Assembly: GCA_050740455.1 (NCBI GenBank)
Contig: JBOIDF010000002.1
Span: 35,642-99,641, forward strand
Reading direction: 5' to 3'
Origin: Gammaproteobacteria bacterium
GTDB taxonomy: Bacteria; Pseudomonadota; Gammaproteobacteria; JACCXJ01
Length of the DNA stretch: 64,000 nucleotides
This document shows positions 1-64,000 of the stretch, piece by piece. The position numbers and the translations under genes are program-made. Under the pieces are notes generated by a model. The model saw only the letters and a program-made list of their open reading frames with translations, was not told where the DNA came from and did not search any database. Position 1 is the first letter of the stretch. Each line of letters starts with the position of its first letter.

Positions 1-43
1 CCGGCCGCGTTAGAATAGCGATCGTGATCCATCGGAAAGGAGG

Positions 44-1375
44 TTGGCGGGAATGGCGGACGAGAGCGGAGTTGCGGTGCGCGAGCATCACGCGGAGGCA
101 TTCGATTTACCCGCATTAGCCCCGGCCGTGTCGCTTTACCCCAAGGGTGCGGCGGTGACACGCCTGGAGCGTTGGGTTTTAAGAAGGATTTTAAATCTTC
201 TCGGCCACCCGCCCTTCGCCATCGGCCTATGGAACGGCGAGGAGATCAGCGCTTTGGGAACGGTGGCGCGGAGCGCGCTCACGATCCGGAGCCGGGCGGC
301 CCTCTACCGCTTATGCCTCAACCCGCATGTGTTCCTCGGGGAGCTGTACGCGCGGGGCGACATCGACGTGCGCGGGGATCTAGGCGTATTCCTGCAGGAT
401 GCCTTCCGCGCCTACGAAACCGCGTTGACCCGGCGGCCTTATCTCGCGCGTCTGTGGCGCGAGCGCCGGCCGCGGCGCGGTTCAGTGGAAGCGGCGCGCG
501 CTCACATCCGCCACCATTACGATCTCGGTGACGGCTTTTACCAGCTCTGGCTCGATCACGCCGCCATGCAATATACCTGTGGCTACTATCCGCGACCGGG
601 GATGAGCTTGGAAGCGGCGCAGATCGCCAAGATGCATCATATCTGTCGCAAGCTACGGCTGCGGACCGGCGAGGCCGTGGTCGAGGCCGGGTGTGGTTGG
701 GGCGGTCTCGCGCTCTTCATGGCGCGCACTTACGGGGTGACGGTCACTGCCTATAATCTCTCCGAGCGGCAGATCGAATACGCGCGCAAGCGCGCCGCCG
801 ACCAAGGTCTGGCGGAACGGGTGATGTTCATCGAGGACGACTACCGGAATATTCGCGGACACTACGATGCCTTCGTATCGGTCGGGATGCTGGAACACGT
901 GGGCGCCGCGCATTATCGGGCGTTCGGATCGGTGATCGATCGCTGCTTGAAGGACCAGGGCCGCGGCCTCATCCACTGCATCGGCCGCAACCAAGCCTAT
1001 CGCGTCAATAGCTGGGTCGAAAAGCGCATCTTTCCCGGGACCTATGCCCCGACGCTGCGGGAGATCATGGAGGTGCTCGAGCCCCATGCCCTGTCGGTCC
1101 TGGACATCGAGAACCTGCGCCTGCACTACGTTCGCACCCTGGGCGATTGGCTCGCACGCTTCGAGCATCACGCCGAGCGCGTGGGTAGCGAGCATGGCGA
1201 GGAATTCGTCCGCGCTTGGCGCCTCTATCTTTGCGGTTCCATCGCCTCCTTCACCACCGGCTGGCTGCAAGTATTTCAAGTCGCCTTCAGCCGTTCCGGT
1301 CTCAATGATCTTCCCGCCTCACGCGCGTACCTTTATGCAGCGGTGCCCCCCCGCGCCGACCTTGGGCTACAATAA
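44..1375 (+). CDS. cfa: Cyclopropane-fatty-acyl-phospholipid synthase family SAM-dependent methyltransferase
   Basis: 443-aa ORF with the CFA-synthase-like SAM-binding motif VVEAGCGWGGLALFMAR and C-terminal CMAS-family residues. Carries an N-terminal extension relative to E. coli Cfa. Confidence 0.75.
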   Translation: MAGMADESGVAVREHHAEAFDLPALAPAVSLYPKGAAVTRLERWVLRRILNLLGHPPFAIGLWNGEEISALGTVARSALTIRSRAALYRLCLNPHVFLGELYARGDIDVRGDLGVFLQDAFRAYETALTRRPYLARLWRERRPRRGSVEAARAHIRHHYDLGDGFYQLWLDHAAMQYTCGYYPRPGMSLEAAQIAKMHHICRKLRLRTGEAVVEAGCGWGGLALFMARTYGVTVTAYNLSERQIEYARKRAADQGLAERVMFIEDDYRNIRGHYDAFVSVGMLEHVGAAHYRAFGSVIDRCLKDQGRGLIHCIGRNQAYRVNSWVEKRIFPGTYAPTLREIMEVLEPHALSVLDIENLRLHYVRTLGDWLARFEHHAERVGSEHGEEFVRAWRLYLCGSIASFTTGWLQVFQVAFSRSGLNDLPASRAYLYAAVPPRADLGLQ

Positions 1376-1411
1376 GAGACGAGCAACGGCGATTTTCGAG
1401 GGAGAGCTCAG

Positions 1412-1828
1412 ATGCTACGTTCAGTCTTGCTTACCGCGTTCTTTATTTCGCTCGGCGTCAATGGCGCCGGCACGCAGGCGGCCGGTTTCAAAGCGATCGA
1501 GGTCTTCAAAGGTTCGACGACGATCAAGGGGCAAGCGCTCCAATACCCGCAAACCAGTCAGCCGGAGGTCACCGCGCTGCTCGTTGATCTCGAGCCCGGT
1601 GGCGAAAGTGATCGCCACCAACATCCGAGCGCTCCGTACATCTACGTCATCGAGGGTACGTTCACCGTCGAGTTCGACGACGGCACGCGGCAGTCTTTCC
1701 AAGCGGGGCAAGGGTTTCTCGAGGCCGTGCACACCTGGCACAAGGCGCGCAACCTGGGCGCCACGCCGCTTAAGTTCATGGTCGTATTTACCGGGGAACA
1801 AGGGAAATCCAATTTCATCAAGCCGTAA
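1412..1828 (+). CDS. Secreted cupin-domain protein
   Basis: 138 aa with an N-terminal signal peptide (MLRSVLLTAFFISLGVNGAG). Cupin_2-like core with conserved His/Glu (DRHQHPSAPYIYVIEGTF...AVHTWHKARN). Confidence 0.6.
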   Translation: MLRSVLLTAFFISLGVNGAGTQAAGFKAIEVFKGSTTIKGQALQYPQTSQPEVTALLVDLEPGGESDRHQHPSAPYIYVIEGTFTVEFDDGTRQSFQAGQGFLEAVHTWHKARNLGATPLKFMVVFTGEQGKSNFIKP

Positions 1829-1903
1829 CCCGCGGCTCGATGCTCGATAACACGGCGCCCCGCTGCATCGCCGCGCTTCGGCATCGAGCCGCGGTCGTTG
1901 GCG

Positions 1904-3841
<1,938 letters not shown>

Positions 3842-3895
3842 GACGGGCTCCTCACGACATGAGCGTGCGCGAAGGATTCGTGGGACAGCGACCTA

Positions 3896-5221
3896 TTATA
3901 GTGGCCGCCGCACCGCCTGGATGCGCGCCCGCCATCGCTCCGCCTCGCGCAGAATCGCGGCTTCATCCAGGGTCAGCAACTCGCGGTTGCGCAGGAGGCG
4001 GCGGCCGGCGACCCAGACGTCCGTCACCGCCTCGCGGTTAGCCGCGTAGACGAGCGCCGAGATCGGATCGTAGACCGGTTGCGTTTCGATACCGCCTAGA
4101 TCAATCGCGGCGATATCCGCTTGCTTGCCGATGGTGAGCGAACCCGTGACGGCGTCGATGCCGAGCGCTTGTGCGCCGTTCAAGGTAGCCATGCGCAGCA
4201 TGGAGGCAGCCGGCGCCGCACAGGGGTCGCCTGCCACGCACTTGGCGAGGAGCGCCGCCGTGGACAGCTCGCTCAGCATGTCGAGGGAATTGTTGCTCGC
4301 CGCCCCGTCGGTGCCGAGCGCCACATTGATCCCGGCTTGGCGCAGGGCATGAATGGGACAGAAGCCGCTCGCGAGCTTGAGGTTCGAGCGCGGGCAATGC
4401 ACGATATTCACGCCATGCCGTGCGCACGCGCCGATGTCGGTCGCGGTCATTTGGGTCATATGCACGGCGATCAGGCGCGGTGACAGCAGGCCCAGCCGGG
4501 CGAGACGGGCGAGCGGCCGTTCACCGGTCGCCTCGATGGCCTTGTCGACTTCGTGCGCCGTCTCGTGCACGTGCATATGGATGGGGAGATCCAGCTCTTC
4601 GGCGAGCGTGCCGATGCGCTCGAGCGGCGCATCGGAGACCGTATACGGCGAGTGCGGCGCGAAGGCGAAGTGAATAAGCGGATGAGCACGAAAGGCGTCG
4701 TGTACGCCCAGACCCTTGCTCAAGTACTCGTCCGCGTCCGCGGCCCAAGGGGTTGGAAAATCGATCAGGATCAAGCCGGCGACGGCACGCATACCCGCCT
4801 CTGCGGCCAGCTCGGCGACTCGGTTCGGGAAGAAATACATATCGTTGAAACAGGTCGTGCCGCCGCGCAGCATCTCGGCGGCGGCGAGCCGCGTGCCGGC
4901 GCGCACGAATTCATCGGCCACCCAGCGCTGCTCGGCAGGCCAGATGTGGCGGGTGAGCCAATCGATGAGCGGCAGATCGTCGGCGAGCCCCCGAAAGAGC
5001 GCCATGGCTGCGTGCGTGTGGGCATTGATCAAGCCCGGAATCAAGACATGCCGGTCGAGACTGAGCACCTCGCGCGCGCGCCAGCAGAGATCCGCCTCGG
5101 CGCTCGGGAGTACATCGACGATGGCACCATCGCGTACCGCGAGGGCGTGCGCTTCGAGGACCCGGCCTTCGGGGTCGACGGGAACGATCCAGCGCGCTTT
5201 AATCAGGAGATCGGCTTCCAT
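3896..5221 (-). CDS. mtaD: Amidohydrolase, 5-methylthioadenosine/S-adenosylhomocysteine deaminase-like
   Basis: 441 aa metal-dependent hydrolase with HxH (NAHTHAAMALFRG) and downstream HVHE/ D motifs. Length and motifs are typical of the TRZ/ATZ-MtaD subgroup. Confidence 0.65.
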   Translation of the reverse strand: MEADLLIKARWIVPVDPEGRVLEAHALAVRDGAIVDVLPSAEADLCWRAREVLSLDRHVLIPGLINAHTHAAMALFRGLADDLPLIDWLTRHIWPAEQRWVADEFVRAGTRLAAAEMLRGGTTCFNDMYFFPNRVAELAAEAGMRAVAGLILIDFPTPWAADADEYLSKGLGVHDAFRAHPLIHFAFAPHSPYTVSDAPLERIGTLAEELDLPIHMHVHETAHEVDKAIEATGERPLARLARLGLLSPRLIAVHMTQMTATDIGACARHGVNIVHCPRSNLKLASGFCPIHALRQAGINVALGTDGAASNNSLDMLSELSTAALLAKCVAGDPCAAPAASMLRMATLNGAQALGIDAVTGSLTIGKQADIAAIDLGGIETQPVYDPISALVYAANREAVTDVWVAGRRLLRNRELLTLDEAAILREAERWRARIQAVRRPL

Positions 5222-5379
5222 TGTGGTCGTTCTTCACTTGCCGGCTGCAGATTGTAAAGTGAATCACCGCACCATGACATCCGTAGCGCTCGCCACCGGG
5301 TGCTCGGGAGTCAGAGGAAGGTTCGGATCTGCCTATAAGAATTTTTCTCGGTTGTCGCCACCTCCATTTCTTCGCAGCA

Positions 5380-6324
5380 TCAATGCGCGCGTTGATGGCT
5401 TTGCGCCGCAAGCTCTTGGCGCTGTGCCTCCAAGCCATCCCAAAAGGCCGCGACGCCGTCCAGCATTTCATTGCCGTAGCGTATGAAGGCGTCTTCATCC
5501 AAGGTCCGATGAAAATAAAGCTCCTCGAGCTCTTCCTGCGTGTGGCGGGCATGTTGCGACTCCAAGCGATCGTGCCAGGTAAAAAACGCCAGTGGCAGAT
5601 CGGCACCGCTCCGCGTATTGAACTTCTCGAAGCCTTCGATGAGCTCTTTCCAAAAGCCGGCCGCGGCCCAATTTTCCACGGCGAAACTGGCCGCTTGCGA
5701 GACCTCGTAGTCTTCGTTACCGTAGAGTCGCGACAGCTCGTCGCAGAAAAACAAGGTCGCGGATGTGCCGTGCCGGCGCTTGCCGACATCGTTAAATCCC
5801 AGACCCAGCTTAGCGGCGATGCGCAACAGCCACTCGAAATGCGCGGCCCGGAAACGGAAGGTGCCGCCTTCGACAGTGCCCTCGGTCGAGACGAGCTTTG
5901 GGTCGGTGTGCTTATCCTGGCGGCGGGCCGATTCCTTGCCTGGGTTGAAGACCACACCGATCTCATTGGCGAGGATCTCTTTCGAGGCCCGCATGCCTTC
6001 AAGGGAGTCGGCGTTGATGGTTTTATAGAGTTGCGCGACCAGAAAGAGATTGGAAAAGACGGAAAATTGAACGATGAACGTTTTGATCTGCCCGCCGGAT
6101 TGTGCGCCGCAGCGGAACCAGGCCGTGTAAGGGTTAGCAATGATTACCCGATGCCGCAGCAGTTCCTGCTGGATGCGCTGCTGAAATGCGAGGAAACGCT
6201 GGGCCTTATCGATGCTATAGCCGGGCTGATCGGTGGCGACGGCCGCCAGCGAGGACGGACTTAATCCGGCGAGATGATGCCGCGCGGCAAAACGGTTCAA
6301 GCTTGGGGTGGTGACTGCGTTCAT
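5380..6324 (-). CDS. Heme-oxygenase-like fold iron-containing redox enzyme family protein (TenA/PqqC/CADD-like)
   Basis: Start fixed by a perfect RBS (TAAGGAGGTCATTTATG). All-helical sequence with spaced E/H motifs (NPYTAWF, ILANEIGVVFNPG, FFTWHDRLESQHARHTQEELEE). The overlapping plus-strand ORFs look non-coding. Confidence 0.5.
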   Translation of the reverse strand: MNAVTTPSLNRFAARHHLAGLSPSSLAAVATDQPGYSIDKAQRFLAFQQRIQQELLRHRVIIANPYTAWFRCGAQSGGQIKTFIVQFSVFSNLFLVAQLYKTINADSLEGMRASKEILANEIGVVFNPGKESARRQDKHTDPKLVSTEGTVEGGTFRFRAAHFEWLLRIAAKLGLGFNDVGKRRHGTSATLFFCDELSRLYGNEDYEVSQAASFAVENWAAAGFWKELIEGFEKFNTRSGADLPLAFFTWHDRLESQHARHTQEELEELYFHRTLDEDAFIRYGNEMLDGVAAFWDGLEAQRQELAAQSHQRAH

Positions 6325-6376
6325 AAATGACCTCCTTATTACACAGCACATTCCTCTGCAAAAAACATAACCAATT

Positions 6377-6390
6377 AGACCGATCGGTCT
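6377..6390. promoter_or_regulatory. Perfect 14-bp palindrome AGACCGATCGGTCT upstream of the heme-oxygenase-like gene; candidate operator
   Basis: Exact palindrome located 53-66 bp upstream of the ATG at 6324, in the putative promoter. Confidence 0.3.
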
Positions 6391-6437
6391 GCCTTAAATT
6401 TCAACCAAAATCCGCGATCCGAGCTTGCGGGCTGCCT

Positions 6438-6580
6438 CTTAAGGAAGCTCTGCAAGAGTGTCGCGAGCAAGCCCAGCTGCGCGAAGCCGCGGAGCGAGTC
6501 GCGAGACATATGGCGAGCGACGCGCGAGCACGCGACAAAGCAGATGGGCTGCGCAGTAACTTTTGCAGAGCTTCCCTAAG
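6438..6580. repeat. 143-bp element bounded by 18-bp inverted repeats (CTTAAGGAAGCTCTGCAA / TTGCAGAGCTTCCCTAAG); MITE-like or large hairpin
   Basis: The two 18-mers are reverse complements with one mismatch, separated by about 107 bp of CGCGAG-rich sequence. The right arm overlaps the maiA stop. Confidence 0.5.
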
Positions 6581-7226
6581 CGGAAGCATCCGGCTGAGCT
6601 TCCGGTGCGGCTTGGCAAAACTCCGGCAAACGCGAGCAGTGGCCGTCGATGGCCTGAAGCCTGGGATAGGCGCTTAAATCGCATTCGAAGCGCCGCGCGT
6701 TGTACATCTGCGGCACGAGGCACAGGTCCGCCAAGGTCGCGGTGTCGCCAAAACAGAAACAACCCGCGCCAGAGCGGCGCTCAAGCTGGCGCTCGAACGC
6801 AGCGAAGCCCTCCGCGATCCAGTGCCGGTACCACCCGCGGCAGGCTTCCTCCCCCTGCCCGAGGAAGTTTTTGAGATAATTGAGCACTCGCAGATTATTC
6901 AGGGGGTGAACGTCGCAAGCGATAAGTTGCGCCAGAGCGCGGACATAGGCGCGGTCTTGGGCGCCGGCCGGTAGCAGCGGCGGTTCGGGACAGACCTCAT
7001 CGAGGTACTCGATGATGGCGAGCGACTGGGTAAGCACCAAGCCGTCCGCGACCAGCACCGGGACGAACCCTTGCGGATTGATCTCTCGGTAATCCGGCTC
7101 ACGCCCGCCGTCTTGGAGCAAGTGCACGTACCGCGGCTCGTAGGCGAGCCCCTTGAGATGCAGCGCGATGCGCACCCGATACGCCGCCGAACTGCGGAAA
7201 TAGGTGTAGAGCGTCAGTGTCTGCAA
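6576..7226 (-). CDS. maiA: Maleylacetoacetate isomerase (GST zeta)
   Basis: LYTYFRSSAAYRVRIALHLKG...INPQGFVPVL matches the MaiA N-terminus. Probable TTG start at 7226 overlaps the fahA stop (translational coupling). The listed longer ORF has an implausible N-terminal extension. Confidence 0.8.
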   Translation of the reverse strand: MQTLTLYTYFRSSAAYRVRIALHLKGLAYEPRYVHLLQDGGREPDYREINPQGFVPVLVADGLVLTQSLAIIEYLDEVCPEPPLLPAGAQDRAYVRALAQLIACDVHPLNNLRVLNYLKNFLGQGEEACRGWYRHWIAEGFAAFERQLERRSGAGCFCFGDTATLADLCLVPQMYNARRFECDLSAYPRLQAIDGHCSRLPEFCQAAPEAQPDASA

Positions 7227-8197
7227 ACCCGAACTTCTTGCACGATGGCACCAAAGACTGACCGGCCGTCGCGATCGAGCATTTCGATGCGGAGCCGATC
7301 GCCGTGCCGCATGAAGGGTGTCTCGATGTGTCCGCGGTTTACCGTCTCCAGCGCCCGCTGCTCGACAATACACGAGAACCCGAGCGCCGGATCGGCATTG
7401 CTCACGGTCCCGGAACCGAGAACCGTGCCGGCAGGCAGGGGGCGCGTCTTGGCGGCGTGACTGATGAGGGCGGGGAAATCGAATTGCATGCCGGCGCCCG
7501 CATGCGGTTGTCCGAACGGCCGCTCGTTCCAGAGCGTTTGCAACGGCAAGTGCACCTTGGCGCCGTCCCAGGCCTCTCCTAGCTCGTCCGGCGTCACGGC
7601 CACGGGTGAAAACGCGGGCCCCGGTTTTCCGTGCAAAAAGCCGAACCCCTTGGAAAGCTCGGCGGGGATCAAATACCGCAGCGATATATCATTGACCAGC
7701 ATCAATAAGACAATGCGAGCGCGCGCCTCCGCCGGGCTTACCCCGCGCGGCACATCGCCCGTAATCACCGCGATCTCCGCCTCGAAGTCCACGCCCCAGG
7801 CTTCATCAGGCACCTCGATCGGATCGCGCGGGCCGATGAATCCCGCTGAATTGCCCTGATACATGAGCGGATCGGTGAACGCGTTGGCAGGCATGCCGGC
7901 CCCTCGCGCCTGGCGTACGCGTTCGACATGGCTGAGGTAGGCGCTGCCGTCCAGCCATTGATAGGCCCGCGGCAAGGGCGCGGCGAGGGCGCTTACATTC
8001 AGCGGGAACCCGCTTGGTGCACCGTGATTGAGGCTTTGGTAGATCGCTTCGAGCTTCGGCGCTATCTCGGCCCAACGGTCTAGAGCGGCTTGCAAGCTCG
8101 GCGCGATCTCCGCGACCGCGGCCGCCCGGGTCAAATCGCGGCTCACGACGACGAGCGTGCCATCGCGGCCCCCAGCCTTGAGGGAGGCGAGTTTCAT
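7214..8197 (-). CDS. fahA: Fumarylacetoacetate hydrolase family protein
   Basis: 327 aa FAH-fold protein with a C-terminal FAH domain, lying within the homogentisate operon. Confidence 0.8.
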   Translation of the reverse strand: MKLASLKAGGRDGTLVVVSRDLTRAAAVAEIAPSLQAALDRWAEIAPKLEAIYQSLNHGAPSGFPLNVSALAAPLPRAYQWLDGSAYLSHVERVRQARGAGMPANAFTDPLMYQGNSAGFIGPRDPIEVPDEAWGVDFEAEIAVITGDVPRGVSPAEARARIVLLMLVNDISLRYLIPAELSKGFGFLHGKPGPAFSPVAVTPDELGEAWDGAKVHLPLQTLWNERPFGQPHAGAGMQFDFPALISHAAKTRPLPAGTVLGSGTVSNADPALGFSCIVEQRALETVNRGHIETPFMRHGDRLRIEMLDRDGRSVFGAIVQEVRVCRH

Positions 8198-8333
8198 TCA
8201 GAGCTTGTGAAAGAATCTGCTGCGCTCGGGATCTCGCGTGCCGGCGGTGCTCGGAATCCTCATGTATTTCAACATACACTCCGGTTCCTGCGCTCCGGCG
8301 GAAAGCGACCTCGCTTCGCTCGCGACGATTTTT

Positions 8334-9461
8334 TCACAACCTCTCCCGCCAAGAATCCACGTAACCGCGCCATTCGACCGCCTCCGGAAGCGCGGCCACC
8401 TCGATCGCATCGCGCGCGTCGATCATGAGCGCGACCTCGTCGGTCTCGGTGCGGCGGTGAGCTTGTCCGGCCTGGAAAGCCTTCGGGTGGGGCCCGTGGG
8501 TGATGCCGCTCGGGTGCAAGGTCAGCATGCCCGGATGGATGTTATCGCGGGAGAAAAACTGGCCCTGGTGGTAAAAGATCACCTCGTCATAATCGTCATT
8601 GTTGTGAAAGAACGGCACCCTCAACGAGCCGGGATCGCTTTCCAACGGCCGCGGGCAGAAGGTGCAGACGACGAAACGCTCGGCCAAAAACGTTGTATGT
8701 GCCGAGGGCGGTAGGTGATAGCGATGGCTCATCAAGGGCCGAATGTCACGCCAATTGATCCGCACGGGCATGAGGGTTCCGTGCCACCCCACCGCATCGA
8801 GCGGGTTGAAGGGATAGGTAAGAAGGCTCACGGATCCGCGGCGCTTCACGGCCACCCGCCATTCACGCTCCGAATGCTGGGCGCGAAAGGCCTCGTCGAT
8901 GGCGGGTGTATCGAGTACGGCCGCATCGAACACCGCATGCCGGCCGGCGATACCTTTGTCGGGGAGCCGGTAACTGGAGCCGGTCGCCTCGATCATCAAC
9001 AGCGTCGCGGGCGCCGTGGTTTCCAGGCGCCATAAGGTACCGCGAGGCAGCATGAGGTAATCTCCCTCGCGCACCGCTAGGTGGCCATAATCACAGTAAA
9101 GATCCCCGCTGCCCGCGTGTACGAACAGCAGCTCATCGCCATCGGCATTGCGCGCAAGACGGTCCATCGCCCCTTGCAAACGCCAGATCCGGAGATCCAG
9201 GAATGCGTTGGACAATAGCCGCACCGCCTCCCACGGCATCGGCGTAAACCCATCGAGTTTTGCCGTATCGAAGGCGCGTGGCCGGAGAGGGCCTTCCACC
9301 ATGGTCCAGCCGGTCGGCGGATGGCGGTGGTACATTTGCGTCGAGGGACCGTAAAAGCCTTCTTTGCCGAGCTCCCGTTCGTAGGTATCCGCGGGCAGAT
9401 CCGCGTGCGCTTGACGCGAGGACTGCCCTTCCATCTTGGGTAATGCGATCCACTGAGCCAT
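8334..9461 (-). CDS. hmgA: Homogentisate 1,2-dioxygenase
   Basis: 375 aa. Cupin-type HGD with conserved His/Glu region (HNNDDYDEVIFYHQG...HPSGITHGPHP). Confidence 0.9.
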   Translation of the reverse strand: MAQWIALPKMEGQSSRQAHADLPADTYERELGKEGFYGPSTQMYHRHPPTGWTMVEGPLRPRAFDTAKLDGFTPMPWEAVRLLSNAFLDLRIWRLQGAMDRLARNADGDELLFVHAGSGDLYCDYGHLAVREGDYLMLPRGTLWRLETTAPATLLMIEATGSSYRLPDKGIAGRHAVFDAAVLDTPAIDEAFRAQHSEREWRVAVKRRGSVSLLTYPFNPLDAVGWHGTLMPVRINWRDIRPLMSHRYHLPPSAHTTFLAERFVVCTFCPRPLESDPGSLRVPFFHNNDDYDEVIFYHQGQFFSRDNIHPGMLTLHPSGITHGPHPKAFQAGQAHRRTETDEVALMIDARDAIEVAALPEAVEWRGYVDSWRERL

Positions 9462-10519
9462 CAGATCACCCCGCGCTGCATCTGTTCGCGTTCGATGGCC
9501 TCGAACAAGGCCTGAAAGTTGCCCTCGCCGAAGCCTTCGTTACCCTTGCGCTGTATAACCTCGAAGAAGATGGGGCCGATCACGGTCTCGGTGAAGATCT
9601 GCAACAATAAACCGTGCTCCTGTTGACGGGTCGCGCCGTCGATGAGGATGCGATCGCGCCGCAAGCGATCGAGATCCTCGCCGTGCCCGGGCACACGCCT
9701 TTCGACGGCGTCGTAGTACGCCTCCGGCACGTCCAGGAACTTTACGCCGCGCTCGCGCAAGGACTCGACGGTGGTATAAATATCATGGGTGGCGAGCGCG
9801 ATGTGTTGGATGCCCTCACCGCCATAAGCCCGGAGGTATTCCTGGATCTGCGAATGACGATCCGAGGGCTCGTTGATGGGGATGCGGATCTTCCCGCCGG
9901 GGCTCGCCATCGCACGTGATTTCAGTCCCGTCTTTTGCCCCTGGATATCGAAATAGCGGATCTCGCTGAAATCGAAAAGCCGCTCGTAGAAGCTCGCCCA
10001 CTCGTCCATCCGGCCCTTGCGTACGTTGTGCGTCAGATGGTCGACATAGGTTAAACCCACGCCGTCAATGCGTGCCGGTGTACCCGTGAGCGGCAGGAAA
10101 TCGACGTCGTAGATCGAGCGTTCCCCGTAGCGATCGACGAGATAGATGAGGCTCCGGCCGATGCCTTGGATCGCGGGGATATTGAGCTCCATCGGGCCCA
10201 CCGGACCGCGATAGGGCTTGGCGCCGAGCCCGAGCGCCCGCTTATACGCCGAAGCCGAGTCTTGCACGCGCATGGCGAAGGCGCACACCGAAGCGCCATG
10301 CTTGCGGGCGAAGGCCTGGGCGAAACTGTTCGGCTCATGATTGATAATGAAATTGATATCGCCCTGGCGATAGAGCGTCACGTGTTTCGAGCGATGCCGC
10401 GCCACGGCGGCGAACCCGAGCGTCACGAACAATCGTTCCAACGCTTGGGTGTCGGGCGCGGTGTATTCGACGAATTCTATACCGGCGGCCGCCATCGGAT
10501 CATCCGGGGGAGTCTGCAT
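9461..10519 (-). CDS. hppD: 4-hydroxyphenylpyruvate dioxygenase
   Basis: VOC-fold HPPD motifs (IEFVEYTAPD, GIQHIALATHDIYTTVESLRERGVKFL, LLQIFTETVIGPIFFEVIQRKGNEGFGEGNFQALFEAIE). Start taken at the internal MQTPPDD; the 64 residues upstream are non-HPPD-like. Confidence 0.9.
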   Translation of the reverse strand: MQTPPDDPMAAAGIEFVEYTAPDTQALERLFVTLGFAAVARHRSKHVTLYRQGDINFIINHEPNSFAQAFARKHGASVCAFAMRVQDSASAYKRALGLGAKPYRGPVGPMELNIPAIQGIGRSLIYLVDRYGERSIYDVDFLPLTGTPARIDGVGLTYVDHLTHNVRKGRMDEWASFYERLFDFSEIRYFDIQGQKTGLKSRAMASPGGKIRIPINEPSDRHSQIQEYLRAYGGEGIQHIALATHDIYTTVESLRERGVKFLDVPEAYYDAVERRVPGHGEDLDRLRRDRILIDGATRQQEHGLLLQIFTETVIGPIFFEVIQRKGNEGFGEGNFQALFEAIEREQMQRGVI

Positions 10520-10742
10520 ACTGCGCCTCTTTAGCAAACATGGGCCGTGTCGGGATCTTTGACTGGCCCTGGGAGTAAAGATTCCGAGCCGTGAGAGCGC
10601 ACCTCCTGCAGCCCTCGTGCAGCTATAATAGTAAACGGAACCTTCGCGCTTTGCAGCGATCGAAGCGAATGTAAGAGTCGCACCGCGTTCCGCGGCATAA
10701 AAACACTGCACTCAATTAGCCCCCGGGCAAGAGGAGGCGCTA

Positions 10743-11810
10743 GTGAAAGACGTCGCTAGCTTCCGTATTCACTATACACAGTTTCTGGATCCTGCCGGCG
10801 CCCCCGCTGGATCTTTACCTGATTTCGCCCGCGAACCCGCCGTGCTCATCGATCTCTATCGCGGCATGGTGGCCGCGCGTCAGTTCGATAAAAAGGCGAT
10901 CGCGATGCAACGCACCGGGCAACTCGGCACCTATGCCTCGTGCCTAGGGCAGGAGGCGATCGGCGCAGGTGTCGGACATGCCATGCAACCCGAAGATGTG
11001 TTGTTGCCCTCCTACCGGGATCAGGCCGCGCAATTTCCGCGCGGCGTGCGCATGGCTGATATCCTGCTCTATTGGGGCGGCGATGAGCGCGGCATGGACT
11101 ATGCCCGCTGCCGGGAAGATTTTCCTATCTGCGTCCCGGTGGCGAGTCAATGCTGCCATGCGGTAGGCGTGGCCTATGCGTTCAAATATCGCGACGAGGC
11201 GCGCGCGGCCGTGTGCATCGTCGGCGACGGCGGGACCTCCAAGGGGGATTTCTACGAGGCTCTCAACGCCGCGGGGATTTGGCGCTTGCCGGTGGTGTTC
11301 GTGATCAACAATAACCAATGGGCCATCTCTGTCCCGCGCGCCGCGCAAACCGCGGCCGAGACCCTCGCGCAGAAGGCGATCGCGGGGGGGGTTGCGGGCG
11401 AGCAGGTCGATGGGAACGACGTGATCGCCGTGCGTTATGCCGTCGATCGGGCGCTGGAAAAGGCTCGCCGCGGGAACGGGCCCAGTCTCATCGAAGCGTT
11501 GAGCTATCGTATGGGCGACCATACGACCGCGGACAATGCCAGCCGCTACCGCTTGGCCGAGGAGGTCGAGCGCTACGGGCGGGCCGATCCGATCGCTCGT
11601 CTGCGCGCCTATCTCCTGCGCGCCGGCCACTGGCGGGAGGAAGACGACGCGCGGCTCGAACGGAGCGTCGCGGCCGAGGTAGAGCAAGCGGTGCGCGATT
11701 ACACCGCGATGCCTGTACCGAGCCCGGAGACCATGTTCGCGCATCTCTACGCGGCCTTGCCGCGCGCCTATCGCGTGCAGCGGGAGACGGCCGGTTGCGC
11801 CGGTAAATAG
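10743..11810 (+). CDS. Thiamine-diphosphate-dependent 2-oxoacid dehydrogenase E1 component alpha subunit
   Basis: 355 aa. TPP-binding motif (GDGGTSKGDFYEALNAAGIWRLPVVFVINNNQWAIS). GTG start with RBS GAGGAGG. Confidence 0.85.
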   Translation: MKDVASFRIHYTQFLDPAGAPAGSLPDFAREPAVLIDLYRGMVAARQFDKKAIAMQRTGQLGTYASCLGQEAIGAGVGHAMQPEDVLLPSYRDQAAQFPRGVRMADILLYWGGDERGMDYARCREDFPICVPVASQCCHAVGVAYAFKYRDEARAAVCIVGDGGTSKGDFYEALNAAGIWRLPVVFVINNNQWAISVPRAAQTAAETLAQKAIAGGVAGEQVDGNDVIAVRYAVDRALEKARRGNGPSLIEALSYRMGDHTTADNASRYRLAEEVERYGRADPIARLRAYLLRAGHWREEDDARLERSVAAEVEQAVRDYTAMPVPSPETMFAHLYAALPRAYRVQRETAGCAGK

Positions 11811-11816
11811 TGCGCC

Positions 11817-12797
11817 ATGCCCGAGCTAACACTCGTTGAAGCAGTCAATCTGGCGCTCGCCTATGAGCTGCAAGCGGACCCGAATGTCGTCGTCTTGGGC
11901 GAAGATGTCGGCGTCAACGGGGGCGTGTTCCGCGCCACGCTCGGTTTGCAAGAGCGTTTCGGCAAGGTGCGGGTGGTGGATACCCCGTTGTCGGAGGCTC
12001 TGATCGCGGGCATGGCGATCGGCATGGCGGCGCAGGGTCTCAGACCCGTCGCCGAAATCCAATTCTCGGGGTTTATTTACCCCTGTCTCGACCAGATCCT
12101 GAACCATGCCACGCGCTTGCGCACCCGCACCCGCGGGCGCCTAAGCTGCCCGTTGGTCCTGCGCGCACCGAACGGCGGCGGGATCCACGCCCCGGAGCAC
12201 CATTCCGAGAGCGTGGAAGCCCTGTTCGCGCCTATCCCGGGCCTGCGCGTCGTCGTGCCTTCCTCGCCGGCGCGCGCCTACGGGCTGCTGCTCGCCGCGA
12301 TCCGCGATCCGGACCCGGTGATCTTTCTCGAACCCCCGCGCCTGTATCGCCTGTACCGCCAAGAGGTGGTGGACGACGGTGCGGCCTTGCCGTTCGACGT
12401 GTGTTATCTATTGCGCGAGGGCACGGACATCACGCTGGTGTCCTGGGGCGCGCTCATCCAGGAGACGCTGCAGGCCGCCGAGGCCCTCGCCCAGGAAGGC
12501 GTCGCGGCCGAAGTGATCGATGTCGCGACCTTGAAACCGCTCGACATCGCAACCATCCTCGAATCGGTCGCCAAGACCGGGCGTTGCGTCATCGTGCAGG
12601 AAGCGGCGCGCACCTGCGGGGTGGGCGCGGAGATCGCCGCGCAACTCGCCGAACGGGGATTGTTGTCCTTGCAGGCGCCGATCGAACGGGTGGCCGGCTA
12701 CGACTGCATCATGCCGCTTTACCGGCTGGAGTCCCATTACCTGCCGGATACCGAGCGCATCTTACAAGCCGCGCGCCGGAGCTTAGCGTTTGCTTAA
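11817..12797 (+). CDS. 2-oxoacid dehydrogenase E1 component beta subunit (transketolase-like)
   Basis: 326 aa. E1-beta N-terminus (LTLVEAVNLALAYELQADPNVVVLGEDVG...VVDTPLSEALIAGMAIGMAAQGLRPVAEIQF). Confidence 0.85.
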   Translation: MPELTLVEAVNLALAYELQADPNVVVLGEDVGVNGGVFRATLGLQERFGKVRVVDTPLSEALIAGMAIGMAAQGLRPVAEIQFSGFIYPCLDQILNHATRLRTRTRGRLSCPLVLRAPNGGGIHAPEHHSESVEALFAPIPGLRVVVPSSPARAYGLLLAAIRDPDPVIFLEPPRLYRLYRQEVVDDGAALPFDVCYLLREGTDITLVSWGALIQETLQAAEALAQEGVAAEVIDVATLKPLDIATILESVAKTGRCVIVQEAARTCGVGAEIAAQLAERGLLSLQAPIERVAGYDCIMPLYRLESHYLPDTERILQAARRSLAFA

Positions 12798-12945
12798 AAA
12801 AGCGGGCCTTGGCCTCTACTACCAGGAATAGACTTTTAGACTTGTAATAAGACCCGCGAATGCCGGACAATCGGATCTTCGAGCGACAGCCCGGTTTCGT
12901 CCGGGCTTTGCTTTTTACGTAAGTGAGTTGGGGAAAAGATACCGG

Positions 12946-14112
12946 ATGGAAAAACCGCTCATGCCGAGCTATCGGCGCCTGAGTGTCGCGTTCGTGCGCG
13001 GTCAAGGAGCATGGCTTTGGGATGACCAGGAGCGCCGCTATTTGGACGCCGTGAGCGGGATCGCGGTCTGCGGGCTTGGCCATGCCCACCCGGCCGTCGC
13101 GCAGGCCGTGGCCGAGCAGTCGGCGGCGCTCCTGCATACCTCGAACCTGTACCGCGTGCCCCTGCAGGAGAGCCTCGGCGCGCGCCTGACGCAATTATCG
13201 GGGATGGATAACGCGTTTTTTTGTAACTCCGGCGCGGAAGCCAACGAAGCGGCCATCAAGATCGCGCGGCTCTTCGGGCACGAGCGGGGGATCGACCTGC
13301 CCGCGGTCGTGGTCATGGAAGGCGCGTTTCACGGGCGGACCTTGGCGACCCTCAGCGCCACCGCCAATCGCAAAGTGCAGCGCGGATTCGAACCCCTGGT
13401 GCAAGGGTTCGTGCGCGTGCCTTATGACGATCCCGAGGCGCTCGGGCAGGCCGCATCCCAGCGCCGCAATATCGTCGCCGTGCTGCTGGAACCCCTCCAG
13501 GGCGAAGCCGGCGTCCTGGTGCCGGCTCCCGGGTATTTGACCGAGGTGCGCCGGCTTTGCGACCGGCACGGCTGGCTGATGATGCTCGACGAGGTACAGA
13601 CCGGTCTCGGGCGCACCGGGGCATGGTTTGCGTATCAGCACGAAGGTATCACCCCGGATGTGCTGACGCTCGCCAAGAGCTTGGGCAACGGCGTGCCGAT
13701 CGGCGCCTGCCTGGCGCGCGGTCAGGCCGCGGAGTCGATCCAACCGGGGATGCACGCCGCGACCTTTGGCGGCAATCCGCTCGCCTGCCGGGCGGCGCTC
13801 GCGGTTCTTGCCACGCTGGAGCAAGCCGGCCTCGTTAAGCGCGCGGCGCAGCTTGGGCAGCGCATCCTGGATGGCTTACGAGATGTCCTTCACGGTTGTG
13901 GCCACATTAAGGATATTCGCGGGAAGGGACTCATGATCGGCATCGAGCTGACACGGCCATGCGGCGAGTTGGTGGACCGAGCCTTAAACGAAGGGTTGCT
14001 GATCAATGTCACGGCCGATACGGTGGTGCGCCTCCTGCCGCCCCTCGTGATGAGCGACCTGGAGGCAGCCGAGCTCGTGCACAAGCTCGGCACATTGATT
14101 AAGGGATTCTAG
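12946..14112 (+). CDS. argD: Acetylornithine aminotransferase
   Basis: Class III aminotransferase (RGQGAWLWDDQERRYLD...GLGH, PLP lysine region LTLAKSLGNG). Start chosen at MEKPLMPSY. Confidence 0.85.
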   Translation: MEKPLMPSYRRLSVAFVRGQGAWLWDDQERRYLDAVSGIAVCGLGHAHPAVAQAVAEQSAALLHTSNLYRVPLQESLGARLTQLSGMDNAFFCNSGAEANEAAIKIARLFGHERGIDLPAVVVMEGAFHGRTLATLSATANRKVQRGFEPLVQGFVRVPYDDPEALGQAASQRRNIVAVLLEPLQGEAGVLVPAPGYLTEVRRLCDRHGWLMMLDEVQTGLGRTGAWFAYQHEGITPDVLTLAKSLGNGVPIGACLARGQAAESIQPGMHAATFGGNPLACRAALAVLATLEQAGLVKRAAQLGQRILDGLRDVLHGCGHIKDIRGKGLMIGIELTRPCGELVDRALNEGLLINVTADTVVRLLPPLVMSDLEAAELVHKLGTLIKGF

Positions 14113-14121
14113 CAGCTAGGC

Positions 14122-15033
14122 GTGAGTGTGCGCAGGCCACGGCATTTCTTAAGCTTGGCGGACCTCACGCCGGCCGAGCTCTCGCGCCTCATCGAACGCG
14201 GCATCGAATTGAAAGCGATGCGCCGCGCGCGGGAGACCCATGAACCGCTCAAGAGCCGCGTGCTCGCGATGGTTTACGAGAAGTCCTCGACGCGCACACG
14301 TGTCTCCTTCGAGACCGCCATGATCCAGCTCGGGGGCGCGGCCATCTTTTTAGCCGCGCAGGACACGCAACTCGGGCGCGGGGAGCCGGTCGAGGACATG
14401 GCGCGGGTGTTATCGCGGATGGTGGACGCGATCATGGTCCGGACCTTCGATCACGATAAACTCCTGCGCTTGGCGGCGTATTCGGAAGTGCCGGTGATTA
14501 ACGGTTTGACCGATCGCCATCATCCCTGCCAACTGTTGGCGGATATCCAAACCTTCGTCGAGCACCGCGGTTGCATTGCAGGTAGAACCGTCGCCTGGAT
14601 CGGCGACGGCAACAATATGTGCCACAGCTATATCGAGGCTGCCGGGCTGTATGGATTTACGCTCCGGATCGCTTGTCCGCCCGGCTACTGGCCGCGGGAA
14701 GAAATTGGGGACGCGATAGCGAGCGTAGTGCGCCGCTGCGATCGGCCGCAAGAGGCGGTTCGCGGCGCGGATCTGGTGGTCACCGATGTCTGGGCCAGCA
14801 TGGGTCAAGAACAAGAAAGCCACGCGCGGCGCGAGGTTTTTAGGCGCTTTCAGGTGGATGAGAATTTGCTGTCGCTCGCAAAACCGGACGCCCTTTTCAT
14901 GCACTGCCTGCCCGCGCACCGCGGCGAGGAAGTCAGCGCCGGAGTGATCGATGGCCCGCGCAGCGTGGTCTGGGATGAGGCCGAGAACCGTTTGCACGCG
15001 CAGAAGGCGTTGCTCGAATTTTTGCTGGACTAG
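14122..15033 (+). CDS. argF: Ornithine carbamoyltransferase
   Basis: STRTR carbamoyl-phosphate motif and HCLP motif ([13 protein letters not shown]). 303 aa. Confidence 0.9.
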
Positions 15034-15084
15034 CGCATCCCGCGCCGAGTCAACCCGCGGTCGGCTTGAGGATCTAAAAACCCG

Positions 15085-15846
15085 GTGTTGTTCTTATTAA
15101 GCAACGATGACGGCTATCAGGCGCCGGGGATCGCTTGCCTTGCCCAAGCGCTTACGGCGCTCGGAGAGGTAATCGTGGTTGCGCCGGATCGCAATCGCAG
15201 CGGCGCAAGTAACTCCTTGACTCTCGAAAAACCGCTTCGGGCCGGGCGCGCCGAGAACGGTTTCATCTATGTTGACGGCACCCCTACGGATTGCGTGCAC
15301 CTTGCCATCACCGGCTTGCTCGAGCGCGTACCCGACATGGTGTTAGGCGGGATCAACGCCGGGGCCAATCTCGGAGATGATGTACTCTATTCCGGCACCG
15401 TCGCCGTGGCGATCGAGGGGCGTTTCCTCGGGTCGCCGGCGATGGCGGTTTCCCTGGCCTCTAGCCAAGCGGTGCATTACGAAACCGCCGCCCGGATGGC
15501 GAGCTTACTGGTCAAAGAGATCGGGCACCGGCCCTTGCCGGCGGATACGATCTTGAACATCAATGTCCCGGACCGTCCGTGGAACGAGCTTCGGGGATTG
15601 GCGGCCACCCGTCTTGGCCGACGGCATAAATCGGAACCGATGGTGCAGGCGCTGGACCCGCGTGGGCGGCCGATTTATTGGGTGGGACCGCCCGGTCCGG
15701 AGGAGGATGCGGGGGTGGGAACCGATTTTCATGCCGTCAGGAGCGGGTCTGTATCGATTACCCCGCTGCAAGTCGATATGACCCATTACCGGGCCTTGGA
15801 TACGGTGTCGCGATGGCTCGAGGCCTTGCGCGTGCATGAAGGCTGA
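15085..15846 (+). CDS. surE: 5'/3'-nucleotidase SurE
   Basis: N-terminus [13 protein letters not shown] is the SurE signature. Sits in the surE-pcm-nlpD-rpoS context. Confidence 0.9.
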
Positions 15847-16495
15847 TCACCGCGGCATCGGTTTAACCTCCCAGCGCGCCCGCGATCGCTTGACACAAGA
15901 GCTGCGGGAGATGGGGATCGGATCACGCGAAGTGCTGGACGCCATGCGCACGGTACCGCGGCATCTTTTTGTCGACGAGGCGCTCGCAGGCCGCGCGTAC
16001 GAGAATACGGCCTTGCCCATCGGTCACAGTCAGACCATTTCGCAACCCTACATCGTGGCGCGTATGACCGAGGCCTTGTTTGTGAGCGGCGCGATGGATA
16101 AGGTTTTGGAAATCGGGGCCGGCACCGGGTACCAGTCCGCGGTCCTGGCTCAATTCGCCAAATCGGTTCATAGCATCGAGCGCATCGGCGCGCTGGCGGC
16201 GCGGTTGCGGGAGCGTTTGGCGGCTTTGCATTATCGTACCGTCCGCGTCAAACACGGAGACGGCCGTACCGGCTGGCTGGATCACGCGCCCTATGATGCC
16301 ATCCTGATCGCCGCCGCCGTCGACAGCGTCCCCCCGACGCTACTGGAGCAGCTTGCCATCGGCGGCCGCATCGTCGCGCCGGTGGGCGAGAGCGGCTCGC
16401 AGTGGCTGGTTTTGGTGACGCGCTATCCCGAACACTTCGAGGAAAAGCCCCTCGAGGAGGTGCGGTTCGTGCCGCTCATCGCAGGACTGGGCTAG
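15836..16495 (+). CDS. pcm: Protein-L-isoaspartate O-methyltransferase
   Basis: [13 protein letters not shown] and [16 protein letters not shown] motifs. Overlaps surE by 11 bp, as is typical. Confidence 0.9.
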
Positions 16496-16502
16496 GACGA
16501 CG

Positions 16503-17285
16503 ATGCCCGTGCGGCTGGATGCGCAACTCATAGCGATCCTGGTGGCTGTGAGCCAGCTCGCCGGCTGCGGAACGACGGCGAAGGCCCCGGTCGTGAGTGC
16601 CCAGACGGGCGCCGATCACATGGCGCGCGCGCGCGCGAACAACGCCGGCGTTGGAGCGCGCCAGCACGTGGTGGCGCCCGGAGACACCCTCCATGCGATT
16701 GCGTGGCGTTACCGGCTCGATTACCGGGAGATTGCCCGCTGGAACCGGATCAAAGCCCCATTCATCATCTACCCCGGCCAGCGTTTAGCTTTGCATCAGA
16801 CGCAAGGTTCGGGAACCGCTCCCAGGCCAGCGCCGAGGCCCGAGGTCCGGGCGAGCGCGCCTCGGGCCGAAATAAGCTCCCCGACCCGCGGGCAGGCGCC
16901 GCCGCCCCCCGGATCGATTCAATGGCAATGGCCGGCGCGGGGCAAGCCGTTGCCGGCCAATACCGCGTCGAGCCGGCAAGGACTGGATCTCTTAGGGCAA
17001 CCTGGACAGCCCATTTGGGCGGCGGCCGCGGGTGAAGTGGTCTATAGCGGCGATGGACTTGTCGGCTACGGAAAGCTTATCATCATACGGCACGATGACG
17101 TGTATCTCAGCGCCTATGCTCACAACCGCCGTCTATTGGTCCAGGAAGGTCATCGGGTCGCCCGCGGACAGCAAATCGCGGAGATGGGGAATAGCGGAAG
17201 CAGGCAGGTCAAGCTGTATTTCGAGATCAGGCGCAACGGGCGGCCCGTACCGCCCTTGCGCTACCTACCGAAGGCACCGATCTAG
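16503..17285 (+). CDS. nlpD: Lipoprotein NlpD, LysM plus M23 peptidase domains
   Basis: Lipobox LAGC. LysM region ([16 protein letters not shown]...IARWNRI) and C-terminal M23 ([21 protein letters not shown]). Confidence 0.85.
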
Positions 17286-17344
17286 CGATTGTTCAGGGCT
17301 ACGCGGGCCGGCGGGCACGGGGACTTTTTTTAAGCCGTAGCGCT

Positions 17345-18325
17345 ATGGGCAAGATCACCCATCTCGACACTGACTCGGGCGAGGCGGAGGTGGATATGCT
17401 CGCCGAAGACGGCGAGGAGAGGATCGAGGACAAGCAGACGGCCAGCTTGGGTGTAGCGGCAGGACATCCCGCCGAGATCTCGGAAGCCGAGATCGACGCT
17501 ACCCGCTTGTATTTATGCGAGATTGGATACTCGCCGCTGCTGACGGCCGAGGAAGAGGTCCGGCTCGCGCGCGCCGCGCGCCAAGGCGACAAGGGCAGCC
17601 GCAAGCGCATGATCGAGAGTAATCTGCGCTTGGTGGTCAAGATCGCGCGCCGATATTTAAATCGCGGCTTGGCCTTGCTGGACCTCATCGAGGAAGGCAA
17701 TCTCGGTTTAATGCGCGCGGTAGAGAAGTTCGATCCGGAAAAAGGGTTTCGCTTCTCAACCTATGCCACCTGGTGGATCCGGCAGACCATAGAACGCGCC
17801 TTGATGAATCAGACACGGACCATCCGCCTCCCGATCCACGTGGTCAAGGAAATCAACCTGTATATGCGCGCGGTCCGGCAGTTGGCCCAGAGCTTGGATC
17901 GCGAGCCGACCGTCGAAGACGTCGCGCAGCTCCTGGATCGGCCGATTGCGGTCGTGCAAGAGGTCGCCGGTTTAATCGAGCGCGTCAGCTCGGCGGATGC
18001 ACCGGCGGAGCGCGATTCCTCGCGGACGCTGATCGAGACCATCCCGGATGAACACAATATCGACCCCTCCTTGTTGCTGCAAGACAGCGATATGCACCGG
18101 CATCTCGAGGTGTGGCTCTCGCACTTGAATGAAAAGCAGCGCGCCGTGGTGGAGCGCCGCTTCGGCCTCGGGGGAAGGGAGATCGCCACCTTGGAGCAGG
18201 TAGGTTACGAGATCGGCGTAACCCGGGAGCGGGTGCGCCAGATCCAATTAGAGGCCTTGCGAAAATTGCGTCACGTGCTGGAGGGCGATGGCTACTCGGT
18301 GGATACGCTTTCCCTCGGGCCATGA
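17345..18325 (+). CDS. rpoS: RNA polymerase sigma factor RpoS (sigma-38)
   Basis: Regions 2-4 are conserved ([52 protein letters not shown]). Sits immediately downstream of nlpD. Confidence 0.9.
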
Positions 18326-18335
18326 GGCGCCCGGC

Positions 18336-19043
18336 TCAAGCTTCCGCCGCGGCCGCGTAACGCAAGACCAACCGGAACGGAAACAGGCGTTCCACGGTCC
18401 ACCCCGGGGGCGCAATCTCGGCCAGCTCTCGACGCGTATAGCTGCGCTTGATCGAGATTAAGCCATCGTGCCGGATATAGGAATCGCGAAAAGCGATGGC
18501 GCTCAGGAACGCAAAACCGAGATAGGCGAGATCGCTGCGTCGCAAGTCAACAAACAAGACTTCCCGGGCGCAAAGCGCGACCGCGCTTGCGAGCATTGCC
18601 GGCAACGCGGCGGTATCGAGGTGGTGTACTAAGTGATTCGAGAACACGAAATCATAGCGTTCCTGCTCTGCGCGGAGCTCGCTCACGTCGGCCACCCGGA
18701 ATGTGACGCCCTCGGGCCAATCGAGGGTTTGCACGTATCGGTACGCGCGCGCGTCGATGTCGATGCCCGTGATCGTGAGCCGCAAGCCATCGGCACAGGC
18801 CCAGCGGTGGAGGGCGCGGGCGATGTCACCGCCGCCGAAACCGATATCGAGTAGGCTGTAGCTGTGCTCGCGGATACGCATCGCCGGCCGGATCCAGCGC
18901 TTATATACGGAACGAATTCTGGATAGGGCGGCGTTGACCGCCTTAAACTGCCGATAGGTGCGGTAGAGCCGCTCACGATCGCACCGGGGATCGTCCATAA
19001 TCTCGGTGGTCCGCGTGTCCCGCTGCGAGAGCAAGCACGGCAT
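18336..19043 (-). CDS. Class I SAM-dependent methyltransferase
   Basis: Motif I LLDIGFGGGDI and a downstream acidic-loop region. Start taken at the internal Met (MPCLLSQ) to avoid overlap with the TPR gene. Confidence 0.55.
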   Translation of the reverse strand: MPCLLSQRDTRTTEIMDDPRCDRERLYRTYRQFKAVNAALSRIRSVYKRWIRPAMRIREHSYSLLDIGFGGGDIARALHRWACADGLRLTITGIDIDARAYRYVQTLDWPEGVTFRVADVSELRAEQERYDFVFSNHLVHHLDTAALPAMLASAVALCAREVLFVDLRRSDLAYLGFAFLSAIAFRDSYIRHDGLISIKRSYTRRELAEIAPPGWTVERLFPFRLVLRYAAAAEA

Positions 19044-19068
19044 GGTGGGTACAAGCAGCGCGCGACAA

Positions 19069-19734
19069 TCAGGATCCCGCGGCTTGCTTCTTCGGCACTT
19101 TCGCTTTGACCGGCTTGTCCCCGGTGTTAGACTCGCGCGCAATCTTGGCGATCCCGCGAATGCTCGCGGTTTTATAACCTAAGGTCTCGGCCTTGGCGAG
19201 GTTCTTCGCGCCCTCGGCATCGGCGCCCAAGGCATAGTGCATGACCGATAAATTAAAGTACGGGAGCGGGGATTCGGGGTCCAACTGCGTTGCTGCCTTT
19301 AGCAAGGATTCCGCCTTGTCGGAGTCTTGCAGCCACATCGCCGATACGCCCATGTTATTCAAGGCCATGACCTCCACATTGGAAGTGTAGAACCACTGGC
19401 TAAACCAGATTAAATGCCTGAGCTTCGGCCGCTTCCGGACCGTTTCCAAGAATCGCTCGAAGTGGGCCAAGGCTTCGGAATGCTTCCCTTTGAGCTGCAG
19501 CCGTTGGCCTTGGAAGTAGTCCTTCCAATAAAATTGCTGCACGCGGCCGGGAATCAAAAGGATGACCGCGATCGCGATGAATACGTAGATCTCAACATAC
19601 TTCGTGGCCCCGTTGATCTGAATGAAGGTATATCCGGTCCCGACCAGCACCCCGGTAACAACAAACAGCGCAAGGGCATATAAGATTCTATTTCTTGTGG
19701 TGCGATTGGTTGGCACCAGTGTTGGCAACTGCAT
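19069..19734 (-). CDS. Membrane-anchored TPR-repeat protein
   Basis: Start ATG at 19734 with RBS AGAGGAAAG. Two N-terminal TM helices followed by TPR-like repeats (ALAHFERFLE..., AESLLKAATQLDPESPLPYFNLSVMHYALGA). Confidence 0.5.
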   Translation of the reverse strand: MQLPTLVPTNRTTRNRILYALALFVVTGVLVGTGYTFIQINGATKYVEIYVFIAIAVILLIPGRVQQFYWKDYFQGQRLQLKGKHSEALAHFERFLETVRKRPKLRHLIWFSQWFYTSNVEVMALNNMGVSAMWLQDSDKAESLLKAATQLDPESPLPYFNLSVMHYALGADAEGAKNLAKAETLGYKTASIRGIAKIARESNTGDKPVKAKVPKKQAAGS

Positions 19735-20127
19735 GGACTTTCCTCTATGAATCACCGAGTCACGGCGCATCAAGTATAAATCCCGTGAAGCGCCCATTAC
19801 CATAGGTTGTTCATCCCTAGACATCAACGTTCGGACCCGGCGGCGCGCCCGGCGCGCTTAACGCCGGAAAACATTGGCCTATGCACGTGCACGCGTTGGA
19901 GATTAAACCGCTGCCGGCTGGAAGATACGCGGACGGTCTTTTGGTTTAGCGCGCCACTCAATATACTGCGCATACCTTTCGCATTTGGGTCTTGAGGCGA
20001 GCGGTGTGTGGTGGGCGATCAACGTGACGGCCGGCCGGAAGGCAGCGCTCAAGGGTTGGGCGGCATGGCGGGGGCGGGGCCGTTGGACGGAGATCGACCC
20101 GTGACCCATAATGGGCGTGAAGTGAAA

Positions 20128-20985
20128 ATGACACAGCAGCAAGCCGCGGCCGGCGCGTCGATCGGCGATGACGAAAAAATAATTTGGCAAGACACGATCC
20201 TGTTCATTGTCCTGCACCTGTTGGCGGCCTACACCATCGCCTTCCATTTCGAGTGGCAATGGTTGGCCTTGGCCGTCGCCTCCTATTATGTGCGCATGTT
20301 TGCATTGAGTGCCGGCTTTCATCGCTATTTTTCGCATCGCTCCTACAAGACCAGCCGCGCATTTGCTTTTTTCTTGGCGTTCCTGGGCGAATGCTCGCTG
20401 CAGAAGGGAGTCCTTTGGTGGGCCAGCCATCACCGCCATCACCATCGCTACTCCGATGAGCCTCAGGATGTCCATTCCCCGGTGCGCAAGGGGTTTTGGT
20501 GGTCGCATATGGGATGGATCCTTTGCCACAAATACAAGTATACCAGGCGCGACCTGATCAAGGACTTCACGCTGTGCCCGGAGCTCGCCTGGCTCAATGA
20601 GAATACCTGGTTACCGGTAAACCTTTATATCGCCGCGCTCGTCTACGGGTTCGGATTGGAAGGGTTTTTATGGGGTTTCATCGTCGCCACCGTGTTCTTG
20701 TGGCATGGCACCTTTTCGATCAATTCCTTAGTGCACGTGTGGGGAACGCAACCGTATCGGACCGGGGACAATTCCAGAAATAACCTCCTTGGAGCGATCC
20801 TGACGCTGGGGGACGGATGGCACAACAACCACCATCACTACCCGCTCTCGGTTCGCCACGGTTTCCGCTGGTGGCAGTTCGATCCTTCCTACTACGCATT
20901 GTGCCTGCTCGAGCGGCTGGGGGTGGTCTGGGATCTTAAACGGCCCCATCTCGCCCGTGTGGCAAGCATGTCGGCCCAGCCATAA
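20128..20985 (+). CDS. Acyl-CoA/acyl-lipid fatty acid desaturase (delta-9 type)
   Basis: Three His boxes (HRYFSHRSY, HHRHHHRYSDEPQDVHSP, GWHNNHHHYP) and TM segments. Start taken at the internal MTQQQ. Confidence 0.8.
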   Translation: MTQQQAAAGASIGDDEKIIWQDTILFIVLHLLAAYTIAFHFEWQWLALAVASYYVRMFALSAGFHRYFSHRSYKTSRAFAFFLAFLGECSLQKGVLWWASHHRHHHRYSDEPQDVHSPVRKGFWWSHMGWILCHKYKYTRRDLIKDFTLCPELAWLNENTWLPVNLYIAALVYGFGLEGFLWGFIVATVFLWHGTFSINSLVHVWGTQPYRTGDNSRNNLLGAILTLGDGWHNNHHHYPLSVRHGFRWWQFDPSYYALCLLERLGVVWDLKRPHLARVASMSAQP

Positions 20986-21042
20986 TCCCGCGGCTTTTTG
21001 ACCCCTCGTTCAGGCTGCATACAACGCCGAAACTATTTCCTT

Positions 21043-21672
21043 ATGCAGAATCAAATACGCGATCAGGCCCTGGCGCTTGCCGCTGTGTTCCAAGCCGCGC
21101 TCTTGGTGGATCGCTTGGCGAACACCGGCGCCGTCCCGAACGAGAACCTCAAGGCATTGGTCCGGAGCTTATTCGAGTTTGACCCCCAGAGCACAGAGGA
21201 GGTCTTCGGCGGAGAGCGGGATTACCGCTTTGGATTGAGCCTCGGCATCAACGCACTCAAGGACATCTTCGATCGCAAGCGGCGCGGACCCAAGTACGGC
21301 GACGCCGTCACCTATGTGATCGGGTTGTTGCACCTGGAAAATGTGTTGCGCAATAACAAGAGCATGTTAGATCTGCTCGGAACCCGATTGCGCGCGGTGC
21401 AACAACAGATGCCCGCGGAGGGGTTTACCGAGGATAGCACGCTGGCGGCGATTGCCAGCAGTTACCAAGAGACGCTGAGCACGCTTAAATTCCGAATCCA
21501 GGTGCGCGGCGATGCGCGTTTCCTACGCGATCCGGAGGTCGCCAACAAGGTGCGGGCGGCGTTGTTGGCGGGGGTGCGAGCGGCGCTCTTATGGCATCAA
21601 GTCGGGGGGCGGCGTTGGCAACTGCCGTTCTACCGCAAGCGCATCGTGGAGGCCTTGCGAACGCTGGCGTGA
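21043..21672 (+). CDS. hflD: High-frequency-lysogenization protein HflD homolog
   Basis: About 209 aa. N-terminal MQNQIRDQALALAAVFQAALLVDRLANTG resembles HflD. Start at the internal Met. Confidence 0.65.
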   Translation: MQNQIRDQALALAAVFQAALLVDRLANTGAVPNENLKALVRSLFEFDPQSTEEVFGGERDYRFGLSLGINALKDIFDRKRRGPKYGDAVTYVIGLLHLENVLRNNKSMLDLLGTRLRAVQQQMPAEGFTEDSTLAAIASSYQETLSTLKFRIQVRGDARFLRDPEVANKVRAALLAGVRAALLWHQVGGRRWQLPFYRKRIVEALRTLA

Positions 21673-21791
21673 GATGTAGAAGGCCGCTTTGAAGGACCCG
21701 CTGCTCGATTATACTGCCGCCCCGTCGACAAGCCGCGACTGCGCCTCGCGGTATTTGGCCGCGGTCTTTTTCGATAATATCGGGAGGCATT

Positions 21792-22142
21792 TCACTTCTG
21801 ACCGACACCAAGCCTGTCCAGCAGGATCGGGATCACTTTGAGTAGCCGGATTGTCCGTTGTAAGTCTTTGTCCCGAGCGAGGTGCACGAGACCTTTGAAA
21901 CCGCCAAGGCACCTCTTGTCTTTCTGAACCTCCTGCAATGCAGCGACAAGCTCTGGGAGCATGTCCTGCATCGGCAAAATTATTTGCCCGGTCTTGGCCA
22001 GGCCATCGGCAATCGAGGCGAGTCCGTTACCGAGCTGGACGATGCCCTGCGCGATCTCAGCGATGCCCGTCGCTGCTGAGGACCGACGCTCGGCTGTATT
22101 TGCCATCGTTTGAGCATCAGGCGGGCCATCTGAACTATTCAT
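21792..22142 (-). CDS. DUF1641-like small protein
   Basis: 116 aa. The C-terminal LVAALQEVQKDKRCLGGFKGLVHLARDKDLQRTIRLLKVIPILL resembles the DUF1641 core. Divergent from the fhc/fdh cluster. Confidence 0.35.
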   Translation of the reverse strand: MNSSDGPPDAQTMANTAERRSSAATGIAEIAQGIVQLGNGLASIADGLAKTGQIILPMQDMLPELVAALQEVQKDKRCLGGFKGLVHLARDKDLQRTIRLLKVIPILLDRLGVGQK

Positions 22143-22486
22143 AAATCTACCTCCTAGATTAAATTAAAGTAGCGGCCTCATCGGCTACGGGCTCGCGTTT
22201 CTCAACAGCCTCTGGATCATCGTGTCGATCTGACGTTCGCGCCGAGAATGAGGCGGTGTAGACCGATTAAACCTACTTTGCCGGTTCGCCATATAGAGAT
22301 CCTAAGAGATCTCCAAGCCAAGGATGGGCCGGAAATGCGCCGAACCGATCCGCAGTTGTTGCAAGTCCTCTGGGATTTCTCGATAATCCGCGCCTTTTCG
22401 CATGCCCGGGAGAAACCGCAACATCCTGGTTTACCCTCGCGCGGTGATCCGTCATCATACCAGCTTGCCGCAGACCCATTATTAGA

Positions 22487-23782
22487 ATGACCGTACCTCA
22501 AAGAGCGATGAACCGGGAAACCGGGGAGTCGGCGCGCGCTCCGCACGCGGCGGTGTGTCCTTTCTGCAGCCTGCTGTGCGATGATCTTATCGTGGAGCAG
22601 GCGGGCGGCCGCGTGCGCGTCCTGAAGAACGGTTGTGACCGGGCAGTTTCCGGCTTCGAGAGCCCAGCCGGACCGAATCAGCCGCGCCTCAAGGGCAAGC
22701 CTGCAACGATCGAACAGTGCATCGAGCGGGCGGCGGCGATCCTTCGCGGCGCCCGCTTCCCTCTGTTCTCCGGCCTGGGGACGGATGTCGGTGGAATGCG
22801 TGCGGTGCTCAGCCTGGCGGAACGCACCGGGGGCGCGCTCGATCACATGCACGGGAACGCGCTCCAGCGGAATATCGGCGTGCTACAAGGCGCGGGTTGG
22901 ATGACGACCACGCTCACGGAGCTAAAGAATCGCGCCGACCTGATTGTTTTCGCAGGCGCCGATGCGGTGAGCACGCATCCGCGTTTTTTCGAGCGCCTCG
23001 TTTGGAACCAAGCATCGCTATTCCAGCTCGACAGCAACGCCCGCCAGATCGTCTACCTCGGGGCCGGGCTCAACACCAAACCCGGCACCAGCCCCGAAGG
23101 TCGAAAACCCTTGCACGTCCGCTTCGATCCGCGGCGACTCATCGAAATCGTCTCAGCGTTACGCGCGCTCGCGGCGGGGCATCGGCTCCAAGCACCCTCG
23201 ATCGCCGGAGTACGGATCCCGGTCTTGAATTCTATCGTCGAAAAGATGAAAGCGGCCCGCTATGGGGTGCTGGCATGGTCGAGCGCCGATCTCGATTATC
23301 CTCACGCCGAGCTTGCCGTTGAAGCGTGCGCGGAACTGGTCAAGGATCTCAACGACACTACGCGTTTTTCCGGTTTGCCCTTGGGCGGCAACGACGGCGC
23401 GATCACGGCCAACAGCGTGTGCGCATGGCAGACGGGTTTTCCGCTCCGCACCGCGTTCGCGGCGGGGTATCCGGCGCATGATGCGCATCGTTACAGCGCT
23501 GGCCACTTGGTCGAATCGGGGTCCGCCGATGCCCTCGTGTGGATTTCCGCGTTTCGCGCGGCGCCTCCGCCGGCGGCCAAACCCCTGGTTGTACTTGGCG
23601 CCCCGAATACGCATTGTCCCGAGGAGCCCGAGGTTTTTATCCCGGTGGCGATCCCGGGACTCGACCATGCGGCTCAGCTCGTGCGCTGCGATTCGGTGGT
23701 GTCGTTGTACCTCGAACGGCAGCGAACCTCGCCCCTGCCGAGCGTCGCACACCTACTCGCGGAAATCCAAAATGCGCTCTAG
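22487..23782 (+). CDS. fhcB: Formyltransferase/hydrolase complex subunit B (FwdB/FmdB homolog)
   Basis: 431 aa. N-terminal Cys cluster CPFCSLLCDD and a molybdopterin-oxidoreductase-like fold. Sits in a cluster with fhcA, fhcD and fhcC. Confidence 0.75.
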   Translation: MTVPQRAMNRETGESARAPHAAVCPFCSLLCDDLIVEQAGGRVRVLKNGCDRAVSGFESPAGPNQPRLKGKPATIEQCIERAAAILRGARFPLFSGLGTDVGGMRAVLSLAERTGGALDHMHGNALQRNIGVLQGAGWMTTTLTELKNRADLIVFAGADAVSTHPRFFERLVWNQASLFQLDSNARQIVYLGAGLNTKPGTSPEGRKPLHVRFDPRRLIEIVSALRALAAGHRLQAPSIAGVRIPVLNSIVEKMKAARYGVLAWSSADLDYPHAELAVEACAELVKDLNDTTRFSGLPLGGNDGAITANSVCAWQTGFPLRTAFAAGYPAHDAHRYSAGHLVESGSADALVWISAFRAAPPPAAKPLVVLGAPNTHCPEEPEVFIPVAIPGLDHAAQLVRCDSVVSLYLERQRTSPLPSVAHLLAEIQNAL

Positions 23783-23785
23783 GGC

Positions 23786-25456
23786 ATGTTAACGCGCTTG
23801 AGGGGCGGCAAGGTCTACGACCCGGCCCACGGGGTCAACGGCGAGGTCCGCGATATCTTCATCCGCGACGGCCGCATCATCGCCCCGCCCCCCGGCGGCG
23901 TCAAGGCGGGCCACGAATATGATCTCTCCGGCGCCGTGGTCATGGCGGGAGGGATCGATATCCATACCCATATCGGCGGGGGCAAAGTCACGATAGCGCG
24001 CATGCTGCTGCCGGAGGACCACGCGGCCCATCCGGTCGCCTCGGGACGGATCACGCGCTCGGGATCGGGCCGGGCGACACCCTCGACGATCACCACCGGT
24101 TACCGGTACGCAGAAATGGGCTACACCGCGTGCTTCGAACCCGCGATGCTGCCGCTGAACGCGCGCCAGACGCATATGGAAATGGGGGATACGCCGATCG
24201 TGGACAAGGGCGGCTATGCGCTGCTCGGTAACGACGATTTCTTCCTGCGGCTGCTCGCCGAAGGCCGTGAACAGGCGCTCATCAATGATTACGTGGCGTG
24301 GACCTTGGAAACCTCGCAAGCCCTCGCGATCAAAGTGGTCAATCCAGGCGGGATCAGCGCCTTCAAGTTCAATCAACGCACGCTCGATCTCGATGAGAAG
24401 CATTGTTATTATCCGATTACGCCGCGCTTGATTCTGCAGCGGCTCGCGCAAGCGGTCTTCGATCTCGGCGTGCCCCACCCGCTGCACGTTCACGGGTGCA
24501 ATCTCGGCGTCGCGGGCAATGTCGATACCACGCTGAAAACGATCGCCGCTGGCGACGGCCTACCCTTGCACCTCGCGCATGTCCAATTCCACAGTTACGG
24601 CACGGAAGGCGACCGCCGGTTCTCCTCCGGCGCGGCGCGCATCGCCGAGAGCGTCAACGCGCACCCGAATATCTCCATCGACGTCGGTCAGATCATGTTC
24701 GGCCAGACGGTCACGGCCTCGGGCGATACCATGGCGCAGCACCGGAACCGTGCCAGCGCTTATCCCAAGAAATGGGTGTGTATGGACATCGAGTGCGACG
24801 CCGGCTGTGGCGTGGTGCCGTTTCGCTACAGGGACAAGAGCTTCGTGAACTCGCTGCAGTGGGCGATCGGATTGGAATTGTTTCTGTTGGTCAAAGACCC
24901 CTGGCGTATTTTCCTGACCACCGATCACCCCAACGGCGCGCCGTTCACGACCTATCCGCACCTCATCCGCTTGTTGATGGACAAGAGCTACCGTAACGAG
25001 CGGCTGGCGACGATCCATCGGGGCGCCGCGGCGATGAGCACGCTCGGGAGTCTCGACCGGGAATATACCCTGTACGAAATCGCCATCATGACGCGCGCCG
25101 CGCCGGCCCGGAGCCTAGGATTGACCGATCGCGGCCACCTCGGCCTCGGCGCGGCGGCCGACATCACGGTCTATAAGGAACACGAGGATCGCGAGCGGAT
25201 GTTTTCCCAGCCTCAGTTCGTATTTAAAGACGGTGAGCTGGTCGTGAAAAACGGCAAAGTGATCAAGATCACGCATGGCAGTACCCATGTGGTCCGGCCG
25301 GACTACGATAAGCGTATCGACCGGACCCTGCGGCCGCATCTCGAGAAATACCATACGCTGGGATGGGAGAATAGGAAACTGCGCGATGAGGAGATCGCGG
25401 GCGAAGGACGCGGCCGGATTGTGATCGCCAACTGCACGCCGCGGCAGGCCGCATGA
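23786..25456 (+). CDS. fhcA: Formyltransferase/hydrolase complex subunit A (FwdA-like amidohydrolase)
   Basis: 556 aa. Amidohydrolase HxH (GGIDIHTHIGGG). FwdA-type length and context. Confidence 0.85.
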   Translation: MLTRLRGGKVYDPAHGVNGEVRDIFIRDGRIIAPPPGGVKAGHEYDLSGAVVMAGGIDIHTHIGGGKVTIARMLLPEDHAAHPVASGRITRSGSGRATPSTITTGYRYAEMGYTACFEPAMLPLNARQTHMEMGDTPIVDKGGYALLGNDDFFLRLLAEGREQALINDYVAWTLETSQALAIKVVNPGGISAFKFNQRTLDLDEKHCYYPITPRLILQRLAQAVFDLGVPHPLHVHGCNLGVAGNVDTTLKTIAAGDGLPLHLAHVQFHSYGTEGDRRFSSGAARIAESVNAHPNISIDVGQIMFGQTVTASGDTMAQHRNRASAYPKKWVCMDIECDAGCGVVPFRYRDKSFVNSLQWAIGLELFLLVKDPWRIFLTTDHPNGAPFTTYPHLIRLLMDKSYRNERLATIHRGAAAMSTLGSLDREYTLYEIAIMTRAAPARSLGLTDRGHLGLGAAADITVYKEHEDRERMFSQPQFVFKDGELVVKNGKVIKITHGSTHVVRPDYDKRIDRTLRPHLEKYHTLGWENRKLRDEEIAGEGRGRIVIANCTPRQAA

Positions 25457-26349
25457 ACCTCAACGGCGTCTACATCGAGGACACGTTCGCCGAAGCCTTT
25501 CCGATGAAGGCGACGCGGCTCATCATCACCGCGATGACCTTGAAGTCAGCCTACCGCGCGGCCAATTCGCTCACCGGATTCGCCTCCTCGGTCATCGCCT
25601 GCGGGTGCGAGGCGGACATCGAGTGCGAGCTCGACCCCGCGGATACGCCCGACGGCCGGCCGGGGATCGCGGTCATCATCTTCGCGATGTCCGTGAAACA
25701 ATTGGCGGATCAGGTGCTGCGCCGGGTCGGGCAGTCGGTCATGACCACCGCCACCAGCGCGTGTTTCGCCGGGCTGCGCTGCGAGCCCTCTATCAAACTC
25801 GGAAGCAGCATCCGGTTTTTCGGCGACGGCTATCAGATCGCCAAGCGCATCGACGGCATCCGCTATTGGCGCATTCCCGTCATGCACGGGGAATTTGTCT
25901 GTGAAGAAAAGACCGGGGTCGCGGACGCGGTTGGGGGCGGCAATTTCCTCGTATTCGCGAAAACCTCGCGGCATGCGTTGACGGCCTGTGAACAGGCGGT
26001 CAAAGCCATTCGCCGGGTGCCGCGCGCCGTCACCTGCTTCCCGGGGGGTATCGTCGGCTCCGGTTCCAAAGTGGGCTCGAAGTACAAGTTCCTCAAAGCC
26101 TCCACGAATGACGCGTATTGTCCCACCTTGAAGGGCCGGGTAGGCTCGAGCTTGACCCCCGAGGTCGGCTCGGTGCTGGAGGTAGTCGTCGATGCGCTCG
26201 ATCAAGAGGCCATCCGTGAATCGCTACGGGCCGGCATCGAAACCGTGTGTAAGTTCGGGCCGAAAAAGGGGATCTACCGCATCAGCGCCGGGAATTTCGG
26301 CGGTAAACTGGGTCCCTATCATTTTCACTTGCGGGAGATCCTCGCTTGA
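25453..26349 (+). CDS. fhcD: Formylmethanofuran:tetrahydromethanopterin N-formyltransferase
   Basis: 298 aa. Ftr-family N-terminus (MNLNGVYIEDTFAEAFPMKATRLIITA). Confidence 0.85.
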   Translation: MNLNGVYIEDTFAEAFPMKATRLIITAMTLKSAYRAANSLTGFASSVIACGCEADIECELDPADTPDGRPGIAVIIFAMSVKQLADQVLRRVGQSVMTTATSACFAGLRCEPSIKLGSSIRFFGDGYQIAKRIDGIRYWRIPVMHGEFVCEEKTGVADAVGGGNFLVFAKTSRHALTACEQAVKAIRRVPRAVTCFPGGIVGSGSKVGSKYKFLKASTNDAYCPTLKGRVGSSLTPEVGSVLEVVVDALDQEAIRESLRAGIETVCKFGPKKGIYRISAGNFGGKLGPYHFHLREILA

Positions 26350-27170
26350 CCCCGCTCACGCTCACGCTGCGGAGGCGCCCGGCCCAAGAGGTGGATATCG
26401 GGCACCTCACTCCCGATGGCTTACAGGCAATGGACCGCGCCGGCATCGAGCAGATCAAGCTCACCTGCGGCAACCGCTCCCTGCGCCTGCATGAGCTTTT
26501 CGAGGTCCAGGGCGAGGACACGAGCGTGATCCAAATCCGTCGCGCTTGCGAGAAACTGTACGGCATCGGCATGGCGATGAGCTTTGGGAGCATCTCGGTA
26601 CAAGGCCGCGCCGGTGACGATGTCGGCCGCAACATGCACGGCGGGATGATCGCCGTGCGCGGATCGGCCGGCCATGGAACCGGACGCGGGATGCGCGGTG
26701 GTTACATCGAGGTACAGGCTAATACCGGGGACTTCCTCGGCGGCGCCGAGGCCGGCGCGCTCGAAGGCATGTCGGAGGGAGTCATCATCGTCTCCGGCGA
26801 CGCGGGTGCCCGCGTCGGCGACCGCATGCGGCGCGGGATCATTTTCGTGCGCGGCAAAAGCGGCGATTATTGTGGCAGCCGAATGAAAGGGGGAACCATC
26901 CTGGTGCTAGGGCAGAGCGGATGCTACCCCGGGATTGGCATGCGCCGGGGCACGATCGTGTTCGCCCGCAAGCCCGCCGAGATCAGCGCCACCTTCAATT
27001 CCTGTGGCCTCCTCAAGATGGAGTTTCTGCGTTTGCTGTTCCGGCAACTGAGCAACTCCTACCGTAAGCTCGCCGTGCTGCGCGATATCGGGCCCGAGGC
27101 GGAGCGCTTCAGCGGCGATCTCGCGCTCGGCGGAAAGGGCGAGCTGTTGGTTTTACATTCGGCGCTCTGA
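26346..27170 (+). CDS. fhcC: Formyltransferase/hydrolase complex subunit C (FwdC homolog)
   Basis: 274 aa. Tandem glycine-rich beta-helix repeats (GRNMHGGMIAVRGSAGHGTGRGMRGGYIEV...GDRMRRGIIFVRG) typical of FwdC. Confidence 0.8.
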   Translation: MTPLTLTLRRRPAQEVDIGHLTPDGLQAMDRAGIEQIKLTCGNRSLRLHELFEVQGEDTSVIQIRRACEKLYGIGMAMSFGSISVQGRAGDDVGRNMHGGMIAVRGSAGHGTGRGMRGGYIEVQANTGDFLGGAEAGALEGMSEGVIIVSGDAGARVGDRMRRGIIFVRGKSGDYCGSRMKGGTILVLGQSGCYPGIGMRRGTIVFARKPAEISATFNSCGLLKMEFLRLLFRQLSNSYRKLAVLRDIGPEAERFSGDLALGGKGELLVLHSAL

Positions 27171-27176
27171 GAACAC

Positions 27177-28850
27177 ATGCCATTACTCATCAAAGGCAAG
27201 GGCGAAAAAGAGGGCCGGCGGCGCGGCCGCAAGGTCGAACCGAAGGCGCTCGCCGAGATTCGCGAGTTGCTGGGGGACACGCCGAGGCGTCGCGATCTGC
27301 TGATCGAGTTTTTACACAAGATCCAGGATCGCCATCATTGCATATCGGCGGCGCATATCGTCGCCCTGGCGAAGGAGATGAACCTCCCGACCACCGAGAT
27401 CTACGAAGTCGCCACCTTTTACCACCATTTCGATGTGGTCAAGGAGGACGATATGCCCCCTCCCGCGCTCACCGTGAGAGTCTGCGACTCGGTCACCTGC
27501 GAGATGTTCGGGGCCAAGGAATTGATCCTGGATCTGCAACGCCGCGTCGGACCGCAGGTGCGCGTAAAAACCGTGCCCTGTGTCGGACGCTGCGGCGGGG
27601 CGCCGGTCGCCGTGGTCGGCACCCACGCGCTCGAATGGGCCTCCCCTTACAGCGTGGAGAAGGCCATCTCCGAGAAGCAAACGGAAGCCCTGCCGCCGGC
27701 AGGGATCGACTATCACGATTATGTCGTGCGCGGCGGTTATAAACTCTTGGCAGCCTGCGTCAACGGAGAGCGCGATGTCGAGAGCGTCATCACGGCGCTG
27801 GAGAATTCCAATCTGCGCGGATTGGGCGGGGCCGGTTTTCCCGCCGGACGCAAATGGCGCATCCTCCGCGGGCAAGCCAAGCCGCGTCTGGTGGCGATCA
27901 ATATCGATGAAGGGGAGCCCGGTACTTTCAAGGACCGCTATTACTTGGAACACGATCCGCACCGCTTCCTCGAGGGCACCTTGATCGCGGCCTGGGCCAT
28001 CGAAGCGGAAGAAGTTTATATTTACTTGCGCGATGAATATGCGGGATGCCGTACGATGTTGACCGCGGAGCTTGAAAAGCTCCGCCGCAACACGCCCTGC
28101 ATCATTCCGCCGATTCATTTTCGCCGCGGCGCCGGAGCCTACATCTGCGGCGAGGAATCCGCCATGATCGAATCGATTGAAGGCAAGCGCGGCATGCCGC
28201 GCTTGCGTCCGCCCTACTTGGCGCAGGTGGGGCTCTTCGGGCGCCCGACGCTTGAGCACAACCTGGAGACCCTGCACTGGGTGCGCGACATCATCGAGCA
28301 AGGCCCGGACTGGTTCGCCTCGCAGGGCCGCCACGGCCGCCAGGGATTGCGTTCGTTTTCGGTCAGCGGGCGGGTGCGGACTCCGGGGGTGTATCTGGCC
28401 CCGGCGGGTATCACGATGCGGGAGTTGATCGCGGAGTATTGCGGCGGCATGCTGCCGGGACACGAATTTTACGGCTACTTCCCCGGCGGGGCTTCGGGCG
28501 GTATCCTACCGGCGTCACTCGGAGATGTCCCGCTCGATTTCGATACCTTGACGCCCCATGGATGCTTCATCGGCTCGGCCGCCATCATCGTTTTGTCGCA
28601 GTACGACAGTGCGCGTAAGACCGCCCTCAACGCCATGCGTTTCTTCGCCGATGAGTCCTGTGGCCAGTGCACCCCCTGCCGTGTCGGCACCGCGAAGGCG
28701 CTCGCACTGATGCAAAAGCACCATTGGGATGGGGCCTTACTCGAAGAGCTGGCGCGCGCCATGGAGGATGCGTCGATCTGCGGTCTCGGCCAGGCCGCGC
28801 CCAACCCGCTCCGATGCGCGATGAAATACTTTCCCGAGGAGTTTAATTAA
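27177..28850 (+). CDS. fdhB: NAD-dependent formate dehydrogenase beta subunit (fused NuoE-like 2Fe-2S plus NuoF-like flavoprotein)
   Basis: 557 aa. N-terminal thioredoxin-like 2Fe-2S domain (CDSVTCEM...CVGRCGGAP). NuoF-like NAD/FMN region (LRGLGGAGFPAGRKW) and 4Fe-4S motif (ESCGQCTPCR). Confidence 0.85.
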   Translation: MPLLIKGKGEKEGRRRGRKVEPKALAEIRELLGDTPRRRDLLIEFLHKIQDRHHCISAAHIVALAKEMNLPTTEIYEVATFYHHFDVVKEDDMPPPALTVRVCDSVTCEMFGAKELILDLQRRVGPQVRVKTVPCVGRCGGAPVAVVGTHALEWASPYSVEKAISEKQTEALPPAGIDYHDYVVRGGYKLLAACVNGERDVESVITALENSNLRGLGGAGFPAGRKWRILRGQAKPRLVAINIDEGEPGTFKDRYYLEHDPHRFLEGTLIAAWAIEAEEVYIYLRDEYAGCRTMLTAELEKLRRNTPCIIPPIHFRRGAGAYICGEESAMIESIEGKRGMPRLRPPYLAQVGLFGRPTLEHNLETLHWVRDIIEQGPDWFASQGRHGRQGLRSFSVSGRVRTPGVYLAPAGITMRELIAEYCGGMLPGHEFYGYFPGGASGGILPASLGDVPLDFDTLTPHGCFIGSAAIIVLSQYDSARKTALNAMRFFADESCGQCTPCRVGTAKALALMQKHHWDGALLEELARAMEDASICGLGQAAPNPLRCAMKYFPEEFN

Positions 28851-31633
28851 TGGCGGCGAACCCAAAAATCGTTCCGGAACAGCCGACCATTCGCTTCAAG
28901 CTCAACGGCCGCGAGACCGACGCGCTGCCGGAGGAGACTATTCTGCAAGCCGCCATGCGGCTTGGGACCGAGATCCCGTATCTGTGCTACAAGGAAGGCT
29001 ATCGCCCCGATGGAAATTGCCGCGCCTGCGTGGTCGAGATCAAAGGTGAACGCGCCTTAGCACCCTCTTGCTGCCGAAGACCCACGGACGGCATGGAGGT
29101 CTCGAGCACGAGCGAGCGGGCGTTGCATTCGCAGAAACTGGTCTTGGAGTTGCTGCTCTCGGATATGCCGAGCCAAGGCCGATCGCCCTATACGCCGCGC
29201 TCCGAGCTCGACCACTGGGCGGAAAGGTTGGAACTCGGGCGGCCCCGCTTCCCCGGCCGCCAGCAACCCCGCGCCGATCTGTCGCACGCCGCCATCGCGG
29301 TGAATCTCGACGCCTGCATCCAATGCAACCGCTGCGTACGGGCCTGCCGCGAAGAACAAGTCAACGATGTGATCGGCTACGCCTTCCGCGGCCCGCATTC
29401 GCAAATCGTCTTCGACCTCGATGATCCGATGGGCGTGAGCACCTGCGTCGCCTGCGGGGAATGCGTGCAAGCCTGCCCGACGGGCGCGCTCATGCCGGCG
29501 GAGAATGCCGGCCTCGTGCGTTCCGATAAGAAGGTGGCCTCCGTTTGTCCTTACTGCGGCGTCGGCTGCCTTCTCACCTTCAATGTCAAGGACAATAAGA
29601 TCTACTATGTCGAAGGACGCGACGGCCCGTCGAATCAGGGGCGTCTCTGCGTCAAGGGACGTTTCGGTTTCGACTACGTGCACCATAAGGAGCGGCTCAC
29701 GAAACCGTTGATCCGGCGCGATGGGGTGCCGAAGTCGCCGGAGATCATCTTCCCCGAAGAAGTCTATCAATACTTCCGGGAGGCAAGCTGGGAGGAAGCG
29801 TTGGAGCGCGCCGGCGGCGGCCTGCGCCGAATTCGCGACCAAGTGGGCTCACAAGCCCTCGCGGGGTTTGGGTGCGCCAAGGGCAGCAACGAAGAAGCCT
29901 ACCTATTCCAAAAGCTCGTGCGCACGGGTTTCGGGACGAACAATGTCGATCATTGCACGCGTTTATGTCACGCCTCTTCGGTAGCCGCATTGCTGGAGAC
30001 GATCGGGTCCGGGGCGGTATCCAATCAGGTCGCCGACGGGGTCGAAGCGGATGTCATCGTCATCATCGGCGCGCGGCCCAACGCCAACCACCCGGTCGCC
30101 GCCACCTTCATGAAGAACGCCGCGCGCGCGGGTAAGAAACTCGTCGTCATCGAACCTTTCGGATCGGACATTGCCCTGCATGCGACCCATTTCCTGCAAT
30201 TACATCCAGCCACGGACGTCGCCTTGCTCAATGGCATGATGCACACCATTGTCTCGGAAGGTTTGCACAACCGGACCTACATCGAAAAATATACGGAGGG
30301 TTTCGATGATCTCTGGATGCGGATTGAGGGCTACAGCGCCGAGAAGGTCGCGCCCATCTGCGGGATCCCGGCCGAGACCATCAAGGAGGTGGCACGGCTC
30401 TATGCCAAGGCCGAGCGCGCCATCATCTTCTGGGGCATGGGGATTTCCCAGCATGTGCATGGGACGGATAACGCCCGCTGCATCATCTCCTTGGCGCTCA
30501 TGACCGGCCAGATCGGCCGGCGCGGGACAGGCTTGCACCCTTTGCGTGGACAGAACAACGTGCAAGGGGCTTCCGATGTCGGATTGATCCCGATGGTTTA
30601 CCCCGACTATCAGCCGGTCGCCGATCCCGGGGTTCGCGCCAAATTCGAACGACTGTGGAGAGCCACGCTCGATCCCAAACCAGGGCTAACCGTCGTCGAG
30701 ATCATGCATGCCGTCCATGAGGGTAAGATCAAGGGGATGTATATCATGGGCGAGAACCCGGCGATGTCCGATCCGAATTTGAACCATGCCCGCAGGGCAC
30801 TCGCCGAGCTCGAGCACCTGGTGGTCCAGGATATCTTCTTCACGGAAACCGCCGGTTTCGCCGACGTGGTGTTGCCCTCCTCGGCCTTTCCGGAAAAGAC
30901 CGGGACCTTCACCAATACCGACCGGCGCGTGCAGCTCGGAAGGCAGGCGATTGACCCGCCGGGCGATGCCCGCCAGGATCTCTGGATCATCCAGGAAATA
31001 GCCCGCTGCTTGGGTCTCGATTGGTCCTATTCCGGCCCGGCCGAGGTGTTCGCCGAGCTCCGCAAGGCCGCCCCCAGCATGGCGGGGATCACCTGGGAGC
31101 GTTTGGAGAAAGACGATTCGGTCACCTATCCTTGCGAGCAGGAAGGCGATCCGGGCGAACCCATCCTGTTTCAGCATGGATTTCCCACCAAGAGCGGTAA
31201 AGGCCGCTTTGTTCCGGCGGTTTACACCAAAGCCGCCGAGCTTCCCGATCACGATTATCCCTTTGTGTTCTTGACCGGCCGTCAGCTCGAGCACTGGCAT
31301 ACGGGCAGCATGACGCGGCGCTCGGTGGTGCTCGATGCGATCGAGCCGCGGGCATCGATCTACATCAACCCCGAAGATTTGGCCTCGATCGGCGGCAAGG
31401 ACGGGGATGTATTGATCGTGGCATCGCGCCGCGGCGCCATCGAAGCTCCCGCGCGTACCGCCAATGGTATCCAACGCGGGACCGTCATCATGCCCTTCTC
31501 CTACCACGAGGCAGCCGCGAACCTCCTCACCAACGAGGCCTTGGATCCTTTCGGGAAGATCCCCGAGTTTAAGTACTGCGCGGTGAGTCTCGTCCCCAAA
31601 TCGACTAACCAACGCCGTTACGCAACGGGTTAA
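28850..31633 (+). CDS. fdhA: NAD-dependent formate dehydrogenase alpha subunit (molybdo/tungstopterin, NuoG-like N-terminus)
   Basis: 927 aa. N-terminal 2Fe-2S/4Fe-4S cysteine clusters (CRACVVEI, CIQCNRCVRAC, CVACGECVQACP, CPYCGVGC) and a MopB catalytic domain. Confidence 0.9.
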   Translation: MAANPKIVPEQPTIRFKLNGRETDALPEETILQAAMRLGTEIPYLCYKEGYRPDGNCRACVVEIKGERALAPSCCRRPTDGMEVSSTSERALHSQKLVLELLLSDMPSQGRSPYTPRSELDHWAERLELGRPRFPGRQQPRADLSHAAIAVNLDACIQCNRCVRACREEQVNDVIGYAFRGPHSQIVFDLDDPMGVSTCVACGECVQACPTGALMPAENAGLVRSDKKVASVCPYCGVGCLLTFNVKDNKIYYVEGRDGPSNQGRLCVKGRFGFDYVHHKERLTKPLIRRDGVPKSPEIIFPEEVYQYFREASWEEALERAGGGLRRIRDQVGSQALAGFGCAKGSNEEAYLFQKLVRTGFGTNNVDHCTRLCHASSVAALLETIGSGAVSNQVADGVEADVIVIIGARPNANHPVAATFMKNAARAGKKLVVIEPFGSDIALHATHFLQLHPATDVALLNGMMHTIVSEGLHNRTYIEKYTEGFDDLWMRIEGYSAEKVAPICGIPAETIKEVARLYAKAERAIIFWGMGISQHVHGTDNARCIISLALMTGQIGRRGTGLHPLRGQNNVQGASDVGLIPMVYPDYQPVADPGVRAKFERLWRATLDPKPGLTVVEIMHAVHEGKIKGMYIMGENPAMSDPNLNHARRALAELEHLVVQDIFFTETAGFADVVLPSSAFPEKTGTFTNTDRRVQLGRQAIDPPGDARQDLWIIQEIARCLGLDWSYSGPAEVFAELRKAAPSMAGITWERLEKDDSVTYPCEQEGDPGEPILFQHGFPTKSGKGRFVPAVYTKAAELPDHDYPFVFLTGRQLEHWHTGSMTRRSVVLDAIEPRASIYINPEDLASIGGKDGDVLIVASRRGAIEAPARTANGIQRGTVIMPFSYHEAAANLLTNEALDPFGKIPEFKYCAVSLVPKSTNQRRYATG

Positions 31634-31656
31634 TAGGGGCTCCAGAGATCGCTGAC

Positions 31657-32181
31657 ATGAAACACGCCCGTCTGACTCATCTGACGTCGGAAGAGTATCT
31701 GGCCTCCGAAAACGACAACCCCGCCAAGCACGAGTACGTCGCTGGACAACTCCATGCGATGGTTGGCGTACGGGATACGCATAATGCGATTGCCTTAAAT
31801 GTGGCCAGCCAGTTGCGTTCCACGCTCCGCGGCGGACCATGCCGGGTGTTCATGTCCGATGTCAAGGTGCGGGTCGAGGAGGCTGATGCCTTCTACTATC
31901 CGGATGTCTTCGTTACCTGCGATGCACGCGATACCGATCCGTATGTCAAGCGTTACCCGAGCCTGGTGATAGCGACCGAGGCGATCGACCGCCGGGAGAA
32001 GCTCTTGAATTACCGCAAGCTGCCCAGCCTGCATGAATACGTCCTAATCGGGAGTGCGCAGCGATGGATTGAGATCTACCGCTTGGAAGCGGATGGCAGT
32101 TGGACGGTGGCGACCCTGGAAGGCGATGAGGACCTCGAATTGAGTGCGCGACGCTGGACTCTCTGTCGAGCAATTCCGTAA
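31657..32181 (+). CDS. Uma2 family (DUF820) PD-(D/E)xK-like endonuclease
   Basis: 174 aa. N-terminus LTSEEYLASENDNPAKHEYVAGQLHAMVG and a D...E.K core (YPDVFVTCD...LVIATEAID) match the Uma2 family. Confidence 0.75.
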   Translation: MKHARLTHLTSEEYLASENDNPAKHEYVAGQLHAMVGVRDTHNAIALNVASQLRSTLRGGPCRVFMSDVKVRVEEADAFYYPDVFVTCDARDTDPYVKRYPSLVIATEAIDRREKLLNYRKLPSLHEYVLIGSAQRWIEIYRLEADGSWTVATLEGDEDLELSARRWTLCRAIP

Positions 32182-32187
32182 GTTGCT

Positions 32188-32949
32188 CTAGGCCCAGCCG
32201 CCCAAACCAGACGCTGCACCGGATTTAAGACATCTGCGCACCTGGCCGGTGAGCCGGCGGCTGACCGGCAAGCGCTTTTCTGTCCCGCGCAATTTAACCG
32301 CTAGGCCACCCACACCATCGCGCGCCAGGGCTTCGACTCGGGAGATCGCTACCAAAGCATTGCGGTGGATACGGAGGAACCGCTCGCCGAATTCGGCTTC
32401 CAGGGTTTTGAGCGGCTCCTCGATGACGAGCTCTCCTCCCGTCCAAACCACCGTGACGTACTTCTGATCCGCCTGGAAGTAAAGCACCTCATCCACAGGC
32501 ACAAGCCGCAGGCTGCCGCCTACCGGCGCGCTCAGATGGGTTCGAGCTCGAGTCGGAGCGCTCCGCTCCTTGAGGGTATCGAGCGCACCCCGGCTTAGTG
32601 CTTTGGCTCGCTGTAGCCCCTGTAAAAGCCGCTCCTTACGGATCGGTTTCAACAGGTAATCGACGGCGCTGGCCTCGAAAGCCTCAAGCGCGTAATCGCC
32701 AAAGGCCGTCGTAAAGACGACCGCCGGGGGATGCTCAGAGTGAGCCAGATGGTGCGCTGTCTCCAACCCGTCCATGCCAGGCATGCGGATATCGAGCAGC
32801 ACCAGTTGCGGCGCATGCGCCGCAACGGCGGTCAGGGCCTCGATCCCGTTGCCCGCTTCTCCGACGACTTCACCGATCCCAAGCTCGCGGATCAGTGCGG
32901 CGAGCCGCTCGCGCGCGAGCGGCTCATCATCTACGATGAGGATCCGCAT
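32188..32949 (-). CDS. algR: LytTR-family two-component response regulator AlgR
   Basis: REC domain (MRILIVDDEPLARERL...LLDIRMPGMDG) plus C-terminal LytTR DNA-binding domain. Adjacent to fimS and the minor-pilin operon, as in Pseudomonas. Confidence 0.8.
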   Translation of the reverse strand: MRILIVDDEPLARERLAALIRELGIGEVVGEAGNGIEALTAVAAHAPQLVLLDIRMPGMDGLETAHHLAHSEHPPAVVFTTAFGDYALEAFEASAVDYLLKPIRKERLLQGLQRAKALSRGALDTLKERSAPTRARTHLSAPVGGSLRLVPVDEVLYFQADQKYVTVVWTGGELVIEEPLKTLEAEFGERFLRIHRNALVAISRVEALARDGVGGLAVKLRGTEKRLPVSRRLTGQVRRCLKSGAASGLGGWA

Positions 32950-34006
32950 CTTCGGCGCCTTCATAAGGGAAAGATAATGTCGCCCGGTAGTGATCGCCCA
33001 AGTCCTCCACGGTCAGCCCACCCGACCCGCCGTAAAAAGCCTGCAGTCGTTGCCCCACGTTTTCCTGGGCGAAGCCATGGCTTGCGCGCGAGGATCGCCT
33101 GCCATCCGCGGGTTTCTGATTTTCGATCACGACCGTGAGCCGGTATCCTTCGCGCTGCCCCCTAATCCGTAGCACCCCACCTCGGGGCAAGGGCTCGATC
33201 CCGTGGTAGATCGCGTTCTCGATAAGCGGCTGAATCGACAACACCGGTACCAGGGCGTCCGCCGGTAACTCATCGACCTGCCAAGCGATCGCCAAGCGAT
33301 CTTGCAGGCGTAAGGCTTCTATCCGTAAATACTGCCGGCAGAGATCAAGCTCCCCACCGAGCGTGACCCGATCACGGGCCGGCAGGAGGCTCGCTCGAAA
33401 CAGATCCGCTAAGTCCTCGACAGCTTCCTCGGCCAGCTTTGGATGGCTGCGGGTCAGACTGGCGATAGTGTTCATGCAGTTGAAGAAAAAATGCGGCCGC
33501 ATGCGTGCCTGCAAGGCTTGGAGGCGGGCCTCGGACTCCGATTCGATGCGCCGTTCCCAGTGATGGTGGACATACATATAACGCAGTGCGATGGCGATCA
33601 CGATCGCCGCAATCGCCAGATTGCGCGCTAAAAATCCTCCCCTGGAAGCCGCACCGAGGGGCATCGGGTCGCTTAAATAATCCAGGGTCCACCACGCCAG
33701 CTCGCTCAATAGCCAGGTAATCGCGAGCATCGATAAATAAGCGACCATTGCCACGCTGGCCTCGCTGAAGCGGGCGTAAAACGTTCGGCTCGCGCACAGA
33801 ACCGCGGCGCAGCAAAGAGTAACCCATTGAATGAACAGCGACTTGAGGGCCAGATCGTCGAAGCTTGCGTTTACATCCGTGGCCGTCGATAGGGTCAGCA
33901 CGATGGCCAATAGCTCGGTCATCAAGACCAGCACGAACACCGGCCGGGCGGTGCAGAAGTTGGGTATGAACAGGCGATCAGTGGCGCGCGCGACAGGCAA
34001 TGTCAT
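32927..34006 (-). CDS. fimS: LytS-type sensor histidine kinase FimS/AlgZ
   Basis: About 359 aa from MTLPVARA. N-terminal multi-TM region and a His_kinase (LytS/YehU-type) H-box (RPHFFFNCMNTIASL). 3' end overlaps the algR start by about 23 bp. Confidence 0.75.
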   Translation of the reverse strand: MTLPVARATDRLFIPNFCTARPVFVLVLMTELLAIVLTLSTATDVNASFDDLALKSLFIQWVTLCCAAVLCASRTFYARFSEASVAMVAYLSMLAITWLLSELAWWTLDYLSDPMPLGAASRGGFLARNLAIAAIVIAIALRYMYVHHHWERRIESESEARLQALQARMRPHFFFNCMNTIASLTRSHPKLAEEAVEDLADLFRASLLPARDRVTLGGELDLCRQYLRIEALRLQDRLAIAWQVDELPADALVPVLSIQPLIENAIYHGIEPLPRGGVLRIRGQREGYRLTVVIENQKPADGRRSSRASHGFAQENVGQRLQAFYGGSGGLTVEDLGDHYRATLSFPYEGAEDADPHRR

Positions 34007-34178
34007 GACCCTAGCGCGCGTTTTAAGCTTCCCAAGCCGGGACCTCGCTATGGTGCTCTCTCGTGCCCAATTGTAGCGGCGGCAGGCCGAGAAGGATCGG
34101 CCCCGCTGTATCTTCATCATCGCCGGAGGTATCGGCCCTGGCATCCAGAACTCGAAGATCAGGGTTCCGCTCGGCCGA

Positions 34179-34307
34179 AGTCAATTTAGATTTCGCCCCA
34201 CGGGGTATGCAACCCCGTGGGGCGACCAAAGGGGAGAGCTGCGCCTCTCCCCTTTGGAAACCCCATCGCCAAGGTCCCCGCGGCAAGACCGCGGGGAATA
34301 GATTTTA
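34179..34307 (+). repeat. Copy 1 of a roughly 130-bp GC-rich triple-hairpin repeat element (REP/MITE-like or small RNA)
   Basis: Near-identical to 57167..57296. Contains three consecutive palindromes: CCCCACGGGGT-loop-ACCCCGTGGGG, GGGGAGAG-CTGCGC-CTCTCCCC and CCCCGCGG-CAAGA-CCGCGGGG. Lies in the fimS/fimU divergent intergenic region. Confidence 0.8.
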
Positions 34308-34430
34308 GCCGCTCGTCGGATAAATCTTCGCGTTGGTCTCCTTTCCGCTCAAGAAAGAAGCCCGCCTGAACGCTACGACGGGCCATCGAGAGCAATGCAT
34401 ATGCACAACACATCAAGCAAGAGGGAAGGC

Positions 34431-34985
34431 ATGCTAGCACACAGATACAAGCAAGGTTTCACCTTGGTGGAGATGATCATAACCGTGGCCATCGCCGCCA
34501 TCGTTTTAGTTATGGGGGTGCCGGGGTTTCAGCAATTGATTCGTGCCAATCGGACCGTGACGGAGGTGAACCGCTTGGTCACGGCCCTCAGCCTGGCCCG
34601 CAGCGAGGCGGTCAAGCGCAATGCTACCGTCCACATGTGCCCGGCGAGTGGCAGCAATTGCTCGCCCGGGGGCAACTGGGAGAACGGCTGGGTGGTATTT
34701 ATGGACAACGTCACCCAGAACGGAACGACAGACGCAGGCGAGCAAATTCAGGTCTACGAGCGGATGCCCCAAGGCTACACGCTGCGCGCGGAGGGTACTA
34801 ACTTTGCCGACTGGATCGCCTTCCAGCCGAGCGGCCAGCCGCTGGGCAGCGGCAGCGGCGGGTTGCCGGCCGCCGCTAATTTCCGGGTCTGCGACGATAC
34901 CCAGGCGGCTGCCGAGCGCCGTTTGATCCAAGTGAATGTCGTCGGGCGGGCAAATGCGTCCAAGAGCAACGGAGCATGCACATGA
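34431..34985 (+). CDS. fimU: Type IV pilus minor pilin FimU/FimT (GspH-like)
   Basis: Type IV prepilin N-terminus (KQGFTLVEMIITVAIAAIVLVMGVP). GspH-like domain. Confidence 0.8.
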   Translation: MLAHRYKQGFTLVEMIITVAIAAIVLVMGVPGFQQLIRANRTVTEVNRLVTALSLARSEAVKRNATVHMCPASGSNCSPGGNWENGWVVFMDNVTQNGTTDAGEQIQVYERMPQGYTLRAEGTNFADWIAFQPSGQPLGSGSGGLPAAANFRVCDDTQAAAERRLIQVNVVGRANASKSNGACT

Positions 34986-35464
34986 AGAACATTTCTAAAC
35001 CTGTTCGGATTTCGGACCGCCAGCGAGGCTTCACGCTCCTCGAGGTTCTCATCGCCCTGATGCTTCTGGCCGTGGGGCTTCTGGGCTTGGCGGGTCTCCA
35101 GGCAGTCAGTCTACGCAACAACCATAGCGCCTATCTGCGCAGCCAGGCGACGATGCTCACTTACGACATCATCGACGGCATGCGCTCCAACCGCAGCGCC
35201 GCGCAGGCGGCGAGCTATGACATCGCCATCGGGACCCCGGCGTCTGCATCGCCGCCGGATTGTATGGCTATTGTATGCACCGGGTCGGACATGGCGACCG
35301 CCGAGATCGCCGACTGGAAACAGAGTCTCGGTAGCCTGCTACCCTCGGGCGACGGCGCGGTGGCCCGTGCGGGTAACGTCGTGACCGTAACCGTTCAGTG
35401 GATAGATGGCCGCGGCCCCGTCGATGCCGTCCCCAAGCAATTCGCAACGAGTACAGAGCTATGA
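34976..35464 (+). CDS. pilV: Type IV pilus minor pilin PilV
   Basis: Prepilin-like RQRGFTLLEVLIALMLLAVGLLGLAGLQ. Position in the operon. Confidence 0.8.
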   Translation: MHMKNISKPVRISDRQRGFTLLEVLIALMLLAVGLLGLAGLQAVSLRNNHSAYLRSQATMLTYDIIDGMRSNRSAAQAASYDIAIGTPASASPPDCMAIVCTGSDMATAEIADWKQSLGSLLPSGDGAVARAGNVVTVTVQWIDGRGPVDAVPKQFATSTEL

Positions 35465-36501
35465 ACACGCGTACAAGATATCGTTTTCACCGGCAAGCGG
35501 GTGTTGGCCTCGTAGAGATCATGGTCGCCGTCACCTTGAGTCTGATCCTGACGGCCGGGTTGGTCCATGTTTACACCGGCAATAAGCAGACCTATCGCAT
35601 CCAGGAGGCCCTGTCGCGGGTGCAGGAGAATGGCCGCTTCGCCCTGGATTTCATTACTCGTGACCTGCGCAATGCCGGCTTTCTCGGCTGTGCCGGGACC
35701 ACCACGAAGATCACCAATACGCTGAATAATGCGAGCAACTACAATTGGAGCTTTGGTCAGATCATCGAGGGTTTTGAGGCGACCAGTTCGAGTGGCTGGG
35801 ATCGGGATCCTGTGACCACCGCCGGAATCGTCAGCCCCTTCTTACCCGCACGGGATGTGCTCACCATACGGCGCTCTCTCGGCAATCCGGTCGAGGTCGC
35901 GGCGCACCCGGGCGGTAACCCTCCGGGATCCGCCGATATACAAGTCGATCCGCCCCACGGGCTCGAGCAATTCGATGTGGTGATGGTGACTGACTGTACC
36001 GATGCCGCCATCTTCCAGATCACCAACATCAACACGGGCGGCGCGAGCCAGAACATCGTTCACAACACGGGTGGTTCTTCACCGGGCAATGCCACCCAAG
36101 CGCTCGGCAAGGATTACACCGGGGCAGGCGAGATCGTGCAGCTCATGACCAGCACCTATTACATCGGGACCGGGGTCTCGGGCCGGCCGGCGCTGTTTCG
36201 CAAGGATGGCGCGGCGGCGGCGCAGGAGCTGATCGAAGGGGTAGAGGACCTGCAGGTCCTCTACGGCATCGATACCGATAGCAATCGCACGCCGAATCGC
36301 TATGTGACGGCCGACAATGTGACGGATTGGGGCGACGTGGTCAGCGCGGAGGTGAGGCTGCTACTCCAGACGCTCGACGATAATCTTGCCTCTCAGGCCA
36401 ACCAGCAGTACACCTTTAACGGCCTGCCCTTCGTGTCGCCCGACCGGCGTTTGCGCAGGACCTTTACCAACACCATCAGCATCAGGAATCGGACCTTATG
36501 A
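35461..36501 (+). CDS. pilW: Type IV pilus minor pilin PilW
   Basis: QAGVGLVEIMVAVTLSLIL prepilin N-terminus. ATGA overlap with the pilV stop. About 346 aa. Confidence 0.8.
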   Translation: MNTRTRYRFHRQAGVGLVEIMVAVTLSLILTAGLVHVYTGNKQTYRIQEALSRVQENGRFALDFITRDLRNAGFLGCAGTTTKITNTLNNASNYNWSFGQIIEGFEATSSSGWDRDPVTTAGIVSPFLPARDVLTIRRSLGNPVEVAAHPGGNPPGSADIQVDPPHGLEQFDVVMVTDCTDAAIFQITNINTGGASQNIVHNTGGSSPGNATQALGKDYTGAGEIVQLMTSTYYIGTGVSGRPALFRKDGAAAAQELIEGVEDLQVLYGIDTDSNRTPNRYVTADNVTDWGDVVSAEVRLLLQTLDDNLASQANQQYTFNGLPFVSPDRRLRRTFTNTISIRNRTL

Positions 36502-37040
36502 AAATGTATCTACGGAACAGACAAAAGGGTGCGGCGATCTTCATCGCGCTCATCATGCTCTTGGTCATGACCATCATTGGGATCACGGCCTCGCAGACGA
36601 CCACGCTCGAAGAGAAAATGGCCGGGAATCTACGCGACCAGACACTCGCCTTACAAGCAGGCGAAGCGGTTCTGCGCTGGACGGAGACCTGGGTCGGGCA
36701 GCAAGTGAGTGAACCCACGTCGGTGGCAGCCTGTGGCTCGGGCTGTGACGATACGGTGTGGGTATTGAACAAGATCACGCCCGACCTGACCAGCGCGGCG
36801 CTGTGGTCCACCGCAAGCGTGCGTAGCAACTATACCGGGTTGCCGATCACCGGGCCCGGCAAGGTCGCGGCTCAGCCGAAGTCCGTGGTCGAAGAGCACA
36901 GTTTTATCAAAGACAGCCTGAACCAGGGCAAGCAGAATGATATTTCGGGCCAGATGTTCTACCGCCTCACCGCCAATGGCACCGGGGGCACCACGAGCGC
37001 CCAAGCCCTGCTGCAAAGCACCTATTCTCGCCGCTACTAG
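36498..37040 (+). CDS. pilX: Type IV pilus minor pilin PilX
   Basis: QKGAAIFIALIMLLVMTIIGI N-terminal hydrophobic segment. 180 aa. Position in the operon. Confidence 0.75.
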   Translation: MKMYLRNRQKGAAIFIALIMLLVMTIIGITASQTTTLEEKMAGNLRDQTLALQAGEAVLRWTETWVGQQVSEPTSVAACGSGCDDTVWVLNKITPDLTSAALWSTASVRSNYTGLPITGPGKVAAQPKSVVEEHSFIKDSLNQGKQNDISGQMFYRLTANGTGGTTSAQALLQSTYSRRY

Positions 37041-37116
37041 CGCGCCTAGAGCATCGAGTTGCAAAGCGCACTGGTATCTATAGGAAACCCATCATAGGAA
37101 CCGTCAAGTTTAGGAG

Positions 37117-40100
37117 ATGCCCATGAAATCGCTACGGAAAGTTCTACACACTATCGTTGTCGCTATCGCCGTTGTTTTTACGGGATTGAGCGATGTGACC
37201 CGGGCCGCCGATTTGAGCATAAGCAATGTACCGCTCTTTCTGGGCGGCAATGCGGCGCCCAACATCATGTTCACACTGGATGACTCCGGATCGATGCAGT
37301 TCGAGGTGCTGCCGGATGAATTGATCTACAAGGACATTCGATATGTCTTCCCGATCGGAAAGACGATCTATGGAGGCGGCAGCACCGACTATTATCGGGC
37401 GGGCGGAAGCACCGATATCGGTAAGAACTGCGGCTCCGGTACGGATTTTCATGCGGTCTGCGTTCCTGGATATGAAGATAACAACCTTTACAACTACAAG
37501 TACCGCTCGGTAAGGAACAACAAGTCCTATTACAACCCGGATGTGACCTACACGCCCTGGTCCCAACCGGATGGAACGACACTCTATCCCCCCGCGGACC
37601 CAGGCTGTGCATACCAAAATCCGTTCGATACCGCCGTCGGTTGCCGAGTTCTGACAGCCCTCAATGACGGAGCCACGAATACCGACAAAGACAGCTACGC
37701 TAAATGGCTGCGCAGAACGACCGCAGCTGTCCCCACGTACGAATGGAAGATCCAAAATTACGTGAATGCCCAGACGGGAACGGCGGGGTTCTGGCCGGCG
37801 ACCTATTTCAACTTTGATATTACCAACCTTAGTTGTGACCTCACCGTCGACGATCGCGATTGCTACGACAAGGTCGAGGTCAAGTACACTATCACGAGCT
37901 ATACGAGCCCGGGAGGTGTCGCCCGTAATTACAGCCAGGAGATGCAGAACTTCGCCAACTGGTACACCTACTATCGTTCGAGGGTCCTGCTCGCGCGGGC
38001 CGGCGCGGGCCGCGCGTTCGCCAGTCAATCAGGCGGCATGCGGGTCGGCTTCGCGGCTATCAACAAGGCGCCTGCAACCGTCGACGGCGCCACTTCCCCA
38101 GGCGCCCTGATCCGGGGTGTGCGGAGTTTTTCTGGAACCGATCGCACCAATTTCTTCAACGATCTTTATGGCCACGCGATCCCCACATCGGGCACGCCCT
38201 TGCGTCGCGCCCTGGACGATGTGGGCCAATACTTCAGCCGCACCGACAACAAAGGCCCCTGGGGTGCGTTTCCGGGCACCGGTGGCGGCACCGAGCTCGC
38301 CTGCCGCCAAAGCTATAACATCTTGATGACCGACGGTTACTGGAACGATGCCGCGGCGCCTACGCTCGGCGCGCAGGGAAACGTGGACAATACCGCCGGC
38401 CTTACCATCACCAACAACAGCAATCCGCCCGAACCGCCGAGCTATCAATATTCCCCTGTCGGTCCCTACAAGGACTCATGGGGCGATCCAAATCCCACTG
38501 ACGGTACACTTGCGGATGTGGCCATGTACTACTGGAACCACGATCTGAGGACTTTGCCGAACAAGGTACCCACCAACCCGGCGGATCCGGCTTTCTGGCA
38601 GCACATGGTGACTTTCACCGTCGGGCTCGGGTTGTCCGGTACATTGGATCCGGCGACTGATCTTCCGGCGTTGACGGCCGGAACCAAGACCTGGCCATTG
38701 CCTTGGAACAGCAATCCGCAAGGTATGGACCCACTTCCGCCAGCTAGTTGGCAAGAAGCATATAACCTCGACGACCTCTGGCACGCGGCAGTCAACGGCC
38801 GGGGGGAGTTCTTCAGCGCCTCGAATCCCGACGAGTTTGCCCAAGGCCTCTCTGCGTCACTCGCTAATATTTCAGGCCGATCGGGTGCCGCCTCGTCGAT
38901 CGCGCTGAATTCTACCTCTCTACGTGCCGGCAGCAGCGTCTATCAGGCGAAATTTAACAGCGCCGACTGGAGCGGGCAACTCCTGTCGATACCCATCCTA
39001 TCCGACGGCACGCTCGGCACTGCAGATTGGGATGCCGCCGATAAGCTGCCGGCCGCTAGCGCGCGCAAGATCGTGACCTTCAAGCCGTCGGCGCGTACGG
39101 GCGCACCGTTTAGCTGGACAGGCCTCGAAGCGTCGCAGCAAATTGAGCTTGAAAAGAATCCAGCGACGCTCCTCGCCGACGGGCTCGGCAGCCAACGCCT
39201 CGATTACCTGCGCGGCAAGGACGTGGCCGGAATGCGTCTCCGGTCGAAGAAGCTCGGCGATATCGTGCACTCTTCGCCGGCCTTCGTCGGTGCCCCGATC
39301 TTCCGCTATCCGGACACCTGGGCAAGCGGGGCGCCCGAGAACGGCGCTGCCGCTCCGTATTCTATGTTCAAATCCAGCAATAGTACTCGCAAGCCACTTG
39401 TTTATGCGGGGGCCAACGACGGCATGCTGCATGCCTTCGATGCTGATACCGGTCCAACGGCCGGGGAGGAAGTCTTTGCCTATGTTCCCGCGGCGGTCTA
39501 CAAGAACCTGAACCGGCTTACCAGCCTTACCTACGCGCATCGCTTCTTTGTGGACGGCGCGCCCACCATGGGCGATGCCTTCTTCGACGGGAGCTGGCAC
39601 ACGGTGCTGGTCGGGGGCTTACGCGCGGGCGGGCAGGCGATTTACGCCCTGGACATCACCGATCCGCCTGGTTCCTCGGACGCCGAGACCGACATCGCGG
39701 CCAAGGTGCTCTGGGAGTTCAACGACGTCGAGGGCCTACTAGCCAGCGATCCTGATTATGGCGACAAGGACCTCGGCGATACCTTCAGCGAGCCGAACAT
39801 CGTGCGCCTGCATAACGGTCAGTGGGCCGCCGTATTCGGCAACGGTTACAACAACACTAAGAGCGATGGTCTCCTGACGACGAGCACGACCGGCAACGCG
39901 GTCCTCTATATCGTCGATATTGCGACCGGCGAGCTCATCAAGAAGATCGATACCGGCGTCGGCAAAGCCCAAGACCCGAAAAATACTACGGCAGCCAACC
40001 AACTCCCCAACGGGCTCGCCACCCCGGCCCCTATCGATACCAACGGCGACTCCATCGTCGACTACATCTACGCGGGGGATCTCTTTGGCAACCTCTGGAA

Positions 40101-41037
40101 GTTCGACGTGAGTAGCTCTAACGAGAACTCGTGGCAGGTGCTCGGTCCCTCGGGCGGGCCGCTCTTCGTTGCCTGCGCCGGGACGGGTACCCAATGTACG
40201 ACGGCAGGAGCTAGCAACCTGCGCCAGCCGATCACGACCCGCCCTCAGGTGGGCCGCCATCCGACCAAGGCGAACGGCTTCATGGTGTACTTCGGCACCG
40301 GTAAATACATCGAGGGCCCGGATATTGATGCGAAGCCGACGGGCCAGACCACCCAGACCTTCTACGGCATCTGGGATGAGAATCTGAGCAGTCTGACGGC
40401 CTTCGATCGCACTAAGCTTCTCGAGCAGAAGATCGTCAAGGAGATCTCGCAAGGTTTCGACACCAGCACACCTCCTGACGGCACTGATGATGACTTCTTC
40501 GATCTGCGCGTCACCACCGATAATCCGATCGATTGGGACACCCCGCCGTCGTCCCCGCATAGGGGCTGGTACATGGATCTAATTAACACGGGAGAATCGC
40601 CCCTCGACAACGAAGGTGAGCGGCAGGTGACCGATTCTATCCTGAGAGATGGCCGGATCATCTTCACCACGCTCATCCCCTCCGCCGATCCCTGCGATTT
40701 CGGCGGCACCGGTTGGCTCATGGAGATCGATGCTAAGGACGGAAGCCGGCTGGAGTTTTCGCCCTTCGACTTGAATGCCGACGGTGAATTCGATGGCGAA
40801 GACCACGTGGATATCGATGGTGACGGGACCCCGGATCCGGTGCCCCCGGGCGGCAAGCAGTCCAAGGTCGGGATCCCCCCGACGCCCGGCGTGGTATCTG
40901 ACAGCAGCGATCCGAACAAGCCACCGAAGGAGCTGAAGATTACGAGCGGCTCCACGGGGAAGATCGAGGTTACCACCGAGAACCCCGGTTCCGGCAACGT
41001 CGGCCGCCGATCCTGGCGGGAACTGAACTTACAATAG
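37117..41037 (+). CDS. pilY1: Type IV pilus tip-associated adhesin PilY1
   Basis: 1306 aa. Signal peptide, an N-terminal vWA-like region and a C-terminal PilY1 beta-propeller region with a Ca-binding-like D-x-D-x-D motif (DTNGDSIVDY). Confidence 0.85.
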   Translation: MPMKSLRKVLHTIVVAIAVVFTGLSDVTRAADLSISNVPLFLGGNAAPNIMFTLDDSGSMQFEVLPDELIYKDIRYVFPIGKTIYGGGSTDYYRAGGSTDIGKNCGSGTDFHAVCVPGYEDNNLYNYKYRSVRNNKSYYNPDVTYTPWSQPDGTTLYPPADPGCAYQNPFDTAVGCRVLTALNDGATNTDKDSYAKWLRRTTAAVPTYEWKIQNYVNAQTGTAGFWPATYFNFDITNLSCDLTVDDRDCYDKVEVKYTITSYTSPGGVARNYSQEMQNFANWYTYYRSRVLLARAGAGRAFASQSGGMRVGFAAINKAPATVDGATSPGALIRGVRSFSGTDRTNFFNDLYGHAIPTSGTPLRRALDDVGQYFSRTDNKGPWGAFPGTGGGTELACRQSYNILMTDGYWNDAAAPTLGAQGNVDNTAGLTITNNSNPPEPPSYQYSPVGPYKDSWGDPNPTDGTLADVAMYYWNHDLRTLPNKVPTNPADPAFWQHMVTFTVGLGLSGTLDPATDLPALTAGTKTWPLPWNSNPQGMDPLPPASWQEAYNLDDLWHAAVNGRGEFFSASNPDEFAQGLSASLANISGRSGAASSIALNSTSLRAGSSVYQAKFNSADWSGQLLSIPILSDGTLGTADWDAADKLPAASARKIVTFKPSARTGAPFSWTGLEASQQIELEKNPATLLADGLGSQRLDYLRGKDVAGMRLRSKKLGDIVHSSPAFVGAPIFRYPDTWASGAPENGAAAPYSMFKSSNSTRKPLVYAGANDGMLHAFDADTGPTAGEEVFAYVPAAVYKNLNRLTSLTYAHRFFVDGAPTMGDAFFDGSWHTVLVGGLRAGGQAIYALDITDPPGSSDAETDIAAKVLWEFNDVEGLLASDPDYGDKDLGDTFSEPNIVRLHNGQWAAVFGNGYNNTKSDGLLTTSTTGNAVLYIVDIATGELIKKIDTGVGKAQDPKNTTAANQLPNGLATPAPIDTNGDSIVDYIYAGDLFGNLWKFDVSSSNENSWQVLGPSGGPLFVACAGTGTQCTTAGASNLRQPITTRPQVGRHPTKANGFMVYFGTGKYIEGPDIDAKPTGQTTQTFYGIWDENLSSLTAFDRTKLLEQKIVKEISQGFDTSTPPDGTDDDFFDLRVTTDNPIDWDTPPSSPHRGWYMDLINTGESPLDNEGERQVTDSILRDGRIIFTTLIPSADPCDFGGTGWLMEIDAKDGSRLEFSPFDLNADGEFDGEDHVDIDGDGTPDPVPPGGKQSKVGIPPTPGVVSDSSDPNKPPKELKITSGSTGKIEVTTENPGSGNVGRRSWRELNLQ

Positions 41038-41109
41038 TGTCCCTGAGGAAGCGGGCGGTCTTCGGACCGCCCGCTTTCTTTCCAAAGTCAATCCTTGAGA
41101 GGTTTATCC

Positions 41110-41583
41110 ATGAGCACGAGTTTGAATCGCATCCGCACAGTTTCGGGCTTTACGCTGATCGAGGTGATGATCGTCGTGGCGATCGTCGGCATCTTGTCGG
41201 CGATCGCTTATCCGTCATACCAGCAGCATGTGCGTTCATCCAGGCGCGCCGATGCCCAGGCGGCGCTCTTGGAGCTGGCACAAATCATGGAGCGGCGGTT
41301 TACTGAGAACAACGGTTATGACCTTGGCCTCGCCGGGGTAGTAGATGCCCCAGACAACTTGCCCTTTACACAGTCACCCAGGGACGGCACGGCGGTTTAC
41401 AATCTGACGCTCCTTGCAGTCGCGGCAAACACCTTTACGCTGCAAGCGGCGCCCATAGCAGGAGGGCCTCAAGTCGGTGACGGCAACATGCAACTCGCGG
41501 AGACGGGAGCTAAGTTCTGGGACCGCACTGGCGACGGTGACTTTGGCGACACCGACGAGGACTGCTGGCGAAAGTACTGCTGA
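41110..41583 (+). CDS. pilE: Type IV pilus minor pilin PilE
   Basis: GFTLIEVMIVVAIVGILSAIAYPSYQ prepilin N-terminus. About 157 aa. Confidence 0.8.
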   Translation: MSTSLNRIRTVSGFTLIEVMIVVAIVGILSAIAYPSYQQHVRSSRRADAQAALLELAQIMERRFTENNGYDLGLAGVVDAPDNLPFTQSPRDGTAVYNLTLLAVAANTFTLQAAPIAGGPQVGDGNMQLAETGAKFWDRTGDGDFGDTDEDCWRKYC

Positions 41584-41728
41584 TGTTTTGACGCCGATCT
41601 TCTCCGGTGTTATTGTCCGCGAATCTTTTTTCTTACGAACAGCTCCGCGCCTAGGCTGAGGTACTGATGAAGGGGTGCCGCGCCCGAACGCAAGCGAACT
41701 TCATCGATAGGCGTCTTTGCGAGTGACC

Positions 41729-41977
41729 CTACGTTTTCTCGCCGGGGCGACGATCCAGACAGGCGATCTCGCCCAGCACCGACCCCGGCTCGAGGTCGCG
41801 CAGGACCATCAGCTCTCCCTCGGGCCCCTCGTGGACGACCTGCAGCATCCCCTGTTTGACCAGAACCACGTCTTCGCCCGGATCGCCCTCCTTCCACAGC
41901 CACGACCCGGCTTCGATCTCGGACTCCTGCCCCAGCTCCGAAAGCAAGGCACGCAGCGCGGCAGCGGGCTCAGCCAA
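41729..41977 (-). pseudogene. Remnant of a cyclic-nucleotide-binding domain gene
   Basis: 82-aa ORF covering only the beta-roll and phosphate-binding cassette (GSVLGEIACL...RRP), then stopping. No associated effector domain. Confidence 0.4.
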
Positions 41978-42130
41978 GCGAATCCGGGATCCGTTCCGCG
42001 GAGGCCGACGCGCAGGAAGCGCGGAGGCCGCCTCCCCGACAGCGGCGCCGACGCGCGGCCAGCGTAGCGAATAGGTATTTCAAAGGCCCTTTTTCCTCAG
42101 GAGCGAAGATACGACTGGACCAGTAGGCTG

Positions 42131-42394
42131 TCAAACGTGTGTATTCGGCCACAGTTTGCCGGTAACGAATAGGCGTTCATTCCGCGCGTCGTAAGCGATC
42201 CCGTTCCGGACATCGACAGGGGTTGCTCTGTCGGCTTCACTGAGCAAGCCGCGTAAATCAATCCAGCCCACGACTTGACCAGTTTGTGGTGCGATCCTGG
42301 CTATCCGATCGGTCTTCCATACGTTCGCAAACAGTTCGCCGCGGACAGTTTCGAGCTCGTTCAATCGCGTGACCGGCGTCGCGCCCTCGCGCAC
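42131..42394 (-). pseudogene. C-terminal fragment of a glutaminyl-peptide cyclotransferase (third, diverged copy)
   Basis: 87 aa, about 85% identical to the C-termini of the full genes at 43439..44143 and 44659..45492. No N-terminal portion. Confidence 0.6.
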
Positions 42395-42483
42395 CGTTAG
42401 GCGGTCGGCTTCGGCATAGGGGTTACAAAATCCGCTTCCAAAGTTATACTTTGGTGTAATTTAACGAATCGCGAGGTCTCATC

Positions 42484-42741
42484 ATGCCAATTGCAACCCT
42501 TCGCAGTGTAGGCGGTTCGGTTGTCATGGCCATCCCCAAGCGCATATTGGATTTGGTGCATTTGCAATCCGGTTCGCAAGTGAATATTGATGTCCAGGAC
42601 GGAAAACTGGTGGTTGAGCCGAAGAAAAAACCACGCTATACCCTCGCCGAACTGATGGCGCAGTGCGACCTGTCGCAACCTATGAGCACAGAAGAAAGAG
42701 AATGGCTTGACACACCCGATGTCGGCGCAGAGGTACCCTGA
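42484..42741 (+). CDS. MazE/PemI/ChpS-family antitoxin (SpoVT/AbrB fold)
   Basis: 85 aa. RSVGGSVVMAIPKRILDLVHLQSGSQVNIDV...YTLAELMAQCD closely parallels ChpS/PemI. Overlaps the toxin gene start. Confidence 0.75.
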   Translation: MPIATLRSVGGSVVMAIPKRILDLVHLQSGSQVNIDVQDGKLVVEPKKKPRYTLAELMAQCDLSQPMSTEEREWLDTPDVGAEVP

Positions 42742-43079
42742 TGCGCATACCCGGCTGGGGCGAGATTTGGCACGTTAATCTGAACCCAGTCGCGGGCAAG
42801 GAACAACAAGGCTTGAGGCCGGTTCTGGTGGTGTCCGACAAAGAATTTAACCGGTCCGGACTGGTACTTGTTTGTCCGGTCACACAGGGCGGCAATCAGG
42901 CGCGGTTTTCCGGGTTCGCCGTGTCATTGATGAACACAGGCACGGAAACGCAAGGGGTTGTGATGTGCAATCAACCGAGGACTATCGACTATGCTGCACG
43001 CGCGGCAAGGTTCATAGAGGACGCGCCGGATTACGTGATCGATGATGTCTTGGCCCGGCTGCAAACCCTTCTGGAGTAA
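42741..43079 (+). CDS. MazF/PemK/ChpB-family endoribonuclease toxin
   Basis: 112 aa. GEIWHVNLNPVAGKEQQGLRPVLVVS...LVCPVTQGGNQARFSGFAVSL matches PemK/ChpB. Local GC is clearly lower than the surroundings. Confidence 0.8.
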   Translation: MRIPGWGEIWHVNLNPVAGKEQQGLRPVLVVSDKEFNRSGLVLVCPVTQGGNQARFSGFAVSLMNTGTETQGVVMCNQPRTIDYAARAARFIEDAPDYVIDDVLARLQTLLE

Positions 43080-43094
43080 CCGAGTTCTACAGAG

Positions 43095-43301
43095 GTGGTC
43101 ATCGATGACAAAACAATCCAGTCCGCAGTGGCCCGGCTGGTGTCTGCCGCAACGTCCCCCAGCCAGGTGATCCTGTTCGGCTTTTACGCACTAGGCACGG
43201 CCGATGAGGGCTCAGATCTCGATCTGCTAGTCATCGAGCGGGAAATACCCAACAAGGCTGATGAATACACAGCTCCGCGCCGGAGAAAAGACGGCCGGTG
43301 A
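43095..43301 (+). pseudogene. Truncated minimal nucleotidyltransferase (Pol-beta superfamily, MNT-like)
   Basis: 68 aa with ILFGFYALGTADEGSDLDLLVI (GS-x-D-x-D). Ends at a duplication junction, so it is about two-thirds of a normal MNT. Confidence 0.5.
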
Positions 43302-43306
43302 ACTAG
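43280..43306. repeat. Direct repeat junction CCGGAGAAAAGACGGCCGGTGAACTAG (copy 1; copy 2 at 44636..44662)
   Basis: Identical 27-mer, extended to about 35 bp with one mismatch, immediately 3' of each full glutaminyl-cyclase copy. It marks a tandem-duplication boundary. Confidence 0.8.
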
Positions 43307-43438
43307 GGAGGCTCTGAATAAGTTCCTAATTTTCCAAGCGCGTCATTCCCGCGAAAGCAGGTATCCAGGATTTACGCCGGTTTCCTGGATGCCCGCTTCC
43401 GCGGGCATGACGAAAGAGGGTCTTATTTCAGAGTTTCC
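43307..43438. repeat. MITE-like insertion with terminal inverted repeats and a central 30-bp imperfect palindrome
   Basis: Present only in copy A, between the junction repeat and the QC stop. TIRs GGCTCTGAATAAG ... CTTATTTCAGAG. Core palindrome CGTCATTCCCGCGAAAGCAGGTATCCAGGA-N12-TCCTGGATGCCCGCTTCCGCGGGCATGACG. Confidence 0.6.
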
Positions 43439-44143
43439 CTACCGCCGGGGGACAAGCTTGATCTCGAAAAGCTTCGGCCATAGTTTGCCGGTAACGAACA
43501 GGCGGTCATTGCGCGCGTCGTAAGCGATCCCGTTCAGGACATCGATGCCCGTTGCTCTGCCGGCCTCACTGAGCAACCCGCGCAAATCAATCCAGCCCGT
43601 GACTTGACCCGTTTGTAGCGAGATCCTGGCTATCCGATCGGTCTTCCAGACATTGGCATACAGTTCGCCGCGGACAGTTTCGAGCTCGTTCAATCGAGTG
43701 ACCGGCGTCGCGCCCTCGCGCACCGTCAGGCGGCCTGTCTCACGAAACGTAGTTGCATCGAGGAACCGCAGCGTTGCCGTGCCGTCGCTCATGATGAGCC
43801 GCTTACCATCGTGGGTGATCCCCCAACCTTGGCCGGAATAATTGAACATCCGCTTGACTTGAAAATTCATCCGCTCGTATATGAACCCGAGCTTCGAGGT
43901 CCAGGTCAACTGCACGAGATCGGGGCCCCAGCTTGTCAGCCCCTCTCCGAAGTGCTCACGGGATCGTGCGGTCTGCCGTAGCACCCTGCCCGTTTCTAAT
44001 TCGACTTTCCGGAGCGTCGAACGGCCGTTCACCCCCGTGCTTTCGTAGAGGAATCCGTCAACGTAGGTCAAGCCCTGCGTAAAGGCATTGCGATCGTGAG
44101 GATAGACCCACACGACCTCGGGTGTACGGGTTGCCGCTCTCAT
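43439..44143 (-). CDS. Glutaminyl-peptide cyclotransferase (glutamine cyclotransferase), N-terminally truncated copy A
   Basis: 234 aa, over 95% identical to copy B across the beta-propeller body. Lacks the signal peptide, and homology breaks exactly at CACGACCTCG. Possibly a pseudogene. Confidence 0.65.
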   Translation of the reverse strand: MRAATRTPEVVWVYPHDRNAFTQGLTYVDGFLYESTGVNGRSTLRKVELETGRVLRQTARSREHFGEGLTSWGPDLVQLTWTSKLGFIYERMNFQVKRMFNYSGQGWGITHDGKRLIMSDGTATLRFLDATTFRETGRLTVREGATPVTRLNELETVRGELYANVWKTDRIARISLQTGQVTGWIDLRGLLSEAGRATGIDVLNGIAYDARNDRLFVTGKLWPKLFEIKLVPRR

Positions 44144-44317
44144 CGAGTTGGGCGTCGTTGAAGAGGGGGCTGAGCTTGACTGTCATGGGAAGATCCTATT
44201 TTGGGCCAGGCGGCGCCTGGCGTATAATCATGGGAGCCTGGAATTTCCCAGGCGGGGCGAGTACCCGAGCGCCATCGAAGATGGCCGGACCCGGAGGTCG
44301 AAAGTCAAGAAGGAACG

Positions 44318-44551
44318 ATGGCCACGATGATCAATGAGCTCTACGATGCGCTCCGCAAGGCAGGCGTTGATGAAGATATCGCACGCAAGGCCGCGCAAGC
44401 TGTGCTGGGAGCCGAGGAAAAAGATCAGCTCGTCACCAAGGATTATTTACGCGCCGAGATGGAAGCGCTCAAGTCAGATCTAATCAAATGGAACGTCGGG
44501 GCGATGGCCGTCCTTACCGCCGTCTTCGGCGCGCTGGTGAAGCTGCTATGA
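44318..44551 (+). CDS. DUF1640-family small coiled-coil protein with C-terminal TM helix
   Basis: 77 aa. TKDYLRAEMEALKSDLIKWNVGAMAVLTAVFGALVKLL matches the DUF1640 C-terminal pattern. Lies between the two QC copies. Confidence 0.5.
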   Translation: MATMINELYDALRKAGVDEDIARKAAQAVLGAEEKDQLVTKDYLRAEMEALKSDLIKWNVGAMAVLTAVFGALVKLL

Positions 44552-44635
44552 CTGCGGATCAGCCGAGTCGAAATGCGGCTAGGCGCCATCGAGGCGCATT
44601 TTGAGCAGCGTTGAGTCGCGCTTGGCCGCTCCGCC

Positions 44636-44662
44636 CCGGAGAAAAGACGGCCGGTGAACTAG
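44636..44662. repeat. Direct repeat junction, copy 2
   Basis: See 43280..43306. Confidence 0.8.
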
Positions 44663-45492
44663 TGCCGGAGGACAAGCTTGATTTCGAAAAGCTTCGGCCA
44701 CAGTTTGCCGGTAACGAACAGGCGGTCATTGCGCGCGTCGTAAGCGATCCCGTTCAGGACATCGATGCCCGTTGCTCTGCCGGCATCACTGAGCAACCCG
44801 CGCAAATCAATCCAGCCCGTGACTTGACCCGTTTGTAGCGAGATCCTGGCTATCCGATCGGTCTTCCAGACATTGGCATACAGTTCGCCGCGGACAGTTT
44901 CGAGCTCGTTCAATCGAGTGACCGGCGTCGCGCCCTCGCGCACCGTCAGGCGGCCTGTCTCACGAAACGTAGTTGCATCGAGGAACCGCAGCGTTGCCGT
45001 GCCGTCGCTCATGATGATCCGCTTACCATCGTGGGTGATCCCCCAACCTTCGCCGGAATAATTGAAGGTCCGCTTGACTTGAAAATTCATCCGCTCGTAT
45101 ATGAACCCGAGCTTCGAGGTCCAGGTCAACTGCACGAGATCGGGGCCCCAGCTTGTCAGCCCCTCTCCGAAGTGCTCACGGGACAGTGCGGTCTGCCGTA
45201 GCACCCTGCCCGTTTCTAATTCGACTTTCCGGAGCGTCGAACGGCCGTTCACCCCCGTGCTTTCGTAGAGGAAACCGTCAACGTAGGTCAAGCCCTGCGT
45301 AAAGGCATTGCGATCGTGAGGATAGACGCGCACGACCTCGTACCCATGCGTGGGCGCGCGCTGGTTCACAAAGCCCCGCTCTAACGAGGAAGATGTAGTT
45401 ACGATGAGCGGAAAACCTAGCGCTAGCACCGCAAGAGCGATCACATGATTTCGAGAGCCCAAGACGTTACGGCTGGAATGCGTTTCATTCAT
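44659..45492 (-). CDS. Glutaminyl-peptide cyclotransferase, full-length secreted copy B
   Basis: 277 aa with a signal peptide/TM (VIALAVLALGFPLIV). Plant/bacterial-type QC beta-propeller family. Confidence 0.75.
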   Translation of the reverse strand: MNETHSSRNVLGSRNHVIALAVLALGFPLIVTTSSSLERGFVNQRAPTHGYEVVRVYPHDRNAFTQGLTYVDGFLYESTGVNGRSTLRKVELETGRVLRQTALSREHFGEGLTSWGPDLVQLTWTSKLGFIYERMNFQVKRTFNYSGEGWGITHDGKRIIMSDGTATLRFLDATTFRETGRLTVREGATPVTRLNELETVRGELYANVWKTDRIARISLQTGQVTGWIDLRGLLSDAGRATGIDVLNGIAYDARNDRLFVTGKLWPKLFEIKLVLRH

Positions 45493-45517
45493 TGAAAAGA
45501 TGCGGACTGGCGGCGTG

Positions 45518-47029
45518 TTAAGAAGCTGCCACCGATCCTACGTATACACAGGCCAGCGCGAAGTAAACCACGAAGCTGAGCAGCAACAACACCTGTGAGG
45601 TACGGCTCGGACGCGCCCATTGCGGTAATTCCGGGGATAGGTAGCGATAGTTCAAATAATACAGGGCTATCGGGAAAATCACGGTCCCGATGAATCCAAT
45701 CACGGCGCTCGTGAGGATTAAAGGGCCTGGCGCATCGAGCAGCATGGTCAACGACGTGACTATTGTAAGTACTCCTAAGAAAACATAGTAGAGATAGCGC
45801 ATCTCGTAGCGCCGCGCCTTCGGAAACAGCACATGGACAATGTCGGCTTGAATGCGGCTCACCGCATCGGCCGTCGCCAACCAGGTATCCGTTAGAAACG
45901 CCGCGGCAATGATGAGAAATAAGACGCGCCCTACCTCACCCCAGCTCACCTCGAAAAATCGGCTCTGCACCACCGCCAGTTCGTACCCTTCGGGCACCAA
46001 GCCTTGAGGAAACAATAGCGCGTAGGCGAGAAGACAGGTCATCAGTGTGGTCAACAGGTTGCCGATGATTCCGACGGAGACATCAGCACGCAGGAAGCGG
46101 CGCCAGGATCGCCACCGCCGTGCGTTCTCGGGTGCGCTTTCGGGAAGATTGCCGTCCTGGCTGACGACTTCTGGTTTACCCGCGAGCGGTCCGGTGATTC
46201 TCCCCATGTGCACGGCCATCCCGCTGCCCTTATCCCGCAACCAATAGGAATAAAACAACGCCCAAAAACCGCCGAGCCCGGCGAAACTGACGGCCGTGAG
46301 AAGCTTCGTCGAATCCCGCGGATCCCAGGATCTCGGCATCGGGCCTGTCGATCCATAAAGTCCTGGCAGGAACTCAGGAATCGATTTTACCACGTCAGCT
46401 TGTGTGCAAGCCCAGAGCAAGCCAAAAACGGTCACGGCCGCCACCGCTTTCATGAACCGTTCGATGAAGATGTAGATGACGCCGCTTGAGAGGAGGGCGA
46501 TGAGGAAGACGGCGATCGAGACATACCCCCAGAAAAGAGCTTGACCGCGTTGCGTCCAGCCCTTGGGAAAATCGGCGAGCGCCGCGATCGCCGTGCCTCC
46601 CGCGCTTGCGAAGGCGCCGAACCAGAGGAACGACAGCGTCATCAGCAACCACAGAAAGATGCCAAGACCGCGGTGGAGACGGATAAACCCGTGGAAAATA
46701 CTCTCTCCGGTCAATAGGGTGTAACGTCCGATCTCGATGTTGAGCGGGTATTGCAGGAGGCAGGCGGGAATCAACACCCACAGAAAGGTTAAACCGTATT
46801 TTGCGATGATGTAAGGCCACCAGATCAGCTCGCCGCTCCCCTGCGCGAGCGCCATCCACACGACGCCGGGTCCAAGCGCTGCCCACCAGCCGGGAAACGG
46901 CGGTAACGGTCTACGGCCGTAGCACCTGCCGGCGTGGCCATCGGCGCCGAAGAGATCCGAAGCGCGCACGGCCGGCGTCGTAGCTACCAATATTCTAGGC
47001 GGGAGGCGCCGACCGCTTCCAAGGCTCAA
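45518..47029 (-). CDS. Polytopic membrane transporter, Nramp/MntH-related
   Basis: About 11-12 TM segments. N-terminal LGPGVVWMALAQGSGELIW...AKYGLTFLWVLIPACLLQ parallels the Nramp TM1-TM2 region, but the DPGN signature is replaced by GSGE. The true start is probably internal. Confidence 0.45.
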   Translation of the reverse strand: MSLGSGRRLPPRILVATTPAVRASDLFGADGHAGRCYGRRPLPPFPGWWAALGPGVVWMALAQGSGELIWWPYIIAKYGLTFLWVLIPACLLQYPLNIEIGRYTLLTGESIFHGFIRLHRGLGIFLWLLMTLSFLWFGAFASAGGTAIAALADFPKGWTQRGQALFWGYVSIAVFLIALLSSGVIYIFIERFMKAVAAVTVFGLLWACTQADVVKSIPEFLPGLYGSTGPMPRSWDPRDSTKLLTAVSFAGLGGFWALFYSYWLRDKGSGMAVHMGRITGPLAGKPEVVSQDGNLPESAPENARRWRSWRRFLRADVSVGIIGNLLTTLMTCLLAYALLFPQGLVPEGYELAVVQSRFFEVSWGEVGRVLFLIIAAAFLTDTWLATADAVSRIQADIVHVLFPKARRYEMRYLYYVFLGVLTIVTSLTMLLDAPGPLILTSAVIGFIGTVIFPIALYYLNYRYLSPELPQWARPSRTSQVLLLLSFVVYFALACVYVGSVAAS

Positions 47030-47615
47030 GCGCCTCTATCCCCGCATACCAACGCCGGATTTCGGTATGCGGTGCCATCGGGTAAGCGGCCGCTTCGGCG
47101 AGCGCGAGCGGAGCGCCTACGGAATAATCGGCTAGAGTCGTGGATTTACCGGCCAACCACGTTCGTCCCATGAGGTGATTGTCGAGAACGCTGGCAAAAC
47201 GATGGAAGCGCTCTTCTGCCTTTTTGAGCTCCGCCGGATCAGGGCAGCCGAGGTTCAGAAATCTCTTTACTAGATGTTCGTAAATGTAAATCCCGCACGC
47301 ACTGCCGAAATGCGCGAGCCCCCAACACTGCCAACGGCTGATGTCGGCTTGCGCCTTGGCATCAGCGGGCCAAAGCGTCGATCCGGGCTTCTTTGAACAA
47401 AGGTACTGCATGATGGCGTTTGATTCCCATAACACGAAATCCCCGTCAACCAGGGTGGGAATCATGTGATTGGGGTTCAATTGCAAAAACTCGGGCTTCA
47501 TCTGCTGACCGCTCGAAAGATCCACGGTTTCCAGCTCGCAGTCGAGGCCTAGGTGATAAATGACCGCAAGTACACGCCGCGAATTCGGGGAGACTGGAAA
47601 ATGATACAGTTTCAT
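46995..47615 (-). CDS. Glutathione S-transferase
   Basis: 206 aa. N-terminal thioredoxin-like GST domain (MKLYHFPVSPNSRRV...IPTLVDGDFVLWESNAIMQYL) and a C-terminal helical domain. Confidence 0.8.
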   Translation of the reverse strand: MKLYHFPVSPNSRRVLAVIYHLGLDCELETVDLSSGQQMKPEFLQLNPNHMIPTLVDGDFVLWESNAIMQYLCSKKPGSTLWPADAKAQADISRWQCWGLAHFGSACGIYIYEHLVKRFLNLGCPDPAELKKAEERFHRFASVLDNHLMGRTWLAGKSTTLADYSVGAPLALAEAAAYPMAPHTEIRRWYAGIEALEPWKRSAPPA

Positions 47616-47655
47616 GGACCACCTCTTGCTGCTGTTAGTGCCGCCATCCTGGATT

Positions 47656-48291
47656 TCAACGCTCCGAAACGCCCGCCAACTCGTTCCATTTATTCAACAC
47701 TGCGCAAAAAAGATCCGCCGTGCGCTCGGCATCGTAGATCGCGGTATGCGCTTCGGCATCATCCCAATCCAAGCCTGCCGCTTGGACCGCCCGCGATAAA
47801 ACCGTCTGGCCGACGGCCAGGCCCCCGAGGGTCGCGGTATCGAAGGTGCTGAACGAGTGAAACGGGTTGCGCTTGATACCCGTCCGTGCGACCGCCGCTT
47901 TGATAAAGGCAAGATCAAAGGAGGGGTTGTGTCCCACCAAGATCGCCCGAGTGCAGCCCGTCTTAGTGACCGCCTGACGTACAAACTCGAAAATACTCTC
48001 TAAGGCCTCGTGCTCGGGCACGGCAAAGCGGAACGGGTGGTGCGGATCGATCCCCGTAAACTTCAAGGAAGCCTGATTGAGATGAGCGCCCGGGAACGGT
48101 TGTACATGACAGGCGACCGTCTTTTCGCGCCGCCACTCGCCTCTCTCGTCGCTCATTACCGCCACGGCGGCGATCTCCAGCAAAGCATTGGTCGCCGGAT
48201 CGAAACCACCGGTTTCCACATCCACAACGACGGGCAAGAAGCCACGGAAACGCGACGCCATCAGGCGCCTGGATCGCGTGTCGCTACTCAT
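47656..48291 (-). CDS. rnt: Ribonuclease T
   Basis: DEDDh exonuclease motifs (VVVDVETGGFD, GHNPSFDLAFI, HTAIYDAERTADLF). About 211 aa. Confidence 0.85.
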   Translation of the reverse strand: MSSDTRSRRLMASRFRGFLPVVVDVETGGFDPATNALLEIAAVAVMSDERGEWRREKTVACHVQPFPGAHLNQASLKFTGIDPHHPFRFAVPEHEALESIFEFVRQAVTKTGCTRAILVGHNPSFDLAFIKAAVARTGIKRNPFHSFSTFDTATLGGLAVGQTVLSRAVQAAGLDWDDAEAHTAIYDAERTADLFCAVLNKWNELAGVSER

Positions 48292-49321
48292 GCGTCACCA
48301 GAGTCCAGTCACAGGCCGCTCCGGCCCGAAAGGGTATTAGCTCATCATTTCCGTATGGGTATTTATGTGGGACGGTCATGGGCGCCCGGCGGAGCGTAAG
48401 CTTCTCGCTCGTCCTCGGCAATCCGTAAAACGCCGCACCGTGGCCGCTCGCGAATCCATCGAGGCGATCCATCCTCCCCGCCTCATCGAAGACTTCCGCG
48501 TAAAGCTCCAAGGCCGCGTGCGCGGTATAAATCCCGGCACATCCGCAGGCCCGCTCCTTGGCCGCACGCGCGTGCGGCGCGCTGTCGGTGCCGAGAAAAA
48601 ACTTCGGGTTGGCACTGGTCGCGGCCCGCACCAATGCCCGCCGGTCTTCCTCGGTCTTGAGCAAGGGCAAACAATAATGATGGGGTTGCAGGCCGCCCTG
48701 AAACAAGGCATTGCGGTTGAGCAGCAAATGATGCGCGGTGATCGTGGCGGCCAAGGATGCGGGGCCGGTGCGAACGTACTCGACCGCCGCGCGCGTCGTA
48801 ATGTGCTCCAACACCAGCTTGAGACCGGGAAACCGCCGGATGATCTCGGCCAATACCCGTTCGATAAAAACACGCTCGCGGTCGAAAACATCCACTGCGG
48901 GTTCGACGACCTCGCCGTGCAGGAGCAAGGGCATGCCGAGTTTCTCAAGCTCCGCGAGCACCGGATACACCTTGCGGATGTCGGCCACGCCGCAGTTCGA
49001 ATGAGTCGTCGCCCCGGCCGGGTAGTATTTTACCGCTACTACATGGCCGCTTAGCTTGGCCTTTCGGATCTCCTCGATACCGGTCTCCTCGGTGAGATAG
49101 AGCGTCATGAGCGGCTCGAAGCGCAGGCCGCGAGGCAGTGCATCAAGGATGCGCGCGCGGTAGGCCAAGGCCGCGGCCGTGGAAGTGACGGGCGGGTCGA
49201 GATTCGGCATCACCACGGCACGCGAGAAACGCATCGCGGTGTGCGGCAATACGTTCGCCATCCACGGTCCGTCCCGCAGGTGAACGTGCAGATCATCGGG
49301 TTTTCTAATGCTTACTTCCAT
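48284..49321 (-). CDS. pyrC: Dihydroorotase (type II, homodimeric)
   Basis: KPDDLHVHLRDG metal-binding N-terminus. 345 aa. Confidence 0.9.
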   Translation of the reverse strand: MEVSIRKPDDLHVHLRDGPWMANVLPHTAMRFSRAVVMPNLDPPVTSTAAALAYRARILDALPRGLRFEPLMTLYLTEETGIEEIRKAKLSGHVVAVKYYPAGATTHSNCGVADIRKVYPVLAELEKLGMPLLLHGEVVEPAVDVFDRERVFIERVLAEIIRRFPGLKLVLEHITTRAAVEYVRTGPASLAATITAHHLLLNRNALFQGGLQPHHYCLPLLKTEEDRRALVRAATSANPKFFLGTDSAPHARAAKERACGCAGIYTAHAALELYAEVFDEAGRMDRLDGFASGHGAAFYGLPRTSEKLTLRRAPMTVPHKYPYGNDELIPFRAGAACDWTLVTHE

Positions 49322-49370
49322 GCACGCCTTCGGGACAAACGTATAACGATCACCGGCTCCGCGCGGCGGT

Positions 49371-49685
49371 TCATTCGTGAGCAGGCATCCCCAAGTATTG
49401 GTCTTTCAACTTGACATAATGGGCAGCGGAATCCGATAGGTATCTCTGCTCGACCTCCGTTAGCGGGCGTGACTTGCGCGCGGGGCTCCCGATCCATAGA
49501 TGCCCTCCTTGAAGCACTTTGCCACTCGGCACCAAACTCCCCGCCCCCAGGATTAACCCTGCTTCCAAGACGGCGCCATCCATGACCGTCGCCGACATGC
49601 CGATGAGGCAATAGTCCTCGATTCGGCAGCCGTGGATCACGGCGCGATGGCCGACGGTGACCTCCCCGCGCTCGCAACGGTTTTT
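49371..49685 (-). pseudogene. Gamma-carbonic-anhydrase/hexapeptide-repeat family, C-terminal half only
   Basis: EGEVTVGHRAVIHGCRIEDYCLIGMSATVMDGAVLEAGLILGAGSLVP...YVKLKDQYL aligns to the C-terminal half of YrdA/PaaY-like proteins. An in-frame stop lies at 49686-49688 and no N-terminal half was found in any frame. Confidence 0.5.
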
Positions 49686-49905
49686 TCACAAACTCTCAGT
49701 CCACGGGCGCATCGAATTCGTTGACCGGAGCCGCGACGGCGGCTCTAAAGAACTTCCTGGATTTACACGATATATCGCCAACACCTTTTCGAACGAGCTG
49801 TGTTCTAAACCCAGGGGTATGTCGCAATTCCAGGACCGTGGATAGGGCGCCGCTGGGCCGCTTTACACCCAGCTTGCCCGTAACTCATCGCAGACAGTTG
49901 AGACT

Positions 49906-51486
49906 ATGAACCCCAACATCATCCCTGGATATCGAATCGAGCGCCGCATCGGCAAGGGTGGGATGGCCTCCGTGTACCTCGCGATTCAAGAATCGCTGCA
50001 CCGCGCGGTGGCCCTCAAGATCCTAACCAATTTTGACTCCCCGGAATTTTCCGAGCGGTTTCTCAACGAGGGCCGCATCATCGCGCAACTTTCGCATACG
50101 AACATCATTACCATTCATGATATCGGGATCGCGAACGGGCTGCATTATATCTCGATGGAGAATATCGAGGGGGGCGATCTTAAGCAGAGACTCAAAGGCG
50201 GTCTCGGCCCGGCGTTCGCCCTCGATGTGATCGAGCGGATGGCGAGCGCCCTCAAGCTCGCGCATCGAAGAAACATGGTGCACCGGGACGTGAAACCCGC
50301 CAACATCCTGTTCCGGGATGACGCCACGCCTATTCTCACCGATTTTGGGATCGCCAAGCAGGTCGGCCTGGAAAAGAATGTTACCCTCACCGGAACGATC
50401 CTGGGCAGCCCGCACTACATGAGCCCCGAGCAAGCCCAGGGTAGAGAGGTCGATTGCCGCTCCGATATCTATAGCCTCGGTATCGTGTTCTACGAGATGC
50501 TGACCGGCGTAAAACCTTTCGACGACGAGTCCGATATCAAGACCATCGTAAAGCACATGAACGAGCCGATGCCGGCCTTGCCCGAAACGCACGCGCACTT
50601 CGAGGAGATCGTCGGGCGCATGACGGCCAAACGGACCGAAGATCGATATGCGGACGCCGACGAGTTGCTGACTCACTTGAAAGACCTGCGAAACCGGCCC
50701 GCGCCGCTTAGCACGGATACCAAAACGATCGTGCTGGCCCCCGCGGTCACGGCCGGCGAAGGGGTGCAACAAAATGATGCTCCGCCTCCCGGGAATGTTC
50801 ACGTTCAACCCTCCTGGGGGCGCCGTGCCGTCTGGAGCGCGCTCGGGATCGGCGCCGCGATCGCCATCCTCGCCGGCTTCGCGACGCAACGCGCCGCCGC
50901 GCCGCCGCCGGCGCTAACGGAAAACCCGCCCGCGAGCGCGCCCGCCGCGGTTCCGGTGGTGTCTGTTCCGAGCACTGTGCCGGCTGAACAATCGAGTAAA
51001 GCCGACGCATTATTCGAAGAAGGTATGGCCTACCGCAATGGCGAAAAAACGCCCGTAGACGATAACAAGGCCTTCGCTTCGCTCCAACAAGCGGCGCGAC
51101 TGGGCCATGGCAACGCGCAGTACAATCTGGGGCTGATGTTTGGGCAGGGCCGGGGAACGGCGCAAAACCACGCGTACGCCGTGCGTTGGTATCGCGAGGC
51201 GGCGATGCAAGGCGTAGCCGACGCTCAATACTTCTTGTGCTTATCGTATGCCGTCGGCCGCGGCGTCGATCCGGATCGCGTGCGCGCCTACGCGTGGTGC
51301 GAAGTAGCTGCTAAGCATGGTTCACAGGACGCCCACGAGCCGCTCAGACTGCTTAAGGAAACAGTACAGGGTCCGAGTCTAATTGCGGCCCAGCGTACGG
51401 CCGAGGAGATCTTGACGGAAATCGCCGCAGCGGCCGGAGCGAGGAAATTGACCTCACCGAATGCCTTGTCCGCCCGGCAGTTCTAG
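49906..51486 (+). CDS. Hanks-type serine/threonine protein kinase with TM helix and extracytoplasmic Sel1 repeats
   Basis: Kinase subdomains (IGKGGMASVY, VALK, HRDVKPANIL, DFGIA, GSPHYMSPEQ). TM segment (AVWSALGIGAAIAILAGFA). Three Sel1/TPR-like repeats (AQYNLGLMFGQGRG..., AVRWYREAAMQG...). Confidence 0.8.
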   Translation: MNPNIIPGYRIERRIGKGGMASVYLAIQESLHRAVALKILTNFDSPEFSERFLNEGRIIAQLSHTNIITIHDIGIANGLHYISMENIEGGDLKQRLKGGLGPAFALDVIERMASALKLAHRRNMVHRDVKPANILFRDDATPILTDFGIAKQVGLEKNVTLTGTILGSPHYMSPEQAQGREVDCRSDIYSLGIVFYEMLTGVKPFDDESDIKTIVKHMNEPMPALPETHAHFEEIVGRMTAKRTEDRYADADELLTHLKDLRNRPAPLSTDTKTIVLAPAVTAGEGVQQNDAPPPGNVHVQPSWGRRAVWSALGIGAAIAILAGFATQRAAAPPPALTENPPASAPAAVPVVSVPSTVPAEQSSKADALFEEGMAYRNGEKTPVDDNKAFASLQQAARLGHGNAQYNLGLMFGQGRGTAQNHAYAVRWYREAAMQGVADAQYFLCLSYAVGRGVDPDRVRAYAWCEVAAKHGSQDAHEPLRLLKETVQGPSLIAAQRTAEEILTEIAAAAGARKLTSPNALSARQF

Positions 51487-51512
51487 GACAGGACGCCGTG
51501 ATCTTCAGCAGG

Positions 51513-53027
51513 CTATGGCACGCGATAGACGAAGAATTCCCGTCCCCGGCTCAACGCGGCGTTAAACGGGGGGTAGACGAAAATACTGCTGGTGGAACGA
51601 GGATCCAACAGCAAGGGTAAGATCAAACCCTCCGGCTGGCGCGCTTCGATCCACAGATCGCCCGGTTCTAAGAAAAGCTCGACCGGGTACGCGTGAATAG
51701 CCGCCGGCTCGCCTGGTTTCAAGGGCTTGCCATCCGCTTTTATTTTCTGCGCATTCACGGCGAGCTTGCGCCGGTTTGTAATTTTCTTATACCGGAGATG
51801 GTGCCGCGTTAAAACCGCCGCAACGGGTTGCTCATGGGCCGTGACGACATAGGCTTGCGGTGAGATTAATCTATGCGCCGTCGCTACTGCGCGATGATCG
51901 TCGAACCACCGCTTCTCCGCCACACCCGTATCGCGCCGCCGCAACTGCAAGGAGATGCGCGGTTGGGTTTTATTTCTTTCATACGCCGTGTACAAATACA
52001 CTGATCGGGGCATAGGCGCCGTTCGGACCGTGCGTGTTATTCCCATGATCGCCTGTGCATGCGCGCGCACCACTTTCAGGAAACTTTCAATACTGAGGAT
52101 CTGCTCGGCAACGCGCTCGCGGATGTTTCGATGCGTCCGGTAGTTCCCCGGCGGATCCAGGCGATTCTCGAGCAGAAACGAAAAGGCGCCCAGCATTCCG
52201 GCCTTGTTACGCAAGTTCTTCAGGGACAAGCCACCGTTGGTAATCGGCTGGCGAATACTCGTGATCTCGCCGATGTAACGCTGAGCCGGCAAGCCCCGTC
52301 GTCGAACTTCGCGGACGATTTCGGGCAGCATGCGGTCGAGACTCAGGCGCCTGATCTCGGGCGCGATGTTGGTATTGTTGCCGATCTCGAACTGGGCATT
52401 GAAGTCCGTTAGGTAGCCCTCACGGCCCAGGGTTTTCTTTTTCAGGATGGCGGATTCATGGACATCGAGCACGACTTCCGGCCGTACGCGCAAGAGCAGA
52501 TCATTGATCGCGCGGCTTTCGGGCTGGGACAAGAGCACGAAATCGGTGCTCAGATTCACATCATTGGCGTTGACGCGCCGATGGAGATCACGTCCGTCCG
52601 GGTTGGCATTCGGCACGATGATGAAATCCGCCCCATCGAGCAGCGAGCTCATGCCGCCCAACGCAACACTTCGCGCGACCAGCAGTAGCGCCTCCCCGCC
52701 CGAAGGTTCGGTTCCGTGCTGCGTGCCGACGAGCAAGATAGTCAGGCGCGGTAATGAAGTGTTCTTGCTGGCGCGCACGGGCGGTGGCTTGGAAATCCAT
52801 ACGGCGTCGATAGGCCGCCCACCGGCGGAGCGGCCTATTCGTTCCTTATGAACGAAAGGCGAAAGCAATGCGAGTTGCTCCAAGAACTTGCTGACTTCGA
52901 CGGAGGTGGTCAGGCGCATATAGCCACTGCGCTCCAACGCGCTGGCGGGGGCGCGCGGATCGCCCGCCGCTGCGATCGAGAACAGCAGGGCGAACGCGAG
53001 GCCGGCAAAGCGCAAGCGTGAGTTCAT
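51513..53027 (-). CDS. Secreted M14-family zinc carboxypeptidase-like protein
   Basis: Signal peptide. Zn-binding H-x-x-E (GTQHGTEPSG) and a downstream His (DVHES). 504 aa. Confidence 0.6.
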   Translation of the reverse strand: MNSRLRFAGLAFALLFSIAAAGDPRAPASALERSGYMRLTTSVEVSKFLEQLALLSPFVHKERIGRSAGGRPIDAVWISKPPPVRASKNTSLPRLTILLVGTQHGTEPSGGEALLLVARSVALGGMSSLLDGADFIIVPNANPDGRDLHRRVNANDVNLSTDFVLLSQPESRAINDLLLRVRPEVVLDVHESAILKKKTLGREGYLTDFNAQFEIGNNTNIAPEIRRLSLDRMLPEIVREVRRRGLPAQRYIGEITSIRQPITNGGLSLKNLRNKAGMLGAFSFLLENRLDPPGNYRTHRNIRERVAEQILSIESFLKVVRAHAQAIMGITRTVRTAPMPRSVYLYTAYERNKTQPRISLQLRRRDTGVAEKRWFDDHRAVATAHRLISPQAYVVTAHEQPVAAVLTRHHLRYKKITNRRKLAVNAQKIKADGKPLKPGEPAAIHAYPVELFLEPGDLWIEARQPEGLILPLLLDPRSTSSIFVYPPFNAALSRGREFFVYRVP

Positions 53028-53063
53028 TTATTTATCACCGACGCGCCGGGCGCATCTCGACGC

Positions 53064-54806
53064 TTAGCCAGCAGCCTGTGCCTCGCGCAGGACACGGCGA
53101 AGAATCTTGCCCACGCTCGACTTTGGAAGCTGGTCGCGAAACTCGATATGTTTCGGTAGCTTGTAAGTGACGAGATTTTCCTGGCAATGCGCGTGCAGCT
53201 CTTGCGCGCTCAGTGCCGGATCGCGACGCACGAGTACCAGCTTGACGGCCTCGCCGGTGTCCTCATCCGGCACCCCGACCACCGCCGCCTCGAGAACCCC
53301 TGGGTGCGCCATTACGACCTCCTCGATCTCGCTGGGACAAACGTTGAATCCCGACACCAGGATCAGGTCTTTCTTGCGATCTACCAAACGCATAAACCCG
53401 CGCTCATCCATGCTCGCGATGTCGCCCGTCTTCAGCCATCCATCGGAGGTCAGCACTCTAGCCGTCTCGGCGGGCTGATTCCAATAGCCCTTCATTACTT
53501 GCGGACCGCGGATCCATAGTTCCCCGACGCTTCCCAGCGACACCGGCGCTCCGCTGTCGTCACGAATGCTGCATTCGGTCGAAGACACAGGGAGGCCGAT
53601 GCTGCCGCTGAACTCCTTGAGGTCCAAGGGATTCACGCATGCCAAGGGGGAGGTCTCCGTCAGGCCGTAACCCTCGATCAATATACAATTCGTTATTGCT
53701 TTCCAGCGCTCGGCGATAGCGCGCTGGACGGCCATGCCTCCGCCCACACAGACCTTGAGACTGGAGAAATCGAGATCCCTGAACCCCGGCGTATTCATGA
53801 GGTGATTAAATAGGGTGTTGACTCCGGTGATGCAGGTAAACCTGGACGCGCGCAGCTCACTTACAAATGCTTTTAGATTGCGGGGGTCCGTGATCAGGCG
53901 ATTCAACGCGCCGAGCTCGAGAAAGGTCAGGCAGTTAATCGTGAACGCGAAGATATGATAGAGCGGTATCGCGGTAATCACGACTTCGTCGCTATCGCCC
54001 ATGATGGGATCGTGCCACGCCAGCGATTGCAAGGTATTTGCGACCAGATTTCCATGCGTTAGCATCGCGGCTTTAGGGATAGCGGTCGTCCCACCGGTGT
54101 ACTGCAGCATGGCGAGGTCGGCGTGACCGATCGACACCCGATCGAGTTTGCGTCCCTTACCGATGTCAAGGGCTTCCCTGAAACCGAATGCTCCTATGAT
54201 CTCATGCTTAGGTACGAGGCGCTTGATTCGCTTTACCACAAAGTTGATGATCGCGCGTCGCGGCCAGGGCAGAAGGTCTCCCAGATCGGTGATGATGACG
54301 TTTTCAACACCAGAACCAGATAGAGCTTTCTCCAACACATGGGCACAATTGCTCAGGATCACGATGGCCGAGGCGCCCGAGTCCACAAGCTGGTGATGCA
54401 GCTCGCGGGGCGTATACAAGGGATTTGTGTTCACGACGATCAAGCCCGCTCGCAATGCCCCAATGAGCGCCACAGGAAATTGAAGCAGATTCGGTAGCAT
54501 GATGGCGATGCGGGCGCCGGGTTTGAGGCCGAGAGGGTCTTGCAGGAACGCTGCGAACGCCCTGCTCAGCTCATCGAGCGCGGAATAGGTCAGGACGCCG
54601 CCCATGTTCGCGAATGCGGGGCGCGTACCATGGCGAGCAAAACATTGCTCAAATTGGTCCACCAGCGAGGAGTATCTTTCGATACCGATGTCGGCCGGTA
54701 CGCCTTGCGGGTAGGCTTTCAACCAGATACGTTCGGCGTACGGATCGGTTCCAGCCGGGGTGGCGACCGATGAGCCGCTAACCGTGTTATAAGCTAAACC
54801 CGTCAT
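53064..54806 (-). CDS. fadD: Long-chain-fatty-acid--CoA ligase
   Basis: 580 aa AMP-binding enzyme (YTGGTTAIPKAAMLTHGNL, GYGLTETSP, C-terminal LPKSSVGKILRRVLR) with a FadD-type insertion. Confidence 0.85.
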   Translation of the reverse strand: MTGLAYNTVSGSSVATPAGTDPYAERIWLKAYPQGVPADIGIERYSSLVDQFEQCFARHGTRPAFANMGGVLTYSALDELSRAFAAFLQDPLGLKPGARIAIMLPNLLQFPVALIGALRAGLIVVNTNPLYTPRELHHQLVDSGASAIVILSNCAHVLEKALSGSGVENVIITDLGDLLPWPRRAIINFVVKRIKRLVPKHEIIGAFGFREALDIGKGRKLDRVSIGHADLAMLQYTGGTTAIPKAAMLTHGNLVANTLQSLAWHDPIMGDSDEVVITAIPLYHIFAFTINCLTFLELGALNRLITDPRNLKAFVSELRASRFTCITGVNTLFNHLMNTPGFRDLDFSSLKVCVGGGMAVQRAIAERWKAITNCILIEGYGLTETSPLACVNPLDLKEFSGSIGLPVSSTECSIRDDSGAPVSLGSVGELWIRGPQVMKGYWNQPAETARVLTSDGWLKTGDIASMDERGFMRLVDRKKDLILVSGFNVCPSEIEEVVMAHPGVLEAAVVGVPDEDTGEAVKLVLVRRDPALSAQELHAHCQENLVTYKLPKHIEFRDQLPKSSVGKILRRVLREAQAAG

Positions 54807-55025
54807 GGCAATACCCCCTATACCTAACCCGGCATAGCCGGAACCAAAAAGTTGGACGACTTCTCGATCACCTTGAAACCCAATGGTAACGCGGGTTTCC
54901 AGAAGCGACCAAAAAAATCTTGCGCAAAAATAATAAGATTTGAGCTATAAGGGACTAAATGTCCAGCGCCGACTGCTCAGTATAAATAATGTGCAATTTA
55001 GCACTCTGAGGTCCACGCTACATAC

Positions 55026-55781
55026 ATGGACCCGAAACCCATGGCTACGCCTGCGCCAACGGCCGTAGCGGTCAAGATACTAGTAGCGACATTATTACTC
55101 GTTATCGTAGCCTTGTTTTTTGCTTTCGGGTTTCATCGCTACTTCACGATCGACTATTTTGTGGCGCAGCAATCCGCCATAAGTAATTATTATGCGGTCC
55201 ACCCCGGACGAACCGCCGCGGCCTTTGTTCTCATTTATATTCTTGTTGCGGGCTTATCACTTCCCGGCGGTCTGGTGCTGACGGTGGTCGCTGGAAATAT
55301 CTTCGGACTCTGGTGGGGCACAGTGCTGGTCTCATGCGCCTCCACCGTTGCGGCTACCCTCGCGTTCCTCGCCTCCCGTTATTTCTTTCGCAACATCGTG
55401 CAACGTCATTTCGGCGACCGCTTACGATTCATCAATGAGGGGATGGACAAGGACGGTGTTTTTTATCTCTTCAGCCTGCGGCTATTACCTGTCTCCCCGT
55501 TTCTCGTCGTTAACCTCGTTATGGGATTGACGTCGATGTCCGTCACGAATTATATCCTGGTAAGCCAGGTGGGCATGCTCACCGGCGCCATCGTTTGCGT
55601 GAACGCGGGCACTCAGATCGCAAACATCGAATCCCTGGGCGACATTGTATCACCCGGACTGCTCGCGTCGCTTACACTCCTAGCCATCTTCCCTTTTATC
55701 GCCAAACGCATCGTGCGCGGGCTCAAAACACGGATCGAAAAGCTTAGAAGGCCAACGGGTACGCGTACGCGTCGTCTTTGA
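55026..55781 (+). CDS. DedA/TVP38/TMEM64-family membrane protein
   Basis: Multi-TM protein with the SNARE-associated/DedA core (FLASRYFFR...FSLRLLPVSPFLVVNLVMGLT). Confidence 0.7.
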   Translation: MDPKPMATPAPTAVAVKILVATLLLVIVALFFAFGFHRYFTIDYFVAQQSAISNYYAVHPGRTAAAFVLIYILVAGLSLPGGLVLTVVAGNIFGLWWGTVLVSCASTVAATLAFLASRYFFRNIVQRHFGDRLRFINEGMDKDGVFYLFSLRLLPVSPFLVVNLVMGLTSMSVTNYILVSQVGMLTGAIVCVNAGTQIANIESLGDIVSPGLLASLTLLAIFPFIAKRIVRGLKTRIEKLRRPTGTRTRRL

Positions 55782-55929
55782 CAATCACGGCGAACGGTTC
55801 GTGGTCTCCCCCGGTCACGAAGAGCAAGGGATCTTCCTTCGCTCGCTGACGATTTCTTCACAAACTCTGAGGCCGGGATCCCGGCCTATCGATCGTAGTT
55901 GTCCCTTCGACACCGCGGCCAAGTCGCCC

Positions 55930-56736
55930 TCAATCAAAGCGCGCATCCTCACGCCCCTGCGCTTGCTCAAGGCCGGTGATCGAATCTTTCCCGGTAATCC
56001 CAGTGAACACCGCTCCGCCAATCAGTGTCCGGTCGAATTTGGCGCGCGTAAGCACGGCGTTGGTGAAATCGGCGCCGCGCAGATCGCAGGTAGACAAATT
56101 CGTACCGGTCAGATTGGCCCCGCTGAGGTTCGCGAACTTTAAAACGCAGCCCGATAGATCGGTCCCCGTCAAATCCGCTCCCTTAAGATTGGCGTTGACC
56201 ATCGATACGTGCAACTTTCCCATTGGCTGGTTCTTCATGTCCGCCGCGAATTTTCCATGCACAAGCTTGGCGCCTTCCAGGTTCGCGCGTTGCAAATCCG
56301 CGATGAGCCGTGCATTCGACAGATCGGCTCCCTTCAGATTGGCATCAACCAGCACCACACCGAAGATACTGGCGTTTTTTAGATTCGCACCCTCAAGGTC
56401 CGCGCTCCGGAGTATCGTGAGGTCCAGGTTGCAGCCTTCAAAGTTAGCACCACGCAGCTTGACTCCATGCATGTGGGTACCGAAGAGATCGGCGCGCTTG
56501 AAGTCCACTCCGGAGAGGTCGAGTCCGCGAAAGTCCTTGTCGCGCAAATCAACGCGTTGGGTAGCCGGCGGGTTTGCCAGGGCCTCAAGGATCTGCGTCC
56601 GAGTCATTGGCTCGTAATCCCTCCCCGAAACCGCAGAGGCCGCAAGCCAGATACCGGCAATGCATACGCTGGCCAGCCGAAACAACAAGTTAGATCTTCT
56701 TGATCCGGGTTCAAGGAATTCGCTTCTCATAGACAC
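55930..56736 (-). CDS. Secreted pentapeptide-repeat protein
   Basis: Signal peptide, then more than 30 tandem A(D/N)LxG-type pentapeptides (ANLKGADLSNARL..., ANLSGANLTGTNLSTCDLRGADF). Confidence 0.8.
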   Translation of the reverse strand: MSMRSEFLEPGSRRSNLLFRLASVCIAGIWLAASAVSGRDYEPMTRTQILEALANPPATQRVDLRDKDFRGLDLSGVDFKRADLFGTHMHGVKLRGANFEGCNLDLTILRSADLEGANLKNASIFGVVLVDANLKGADLSNARLIADLQRANLEGAKLVHGKFAADMKNQPMGKLHVSMVNANLKGADLTGTDLSGCVLKFANLSGANLTGTNLSTCDLRGADFTNAVLTRAKFDRTLIGGAVFTGITGKDSITGLEQAQGREDARFD

Positions 56737-56911
56737 TCCTCCATGCGGCAGACGTTCGGTTTATCATTGACAGTTGCATCTTTTTTAGGGTAGAAGGCGG
56801 ATTCATTCGGCAGAAATGTATTCTAACCGCGAAGCACAATCTCGGTACTGCATTGATTTTTCGGTGTGACAGATCGGGATTGGGGATTGGAATAAGGGAA
56901 GGTATTCGTTC

Positions 56912-57118
56912 ATGAGCATTCGTGACTGGTTCGGACGGTTCTCCCGATCAAGGGGCTTACGTATTTTCAATTATGCCTGGGTCATCATCACGCTGATTAT
57001 CTTCGGGTTGATACTGTACGGCCCACCGAGGCCGGATGCCCGAAACGCCGCATCCAAGAACACGCCAGTCGCGAGTGAACCGCTCTCGACGGAATCCGCC
57101 GGCGCAGGGACAAAATGA
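56912..57118 (+). CDS. Hypothetical small membrane protein
   Basis: 68-aa ORF with one predicted TM helix (YAWVIITLIIFGLILY), preceded by an AT-rich putative promoter. No homology recognised. Confidence 0.25.
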   Translation: MSIRDWFGRFSRSRGLRIFNYAWVIITLIIFGLILYGPPRPDARNAASKNTPVASEPLSTESAGAGTK

Positions 57119-57166
57119 GATTGCCTCCCCACGCCGCGTGCCGGGGGACGCGGCGACTCAGCGGCG

Positions 57167-57296
57167 AGTCAATTTAGATTTCGCCACCACGGGGTTGCAA
57201 CCCCGTGGGGCGACCAATAGGGGAGAGCTGCGCCTCTCCCCTTTGGAAACCCCATCGCTAAGGTCCCCGCGGCAAGACCGCGGGGAATAGATTTAA
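57167..57296 (+). repeat. Copy 2 of the roughly 130-bp triple-hairpin repeat element
   Basis: Matches 34179..34307 with a few substitutions that preserve the hairpins. Lies between convergent genes. Confidence 0.8.
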
Positions 57297-57297
57297 A

Positions 57298-58167
57298 TCA
57301 GGGAATGTCGGCTTTCGTATACAGCTTTGGATGGAAACGGCTAAATAGCCCCCTGCGTTGCACCCGTCCGTAGTACATCCTTAGCCGCGTAGGAACCAGA
57401 TTCATAAACTGCCGCCCGAGCCTTTTCAGGTAGGCCTCGGCGGGGCTGGCGTCGTGTTTCCAAAGCGTCACGTAGTCGCTTTGATAGACGCCTGTCGCGA
57501 AGATCTCCGCCCCCCAAAGCTTCTTGGCGATCACGGCAAGATAAGTCGGCCGGGAGTTGGTAAGCTCGACCCGGCGCTTGACGCGATCGGGGTCCGCGAC
57601 CTCAAACCAAGGCGCTCCCGCCCGGTCCTCGAAGACGAACATCTTAATGACGGCAAATCCGTTTGCTTGCGTGAAGATCCGATAGAAAAGCTCGGGGCTG
57701 AACTGATAGAAACCATGCCCCAGAAAATTGTTACCCGGAACGACCCCGATAAAATGCCCGCCCGGCTCAACCATCTGCATACAGCTTTTGATCGCGACAG
57801 GAAAATTAAACACGTGTTCCAGGGACCCGCTGTCGATTACCACGGAAAATTGGTTTTTGTATGACTCATCGATCGGCGCGTTTAAATCGACGATGTCCGT
57901 CGCGTGTTCGTAATCGGAGGCATCAAGAGAGCGGATGCGCTCCGCGCCTAAGAGATGGAAAAGCGGTTCCGCAAAACCCTGATTTCGGAGAAAACAATCG
58001 TTTACGGCGGCCACCGTGACTGGATAATCGAACTGCCCCAAAAGCTTATGCAACTCGCGCGAGCTCAAATGGAGTGTTTGCCGCCCGACCATGGCCGTCT
58101 CTCGGTACGAAACGCCCAGTCCGCGCGCGTACAGGAGCAAGCGCGTCGCGTGTATATCCAAACCCAT
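57298..58167 (-). CDS. Hypothetical protein with a degenerate methyltransferase-like motif
   Basis: 289 aa. FSVVIDSGSLEHVFNFPVAIKSCMQMVEPGGHFIGVVP resembles Methyltransf_11 motifs II/III, but the glycine-rich motif I is absent. Confidence 0.35.
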   Translation of the reverse strand: MGLDIHATRLLLYARGLGVSYRETAMVGRQTLHLSSRELHKLLGQFDYPVTVAAVNDCFLRNQGFAEPLFHLLGAERIRSLDASDYEHATDIVDLNAPIDESYKNQFSVVIDSGSLEHVFNFPVAIKSCMQMVEPGGHFIGVVPGNNFLGHGFYQFSPELFYRIFTQANGFAVIKMFVFEDRAGAPWFEVADPDRVKRRVELTNSRPTYLAVIAKKLWGAEIFATGVYQSDYVTLWKHDASPAEAYLKRLGRQFMNLVPTRLRMYYGRVQRRGLFSRFHPKLYTKADIP

Positions 58168-58242
58168 GGGGATGTTATTTCTTCACCAGCTGTTTTTCTG
58201 CAACCAGCGGCAGGAAACCGTGCGTGCGTCCGCGCAAGCGTG

Positions 58243-61137
58243 TCAGTGTTTAACGGCGATCCCCCGTAGCTCATCGATGAGCCGCCGGTCATGTTCCACG
58301 GTCTGTTCGAGCGCCGCCGCGGCTCTCTGGTTGACGCGCATGATTCGGGCATCGCGGAGCGCCGCCAGCGCCTGCTGTTCCGGCGAATTTCCAATGGCCT
58401 CCTGGTCCTGGCGCCATTCTTCGACCTCCAACTCGACCTGCTCCCGCAGGCGCTGTTCCGCAGCCTGTTGACGTTCCAGATCCGCTGCATTCACCTCTAT
58501 AGCGGTCGCAGCAATATCCTCGGCCTTGGCGGCGGCACTGGCCTGCGCGTCGGCCTGGGTGACGCGTTCCTCCAGGTTTCTGATTTTACCATCAATGACC
58601 TGCTGCGCATCTTTCGAGTCGGCCGTCGATGCGTCTTGCCGCATCGTTCTCAGCCGCGCGACCTCTTGTTCGGCCGCCGATCGCGCCGCATCAGCCTCGG
58701 CTTTTAAGCTTCGCGCTTGTTCCAGAACGCCTTGAATCCGCAGAGCTTCGGCTTCCAAGCGTTGCCGTTCAGCTTGTAACTTGGCCTGTTCCTCGTGGTG
58801 CATGCGCTCAAAGTTGGCGCGGATCTCCGCAATCTTTCGTTGCGCGTCCTCCGCGACCGCGCGGCGCGTCTCCTCGGTCGCTTCCCGCGCCCGCTGCGCT
58901 TGGCGCAACTCCTCGGCGGCTTTAGCAAATTCGGCGTCGAGGCGCTGCTGCTCCGCGTTGAGCTGCTGCTTGACCTCTTCGCGGAGACCCTGTTCTAAGT
59001 TCATCAGATGCTGATGCTTCTCCTCGATCTCCTGGGCCGCTTGCATGCGCGATTCGGCCAGCGCCTGCTCCATGCGCTGGGCTTCGGCGAGCCGCTCTTT
59101 CGCCTCCATCGCTTCCCGCCCCAGCGTCTGCCTCTCCTCATTTAGCTTTCTCGCGACTTCCTCTTTGAGTTTGCGGATGCGCGCCAGCTCCGCGGATTTG
59201 GCCGCATGGATCGTGTCCAGTCTTTGCTCTTTATCGCGCAGCCTCTCCTCAACCTCGCGTTTGAGCACATTGATCCGTTCCTCTTCTTGCAACCGCACCC
59301 GCTGCGCTTCCGCCTCGGCCACACCCTTTGCCGCTTCGACCTCCCGTTTCATCGTCTCGGCGTTAGCAAGCAAGGTATTGGCGCGCTCCATTTCGGCGGC
59401 AACCCGTTCCCTTGCCGCTTGCAAGATGCCTTGGTTGCCCTGCTCGGCAGTGCTTAATGCGGTCTCCACCTCTTCCCTGTACCGGCGCGCTTCTTGTACA
59501 CGCGCCTCGACCTCCGCGGCTTCCCCCGCCAAACGCTGCCGCTCGGATCGAATCTGCACCTCGGCTTCTTCCTGTAGGCGTTGGATGCGTGCCAGCTCCT
59601 CGTTGTTGGCGGCGGCTGCCGACGCCAGCTCCCGCTTTTTGGCACGCACCCGCACCTGTATCTCGGCTTTCAGACGGCGGGCATGTTCCTCGGCCCCGCG
59701 TCGAATGCTCTGCGCTTCAGACTCGGCCTTGCGCTTGGCCTCTTCAATCTCTTGACGCGTCGTCTGCGCCTCGGCGACCAGCGCGTTGGCCCGCGCCGCT
59801 TCGCCCAAGAGGCGCCAGCTTCGTTCGGCCTTCAGCCGTTCCTCGGTTTCCCGCTCGGCAGCCTCCCGCGCGGCCTCCGCCTCTTGCTTCAGGCGCAGGG
59901 CATCTTGCAGCTCGAGCTGGGCCTGCGAAAGTTTCGCCCGTAGCAAAGAGGCTTGTATTTCCGCGTCGTCAGTGAGATCGAGATCCGCACTCACACCGAT
60001 TGCGGCCGCCGTATCATCGCGGCTCGCCGCCGCATCAGCGATCTTCAGCCCAGTGTCCCTGGGAAGTATGGAGCGGATCCGATCGAGTGGATACCGCTGG
60101 AGTCCTCCCTCGAGATAAGCGGCCTCAAAACCGAGCTCTGCTAAAGAAAAGGTGACAATGGAACTCTCGATACCGGTACCGCAATAAATCAGGTAACGTT
60201 TATCCCGGTCGAGTGAGGCCGCATAGGAACGGACAACGTGCAAGGGGACATTCATGCTGCCGGGCACAGCCCCTAAGGCATGCTCGTCCGGATAACGGGC
60301 ATCCAGCCATACGGCCCCGCTCGACACCCAGTCACGGGCCGCATCGAGCGTGATGGTCGGCACTATCGGCTTCTTAATAAGTTCGATAAAGTCGGGCTTG
60401 CCGAGCCGCATCAACTTGCCGTCGGTGAGGGCTTTGACGCTGGCGTTACGAAGCCCCCCAGAAATCAGGGCTTCCTCACCGAAGGGTTCGCCCGGTTTGA
60501 GGGTTGCCAGCCTGACGCTCTGTTGGCTACCGGATAAATGCCGAAGTACCTCAAAACGCCCCTCCTGAACCACGTAGTAATAGTCTCCGGGGTGTCCCTG
60601 GCTCACGACCAAGTCGCCCGCGGCAACGTCGATGGACTCGAACTGGGCGAAAATCCGCTGTAAATTCGCTACCGGCAAGCGCGAAAACACGCCTGATTGC
60701 AGCATTCGGGTCATCCAATCCATGGCGATTTCGCAGGTTATATCGTTGACCTGCACGGAATCATCTCCTGCCTGGCGCGCCTCATCCAAATCTAGCGCAG
60801 ACGCGAGGTGCTGCCGCTCCAGGCGTAAAATGCGTACCGCCGTCCTCGGAATCGCGGTGAGCTGCCGCGGTTGCAACTGCGCGAGCGCATGCGCGGCCTC
60901 GGGAGTGCCGCCACGGAGGCGGCTTACCACCTGCCCGTCACAGCAAAGATCGAGATCGCCTTCAAGCAAATAGCAGGCATGGCTATCCCGATCGCCCTCG
61001 CGGAAGACAGGACATCCCGGTTCGTAGGGGATAATCTCGGTATGCTCCAAAAGCGCCCGTTGCGCCTCCGGCGTCAGGCGGTTGAGTGGAATAAAGGTCT
61101 GGAGAACGGAGTCGAAGACGAGTGTATCCTTATCCAT
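58243..61137 (-). CDS. Large multidomain protein: two cNMP-binding domains, a rhodanese-like domain and about 570 aa of repetitive coiled coil
   Basis: 964 aa. cNMP domains (GDRDSHACYLLEGDL...; GHPGDYYYVVQEGRFEV...GEPFGEEALISGGLRNASVKAL). Rhodanese fold (ARYPDEHALGAVPGSMNVP...YLIYCGTGIESS). Then E/A/R/Q-rich heptad sequence with about 70-aa internal repeats. Confidence 0.7.
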   Translation of the reverse strand: MDKDTLVFDSVLQTFIPLNRLTPEAQRALLEHTEIIPYEPGCPVFREGDRDSHACYLLEGDLDLCCDGQVVSRLRGGTPEAAHALAQLQPRQLTAIPRTAVRILRLERQHLASALDLDEARQAGDDSVQVNDITCEIAMDWMTRMLQSGVFSRLPVANLQRIFAQFESIDVAAGDLVVSQGHPGDYYYVVQEGRFEVLRHLSGSQQSVRLATLKPGEPFGEEALISGGLRNASVKALTDGKLMRLGKPDFIELIKKPIVPTITLDAARDWVSSGAVWLDARYPDEHALGAVPGSMNVPLHVVRSYAASLDRDKRYLIYCGTGIESSIVTFSLAELGFEAAYLEGGLQRYPLDRIRSILPRDTGLKIADAAASRDDTAAAIGVSADLDLTDDAEIQASLLRAKLSQAQLELQDALRLKQEAEAAREAAERETEERLKAERSWRLLGEAARANALVAEAQTTRQEIEEAKRKAESEAQSIRRGAEEHARRLKAEIQVRVRAKKRELASAAAANNEELARIQRLQEEAEVQIRSERQRLAGEAAEVEARVQEARRYREEVETALSTAEQGNQGILQAARERVAAEMERANTLLANAETMKREVEAAKGVAEAEAQRVRLQEEERINVLKREVEERLRDKEQRLDTIHAAKSAELARIRKLKEEVARKLNEERQTLGREAMEAKERLAEAQRMEQALAESRMQAAQEIEEKHQHLMNLEQGLREEVKQQLNAEQQRLDAEFAKAAEELRQAQRAREATEETRRAVAEDAQRKIAEIRANFERMHHEEQAKLQAERQRLEAEALRIQGVLEQARSLKAEADAARSAAEQEVARLRTMRQDASTADSKDAQQVIDGKIRNLEERVTQADAQASAAAKAEDIAATAIEVNAADLERQQAAEQRLREQVELEVEEWRQDQEAIGNSPEQQALAALRDARIMRVNQRAAAALEQTVEHDRRLIDELRGIAVKH

Positions 61138-61282
61138 TGTTGTTTCCCTAGGCTCTTGATCGCGGCGCGGATGGCCGTAATACCCGGCAACTATCGGCAG
61201 AAATGGTGCCCGCCGTAGGTCTAAGCCCGGCGACGGCTCAGACTTTTGGAGATTGTCGCAGGGCTTGGGCAGCGATCCGCGA

Positions 61283-63982
61283 TTAAACGCCGCCGTCTAC
61301 CAGTTGCAAGCCCACGGGCAATTCCTCGCCGAATAGGTAATTCCGCTCCTCGCTTGAGATCGCGTGATGCTCTCGGACGATTTGCCACTGAAGCTCTTTC
61401 GCCCCTTCCCGCTTTAACTTCTCAATAACTTCCTCGCGTATGTGGTCGTGGATGTCCAATGCACGGGCGCCGGTCACACGGCAAGCACTAGAGAGCACAG
61501 CCACGAGCGGCAGCAATCCTTGGCGCTTCCAACCGAGCGCCCTTACCTTTACGAAGTATTCCTCCACCACCGCCGCGGGGATCACGGTATCGGCCGAGGT
61601 GTAGAGCGGCACACGGCTAAGTAACCGTGCGAGCGCCCAGAAAAGATGAGGTTGATTCCTACCCTTGCCCTTGAGTAGGAGATCGAATAAATACCTGACA
61701 AGCTCGGTCTTCGCGCTGACCGGTAGGCGTTCCAGGGAGCCCAGCAAGCGCGTACCTTCGGAAAATTCCTGTGGTCCACGTTTAAGCAGCGGCAGAGCCG
61801 TAGTGTAAAGACTCATTTGCTGTTCCGCGGAAAGCCCCCCGGCCACGCGCCGCCACATCATCCACCAGTTGGACTGTGCGCTCTTCTCCTTTTTGTGGCT
61901 GAGGCCAAGATTGAAGCAGCCCCAGATCTGTGACATGCGCCAGGCGTCAAGCTCGCTCCCGAAACCGGGGCGGAGAGTAAACCCGGCAAGGTAAAGCCAG
62001 GTGTTCTCGTGTGCGAGCGATCGGCCGCGACGGGTCATCCCGGGATAGAGCGCCTGCCACAGGGAACGTAACAGGAAAAGATTCCACTGCGCACGCTCCT
62101 GGCTGAAGATGCGCTCGAGGTCCTTCACCACTCCCTTGACATCCTCCTTCTCGGCAAGATCCTGTTTCTTACCGTAAAATCGCTCGATTCTATCGATTCC
62201 ATGCGCAAGCGCCTCGGGCGCCGCGCCCGCATCACCCGGGAGGGTCTCGCGCGGACTTTCGGCGCCCGCCGACCGCAGGTTGAACTCCAGCCGCCAACGC
62301 TTCGAGCGGTCGCGATTGACGAGTGCGAGCTGCAAGACTCCTAATGCGTTCAGCTCCACATCGACGGTAACAGCGACGCTAAGCTCGCGAGCCGTGCGCG
62401 GATCGAAGTCCCGATCCGCGAGCGTCAGGGTGGTGTAGAGCGGGGGGAGCGGGGAAAAATCGCCGTCCGTCAAAGGCACAATCGTGCCGGGGCGATCGTC
62501 GCTCCGGTGGATCGAGGTGTAGGCGGTGAAGCGTACCGGTTTGTTTAGCAAAAGTTTGAAGCTATGCGATCCGAGATCGATCCGCCCGCCTTCTTGGAAC
62601 CCTTGCGGTAATACACAAATTAGCTTGGGGACGGCACCCCTCTCGCCGCGTTGCAGCTCCAAATAGACGCTGCGCGCATAACCGGCCCGGATGCGCCGCC
62701 GTGACCGCGCCGCCAGCGCGCCGAAATACGCGGCGCCTCGGGCGATGGCGGAGCTCATGTCAGCGAGCGTAAGCCCCACGGGACGTTGCTCTTGCCACGT
62801 GGCGATAATCGACAGCATGCGCTCCTGAAGAAAACGCGGCGACAAGGTGCCGCCCGCGAACAGGACCGCCTGGACCTCGGCGCCGTTAAGGAAGCCCGCA
62901 AGGTGCCGGCTCACCGCTGAATCGGCCGCGTAAGGCAGCCCGATTTCACGCAAACCGATCTGCCGCGACCGTGGCCGATCCTCACGCCCGGTGTAAGGGA
63001 AAAACCCGTCCAGAATCAGCTCATGCAGTTGCACTCGTGAGAGCGTTGCGCTCAACGCCGACGCAAACAGACTCGAACCCTCCCCTGGTACCGAAACATG
63101 ATACACCGCCTCCACCGGACCCTCGGTTTCAAGCATACGCTCCTTGAGCGCCGCGGCTTGCGGGACCAAATGCTGCCACTGGCGGCGGGATAAACGCGCC
63201 GTGGGATGATCCCCTAACACGCGCCGCTCCAGCGCGTGGGCGATGGCGAGATCGATGTTGTCGCCGCCCAAGAGAAGGTGATCGTTCACCGCTATCCGCT
63301 CGATCTCCAAAAAATCCGCAGGCGCGCGCGCCAGCCGAAACAGGCTCAAGTCGGTGGTGCCGCCCCCGATGTCGCAGACAAGCACGGTCTGATCGCGCTC
63401 GGCGAGATCCGGTAGCATCTCTATAAAAGGCGCCGCCATGGTCGCGGAGCGCGAGCGTGCTTGCGCTTCGGTCCAGGAATAAAACGCCGCTTGCGGTTCC
63501 TCGAGTAGCCTGACTTCCTCCGGATACCCGGCCAGGCGCGCGGCCTGGCGCGTCAACGCCTGTGCCCCTTCATCGAAAGAAGCCGGTACCGTGATGGTGA
63601 TACGCTGCCTGTTAAAGGCGCCGTCTCCATCGGCGAACGCCATGTCCCACGCCATTTTCAGATATGCGAGGTAGGATGCGCTCGCCTCCACCGGTGACAT
63701 TTTTTCGTGCTCCGGGACTTCCTCGGAGGCAAACGGCAGGATCTTAGCCTCGCGGTCGATACCACGGTGCGCGAGCCAGGATTTCGCCGAATGAATCACC
63801 CGCCCCGGCGCCGCGCTCATCTGCGCGTGCGCGTAGGCGCCCACGATGGCACCGGATCCTGCTTGCTCCGAAGCATCCGGGCCGGCGGATCCGATTTCTT
63901 GATCGGTCACGAAGTAATAGAACGAGGGCAACAGCAAACCGCGCCCGACCGTAGTCAGGGATTGGCGTTGCGGGATCGGCAA
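61283..63982 (-). CDS. Atypical Hsp70-family (actin-fold ATPase) protein with about 500-aa non-canonical C-terminal domain; 5' end probably beyond window
   Basis: At least 899 aa. Hsp70 NBD motifs (ITVPASFDEGAQALTRQAARLAGY, LLEEPQAAFYSW, VLVCDIGGGTTDLSLF, FAGGTLSP). The C-terminal half is not an Hsp70 substrate-binding domain. The ORF reaches the window edge. Confidence 0.7.
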   Translation of the reverse strand: MPIPQRQSLTTVGRGLLLPSFYYFVTDQEIGSAGPDASEQAGSGAIVGAYAHAQMSAAPGRVIHSAKSWLAHRGIDREAKILPFASEEVPEHEKMSPVEASASYLAYLKMAWDMAFADGDGAFNRQRITITVPASFDEGAQALTRQAARLAGYPEEVRLLEEPQAAFYSWTEAQARSRSATMAAPFIEMLPDLAERDQTVLVCDIGGGTTDLSLFRLARAPADFLEIERIAVNDHLLLGGDNIDLAIAHALERRVLGDHPTARLSRRQWQHLVPQAAALKERMLETEGPVEAVYHVSVPGEGSSLFASALSATLSRVQLHELILDGFFPYTGREDRPRSRQIGLREIGLPYAADSAVSRHLAGFLNGAEVQAVLFAGGTLSPRFLQERMLSIIATWQEQRPVGLTLADMSSAIARGAAYFGALAARSRRRIRAGYARSVYLELQRGERGAVPKLICVLPQGFQEGGRIDLGSHSFKLLLNKPVRFTAYTSIHRSDDRPGTIVPLTDGDFSPLPPLYTTLTLADRDFDPRTARELSVAVTVDVELNALGVLQLALVNRDRSKRWRLEFNLRSAGAESPRETLPGDAGAAPEALAHGIDRIERFYGKKQDLAEKEDVKGVVKDLERIFSQERAQWNLFLLRSLWQALYPGMTRRGRSLAHENTWLYLAGFTLRPGFGSELDAWRMSQIWGCFNLGLSHKKEKSAQSNWWMMWRRVAGGLSAEQQMSLYTTALPLLKRGPQEFSEGTRLLGSLERLPVSAKTELVRYLFDLLLKGKGRNQPHLFWALARLLSRVPLYTSADTVIPAAVVEEYFVKVRALGWKRQGLLPLVAVLSSACRVTGARALDIHDHIREEVIEKLKREGAKELQWQIVREHHAISSEERNYLFGEELPVGLQLVDGGV

Positions 63983-64000
63983 TACCTGGGGAGGTGAGTT

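Follow-up and report, generated by a model that had tools for sequence, protein, structure and literature searches.

A previously undescribed family of dispersed triple-hairpin repeats in uncultured Gammaproteobacteria

A GC-rich, non-coding triple-hairpin element of about 127-128 bp occurs twice in the 64-kb stretch of gammaproteobacterial DNA analysed here (the window). One copy is located upstream of a fimU-like gene, which raises the question of whether the element is a regulatory site for pilus genes, a structured RNA, a transcription terminator, or one member of a wider repeat family. The analyses described below indicate that it belongs to a previously undescribed family, new as a family and ordinary in kind. 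The coordinates are summarized in Table 1.

Table 1. Positions in the window of the two element copies, their parts and the neighbouring features.
Feature	Position	Strand	Description
Copy A of the repeat element	34179-34307	+	subfamily 1; nhmmer 144.7 bits, CM 132.7 bits
5' tail, copy A	34179-34192	+	AGTCAATTTAGATT; RTCAA start kept across subfamilies
Hairpin 1 (H1), copy A	34193-34225	+	14-bp stem, 5-nt loop ATGCA
Hairpin 2 (H2), copy A	34226-34257	+	CCAAAGGGGAGAG / CTCTCCCCTTTGG; 13-bp stem, 6-nt loop CTGCGC
Linker, copy A	34258-34274	+	unpaired AAACCCCATCGCCAAGG; AAACCCCAT conserved
Hairpin 3 (H3), copy A	34275-34297	+	9-bp stem, 5-nt loop CAAGA
3' tail, copy A	34298-34307	+	ATAGATTTTA; TAGATTT repeats motif of 5' tail
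Copy B of the repeat element	57167-57296	+	subfamily 1
H1, copy B	57181-57213	+	bulged A
H2, copy B	57214-57246	+	
H3, copy B	57264-57286	+	
fimS-like kinase gene	32927-34144	-	LytTR-type His_kinase; start 34144; left of copy A
fimU-like gene	start 34395		GspH/N_methyl minor pilin; start of operon
Presumed AlgR-box-like site	34309-34317		CCGCTCGTC; just outside copy A
68-aa ORF	56912-57118	+	upstream of copy B
Gene next to copy B	57298-58167	-	
Empty site	53028-53063	.	36-nt intergenic spacer

Both copies lie on the plus strand and are 96.9% identical in a 129-column BLAST alignment that contains three single-base gaps, which agrees with the two same-orientation, about 95% identical copies of the initial annotation. 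One C/T substitution was found in the linker. The ORFs that overlap the copies lack the GC3>GC2 signature of the window's real genes, so the description of both copies as non-coding stands. Copy A had been placed in a fimS/fimU divergent region, and this is correct: the kinase gene, together with an adjoining Response_reg+LytTR regulator gene, is divergent from the minor-pilin operon, in which pilV-like and pilW-like genes follow the first gene. The 3' end of copy B is 1-2 nt from the stop codon of its right-hand neighbour. The description of copy B as lying between convergent genes holds only if the 68-aa ORF upstream is counted; this ORF was accepted by gene callers and has a predicted membrane helix, and no family match was found for it. 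When it is disregarded, the neighbours of copy B are co-directional. The window matches a contig of GCA_975305705.1 with 100% identity, and an independent assembly from the same reads terminates within copy B.

The element is arranged in the order of 5' tail, H1, H2, linker, H3, and 3' tail. The three palindromes reported initially were all recovered, with the stem lengths of Table 1 in place of the 11, 8, and 8 bp first given. Copy A folded as RNA has a predicted energy of -79.9 kcal/mol, compared with -47.0 +/- 3.4 kcal/mol in shuffles (z = -9.7). The z score is -7.1 for copy B and -6.8 and -6.1 for the reverse strands; 200 dinucleotide shuffles were used, and none folded as well as either copy. 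DNA folding gave z scores of -10.3, -9.4, and -7.2 with the same three hairpins on either strand, and these hairpins were also recovered by DNA folding of the diverged subfamilies described below. H3 is not an inverted copy of H1, and the unit as a whole does not form one hairpin. The tails measure 12-15 nt before the first hairpin and 10-14 nt after the last. Terminal inverted repeats are absent from them: the 5' end AGTCAATTTAGATTT mismatches the reverse complement of the 3' end (TAAAATCTATTCC), and the tails share TAGATTT as a direct repeat only. The idea of co-varying direct-repeat tails in every subfamily was dropped, as they are clear (TAGATTT) in subfamily 1 only. A(A/G)T always precedes CAA, and most subfamilies end in AAT; these bases may be the element's own sequence.

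Further copies were searched in one genome per species using the 18-mer GTCAATTTAGATTTCGCC from the 5' end. At least 50 loci were identified, and about 40 of the 50 listed continue into a full or partial element. True copies were found in seven species-representative MAGs: USCg_Taylor (Chromatiales bacterium USCg_Taylor), Lehman Caves (20pBin3), Frasassi (PCtopBin12), SD8020, SD8032, SC-S (bin 27), and MFD06229. With the window's genome included, dozens of copies with unrelated flanks are present in at least eight genomes. The other matches (Clostridia, Saprospiraceae, Planctomycetales, and others) share the 18-mer only. The nhmmer profile search detected additional copies without the exact word inside the same 8-kb loci, and these suggest a density that might be roughly one copy per 30-40 kb. 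Four further copies are cut by contig ends. Paralogues from unrelated sites of one genome have a mean identity of 93% (range 79-98%), and are thus about 7% diverged; orthologous copies in different species are 94.5-97% identical (alignment A3). In GTDB, the cave MAGs are placed in the genus USCg-Taylor (wb1-P19, upland soil cluster gamma). To our knowledge, these USC-gamma / wb1-P19 atmospheric-methane oxidisers have never been cultured. The repeats go unmentioned in the paper describing the cave MAGs, and a full-text literature search with core sequence strings matched only unrelated primers. No blastn match was found in 5,426 E. coli genomes, in plasmids, or in GenBank phages.

Metagenomes were searched with a core 18-mer, CTCCCCTTTGGAAACCCC, which covers the 3' arm of H2 and the linker. 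At least 120 loci were identified, 105 of which carry 124 recognisable copies, up to 3 per 1-2 kb. These copies form several subfamilies with a common layout and differing sequences. The H1 stems are CGAACACGGGG/CCCCGTGTTCG, CGACCACGGGG/CCCCGTGGTCG, GGGCGGGG/CCCCGCCC, and TGCGCACGGGG/CCCCGTGCGCA; the H3 stems are CCCGCCTC/GAGGCGGG, CCCGCGGC/GCCGCGGG, and CCCGTAGC/GCTACGGG; the 3' tails are likewise subfamily-specific. H2 and its GGAAACCCCAT linker are almost invariant across the subfamilies, and H2 is the nearly invariant core of the whole superfamily. The Uup protein encoded beside subfamily-2 copies is closest to those of Gammaproteobacteria MAGs, and a UbiD in another locus is closest to those of Chloroflexi MAGs. 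Sister subfamilies exist among other uncultured bacteria. A hairpin that resembles H2 and contains the same 18-mer is also present in other phyla and phages. The suggestion of a genome-wide REP/MITE family is therefore borne out by about 40 copies in at least seven species genomes and more than 120 metagenome copies, and also by their intergenic placement, their presence or absence in relatives, the contig breaks, and the decayed derivatives.

Covariation analysis was based on 87 distinct full-length copies and a hand-specified structure of 31 pairs. Owing to the bulged A of subfamily 1, RNAalifold applied to a MAFFT alignment failed to find H2 and placed the outer H1 helix out of register; therefore, the structure was written by hand. 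The CM alignment (A4) was left out of the counts, since antisense matches to the palindromes contaminate it. In the 87 copies, 91.4% of the cells are paired, compared with 39-64% in the partner-sliding controls. Changes on both sides were found in 15 of the 31 pairs (139 cells), and none of 500 shuffles reached such covariation. The covariation is located in the outer pairs of H1 and the apical pairs of H3, which differ between subfamilies in a compensated manner; the inner CGGGG/CCCCG of H1 is conserved. H2 and AAACCCCAT hardly vary, and this conservation is partly a matter of ascertainment because the metagenome search word lies there. The match at 18 of 18 positions across subfamilies in which the other stems have turned over nevertheless indicates that the core changes more slowly. 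Palindromic DNA repeats covary in the same way as structured RNAs. The pairing-preserving H1 substitutions claimed between the two copies of the window were not found: H1 of copy B has one extra A (a bulge, which is the family consensus) and one loop base fewer than that of copy A, and these single-base indels include no compensatory change. The more general claim of structural constraint is supported at the level of the family, where a covariance model was built and covariation was found among the diverged subfamilies.

Comparison of syntenic loci showed that the element can be present or absent at the same site. The window is syntenic from 43.4 to 54.3 kb with a Lehman Caves contig (L032; 92-96%). 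At the position matching the empty spacer of the window (Table 1), L032 carries a diverged copy in the opposite orientation (6635-6748). A copy downstream of gloA in locus L017 is absent from L173, L174 (the window's own genome), and L175, which read ...TCGGA/ATAATTATCGCC... at the empty junction. L151 and L158 provide a third filled/empty case, and L031 carries a partial copy where L016 is empty. The empty sites consist of short AT-rich words (such as GGAATAATTATCG, GATAAATAA, and GGGTAACTACGG) located close to the ends of genes. No target duplication was visible in the four filled/empty comparisons or in 14 pairs of subfamily-1 flanks; the four comparisons involve genomes that are 5-10% different at the junctions, so that short duplications or a fixed target word could escape. 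Decayed or rearranged derivatives include a form without H2 (L037), truncated H3 (L008 and L036), and a single hybrid hairpin (L029 and L050). Where a copy adjoins the 3' end of a gene, it lies within 10 nt of the stop codon, overlaps it, or supplies it in about half of the cases; the supplied stop is a TAG in the 5' tail or a TAA across the 3' end. Six insertion sites are common to two to four species, where the element is 91-99% identical (200-nt windows), compared with 86-99% for the alignable, mostly coding flanks. The precise presence/absence between close relatives shows that the element has moved or been lost. The family may be old and now immobile, with the absences due to deletion, since the paralogues have diverged by about 7% and the orthologues persist across species.

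Taken together, the element is very probably an interspersed repeat family maintained at the DNA level, and it is probably mobile or was so formerly. On balance, we favour the reading that it is a dispersed, non-autonomous palindromic mosaic repeat of the REP/BIME/RIME-like kind, recognised through its hairpins and possibly handled by a Y1/HUH-type enzyme. The element would have spread, in the past or at present, as a non-autonomous unit recognised via its hairpins, and a Y1/HUH-type transposase supplied in trans might handle it as single-stranded DNA, in a manner resembling the REP/REPIN-RAYT systems and the hairpin-ended IS200/IS605 derivatives. Such a single-strand mechanism would be expected to leave neither terminal inverted repeats nor target-site duplications. 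We infer that the geometry of the element fits hairpin-recognising single-strand transposition. The Y1/HUH mechanism itself is put forward tentatively, as one possibility suggested by the comparative data. The invariant H2 and linker could be the part read by the protein, with H1 and H3 co-evolving by subfamily; in transcripts, the hairpins may have the incidental effect of blocking or stabilising RNA. The most conserved part of the element is its middle and not its ends, and the metagenome search word inflates the conservation of the middle; end-recognising transposons usually show the reverse, with conserved ends.

The main alternative is that the copies are structural sites selected by the host, either as a platform for nucleoid or topology proteins or as a hairpin block at transcript ends that would shield mRNA 3' ends and insulate adjacent genes, with mobility being secondary. 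Such a role has been proposed for the BIMEs of E. coli. The near-invariance of the H2 core and linker across subfamilies would suit it, with the reservation that this conservation is partly a search-word artefact. So would the persistence of orthologous copies that are conserved like their coding flanks, and the frequent placement at or near stop codons. A simple GC3-based gene call, which reproduces the window's genes, placed all but 2 of the 50 GTCAATTTAGATTTCGCC matches outside called genes. Gene calls were available on both flanks of 28 copies. Of these, 9 are antisense and 7 are sense between co-directional genes, 6 lie between convergent ends, and 6 lie between divergent starts; the last group speaks against such a role, as there is no transcript end to protect. 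H3 of copy A passes a lax hairpin-plus-T-run scan, but copy B fails it, and no U-tract follows H1 or H2. Close relatives lack the element at the same sites, and many copies are truncated. A primary role as host-selected sites is considered unlikely. Nor do these data support the suggested bidirectional terminator as the element's reason for being, or an intrinsic terminator in general: the U-run test was passed by H3 of copy A only, and 6 of the 28 copies lie between divergent starts. An outward -35 (TTGACT) at the 5' end was also considered as part of a hybrid promoter; the promoter scan found none, and several copies are just 13-25 nt from a start codon.

The element might also be a classical MITE, i.e. 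a deletion derivative of a DDE-type IS that inserts by cut-and-paste or copy-paste into TA- or AT-rich targets. Its small size, non-coding sequence, copy number, and presence/absence polymorphism at AT-rich sites are those of a MITE, and the ends RTCAA... and ...AAT recur across subfamilies. However, the two ends are not inverted repeats, neither the four junctions nor the 14 subfamily-1 flanks show a target duplication, and no full-length autonomous parent was found in 1.3 Mb of fetched loci. This origin appears improbable.

Still less probable is that the copies are transcribed from one strand as structured small RNAs or as cis-regulatory RNA modules, a small-RNA family having been among the initial suggestions. 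The folds are very stable, H1 and H3 covary, and there is a weak sub-threshold likeness to multi-hairpin Rfam motifs on the minus strand. However, the same covariation arises in palindromic DNA repeats, and the 28 copies show no orientation bias relative to the flanking genes. An RNA copied from only one of the strands should tolerate G:U but not A:C mismatches; in the stems, A:C mismatches (59 cells) are at least as common as G:U (35 cells). No Rfam 15 family matched any part of the window at the gathering score, and at E<=10 the best sub-threshold match to the element was LAGLIDADG-2 (24.7 bits against a cut-off of 94.9). A scan for sigma-70-like promoters detected none at copy A or B. The insertion polymorphism and the decay products are also at odds with small RNA genes. 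From the lack of orientation bias, the mismatch pattern, and the absence of Rfam, promoter, or terminator support, it can be argued that the palindromes are preserved at the level of DNA, or to the same extent on the two strands. A tRNA-like minihelix (H1 with the following ACCA; loop TTTGAAT in subfamily 2) was rejected, because the conserved C is missing from the loop and the CCA pairs inside H2. Finally, a chance or local duplication confined to the window, which has only two copies in 64 kb, can be dismissed, since dozens of differently flanked copies are present in eight or more genomes and further copies in metagenomes.

The dispersed palindromic repeat favoured here can be compared with several known systems. 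Similar to the REP/REPIN elements and RAYT enzymes of Pseudomonas and Enterobacteria (PMC3116915, PMC5581495), it consists of high-copy, extragenic, imperfect GC-rich palindromes in tens to hundreds of copies, with no inverted termini and no target duplication. In both cases the sequence is lineage-specific and the hairpin shape conserved, copies persist for long at orthologous sites, and the genomes contain a single-copy, syntenic, vertically inherited Y1 gene. However, a REP or REPIN comprises one palindrome of 20-40 nt or an inverted doublet, whereas three different hairpins make up about 127 bp here; the GTAG-type 5' tetranucleotide is absent; and the whole unit is conserved there, but the middle hairpin here. 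The element does not flank the Y1 gene either, so that neither the single-palindrome or doublet form nor the RAYT-flanking position of REPINs (PMC5581495) is found.

Other palindromic repeats resemble the element in part. In E. coli the BIMEs, and in rhizobia the RIMEs, are intergenic units of about 100-150 bp with several palindromes and short conserved unpaired motifs. The element is similarly a mosaic of distinct palindromes and linkers, often located after stop codons, and the full units are accompanied by variants lacking one or two modules (the L037, L008, L036, L029, and L050 forms). It differs in its hosts, with no blastn match in the E. coli genomes, and in its clear presence/absence polymorphism between close relatives. 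The hairpin-ended derivatives of IS200/IS605 (palindrome-associated transposable elements) share with it the subterminal hairpins near both ends, the lack of inverted termini and of target duplication, and the insertion beside short AT-rich words. However, no cognate tnpA/tnpB element bearing these ends was detected, and these derivatives have no counterpart of the third, central, most conserved hairpin. ERIC and the Correia/NEMIS MITEs are also intergenic and multi-copy, measure about 105-155 bp, and can affect neighbouring transcripts; their terminal inverted repeats, which fold the unit into one long hairpin, are absent here, as is the TA duplication of the Correia elements. An integron attC site has RYYYAAC...GTTRRRY core sites and one long imperfect hairpin, and occurs in cassette arrays beside intI; it was rejected because the ends of the element do not pair and its copies are dispersed among housekeeping genes. 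A DGR template/variable pair and a retron were ruled out by the architecture and the dispersed distribution.

One possible enzyme was identified. A motif scan and tblastn detected a single PF01797 (Y1_Tnp, RAYT-like) gene in the fetched loci, in L017. Orthologues were found in three further genomes including the window's own (L174 797-1531), with the gene order Y1_Tnp-gloA-mlaFED kept. The gene is single and syntenic in all four genomes, and its family is very large and highly conserved. One element copy lies 505 nt downstream of it in L017, beyond gloA; no copy lies within 6 kb of it in L173, L174, or L175, and its flanks in the sampled loci contain no palindromes and no abundant repeated words. 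RAYT genes are typically single-copy and syntenic, and REPINs almost always flank them, which is the defining association (PMC5581495). A REPIN-RAYT relationship is therefore not supported, as the Y1_Tnp orthologues are flanked by neither the element nor an abundant word. No transposase with ends matching the element was found, and the Y1_Tnp enzyme is regarded as a candidate only. As a speculative and rather unlikely extension, the invariant middle module (CCAAAGGGGAG-loop-CTCCCCTTTGG followed by AAACCCCAT) could be the putative protein recognition site of a long-lived repeat-enzyme partnership, analogous to REPIN-RAYT and differently built, in many uncultured Gammaproteobacteria and possibly in other phyla or phages.

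For the pilus locus, the regulatory role proposed for copy A was argued from its position alone, and is not upheld. The copy upstream of fimU is best read as a passenger in the promoter region, and its position as incidental, because the repeat is polymorphic, multi-copy, and present in all kinds of intergenic context. The element should be discounted when regulator sites are sought upstream of fimU; the nearby CCGCTCGTC, which we take to resemble an AlgR box, might be a better candidate. For genomics of the USC-gamma / wb1-P19 group, the repeat breaks short-read assemblies, and annotations can acquire false small ORFs and changed stop codons from it; such places can be flagged with the 18-mers or with the covariance model. 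Since presence/absence differs between close relatives, the copies can serve as strain-level markers. The layout of the family is unusual: the central hairpin is conserved and the outer ones covary, and there are neither inverted ends nor a duplication. The single syntenic Y1 gene in this group makes the mover of such repeats a testable question.

In several metagenome contigs, the element, an intergenic triple-hairpin family of about 127 bp, was densely packed between ordinary genes, with copies spaced 0.4-1.8 kb apart and all in one orientation. The genes among these copies included CheY-like regulators, sucA, gltA, and mdh; on one contig (L056), two copies stood head-to-tail with a gap of 5 nt. 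A near-perfect subfamily-1 copy was found on a contig binned as Pyrinomonadaceae (Acidobacteriota), which is probably a mis-binned USC-gamma contig, not a case of cross-phylum spread. On the syntenic Lehman Caves contig (L032), a copy broken off by the contig end adjoins a small HNH-endonuclease-like ORF, which is not present in the syntenic part of the window. Copy B had been described in the initial annotation as lying between convergent genes; this hinges on the neighbouring ORF, for which one membrane helix was predicted and no family match was found.

Positions of the features discussed
Feature	Source	Position
68-aa ORF between pentapeptide-repeat gene and copy B, accepted by gene callers	window	56912-57118
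Near-perfect subfamily-1 copy	L030	1381-1508
Broken-off copy with adjoining ORF	L032	1-476
HNH-endonuclease-like ORF	L032	71-476
Densely packed copies	L061	1-1057
Densely packed copies	L056	3352-4170
Densely packed copies	L052	9434-13086
Hairpin 1 with ACCA	window	34193-34229
Hairpin 1 with ACCA	L132	1958-2092
AlgR-box-like sequence	window	34309-34317
H2-like hairpin	L177-L193 (IMG/VR viral contigs)	
H2-like hairpin	L054, L064, L083, L099, L122, L130, L147, L149 (phage-like)	
End repeat	L168	14-71; 11517-11574
PF01797 Y1 transposase-like gene	L174 (GCA_975305705.1, the window's genome)	797-1531
PF01797 Y1 transposase-like gene	L017	829-1521
PF01797 Y1 transposase-like gene	L173, L175	
Direct repeats (minus-strand genes)	window	42110-44958
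Second repeat motif	window	8290-8350; 49642-49702; 55849-55874

An H2-like hairpin (CACAAAGGGGCGG-loop-CCTCCCCTTTGGAAACCCC) containing the same 18-mer as the element core was also seen on phage-like contigs. It is preceded by CCCCCTTGAAAC, and its locus is conserved, in some cases with two hairpins per contig. These hairpins may be kin of the core or may match the 18-mer by chance. A low-GC contig of 11.6 kb (L168) carries an identical 58-nt H2+linker segment at both ends, and probably stems from a circular molecule whose ends overlap in the assembly.

Two other repeats occur in the window. The 3' portions of a set of paralogous genes in tandem consist of direct repeats, three in all, each about 300 nt long (81-98% identity). 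Since one L032 segment aligns to both downstream copies, the sequences suggest that copy number differs between close relatives. The second, a short intergenic motif (ACGrTTTyTTCACAAmCTCT), has a 56-nt version at two sites, and is unrelated to the triple hairpin.

The PF01797 Y1 gene is single, and its order with gloA and mlaFED is conserved in four related genomes. Given its more than 7,900 homologues at E<1e-20, with 72-94% identity among the best 120 of these, it behaves like a domesticated, vertically inherited gene.

Hairpin 1 is directly followed by ACCA in all subfamilies, and its loop in subfamily 2 has 7 nt (TTTGAAT). A tRNA acceptor/T-arm minihelix was considered and rejected; the likeness was treated as coincidence, because the conserved C is missing from the loop and the CCA is base-paired as part of hairpin 2.

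The AlgR binding box of Pseudomonas is CCGTTCGTC. The sequence CCGCTCGTC, one base past copy A, precedes the fimU-like start by about 80 nt; it resembles this box and is a putative site. Owing to this likeness, CCGCTCGTC makes a stronger candidate than the repeat for a pilus-regulator site.

Follow-up and report, generated by a model that had tools for sequence, protein, structure and literature searches.

A probably old and decaying accessory islet between pilE and a glutaminyl cyclase gene in an uncultured soil gammaproteobacterium

Described counterparts and alleles of the pilE–QC site

Homology-facilitated illegitimate recombination (HFIR) has been described (PMC3240628), and the intergenic site between the pilin gene pilE and a glutaminyl cyclase (QC) gene treated here resembles the scars of HFIR or of template switching in several respects. 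A local segment has been duplicated in direct orientation with unrelated sequence filling the joint, microhomology at the junctions is slight or absent, and only one side offers a homologous anchor (QC–Nramp). Unlike what is seen here, recipient DNA is replaced in classical HFIR, which on its own leaves the anchor unduplicated, and the mechanism proposed here is read from scars only. Minimal mobile elements are another counterpart. Like them, the locus is small, occupies a fixed chromosomal position, varies between strains and lacks mobility genes; its host has type IV pilus genes, among them one for a minor pilin of the ComP_DUS type, its cargo includes a toxin-antitoxin (TA) pair and an empty allele exists in the population. 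Unlike them, its alleles are mostly deletion derivatives of one old islet rather than alternative whole-gene cassettes, and one flank (pilE/pilY1) is itself hypervariable.

The window, meaning the whole 64,000-nucleotide stretch of DNA that was analysed, carries pilE at 41095-41583 on the plus strand (ComP_DUS plus N_methyl domains) and, beyond QC, an Nramp-family transporter gene at 45518-47029 on the minus strand (E 1.5e-65). In the relatives L001 and L089, pilE and QC lie about 95 bp apart with nothing between them, and the left half of this spacer passes straight into a 35-bp sequence downstream of QC. The same left half, colinear with L001 and L089, persists 3' of pilE in the window (41584..41652), and relative to their empty site an insertion of about 2975 bp (41653-44627) is defined, with breakpoints mapping to a ~10-bp interval of the native spacer. 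An earlier note had listed the elements of this region, all of which are present where it had placed them.

The favoured reading, held at a probability of roughly 0.78, is that of an old, decaying accessory islet in the pilE–QC intergenic site of an uncultured soil gammaproteobacterium, with no functional multi-gene system. It is best read as built by illegitimate recombination and segmental duplication and afterwards eroded by small deletions; it is ordinary genome wear-and-tear, not a new system, and raises no new biological question. Its value lies in showing, cleanly and on a small scale, how accessory DNA is gained and then eroded at an intergenic site of such a bacterium: one gene was duplicated locally, another was captured from a distant part of the chromosome, a TA pair is present and several independent microhomology deletions occur across strains.

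Strains differ in content at this fixed site, where the empty, window, L085 and L177-group alleles all lie between pilE and QC. L085 carries a shorter allele without nearly all of QC copy A and with a longer fragment of the short QC type than the window. The third allele occurs in L177-L182, L086 and L087; in L177-L182 it is without the short QC fragment, the nucleotidyltransferase (MNT) fragment and copy A, and L178-L180 have at least 62 bp of other sequence between the GGDEF gene copy and mazEF, where the window has the QC fragment. The presence/absence polymorphism that the earlier note proposed to look for is seen among relatives, and the view that recombination or duplication acted here repeatedly to give a variable mosaic holds, the relatives differing in structure while the junctions of the window recur in separate assemblies. 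The alleles reduce to one islet, present, absent or shortened by deletion, with no unrelated alternative cassette among the few relatives available. The proposal of an accumulation hotspot fares less well: the islet is as diverged as its flanks (blocks 93-97% identical between lineages, flanks 90-96%), and change is mainly deletion and decay with no visible ongoing accumulation.

An integrase-mediated genomic island was considered and rejected, there being no tRNA gene in the 64-kb window, no integrase or transposase among the genes tabulated for L081 and L083 across about 34.7-52.5 kb (~10 kb either side), and variable ends of the QC repeats. The neighbourhood gene tables likewise hold no intI, no plasmid or phage similarity was found, and Rfam gave no family at gathering score, with just two matches at chance level, which both fall at 41046-41138 upstream of pilE. 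The suggestion of defence cargo was not borne out either, since PADLOC found no defence system in the islet and matched none of its intact genes, its weak matches being to two remnants only, the cNMP fragment (PycC, 20.4 bits) and the MNT fragment (PDC-S09/PDC-M05A).

Toxin-antitoxin pair, gene remnants and DUF1640 module

The only parts of the islet region that look functional are mazEF, a DUF1640-like gene and QC copy B. The mazE/chpS-type antitoxin gene (42484..42741, plus strand, 85 aa; PF04014, E 1.3e-7; NCBIfam MazE/ChpS models) and the mazF/chpB-type toxin gene (42741..43079, plus strand, 112 aa; PF02452 (PemK), E 2.2e-28, profile positions 3-109 of 109) are both intact in the window. 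A PemK/MazF-domain toxin thus follows an AbrB/MazE-type antitoxin in the same operon, as in type II TA systems of the MazEF/ChpBS type. Like chromosomal MazEF/ChpBS, the genes overlap, the stop codon of mazE running into the start of mazF (ATGA, 42738-42741), and the toxin reaches the cut-off of the ChpB equivalog model NF007320 (130.3 bits, cut-off 129); the placement of the module in accessory DNA is a further likeness. Unlike them, the pair has no PADLOC defence-system match and its toxin is frameshifted in some relatives, by an identical 1-nt deletion in L178, L180 and L182, the comparison sequences all being metagenome assemblies in which single-base frameshifts may include errors. The earlier description as a lower-GC TA pair stands for the pair, with a GC drop that is modest (0.53-0.57 vs about 0.58-0.62). 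A consensus scan places a promoter-like site upstream of mazE (42422..42454, plus strand), conserved in L085 and L178; it overlaps the palindrome CCAAAGTTATACTTTGG, possibly a MazE operator. The pair may slow the loss of the islet.

Downstream of mazF lies a remnant of an MntA-type nucleotidyltransferase gene (43095..43301, plus strand, 68 aa), which takes its final ~10 codons from the 12-bp and 35-bp repeats described below. The note had called it truncated, rightly: its match spans only 33 of the 93 positions of the NTP_transf_2 profile (13-45), and the MntA model gives 19.7 bits against a cut-off of 60. Its N-terminal 46 residues resemble MntA-type nucleotidyltransferases of MntA/HepT pairs (MNT-HEPN, type VII TA). 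Unlike such pairs, it is a fragment with a decayed Gly-Ser motif (LFGSYARG in L085, LFGFYALG in the window), and no HEPN gene follows it, the next elements being the 35-bp repeat, the hairpin element and QC copy A. Membership of type VII TA was rejected on the incomplete domain, the Gly-Phe in place of Gly-Ser and the missing adjacent HEPN gene. The truncation falls at three different points, that of the window, 43232 in L085, and 43121 in L086, L087 and L177-L182.

On the minus strand, 41683..42068 had been taken for a cNMP-binding-domain remnant, which is present (Pfam cNMP_binding, E 1.3e-11, profile positions 3-61 of 89; remaining ORF 41729-41977, 82 aa) and is more precisely a copy of a cNMP_binding plus GGDEF diguanylate cyclase gene with an internal deletion of 652 bp. 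One piece is about 94% identical to the 5' end and upstream region of a 311-aa gene in L184/L185, the other 93-98% identical (L185/L184) to its last ~59-74 bp, and the two are joined at the 7-bp microhomology ACGATCC. This gene has its home locus elsewhere in L184 and L185, and a long copy of at least 297 codons, running off the contig end, adjoins mazEF in L178-L180.

The DUF1640 module (44113..44627, plus strand, 515 bp) lies between QC copies A and B. Its gene (44318-44551, plus strand) encodes 77 aa with a C-terminal hydrophobic helix; it scores only 20.2 bits against PF07798 (cut-off 33.5), and its homologues carry PF07798 or the name DUF1640. Upstream of the gene, a perfect TATAAT (-10 hexamer) stands at 44223-44228 amid CCAGG-type palindromes, and the module also holds the truncated start of a leftward ORF (MTVKLSPLFND..., ATG at 44186). 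The left junction of the module, CACGACCTCG|GGTGTACGG, is kept in relatives, with 13 bp of QC remaining in L085 and 21 bp in L086, L087 and L177-L182. This copy A|DUF1640 junction is common to all islet-bearing relatives and is therefore old. In unrelated contexts, the nucleotide homology of the DUF1640 gene stops exactly at its ORF borders, and the gene also stands at the edge of another variable TA/SIR2 islet.

Glutaminyl cyclase copies

QC copy B (44659-45492, minus strand) encodes a full-length protein of 277 aa with a hydrophobic N-terminus (Glu_cyclase_2, E 1.4e-97, profile positions 18-249) matching the solved bacterial QCs 3nol (E 1.5e-79) and 3mbr (E 4.1e-77). Its QC–Nramp–rnt synteny is kept in all relatives, and it is presumably the secreted, resident functional gene. 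Only this copy combines the full catalytic domain of a beta-propeller QC (PF05096) with an export signal. The short 3' fragment (42144..42409, minus strand, about 265 bp, both ends truncated; Glu_cyclase_2 positions 163-244 of 249, E 1e-31) is about 90% identical to A, B (over 261 bp) and the QC genes of relatives, and its ORF (42131-42394, minus strand) finishes in foreign codons.

Copy A (43439-44143, minus strand, 234 aa; Glu_cyclase_2 positions 23-249 of 249) differs from B at 15 of 674 aligned nucleotides (43439-44112 vs 44659-45332), that is, 97.8% identity, against 93.5% between the two QC copies of L085. The earlier claims of an N-terminal truncation with loss of the signal peptide and of a precise homology break inside the coding region are both confirmed: the homologous part begins at residue 52 of B, the homology ends directly after CACGACCTCG, and the DUF1640 module supplies the first 8 codons of copy A and with them the ATG at 44143. 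The supposed tandem duplication is a duplication but not a strict tandem, with the 515-bp module separating A from B.

It is improbable that copy A was kept by selection, through gene amplification or neofunctionalisation, as a signal-less cytoplasmic QC or for extra QC dosage. Its ORF is intact, with no stop codon or frameshift over B residues 52-277, almost the whole crystallised domain, and it gained an ATG from the DUF1640 module, as such a history would have it. Against this, no Shine-Dalgarno-like sequence precedes that ATG, copy A has more derived non-synonymous changes than B, relatives deleted nearly all of it twice independently, and so little divergence from B would by itself lead one to expect an intact ORF.

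The three QC paralogues of the earlier note are better described as one working gene and two duplication scars. We infer pseudogene status for copy A, which is still an intact ORF, and for the short QC fragment, the MNT fragment and the cNMP-GGDEF remnant. For annotation the locus is a caution: of its three "glutaminyl cyclases" two are probably pseudogenes, as are the cNMP protein and the nucleotidyltransferase.

Junctions, repeats and proposed history

A 35-bp repeat occurs at 43272-43306 and, downstream of copy B, at 44628-44662 (34/35 identical). Judged by the homology of its first copy to the native flank of L001 and L089, it is ancestral sequence downstream of QC, including the QC stop codon. 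It had been taken as the 3' boundary of both QC copies; it abuts the stop codon of B, whereas an insert of 132 bp separates it from that of A. This palindromic, MITE-like insert (43307-43438), absent from the first reading of the locus, lies at the stop codon of copy A between CTAG and CTAC, has inverted repeats and folds as a long DNA hairpin (-37.3 kcal/mol, z = -7.07). It is single-copy in the window and missing from copy B and L001/L089, and in L085 the left QC fragment has a related core (92% over 72 nt) at the same CTAG. As the only hairpin element of the locus, it sits at the QC stop codon and not at block borders. The left block of the islet is bracketed by a 12-bp direct repeat, CAGCTCCGCGCC (41641..41652 and 43270-43281).

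The alignments show an ancestral state of pilE, about 95 bp and then QC. Islet lineages have in common the fusion of a 5'-truncated QC copy to the DUF1640 module, followed by the native 35-bp flank and the intact QC. The islet also contains the mazEF–MNT block and, from another chromosomal locus, the cNMP-GGDEF gene copy; the lineages afterwards diverged by independent small deletions with 0-7 bp of microhomology at their junctions, and one additionally gained the hairpin-element insertion. The pieces would have been joined by illegitimate recombination. A replication template switch could account for the QC duplication with its 515-bp filler, and so, equally, could the one-sided integration of incoming DNA anchored by homology. 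Copies A and B may since have been partly homogenised by gene conversion, and alleles, the empty one included, could be exchanged or regenerated by homologous recombination via the conserved flanks or the direct QC repeats. The order of events is not fully reconstructable, as no single deletion-only path links the arrangements of the window, L178-L180 and L085.

Site-specific accretion would offer another origin, with the QC 3' end or terminator hairpin as attachment site and a recombinase in trans integrating small elements in tandem, each restoring the QC 3' end and leaving a partial QC copy, as tRNA-targeting islands do. The layout recalls tandem islands, with a full gene at one end and direct-orientation 3' fragments at the far end of each block, and three junctions cluster within about 15 nt beside a small hairpin of the native spacer. 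It is nevertheless an unlikely origin: the QC fragments end at differing internal positions (about 265, 436 and 674 bp) with no single crossover point, neither a tRNA gene nor, within about 10 kb either side, an integrase is present, an ordinary chromosomal gene supplied one "cargo" piece, and the junctions show only 0-7 bp of microhomology.

The three clustered junctions lie at the foot of the hairpin CTCCGCGCCGGAG. Such clustering might point to a site where breaks or recombination are favoured, but the selectable target as a whole measures only about 95 bp. A bolder version, which we consider very unlikely, has this hairpin just 3' of QC repeatedly capturing short gene blocks, ordinary chromosomal pieces included, through a trans recombinase or fork stalling, with the DUF1640 gene perhaps marking such sites; if true, CTCCGCGCCGGAG would be an integron-like accretion point without a local integrase.

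Illegitimate recombination with segmental duplication remains the preferred reading, and separate assemblies bear on whether the duplication is real. L081 is 100% identical to the window up to 43706, where its contig ends; L082 covers 42369-43380; and L083 is 99.76% identical from its contig start at 43981 across the copy A|DUF1640 junction. The least probable explanation, that mis-joined reads of co-existing strains produced the duplicated QC and the mosaic, draws on the probable origin of the source as a metagenome-assembled genome and on the breaking of short-read assemblies inside copy A (L081 and L083), but it is opposed by the 15 differences between A and B, by vestiges of the QC|DUF1640 junction in diverged relatives and by the separate assemblies from other samples. 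Because these independent assemblies reproduce both junctions specific to copy A (MNT/35-bp/hairpin/QC-3' on the left in L081 and L082, QC-5'|DUF1640 on the right in L083), the QC duplication is not an assembly artefact, a concern that the earlier note had raised.

Gene content and structure of the islet

The pilus genes pilY1 (37117-41037, + strand) and pilE, which encodes a ComP_DUS-type minor pilin (41095-41583, +), are recovered by the ORF list and by Pfam/NCBIfam scans. The same scans identify downstream an 82-aa cNMP_binding fragment (41729-41977, -), an 87-aa ORF corresponding to a C-terminal, Glu_cyclase_2 piece of a glutaminyl cyclase (QC) (42131-42394, -), and a 68-aa MntA-type nucleotidyltransferase (MNT) fragment (43095-43301, +). 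Between the latter two stand the overlapping genes mazE (42484-42741, +) and mazF (42741-43079, +), with MazF reaching the ChpB equivalog cut-off of NCBIfam. Further right, the ORF list and profile scans place QC copy A (234 aa, without signal peptide; 43439-44143, -), a DUF1640-like gene (77 aa; 44318-44551, +), and the full QC copy B (277 aa; 44659-45492, -), followed by a 503-aa membrane transporter of the Nramp family (45518-47029, -; NCBIfam Nramp_1, E 1.5e-65, no Pfam match). All elements named in the earlier note are thus found.

The gap-free alignment of copies A and B extends over 674 nt and contains 15 differences (97.8% identity); their homology stops right after CACGACCTCG, at 44112 in A and 45332 in B. 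In copy A, eight foreign codons precede the part corresponding to residues 52-277 of B, and a ribosome-binding site is not evident; we regard this copy as a young pseudogene. Copy B, which matches the solved bacterial QC structures 3nol and 3mbr, is the predicted resident secreted enzyme. As the two QC copies of L085, a contig from a related assembly, are 93.5% identical over their shared 261 bp, the closer similarity of A and B probably reflects homogenisation through gene conversion; it may otherwise stem from a more recent re-duplication. The short QC fragment (42144-42409) was considered as a foreign lineage after a first repeat search gave 81% identity. This was rejected, the divergence having been inflated by non-homologous flanks, and once these are removed it shows about 90% identity to all QC sequences compared.

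The direct repeat reported in the earlier note is real and measures 35 bp, in two copies (43272-43306 and 44628-44662) identical at 34/35 positions; it is ancestral sequence downstream of QC. Absent from that note is a 132-bp insertion (43307-43438) that separates the copy A stop codon from the first 35-bp copy. The insertion, which lies between CTAG and CTAC, carries terminal inverted repeats and forms a long, imperfect palindrome that folds as a DNA hairpin at -37.3 kcal/mol (z = -7.07). Also absent is a 12-bp direct repeat, CAGCTCCGCGCC, at 41641-41652 and 43270-43281, which brackets the whole left block.

The structure is not an assembly artefact, as both junctions unique to copy A recur independently in contigs of other assemblies, retrieved by exact-protein look-ups. 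Indeed, L081 (GCA_975305705.1) is 100% identical to positions 37000-43706, L082 (a Logan assembly) spans 42369-43380, and L083 (GCA_050740415.1), 99.76% identical over 43981-48500, crosses the junction of copy A with the DUF1640 module and runs into copy B. The L081 contig ends inside copy A, and contig breaks within a 98% repeat are usual behaviour for short-read assemblers.

Alleles of the site and age of the islet

The closest genomes are those of uncultured soil Gammaproteobacteria, and a metagenome scan with QC for further alleles recovered L089 as the sole close relative. In L001, a relative, and in the metagenome contig L089, the site is empty: pilY1-pilE is followed by about 95 bp and then by the convergent QC. 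Positions 41652 and 44628 fall about 10 bp apart in both, so that 41653-44627 (about 2975 bp) is an insertion.

In the islet-bearing L085 (GCA_050740375.1), pilE and the native flank, which includes the 35-bp sequence, are followed by a hairpin element that shares the core of the one in the window, a 436-bp QC 3' fragment, mazEF, and a shorter MNT fragment stopping at the equivalent of 43232. To the right of this fragment stand 13 bp of QC and then the DUF1640 module (44113-44627), the 35-bp sequence, and a full QC. In a third allele (L177-L182, L086, and L087), mazEF is followed by 42 bp in which the MNT ORF is represented by its first 27 bp alone; a 21-bp piece of QC leads from there into the DUF1640 module, and QC comes last. 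Left of mazEF, L178-L180 carry a long (at least 297-codon) cNMP-GGDEF gene with no QC fragment in between; contig L189 ends at the GGDEF stop codon, short of the left border of this allele. The junction of CACGACCTCG with GGTGTACGG is common to all islet-bearing lineages, and the L085 and L177-group forms each lost most of copy A through a separate deletion. With empty, L085, and L177-group alleles at the same site, the variable mosaic proposed from the sequence alone is supported.

In the more distant L002 and L003, the gene after QC encodes a different, FimT-like pilin (28-44% identity), so the pilus side of the site is itself rearranged. An inverted pilus operon was rejected, this low identity indicating a different pilin cluster.

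Between lineages, identity is 96-97% for mazEF and 93-96% for the DUF1640 module, similar to that of QC (90-94%), Nramp (93-95%), and rnt (94-96%), so that the islet is about as old as the split of its lineages. The QC of the empty-site contig L089 is 94% identical to copy B, closer than the L085 QC (90%), a pattern consistent with loss of the islet or with replacement of the allele through homologous recombination.

Origin of the blocks and mode of insertion

The parent of the cNMP remnant encodes a 311-aa cNMP_binding and GGDEF diguanylate cyclase. In contigs L184 and L185, this gene is found elsewhere, with a flavin reductase gene on one side and a FAD-binding/KAS III cluster on the other, and thus one islet block is a captured and since decayed copy of an ordinary chromosomal gene. 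About 319 bp (5' end and upstream region) and the last ~59-74 bp are left in the window, 652 bp having been lost; the pieces meet at the 7-bp microhomology ACGATCC and the ORF is frameshifted. The remaining junctions show 0-4 bp of microhomology. The MNT fragment has three different end points in three lineages, and in the window its Gly-Ser motif is lost and no HEPN partner is present. mazEF is intact in the window, with a promoter-like site overlapping a palindrome upstream of mazE. The three assemblies L178, L180, and L182 share one 1-nt deletion in mazF.

A plasmid or phage origin is rejected since blastn of 41653-44627 against plasmids and phages gives no match, as is a tRNA-linked island since the 64-kb window contains no tRNA gene. 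Precomputed gene tables for about 34.7-52.5 kb list no integrase or transposase, and an Rfam scan of 41000-46000 finds no family at gathering score, with two chance-level matches, both upstream of pilE. The suggestion of a defence hotspot is not borne out: PADLOC matches only the MNT and cNMP fragments, and weakly, and thus indicates no defence system.

The islet is most economically read as the result of illegitimate joining, the target being a short intergenic stretch that is selectively neutral. A QC duplication with a 515-bp filler is the expected product of a replication template switch. An alternative route would be one-sided, homology-anchored integration (homology-facilitated illegitimate recombination, PMC3240628). 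In the native spacer, three junctions cluster in a stretch of about 15 nt at the base of a small hairpin; this clustering is given no weight for a specific site of joining, since the entire permissive target spans only about 95 bp. Among named concepts, the neisserial minimal mobile element (PMC3898611) comes closest, but the likeness is incomplete, the alleles here being deletion variants and not alternative cassettes. The islet is an ordinary kind of genome plasticity at a previously undescribed locus.

The DUF1640 module and neighbouring variation

A perfect TATAAT lies 90 bp upstream of the DUF1640 gene, surrounded by CCAGG-type inverted repeats (44207-44260), including CCAGGCGgCGCCTGG and CCTGGAATTTCCCAGG, that may be operator sites. 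Divergent from this gene, an ORF start, MTVKLSPLFNDAQLDESGNPYT (44058-44186, -), is cut by the copy A junction; no NCBIfam match names its parent gene, and a 13-bp deletion changes this stretch in L086 and L087. In unrelated contexts, nucleotide homology to the DUF1640-like gene of the window coincides exactly with the extent of the ORF, with identities of 96% in L183 (3919-4154) and 82% in L169-L176. In L172-L174, the gene borders another variable islet and is located downstream of formyltransferase/hydrolase (FTR/GXGXG) genes; the cargo of that islet comprises ParE-HTH and a SIR2 + ORC/CDC6-like pair. In other bacteria, such small genes are often paired between housekeeping genes (L186, 5216-5808; L187, 1267-2285), and a 74-77-aa DUF1640-like protein is named 'integrase' in two NCBI records. 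A consistent partner gene or array was rejected, the contexts being heterogeneous.

The predicted start of the Nramp gene, whose product is called at 479-491 aa in other assemblies, overlaps a glutathione S-transferase (GST) gene (46995-47615, -). The GST gene, located between Nramp and rnt, varies in presence among relatives, which makes it a second polymorphism of this kind. L002, L003, and L083 have it, and its region of about 560-700 bp is absent from L001 (gap at ~47017-47574) and from L084, L085, L177, and L178 (~46923-47650). The pilY1-pilE region (37117-41583) is 69-91% identical in nucleotides to relatives, versus 93-96% for flanking core genes, which fits diversifying selection or replacement of minor-pilin genes; the L085 pilE is a different, 134-aa allele. 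Finally, a ~105-bp sequence at 8200-8304, with 92-94% identical non-syntenic matches in L001 (20358-20462) and L002 (742-850), is probably a small dispersed repeat.
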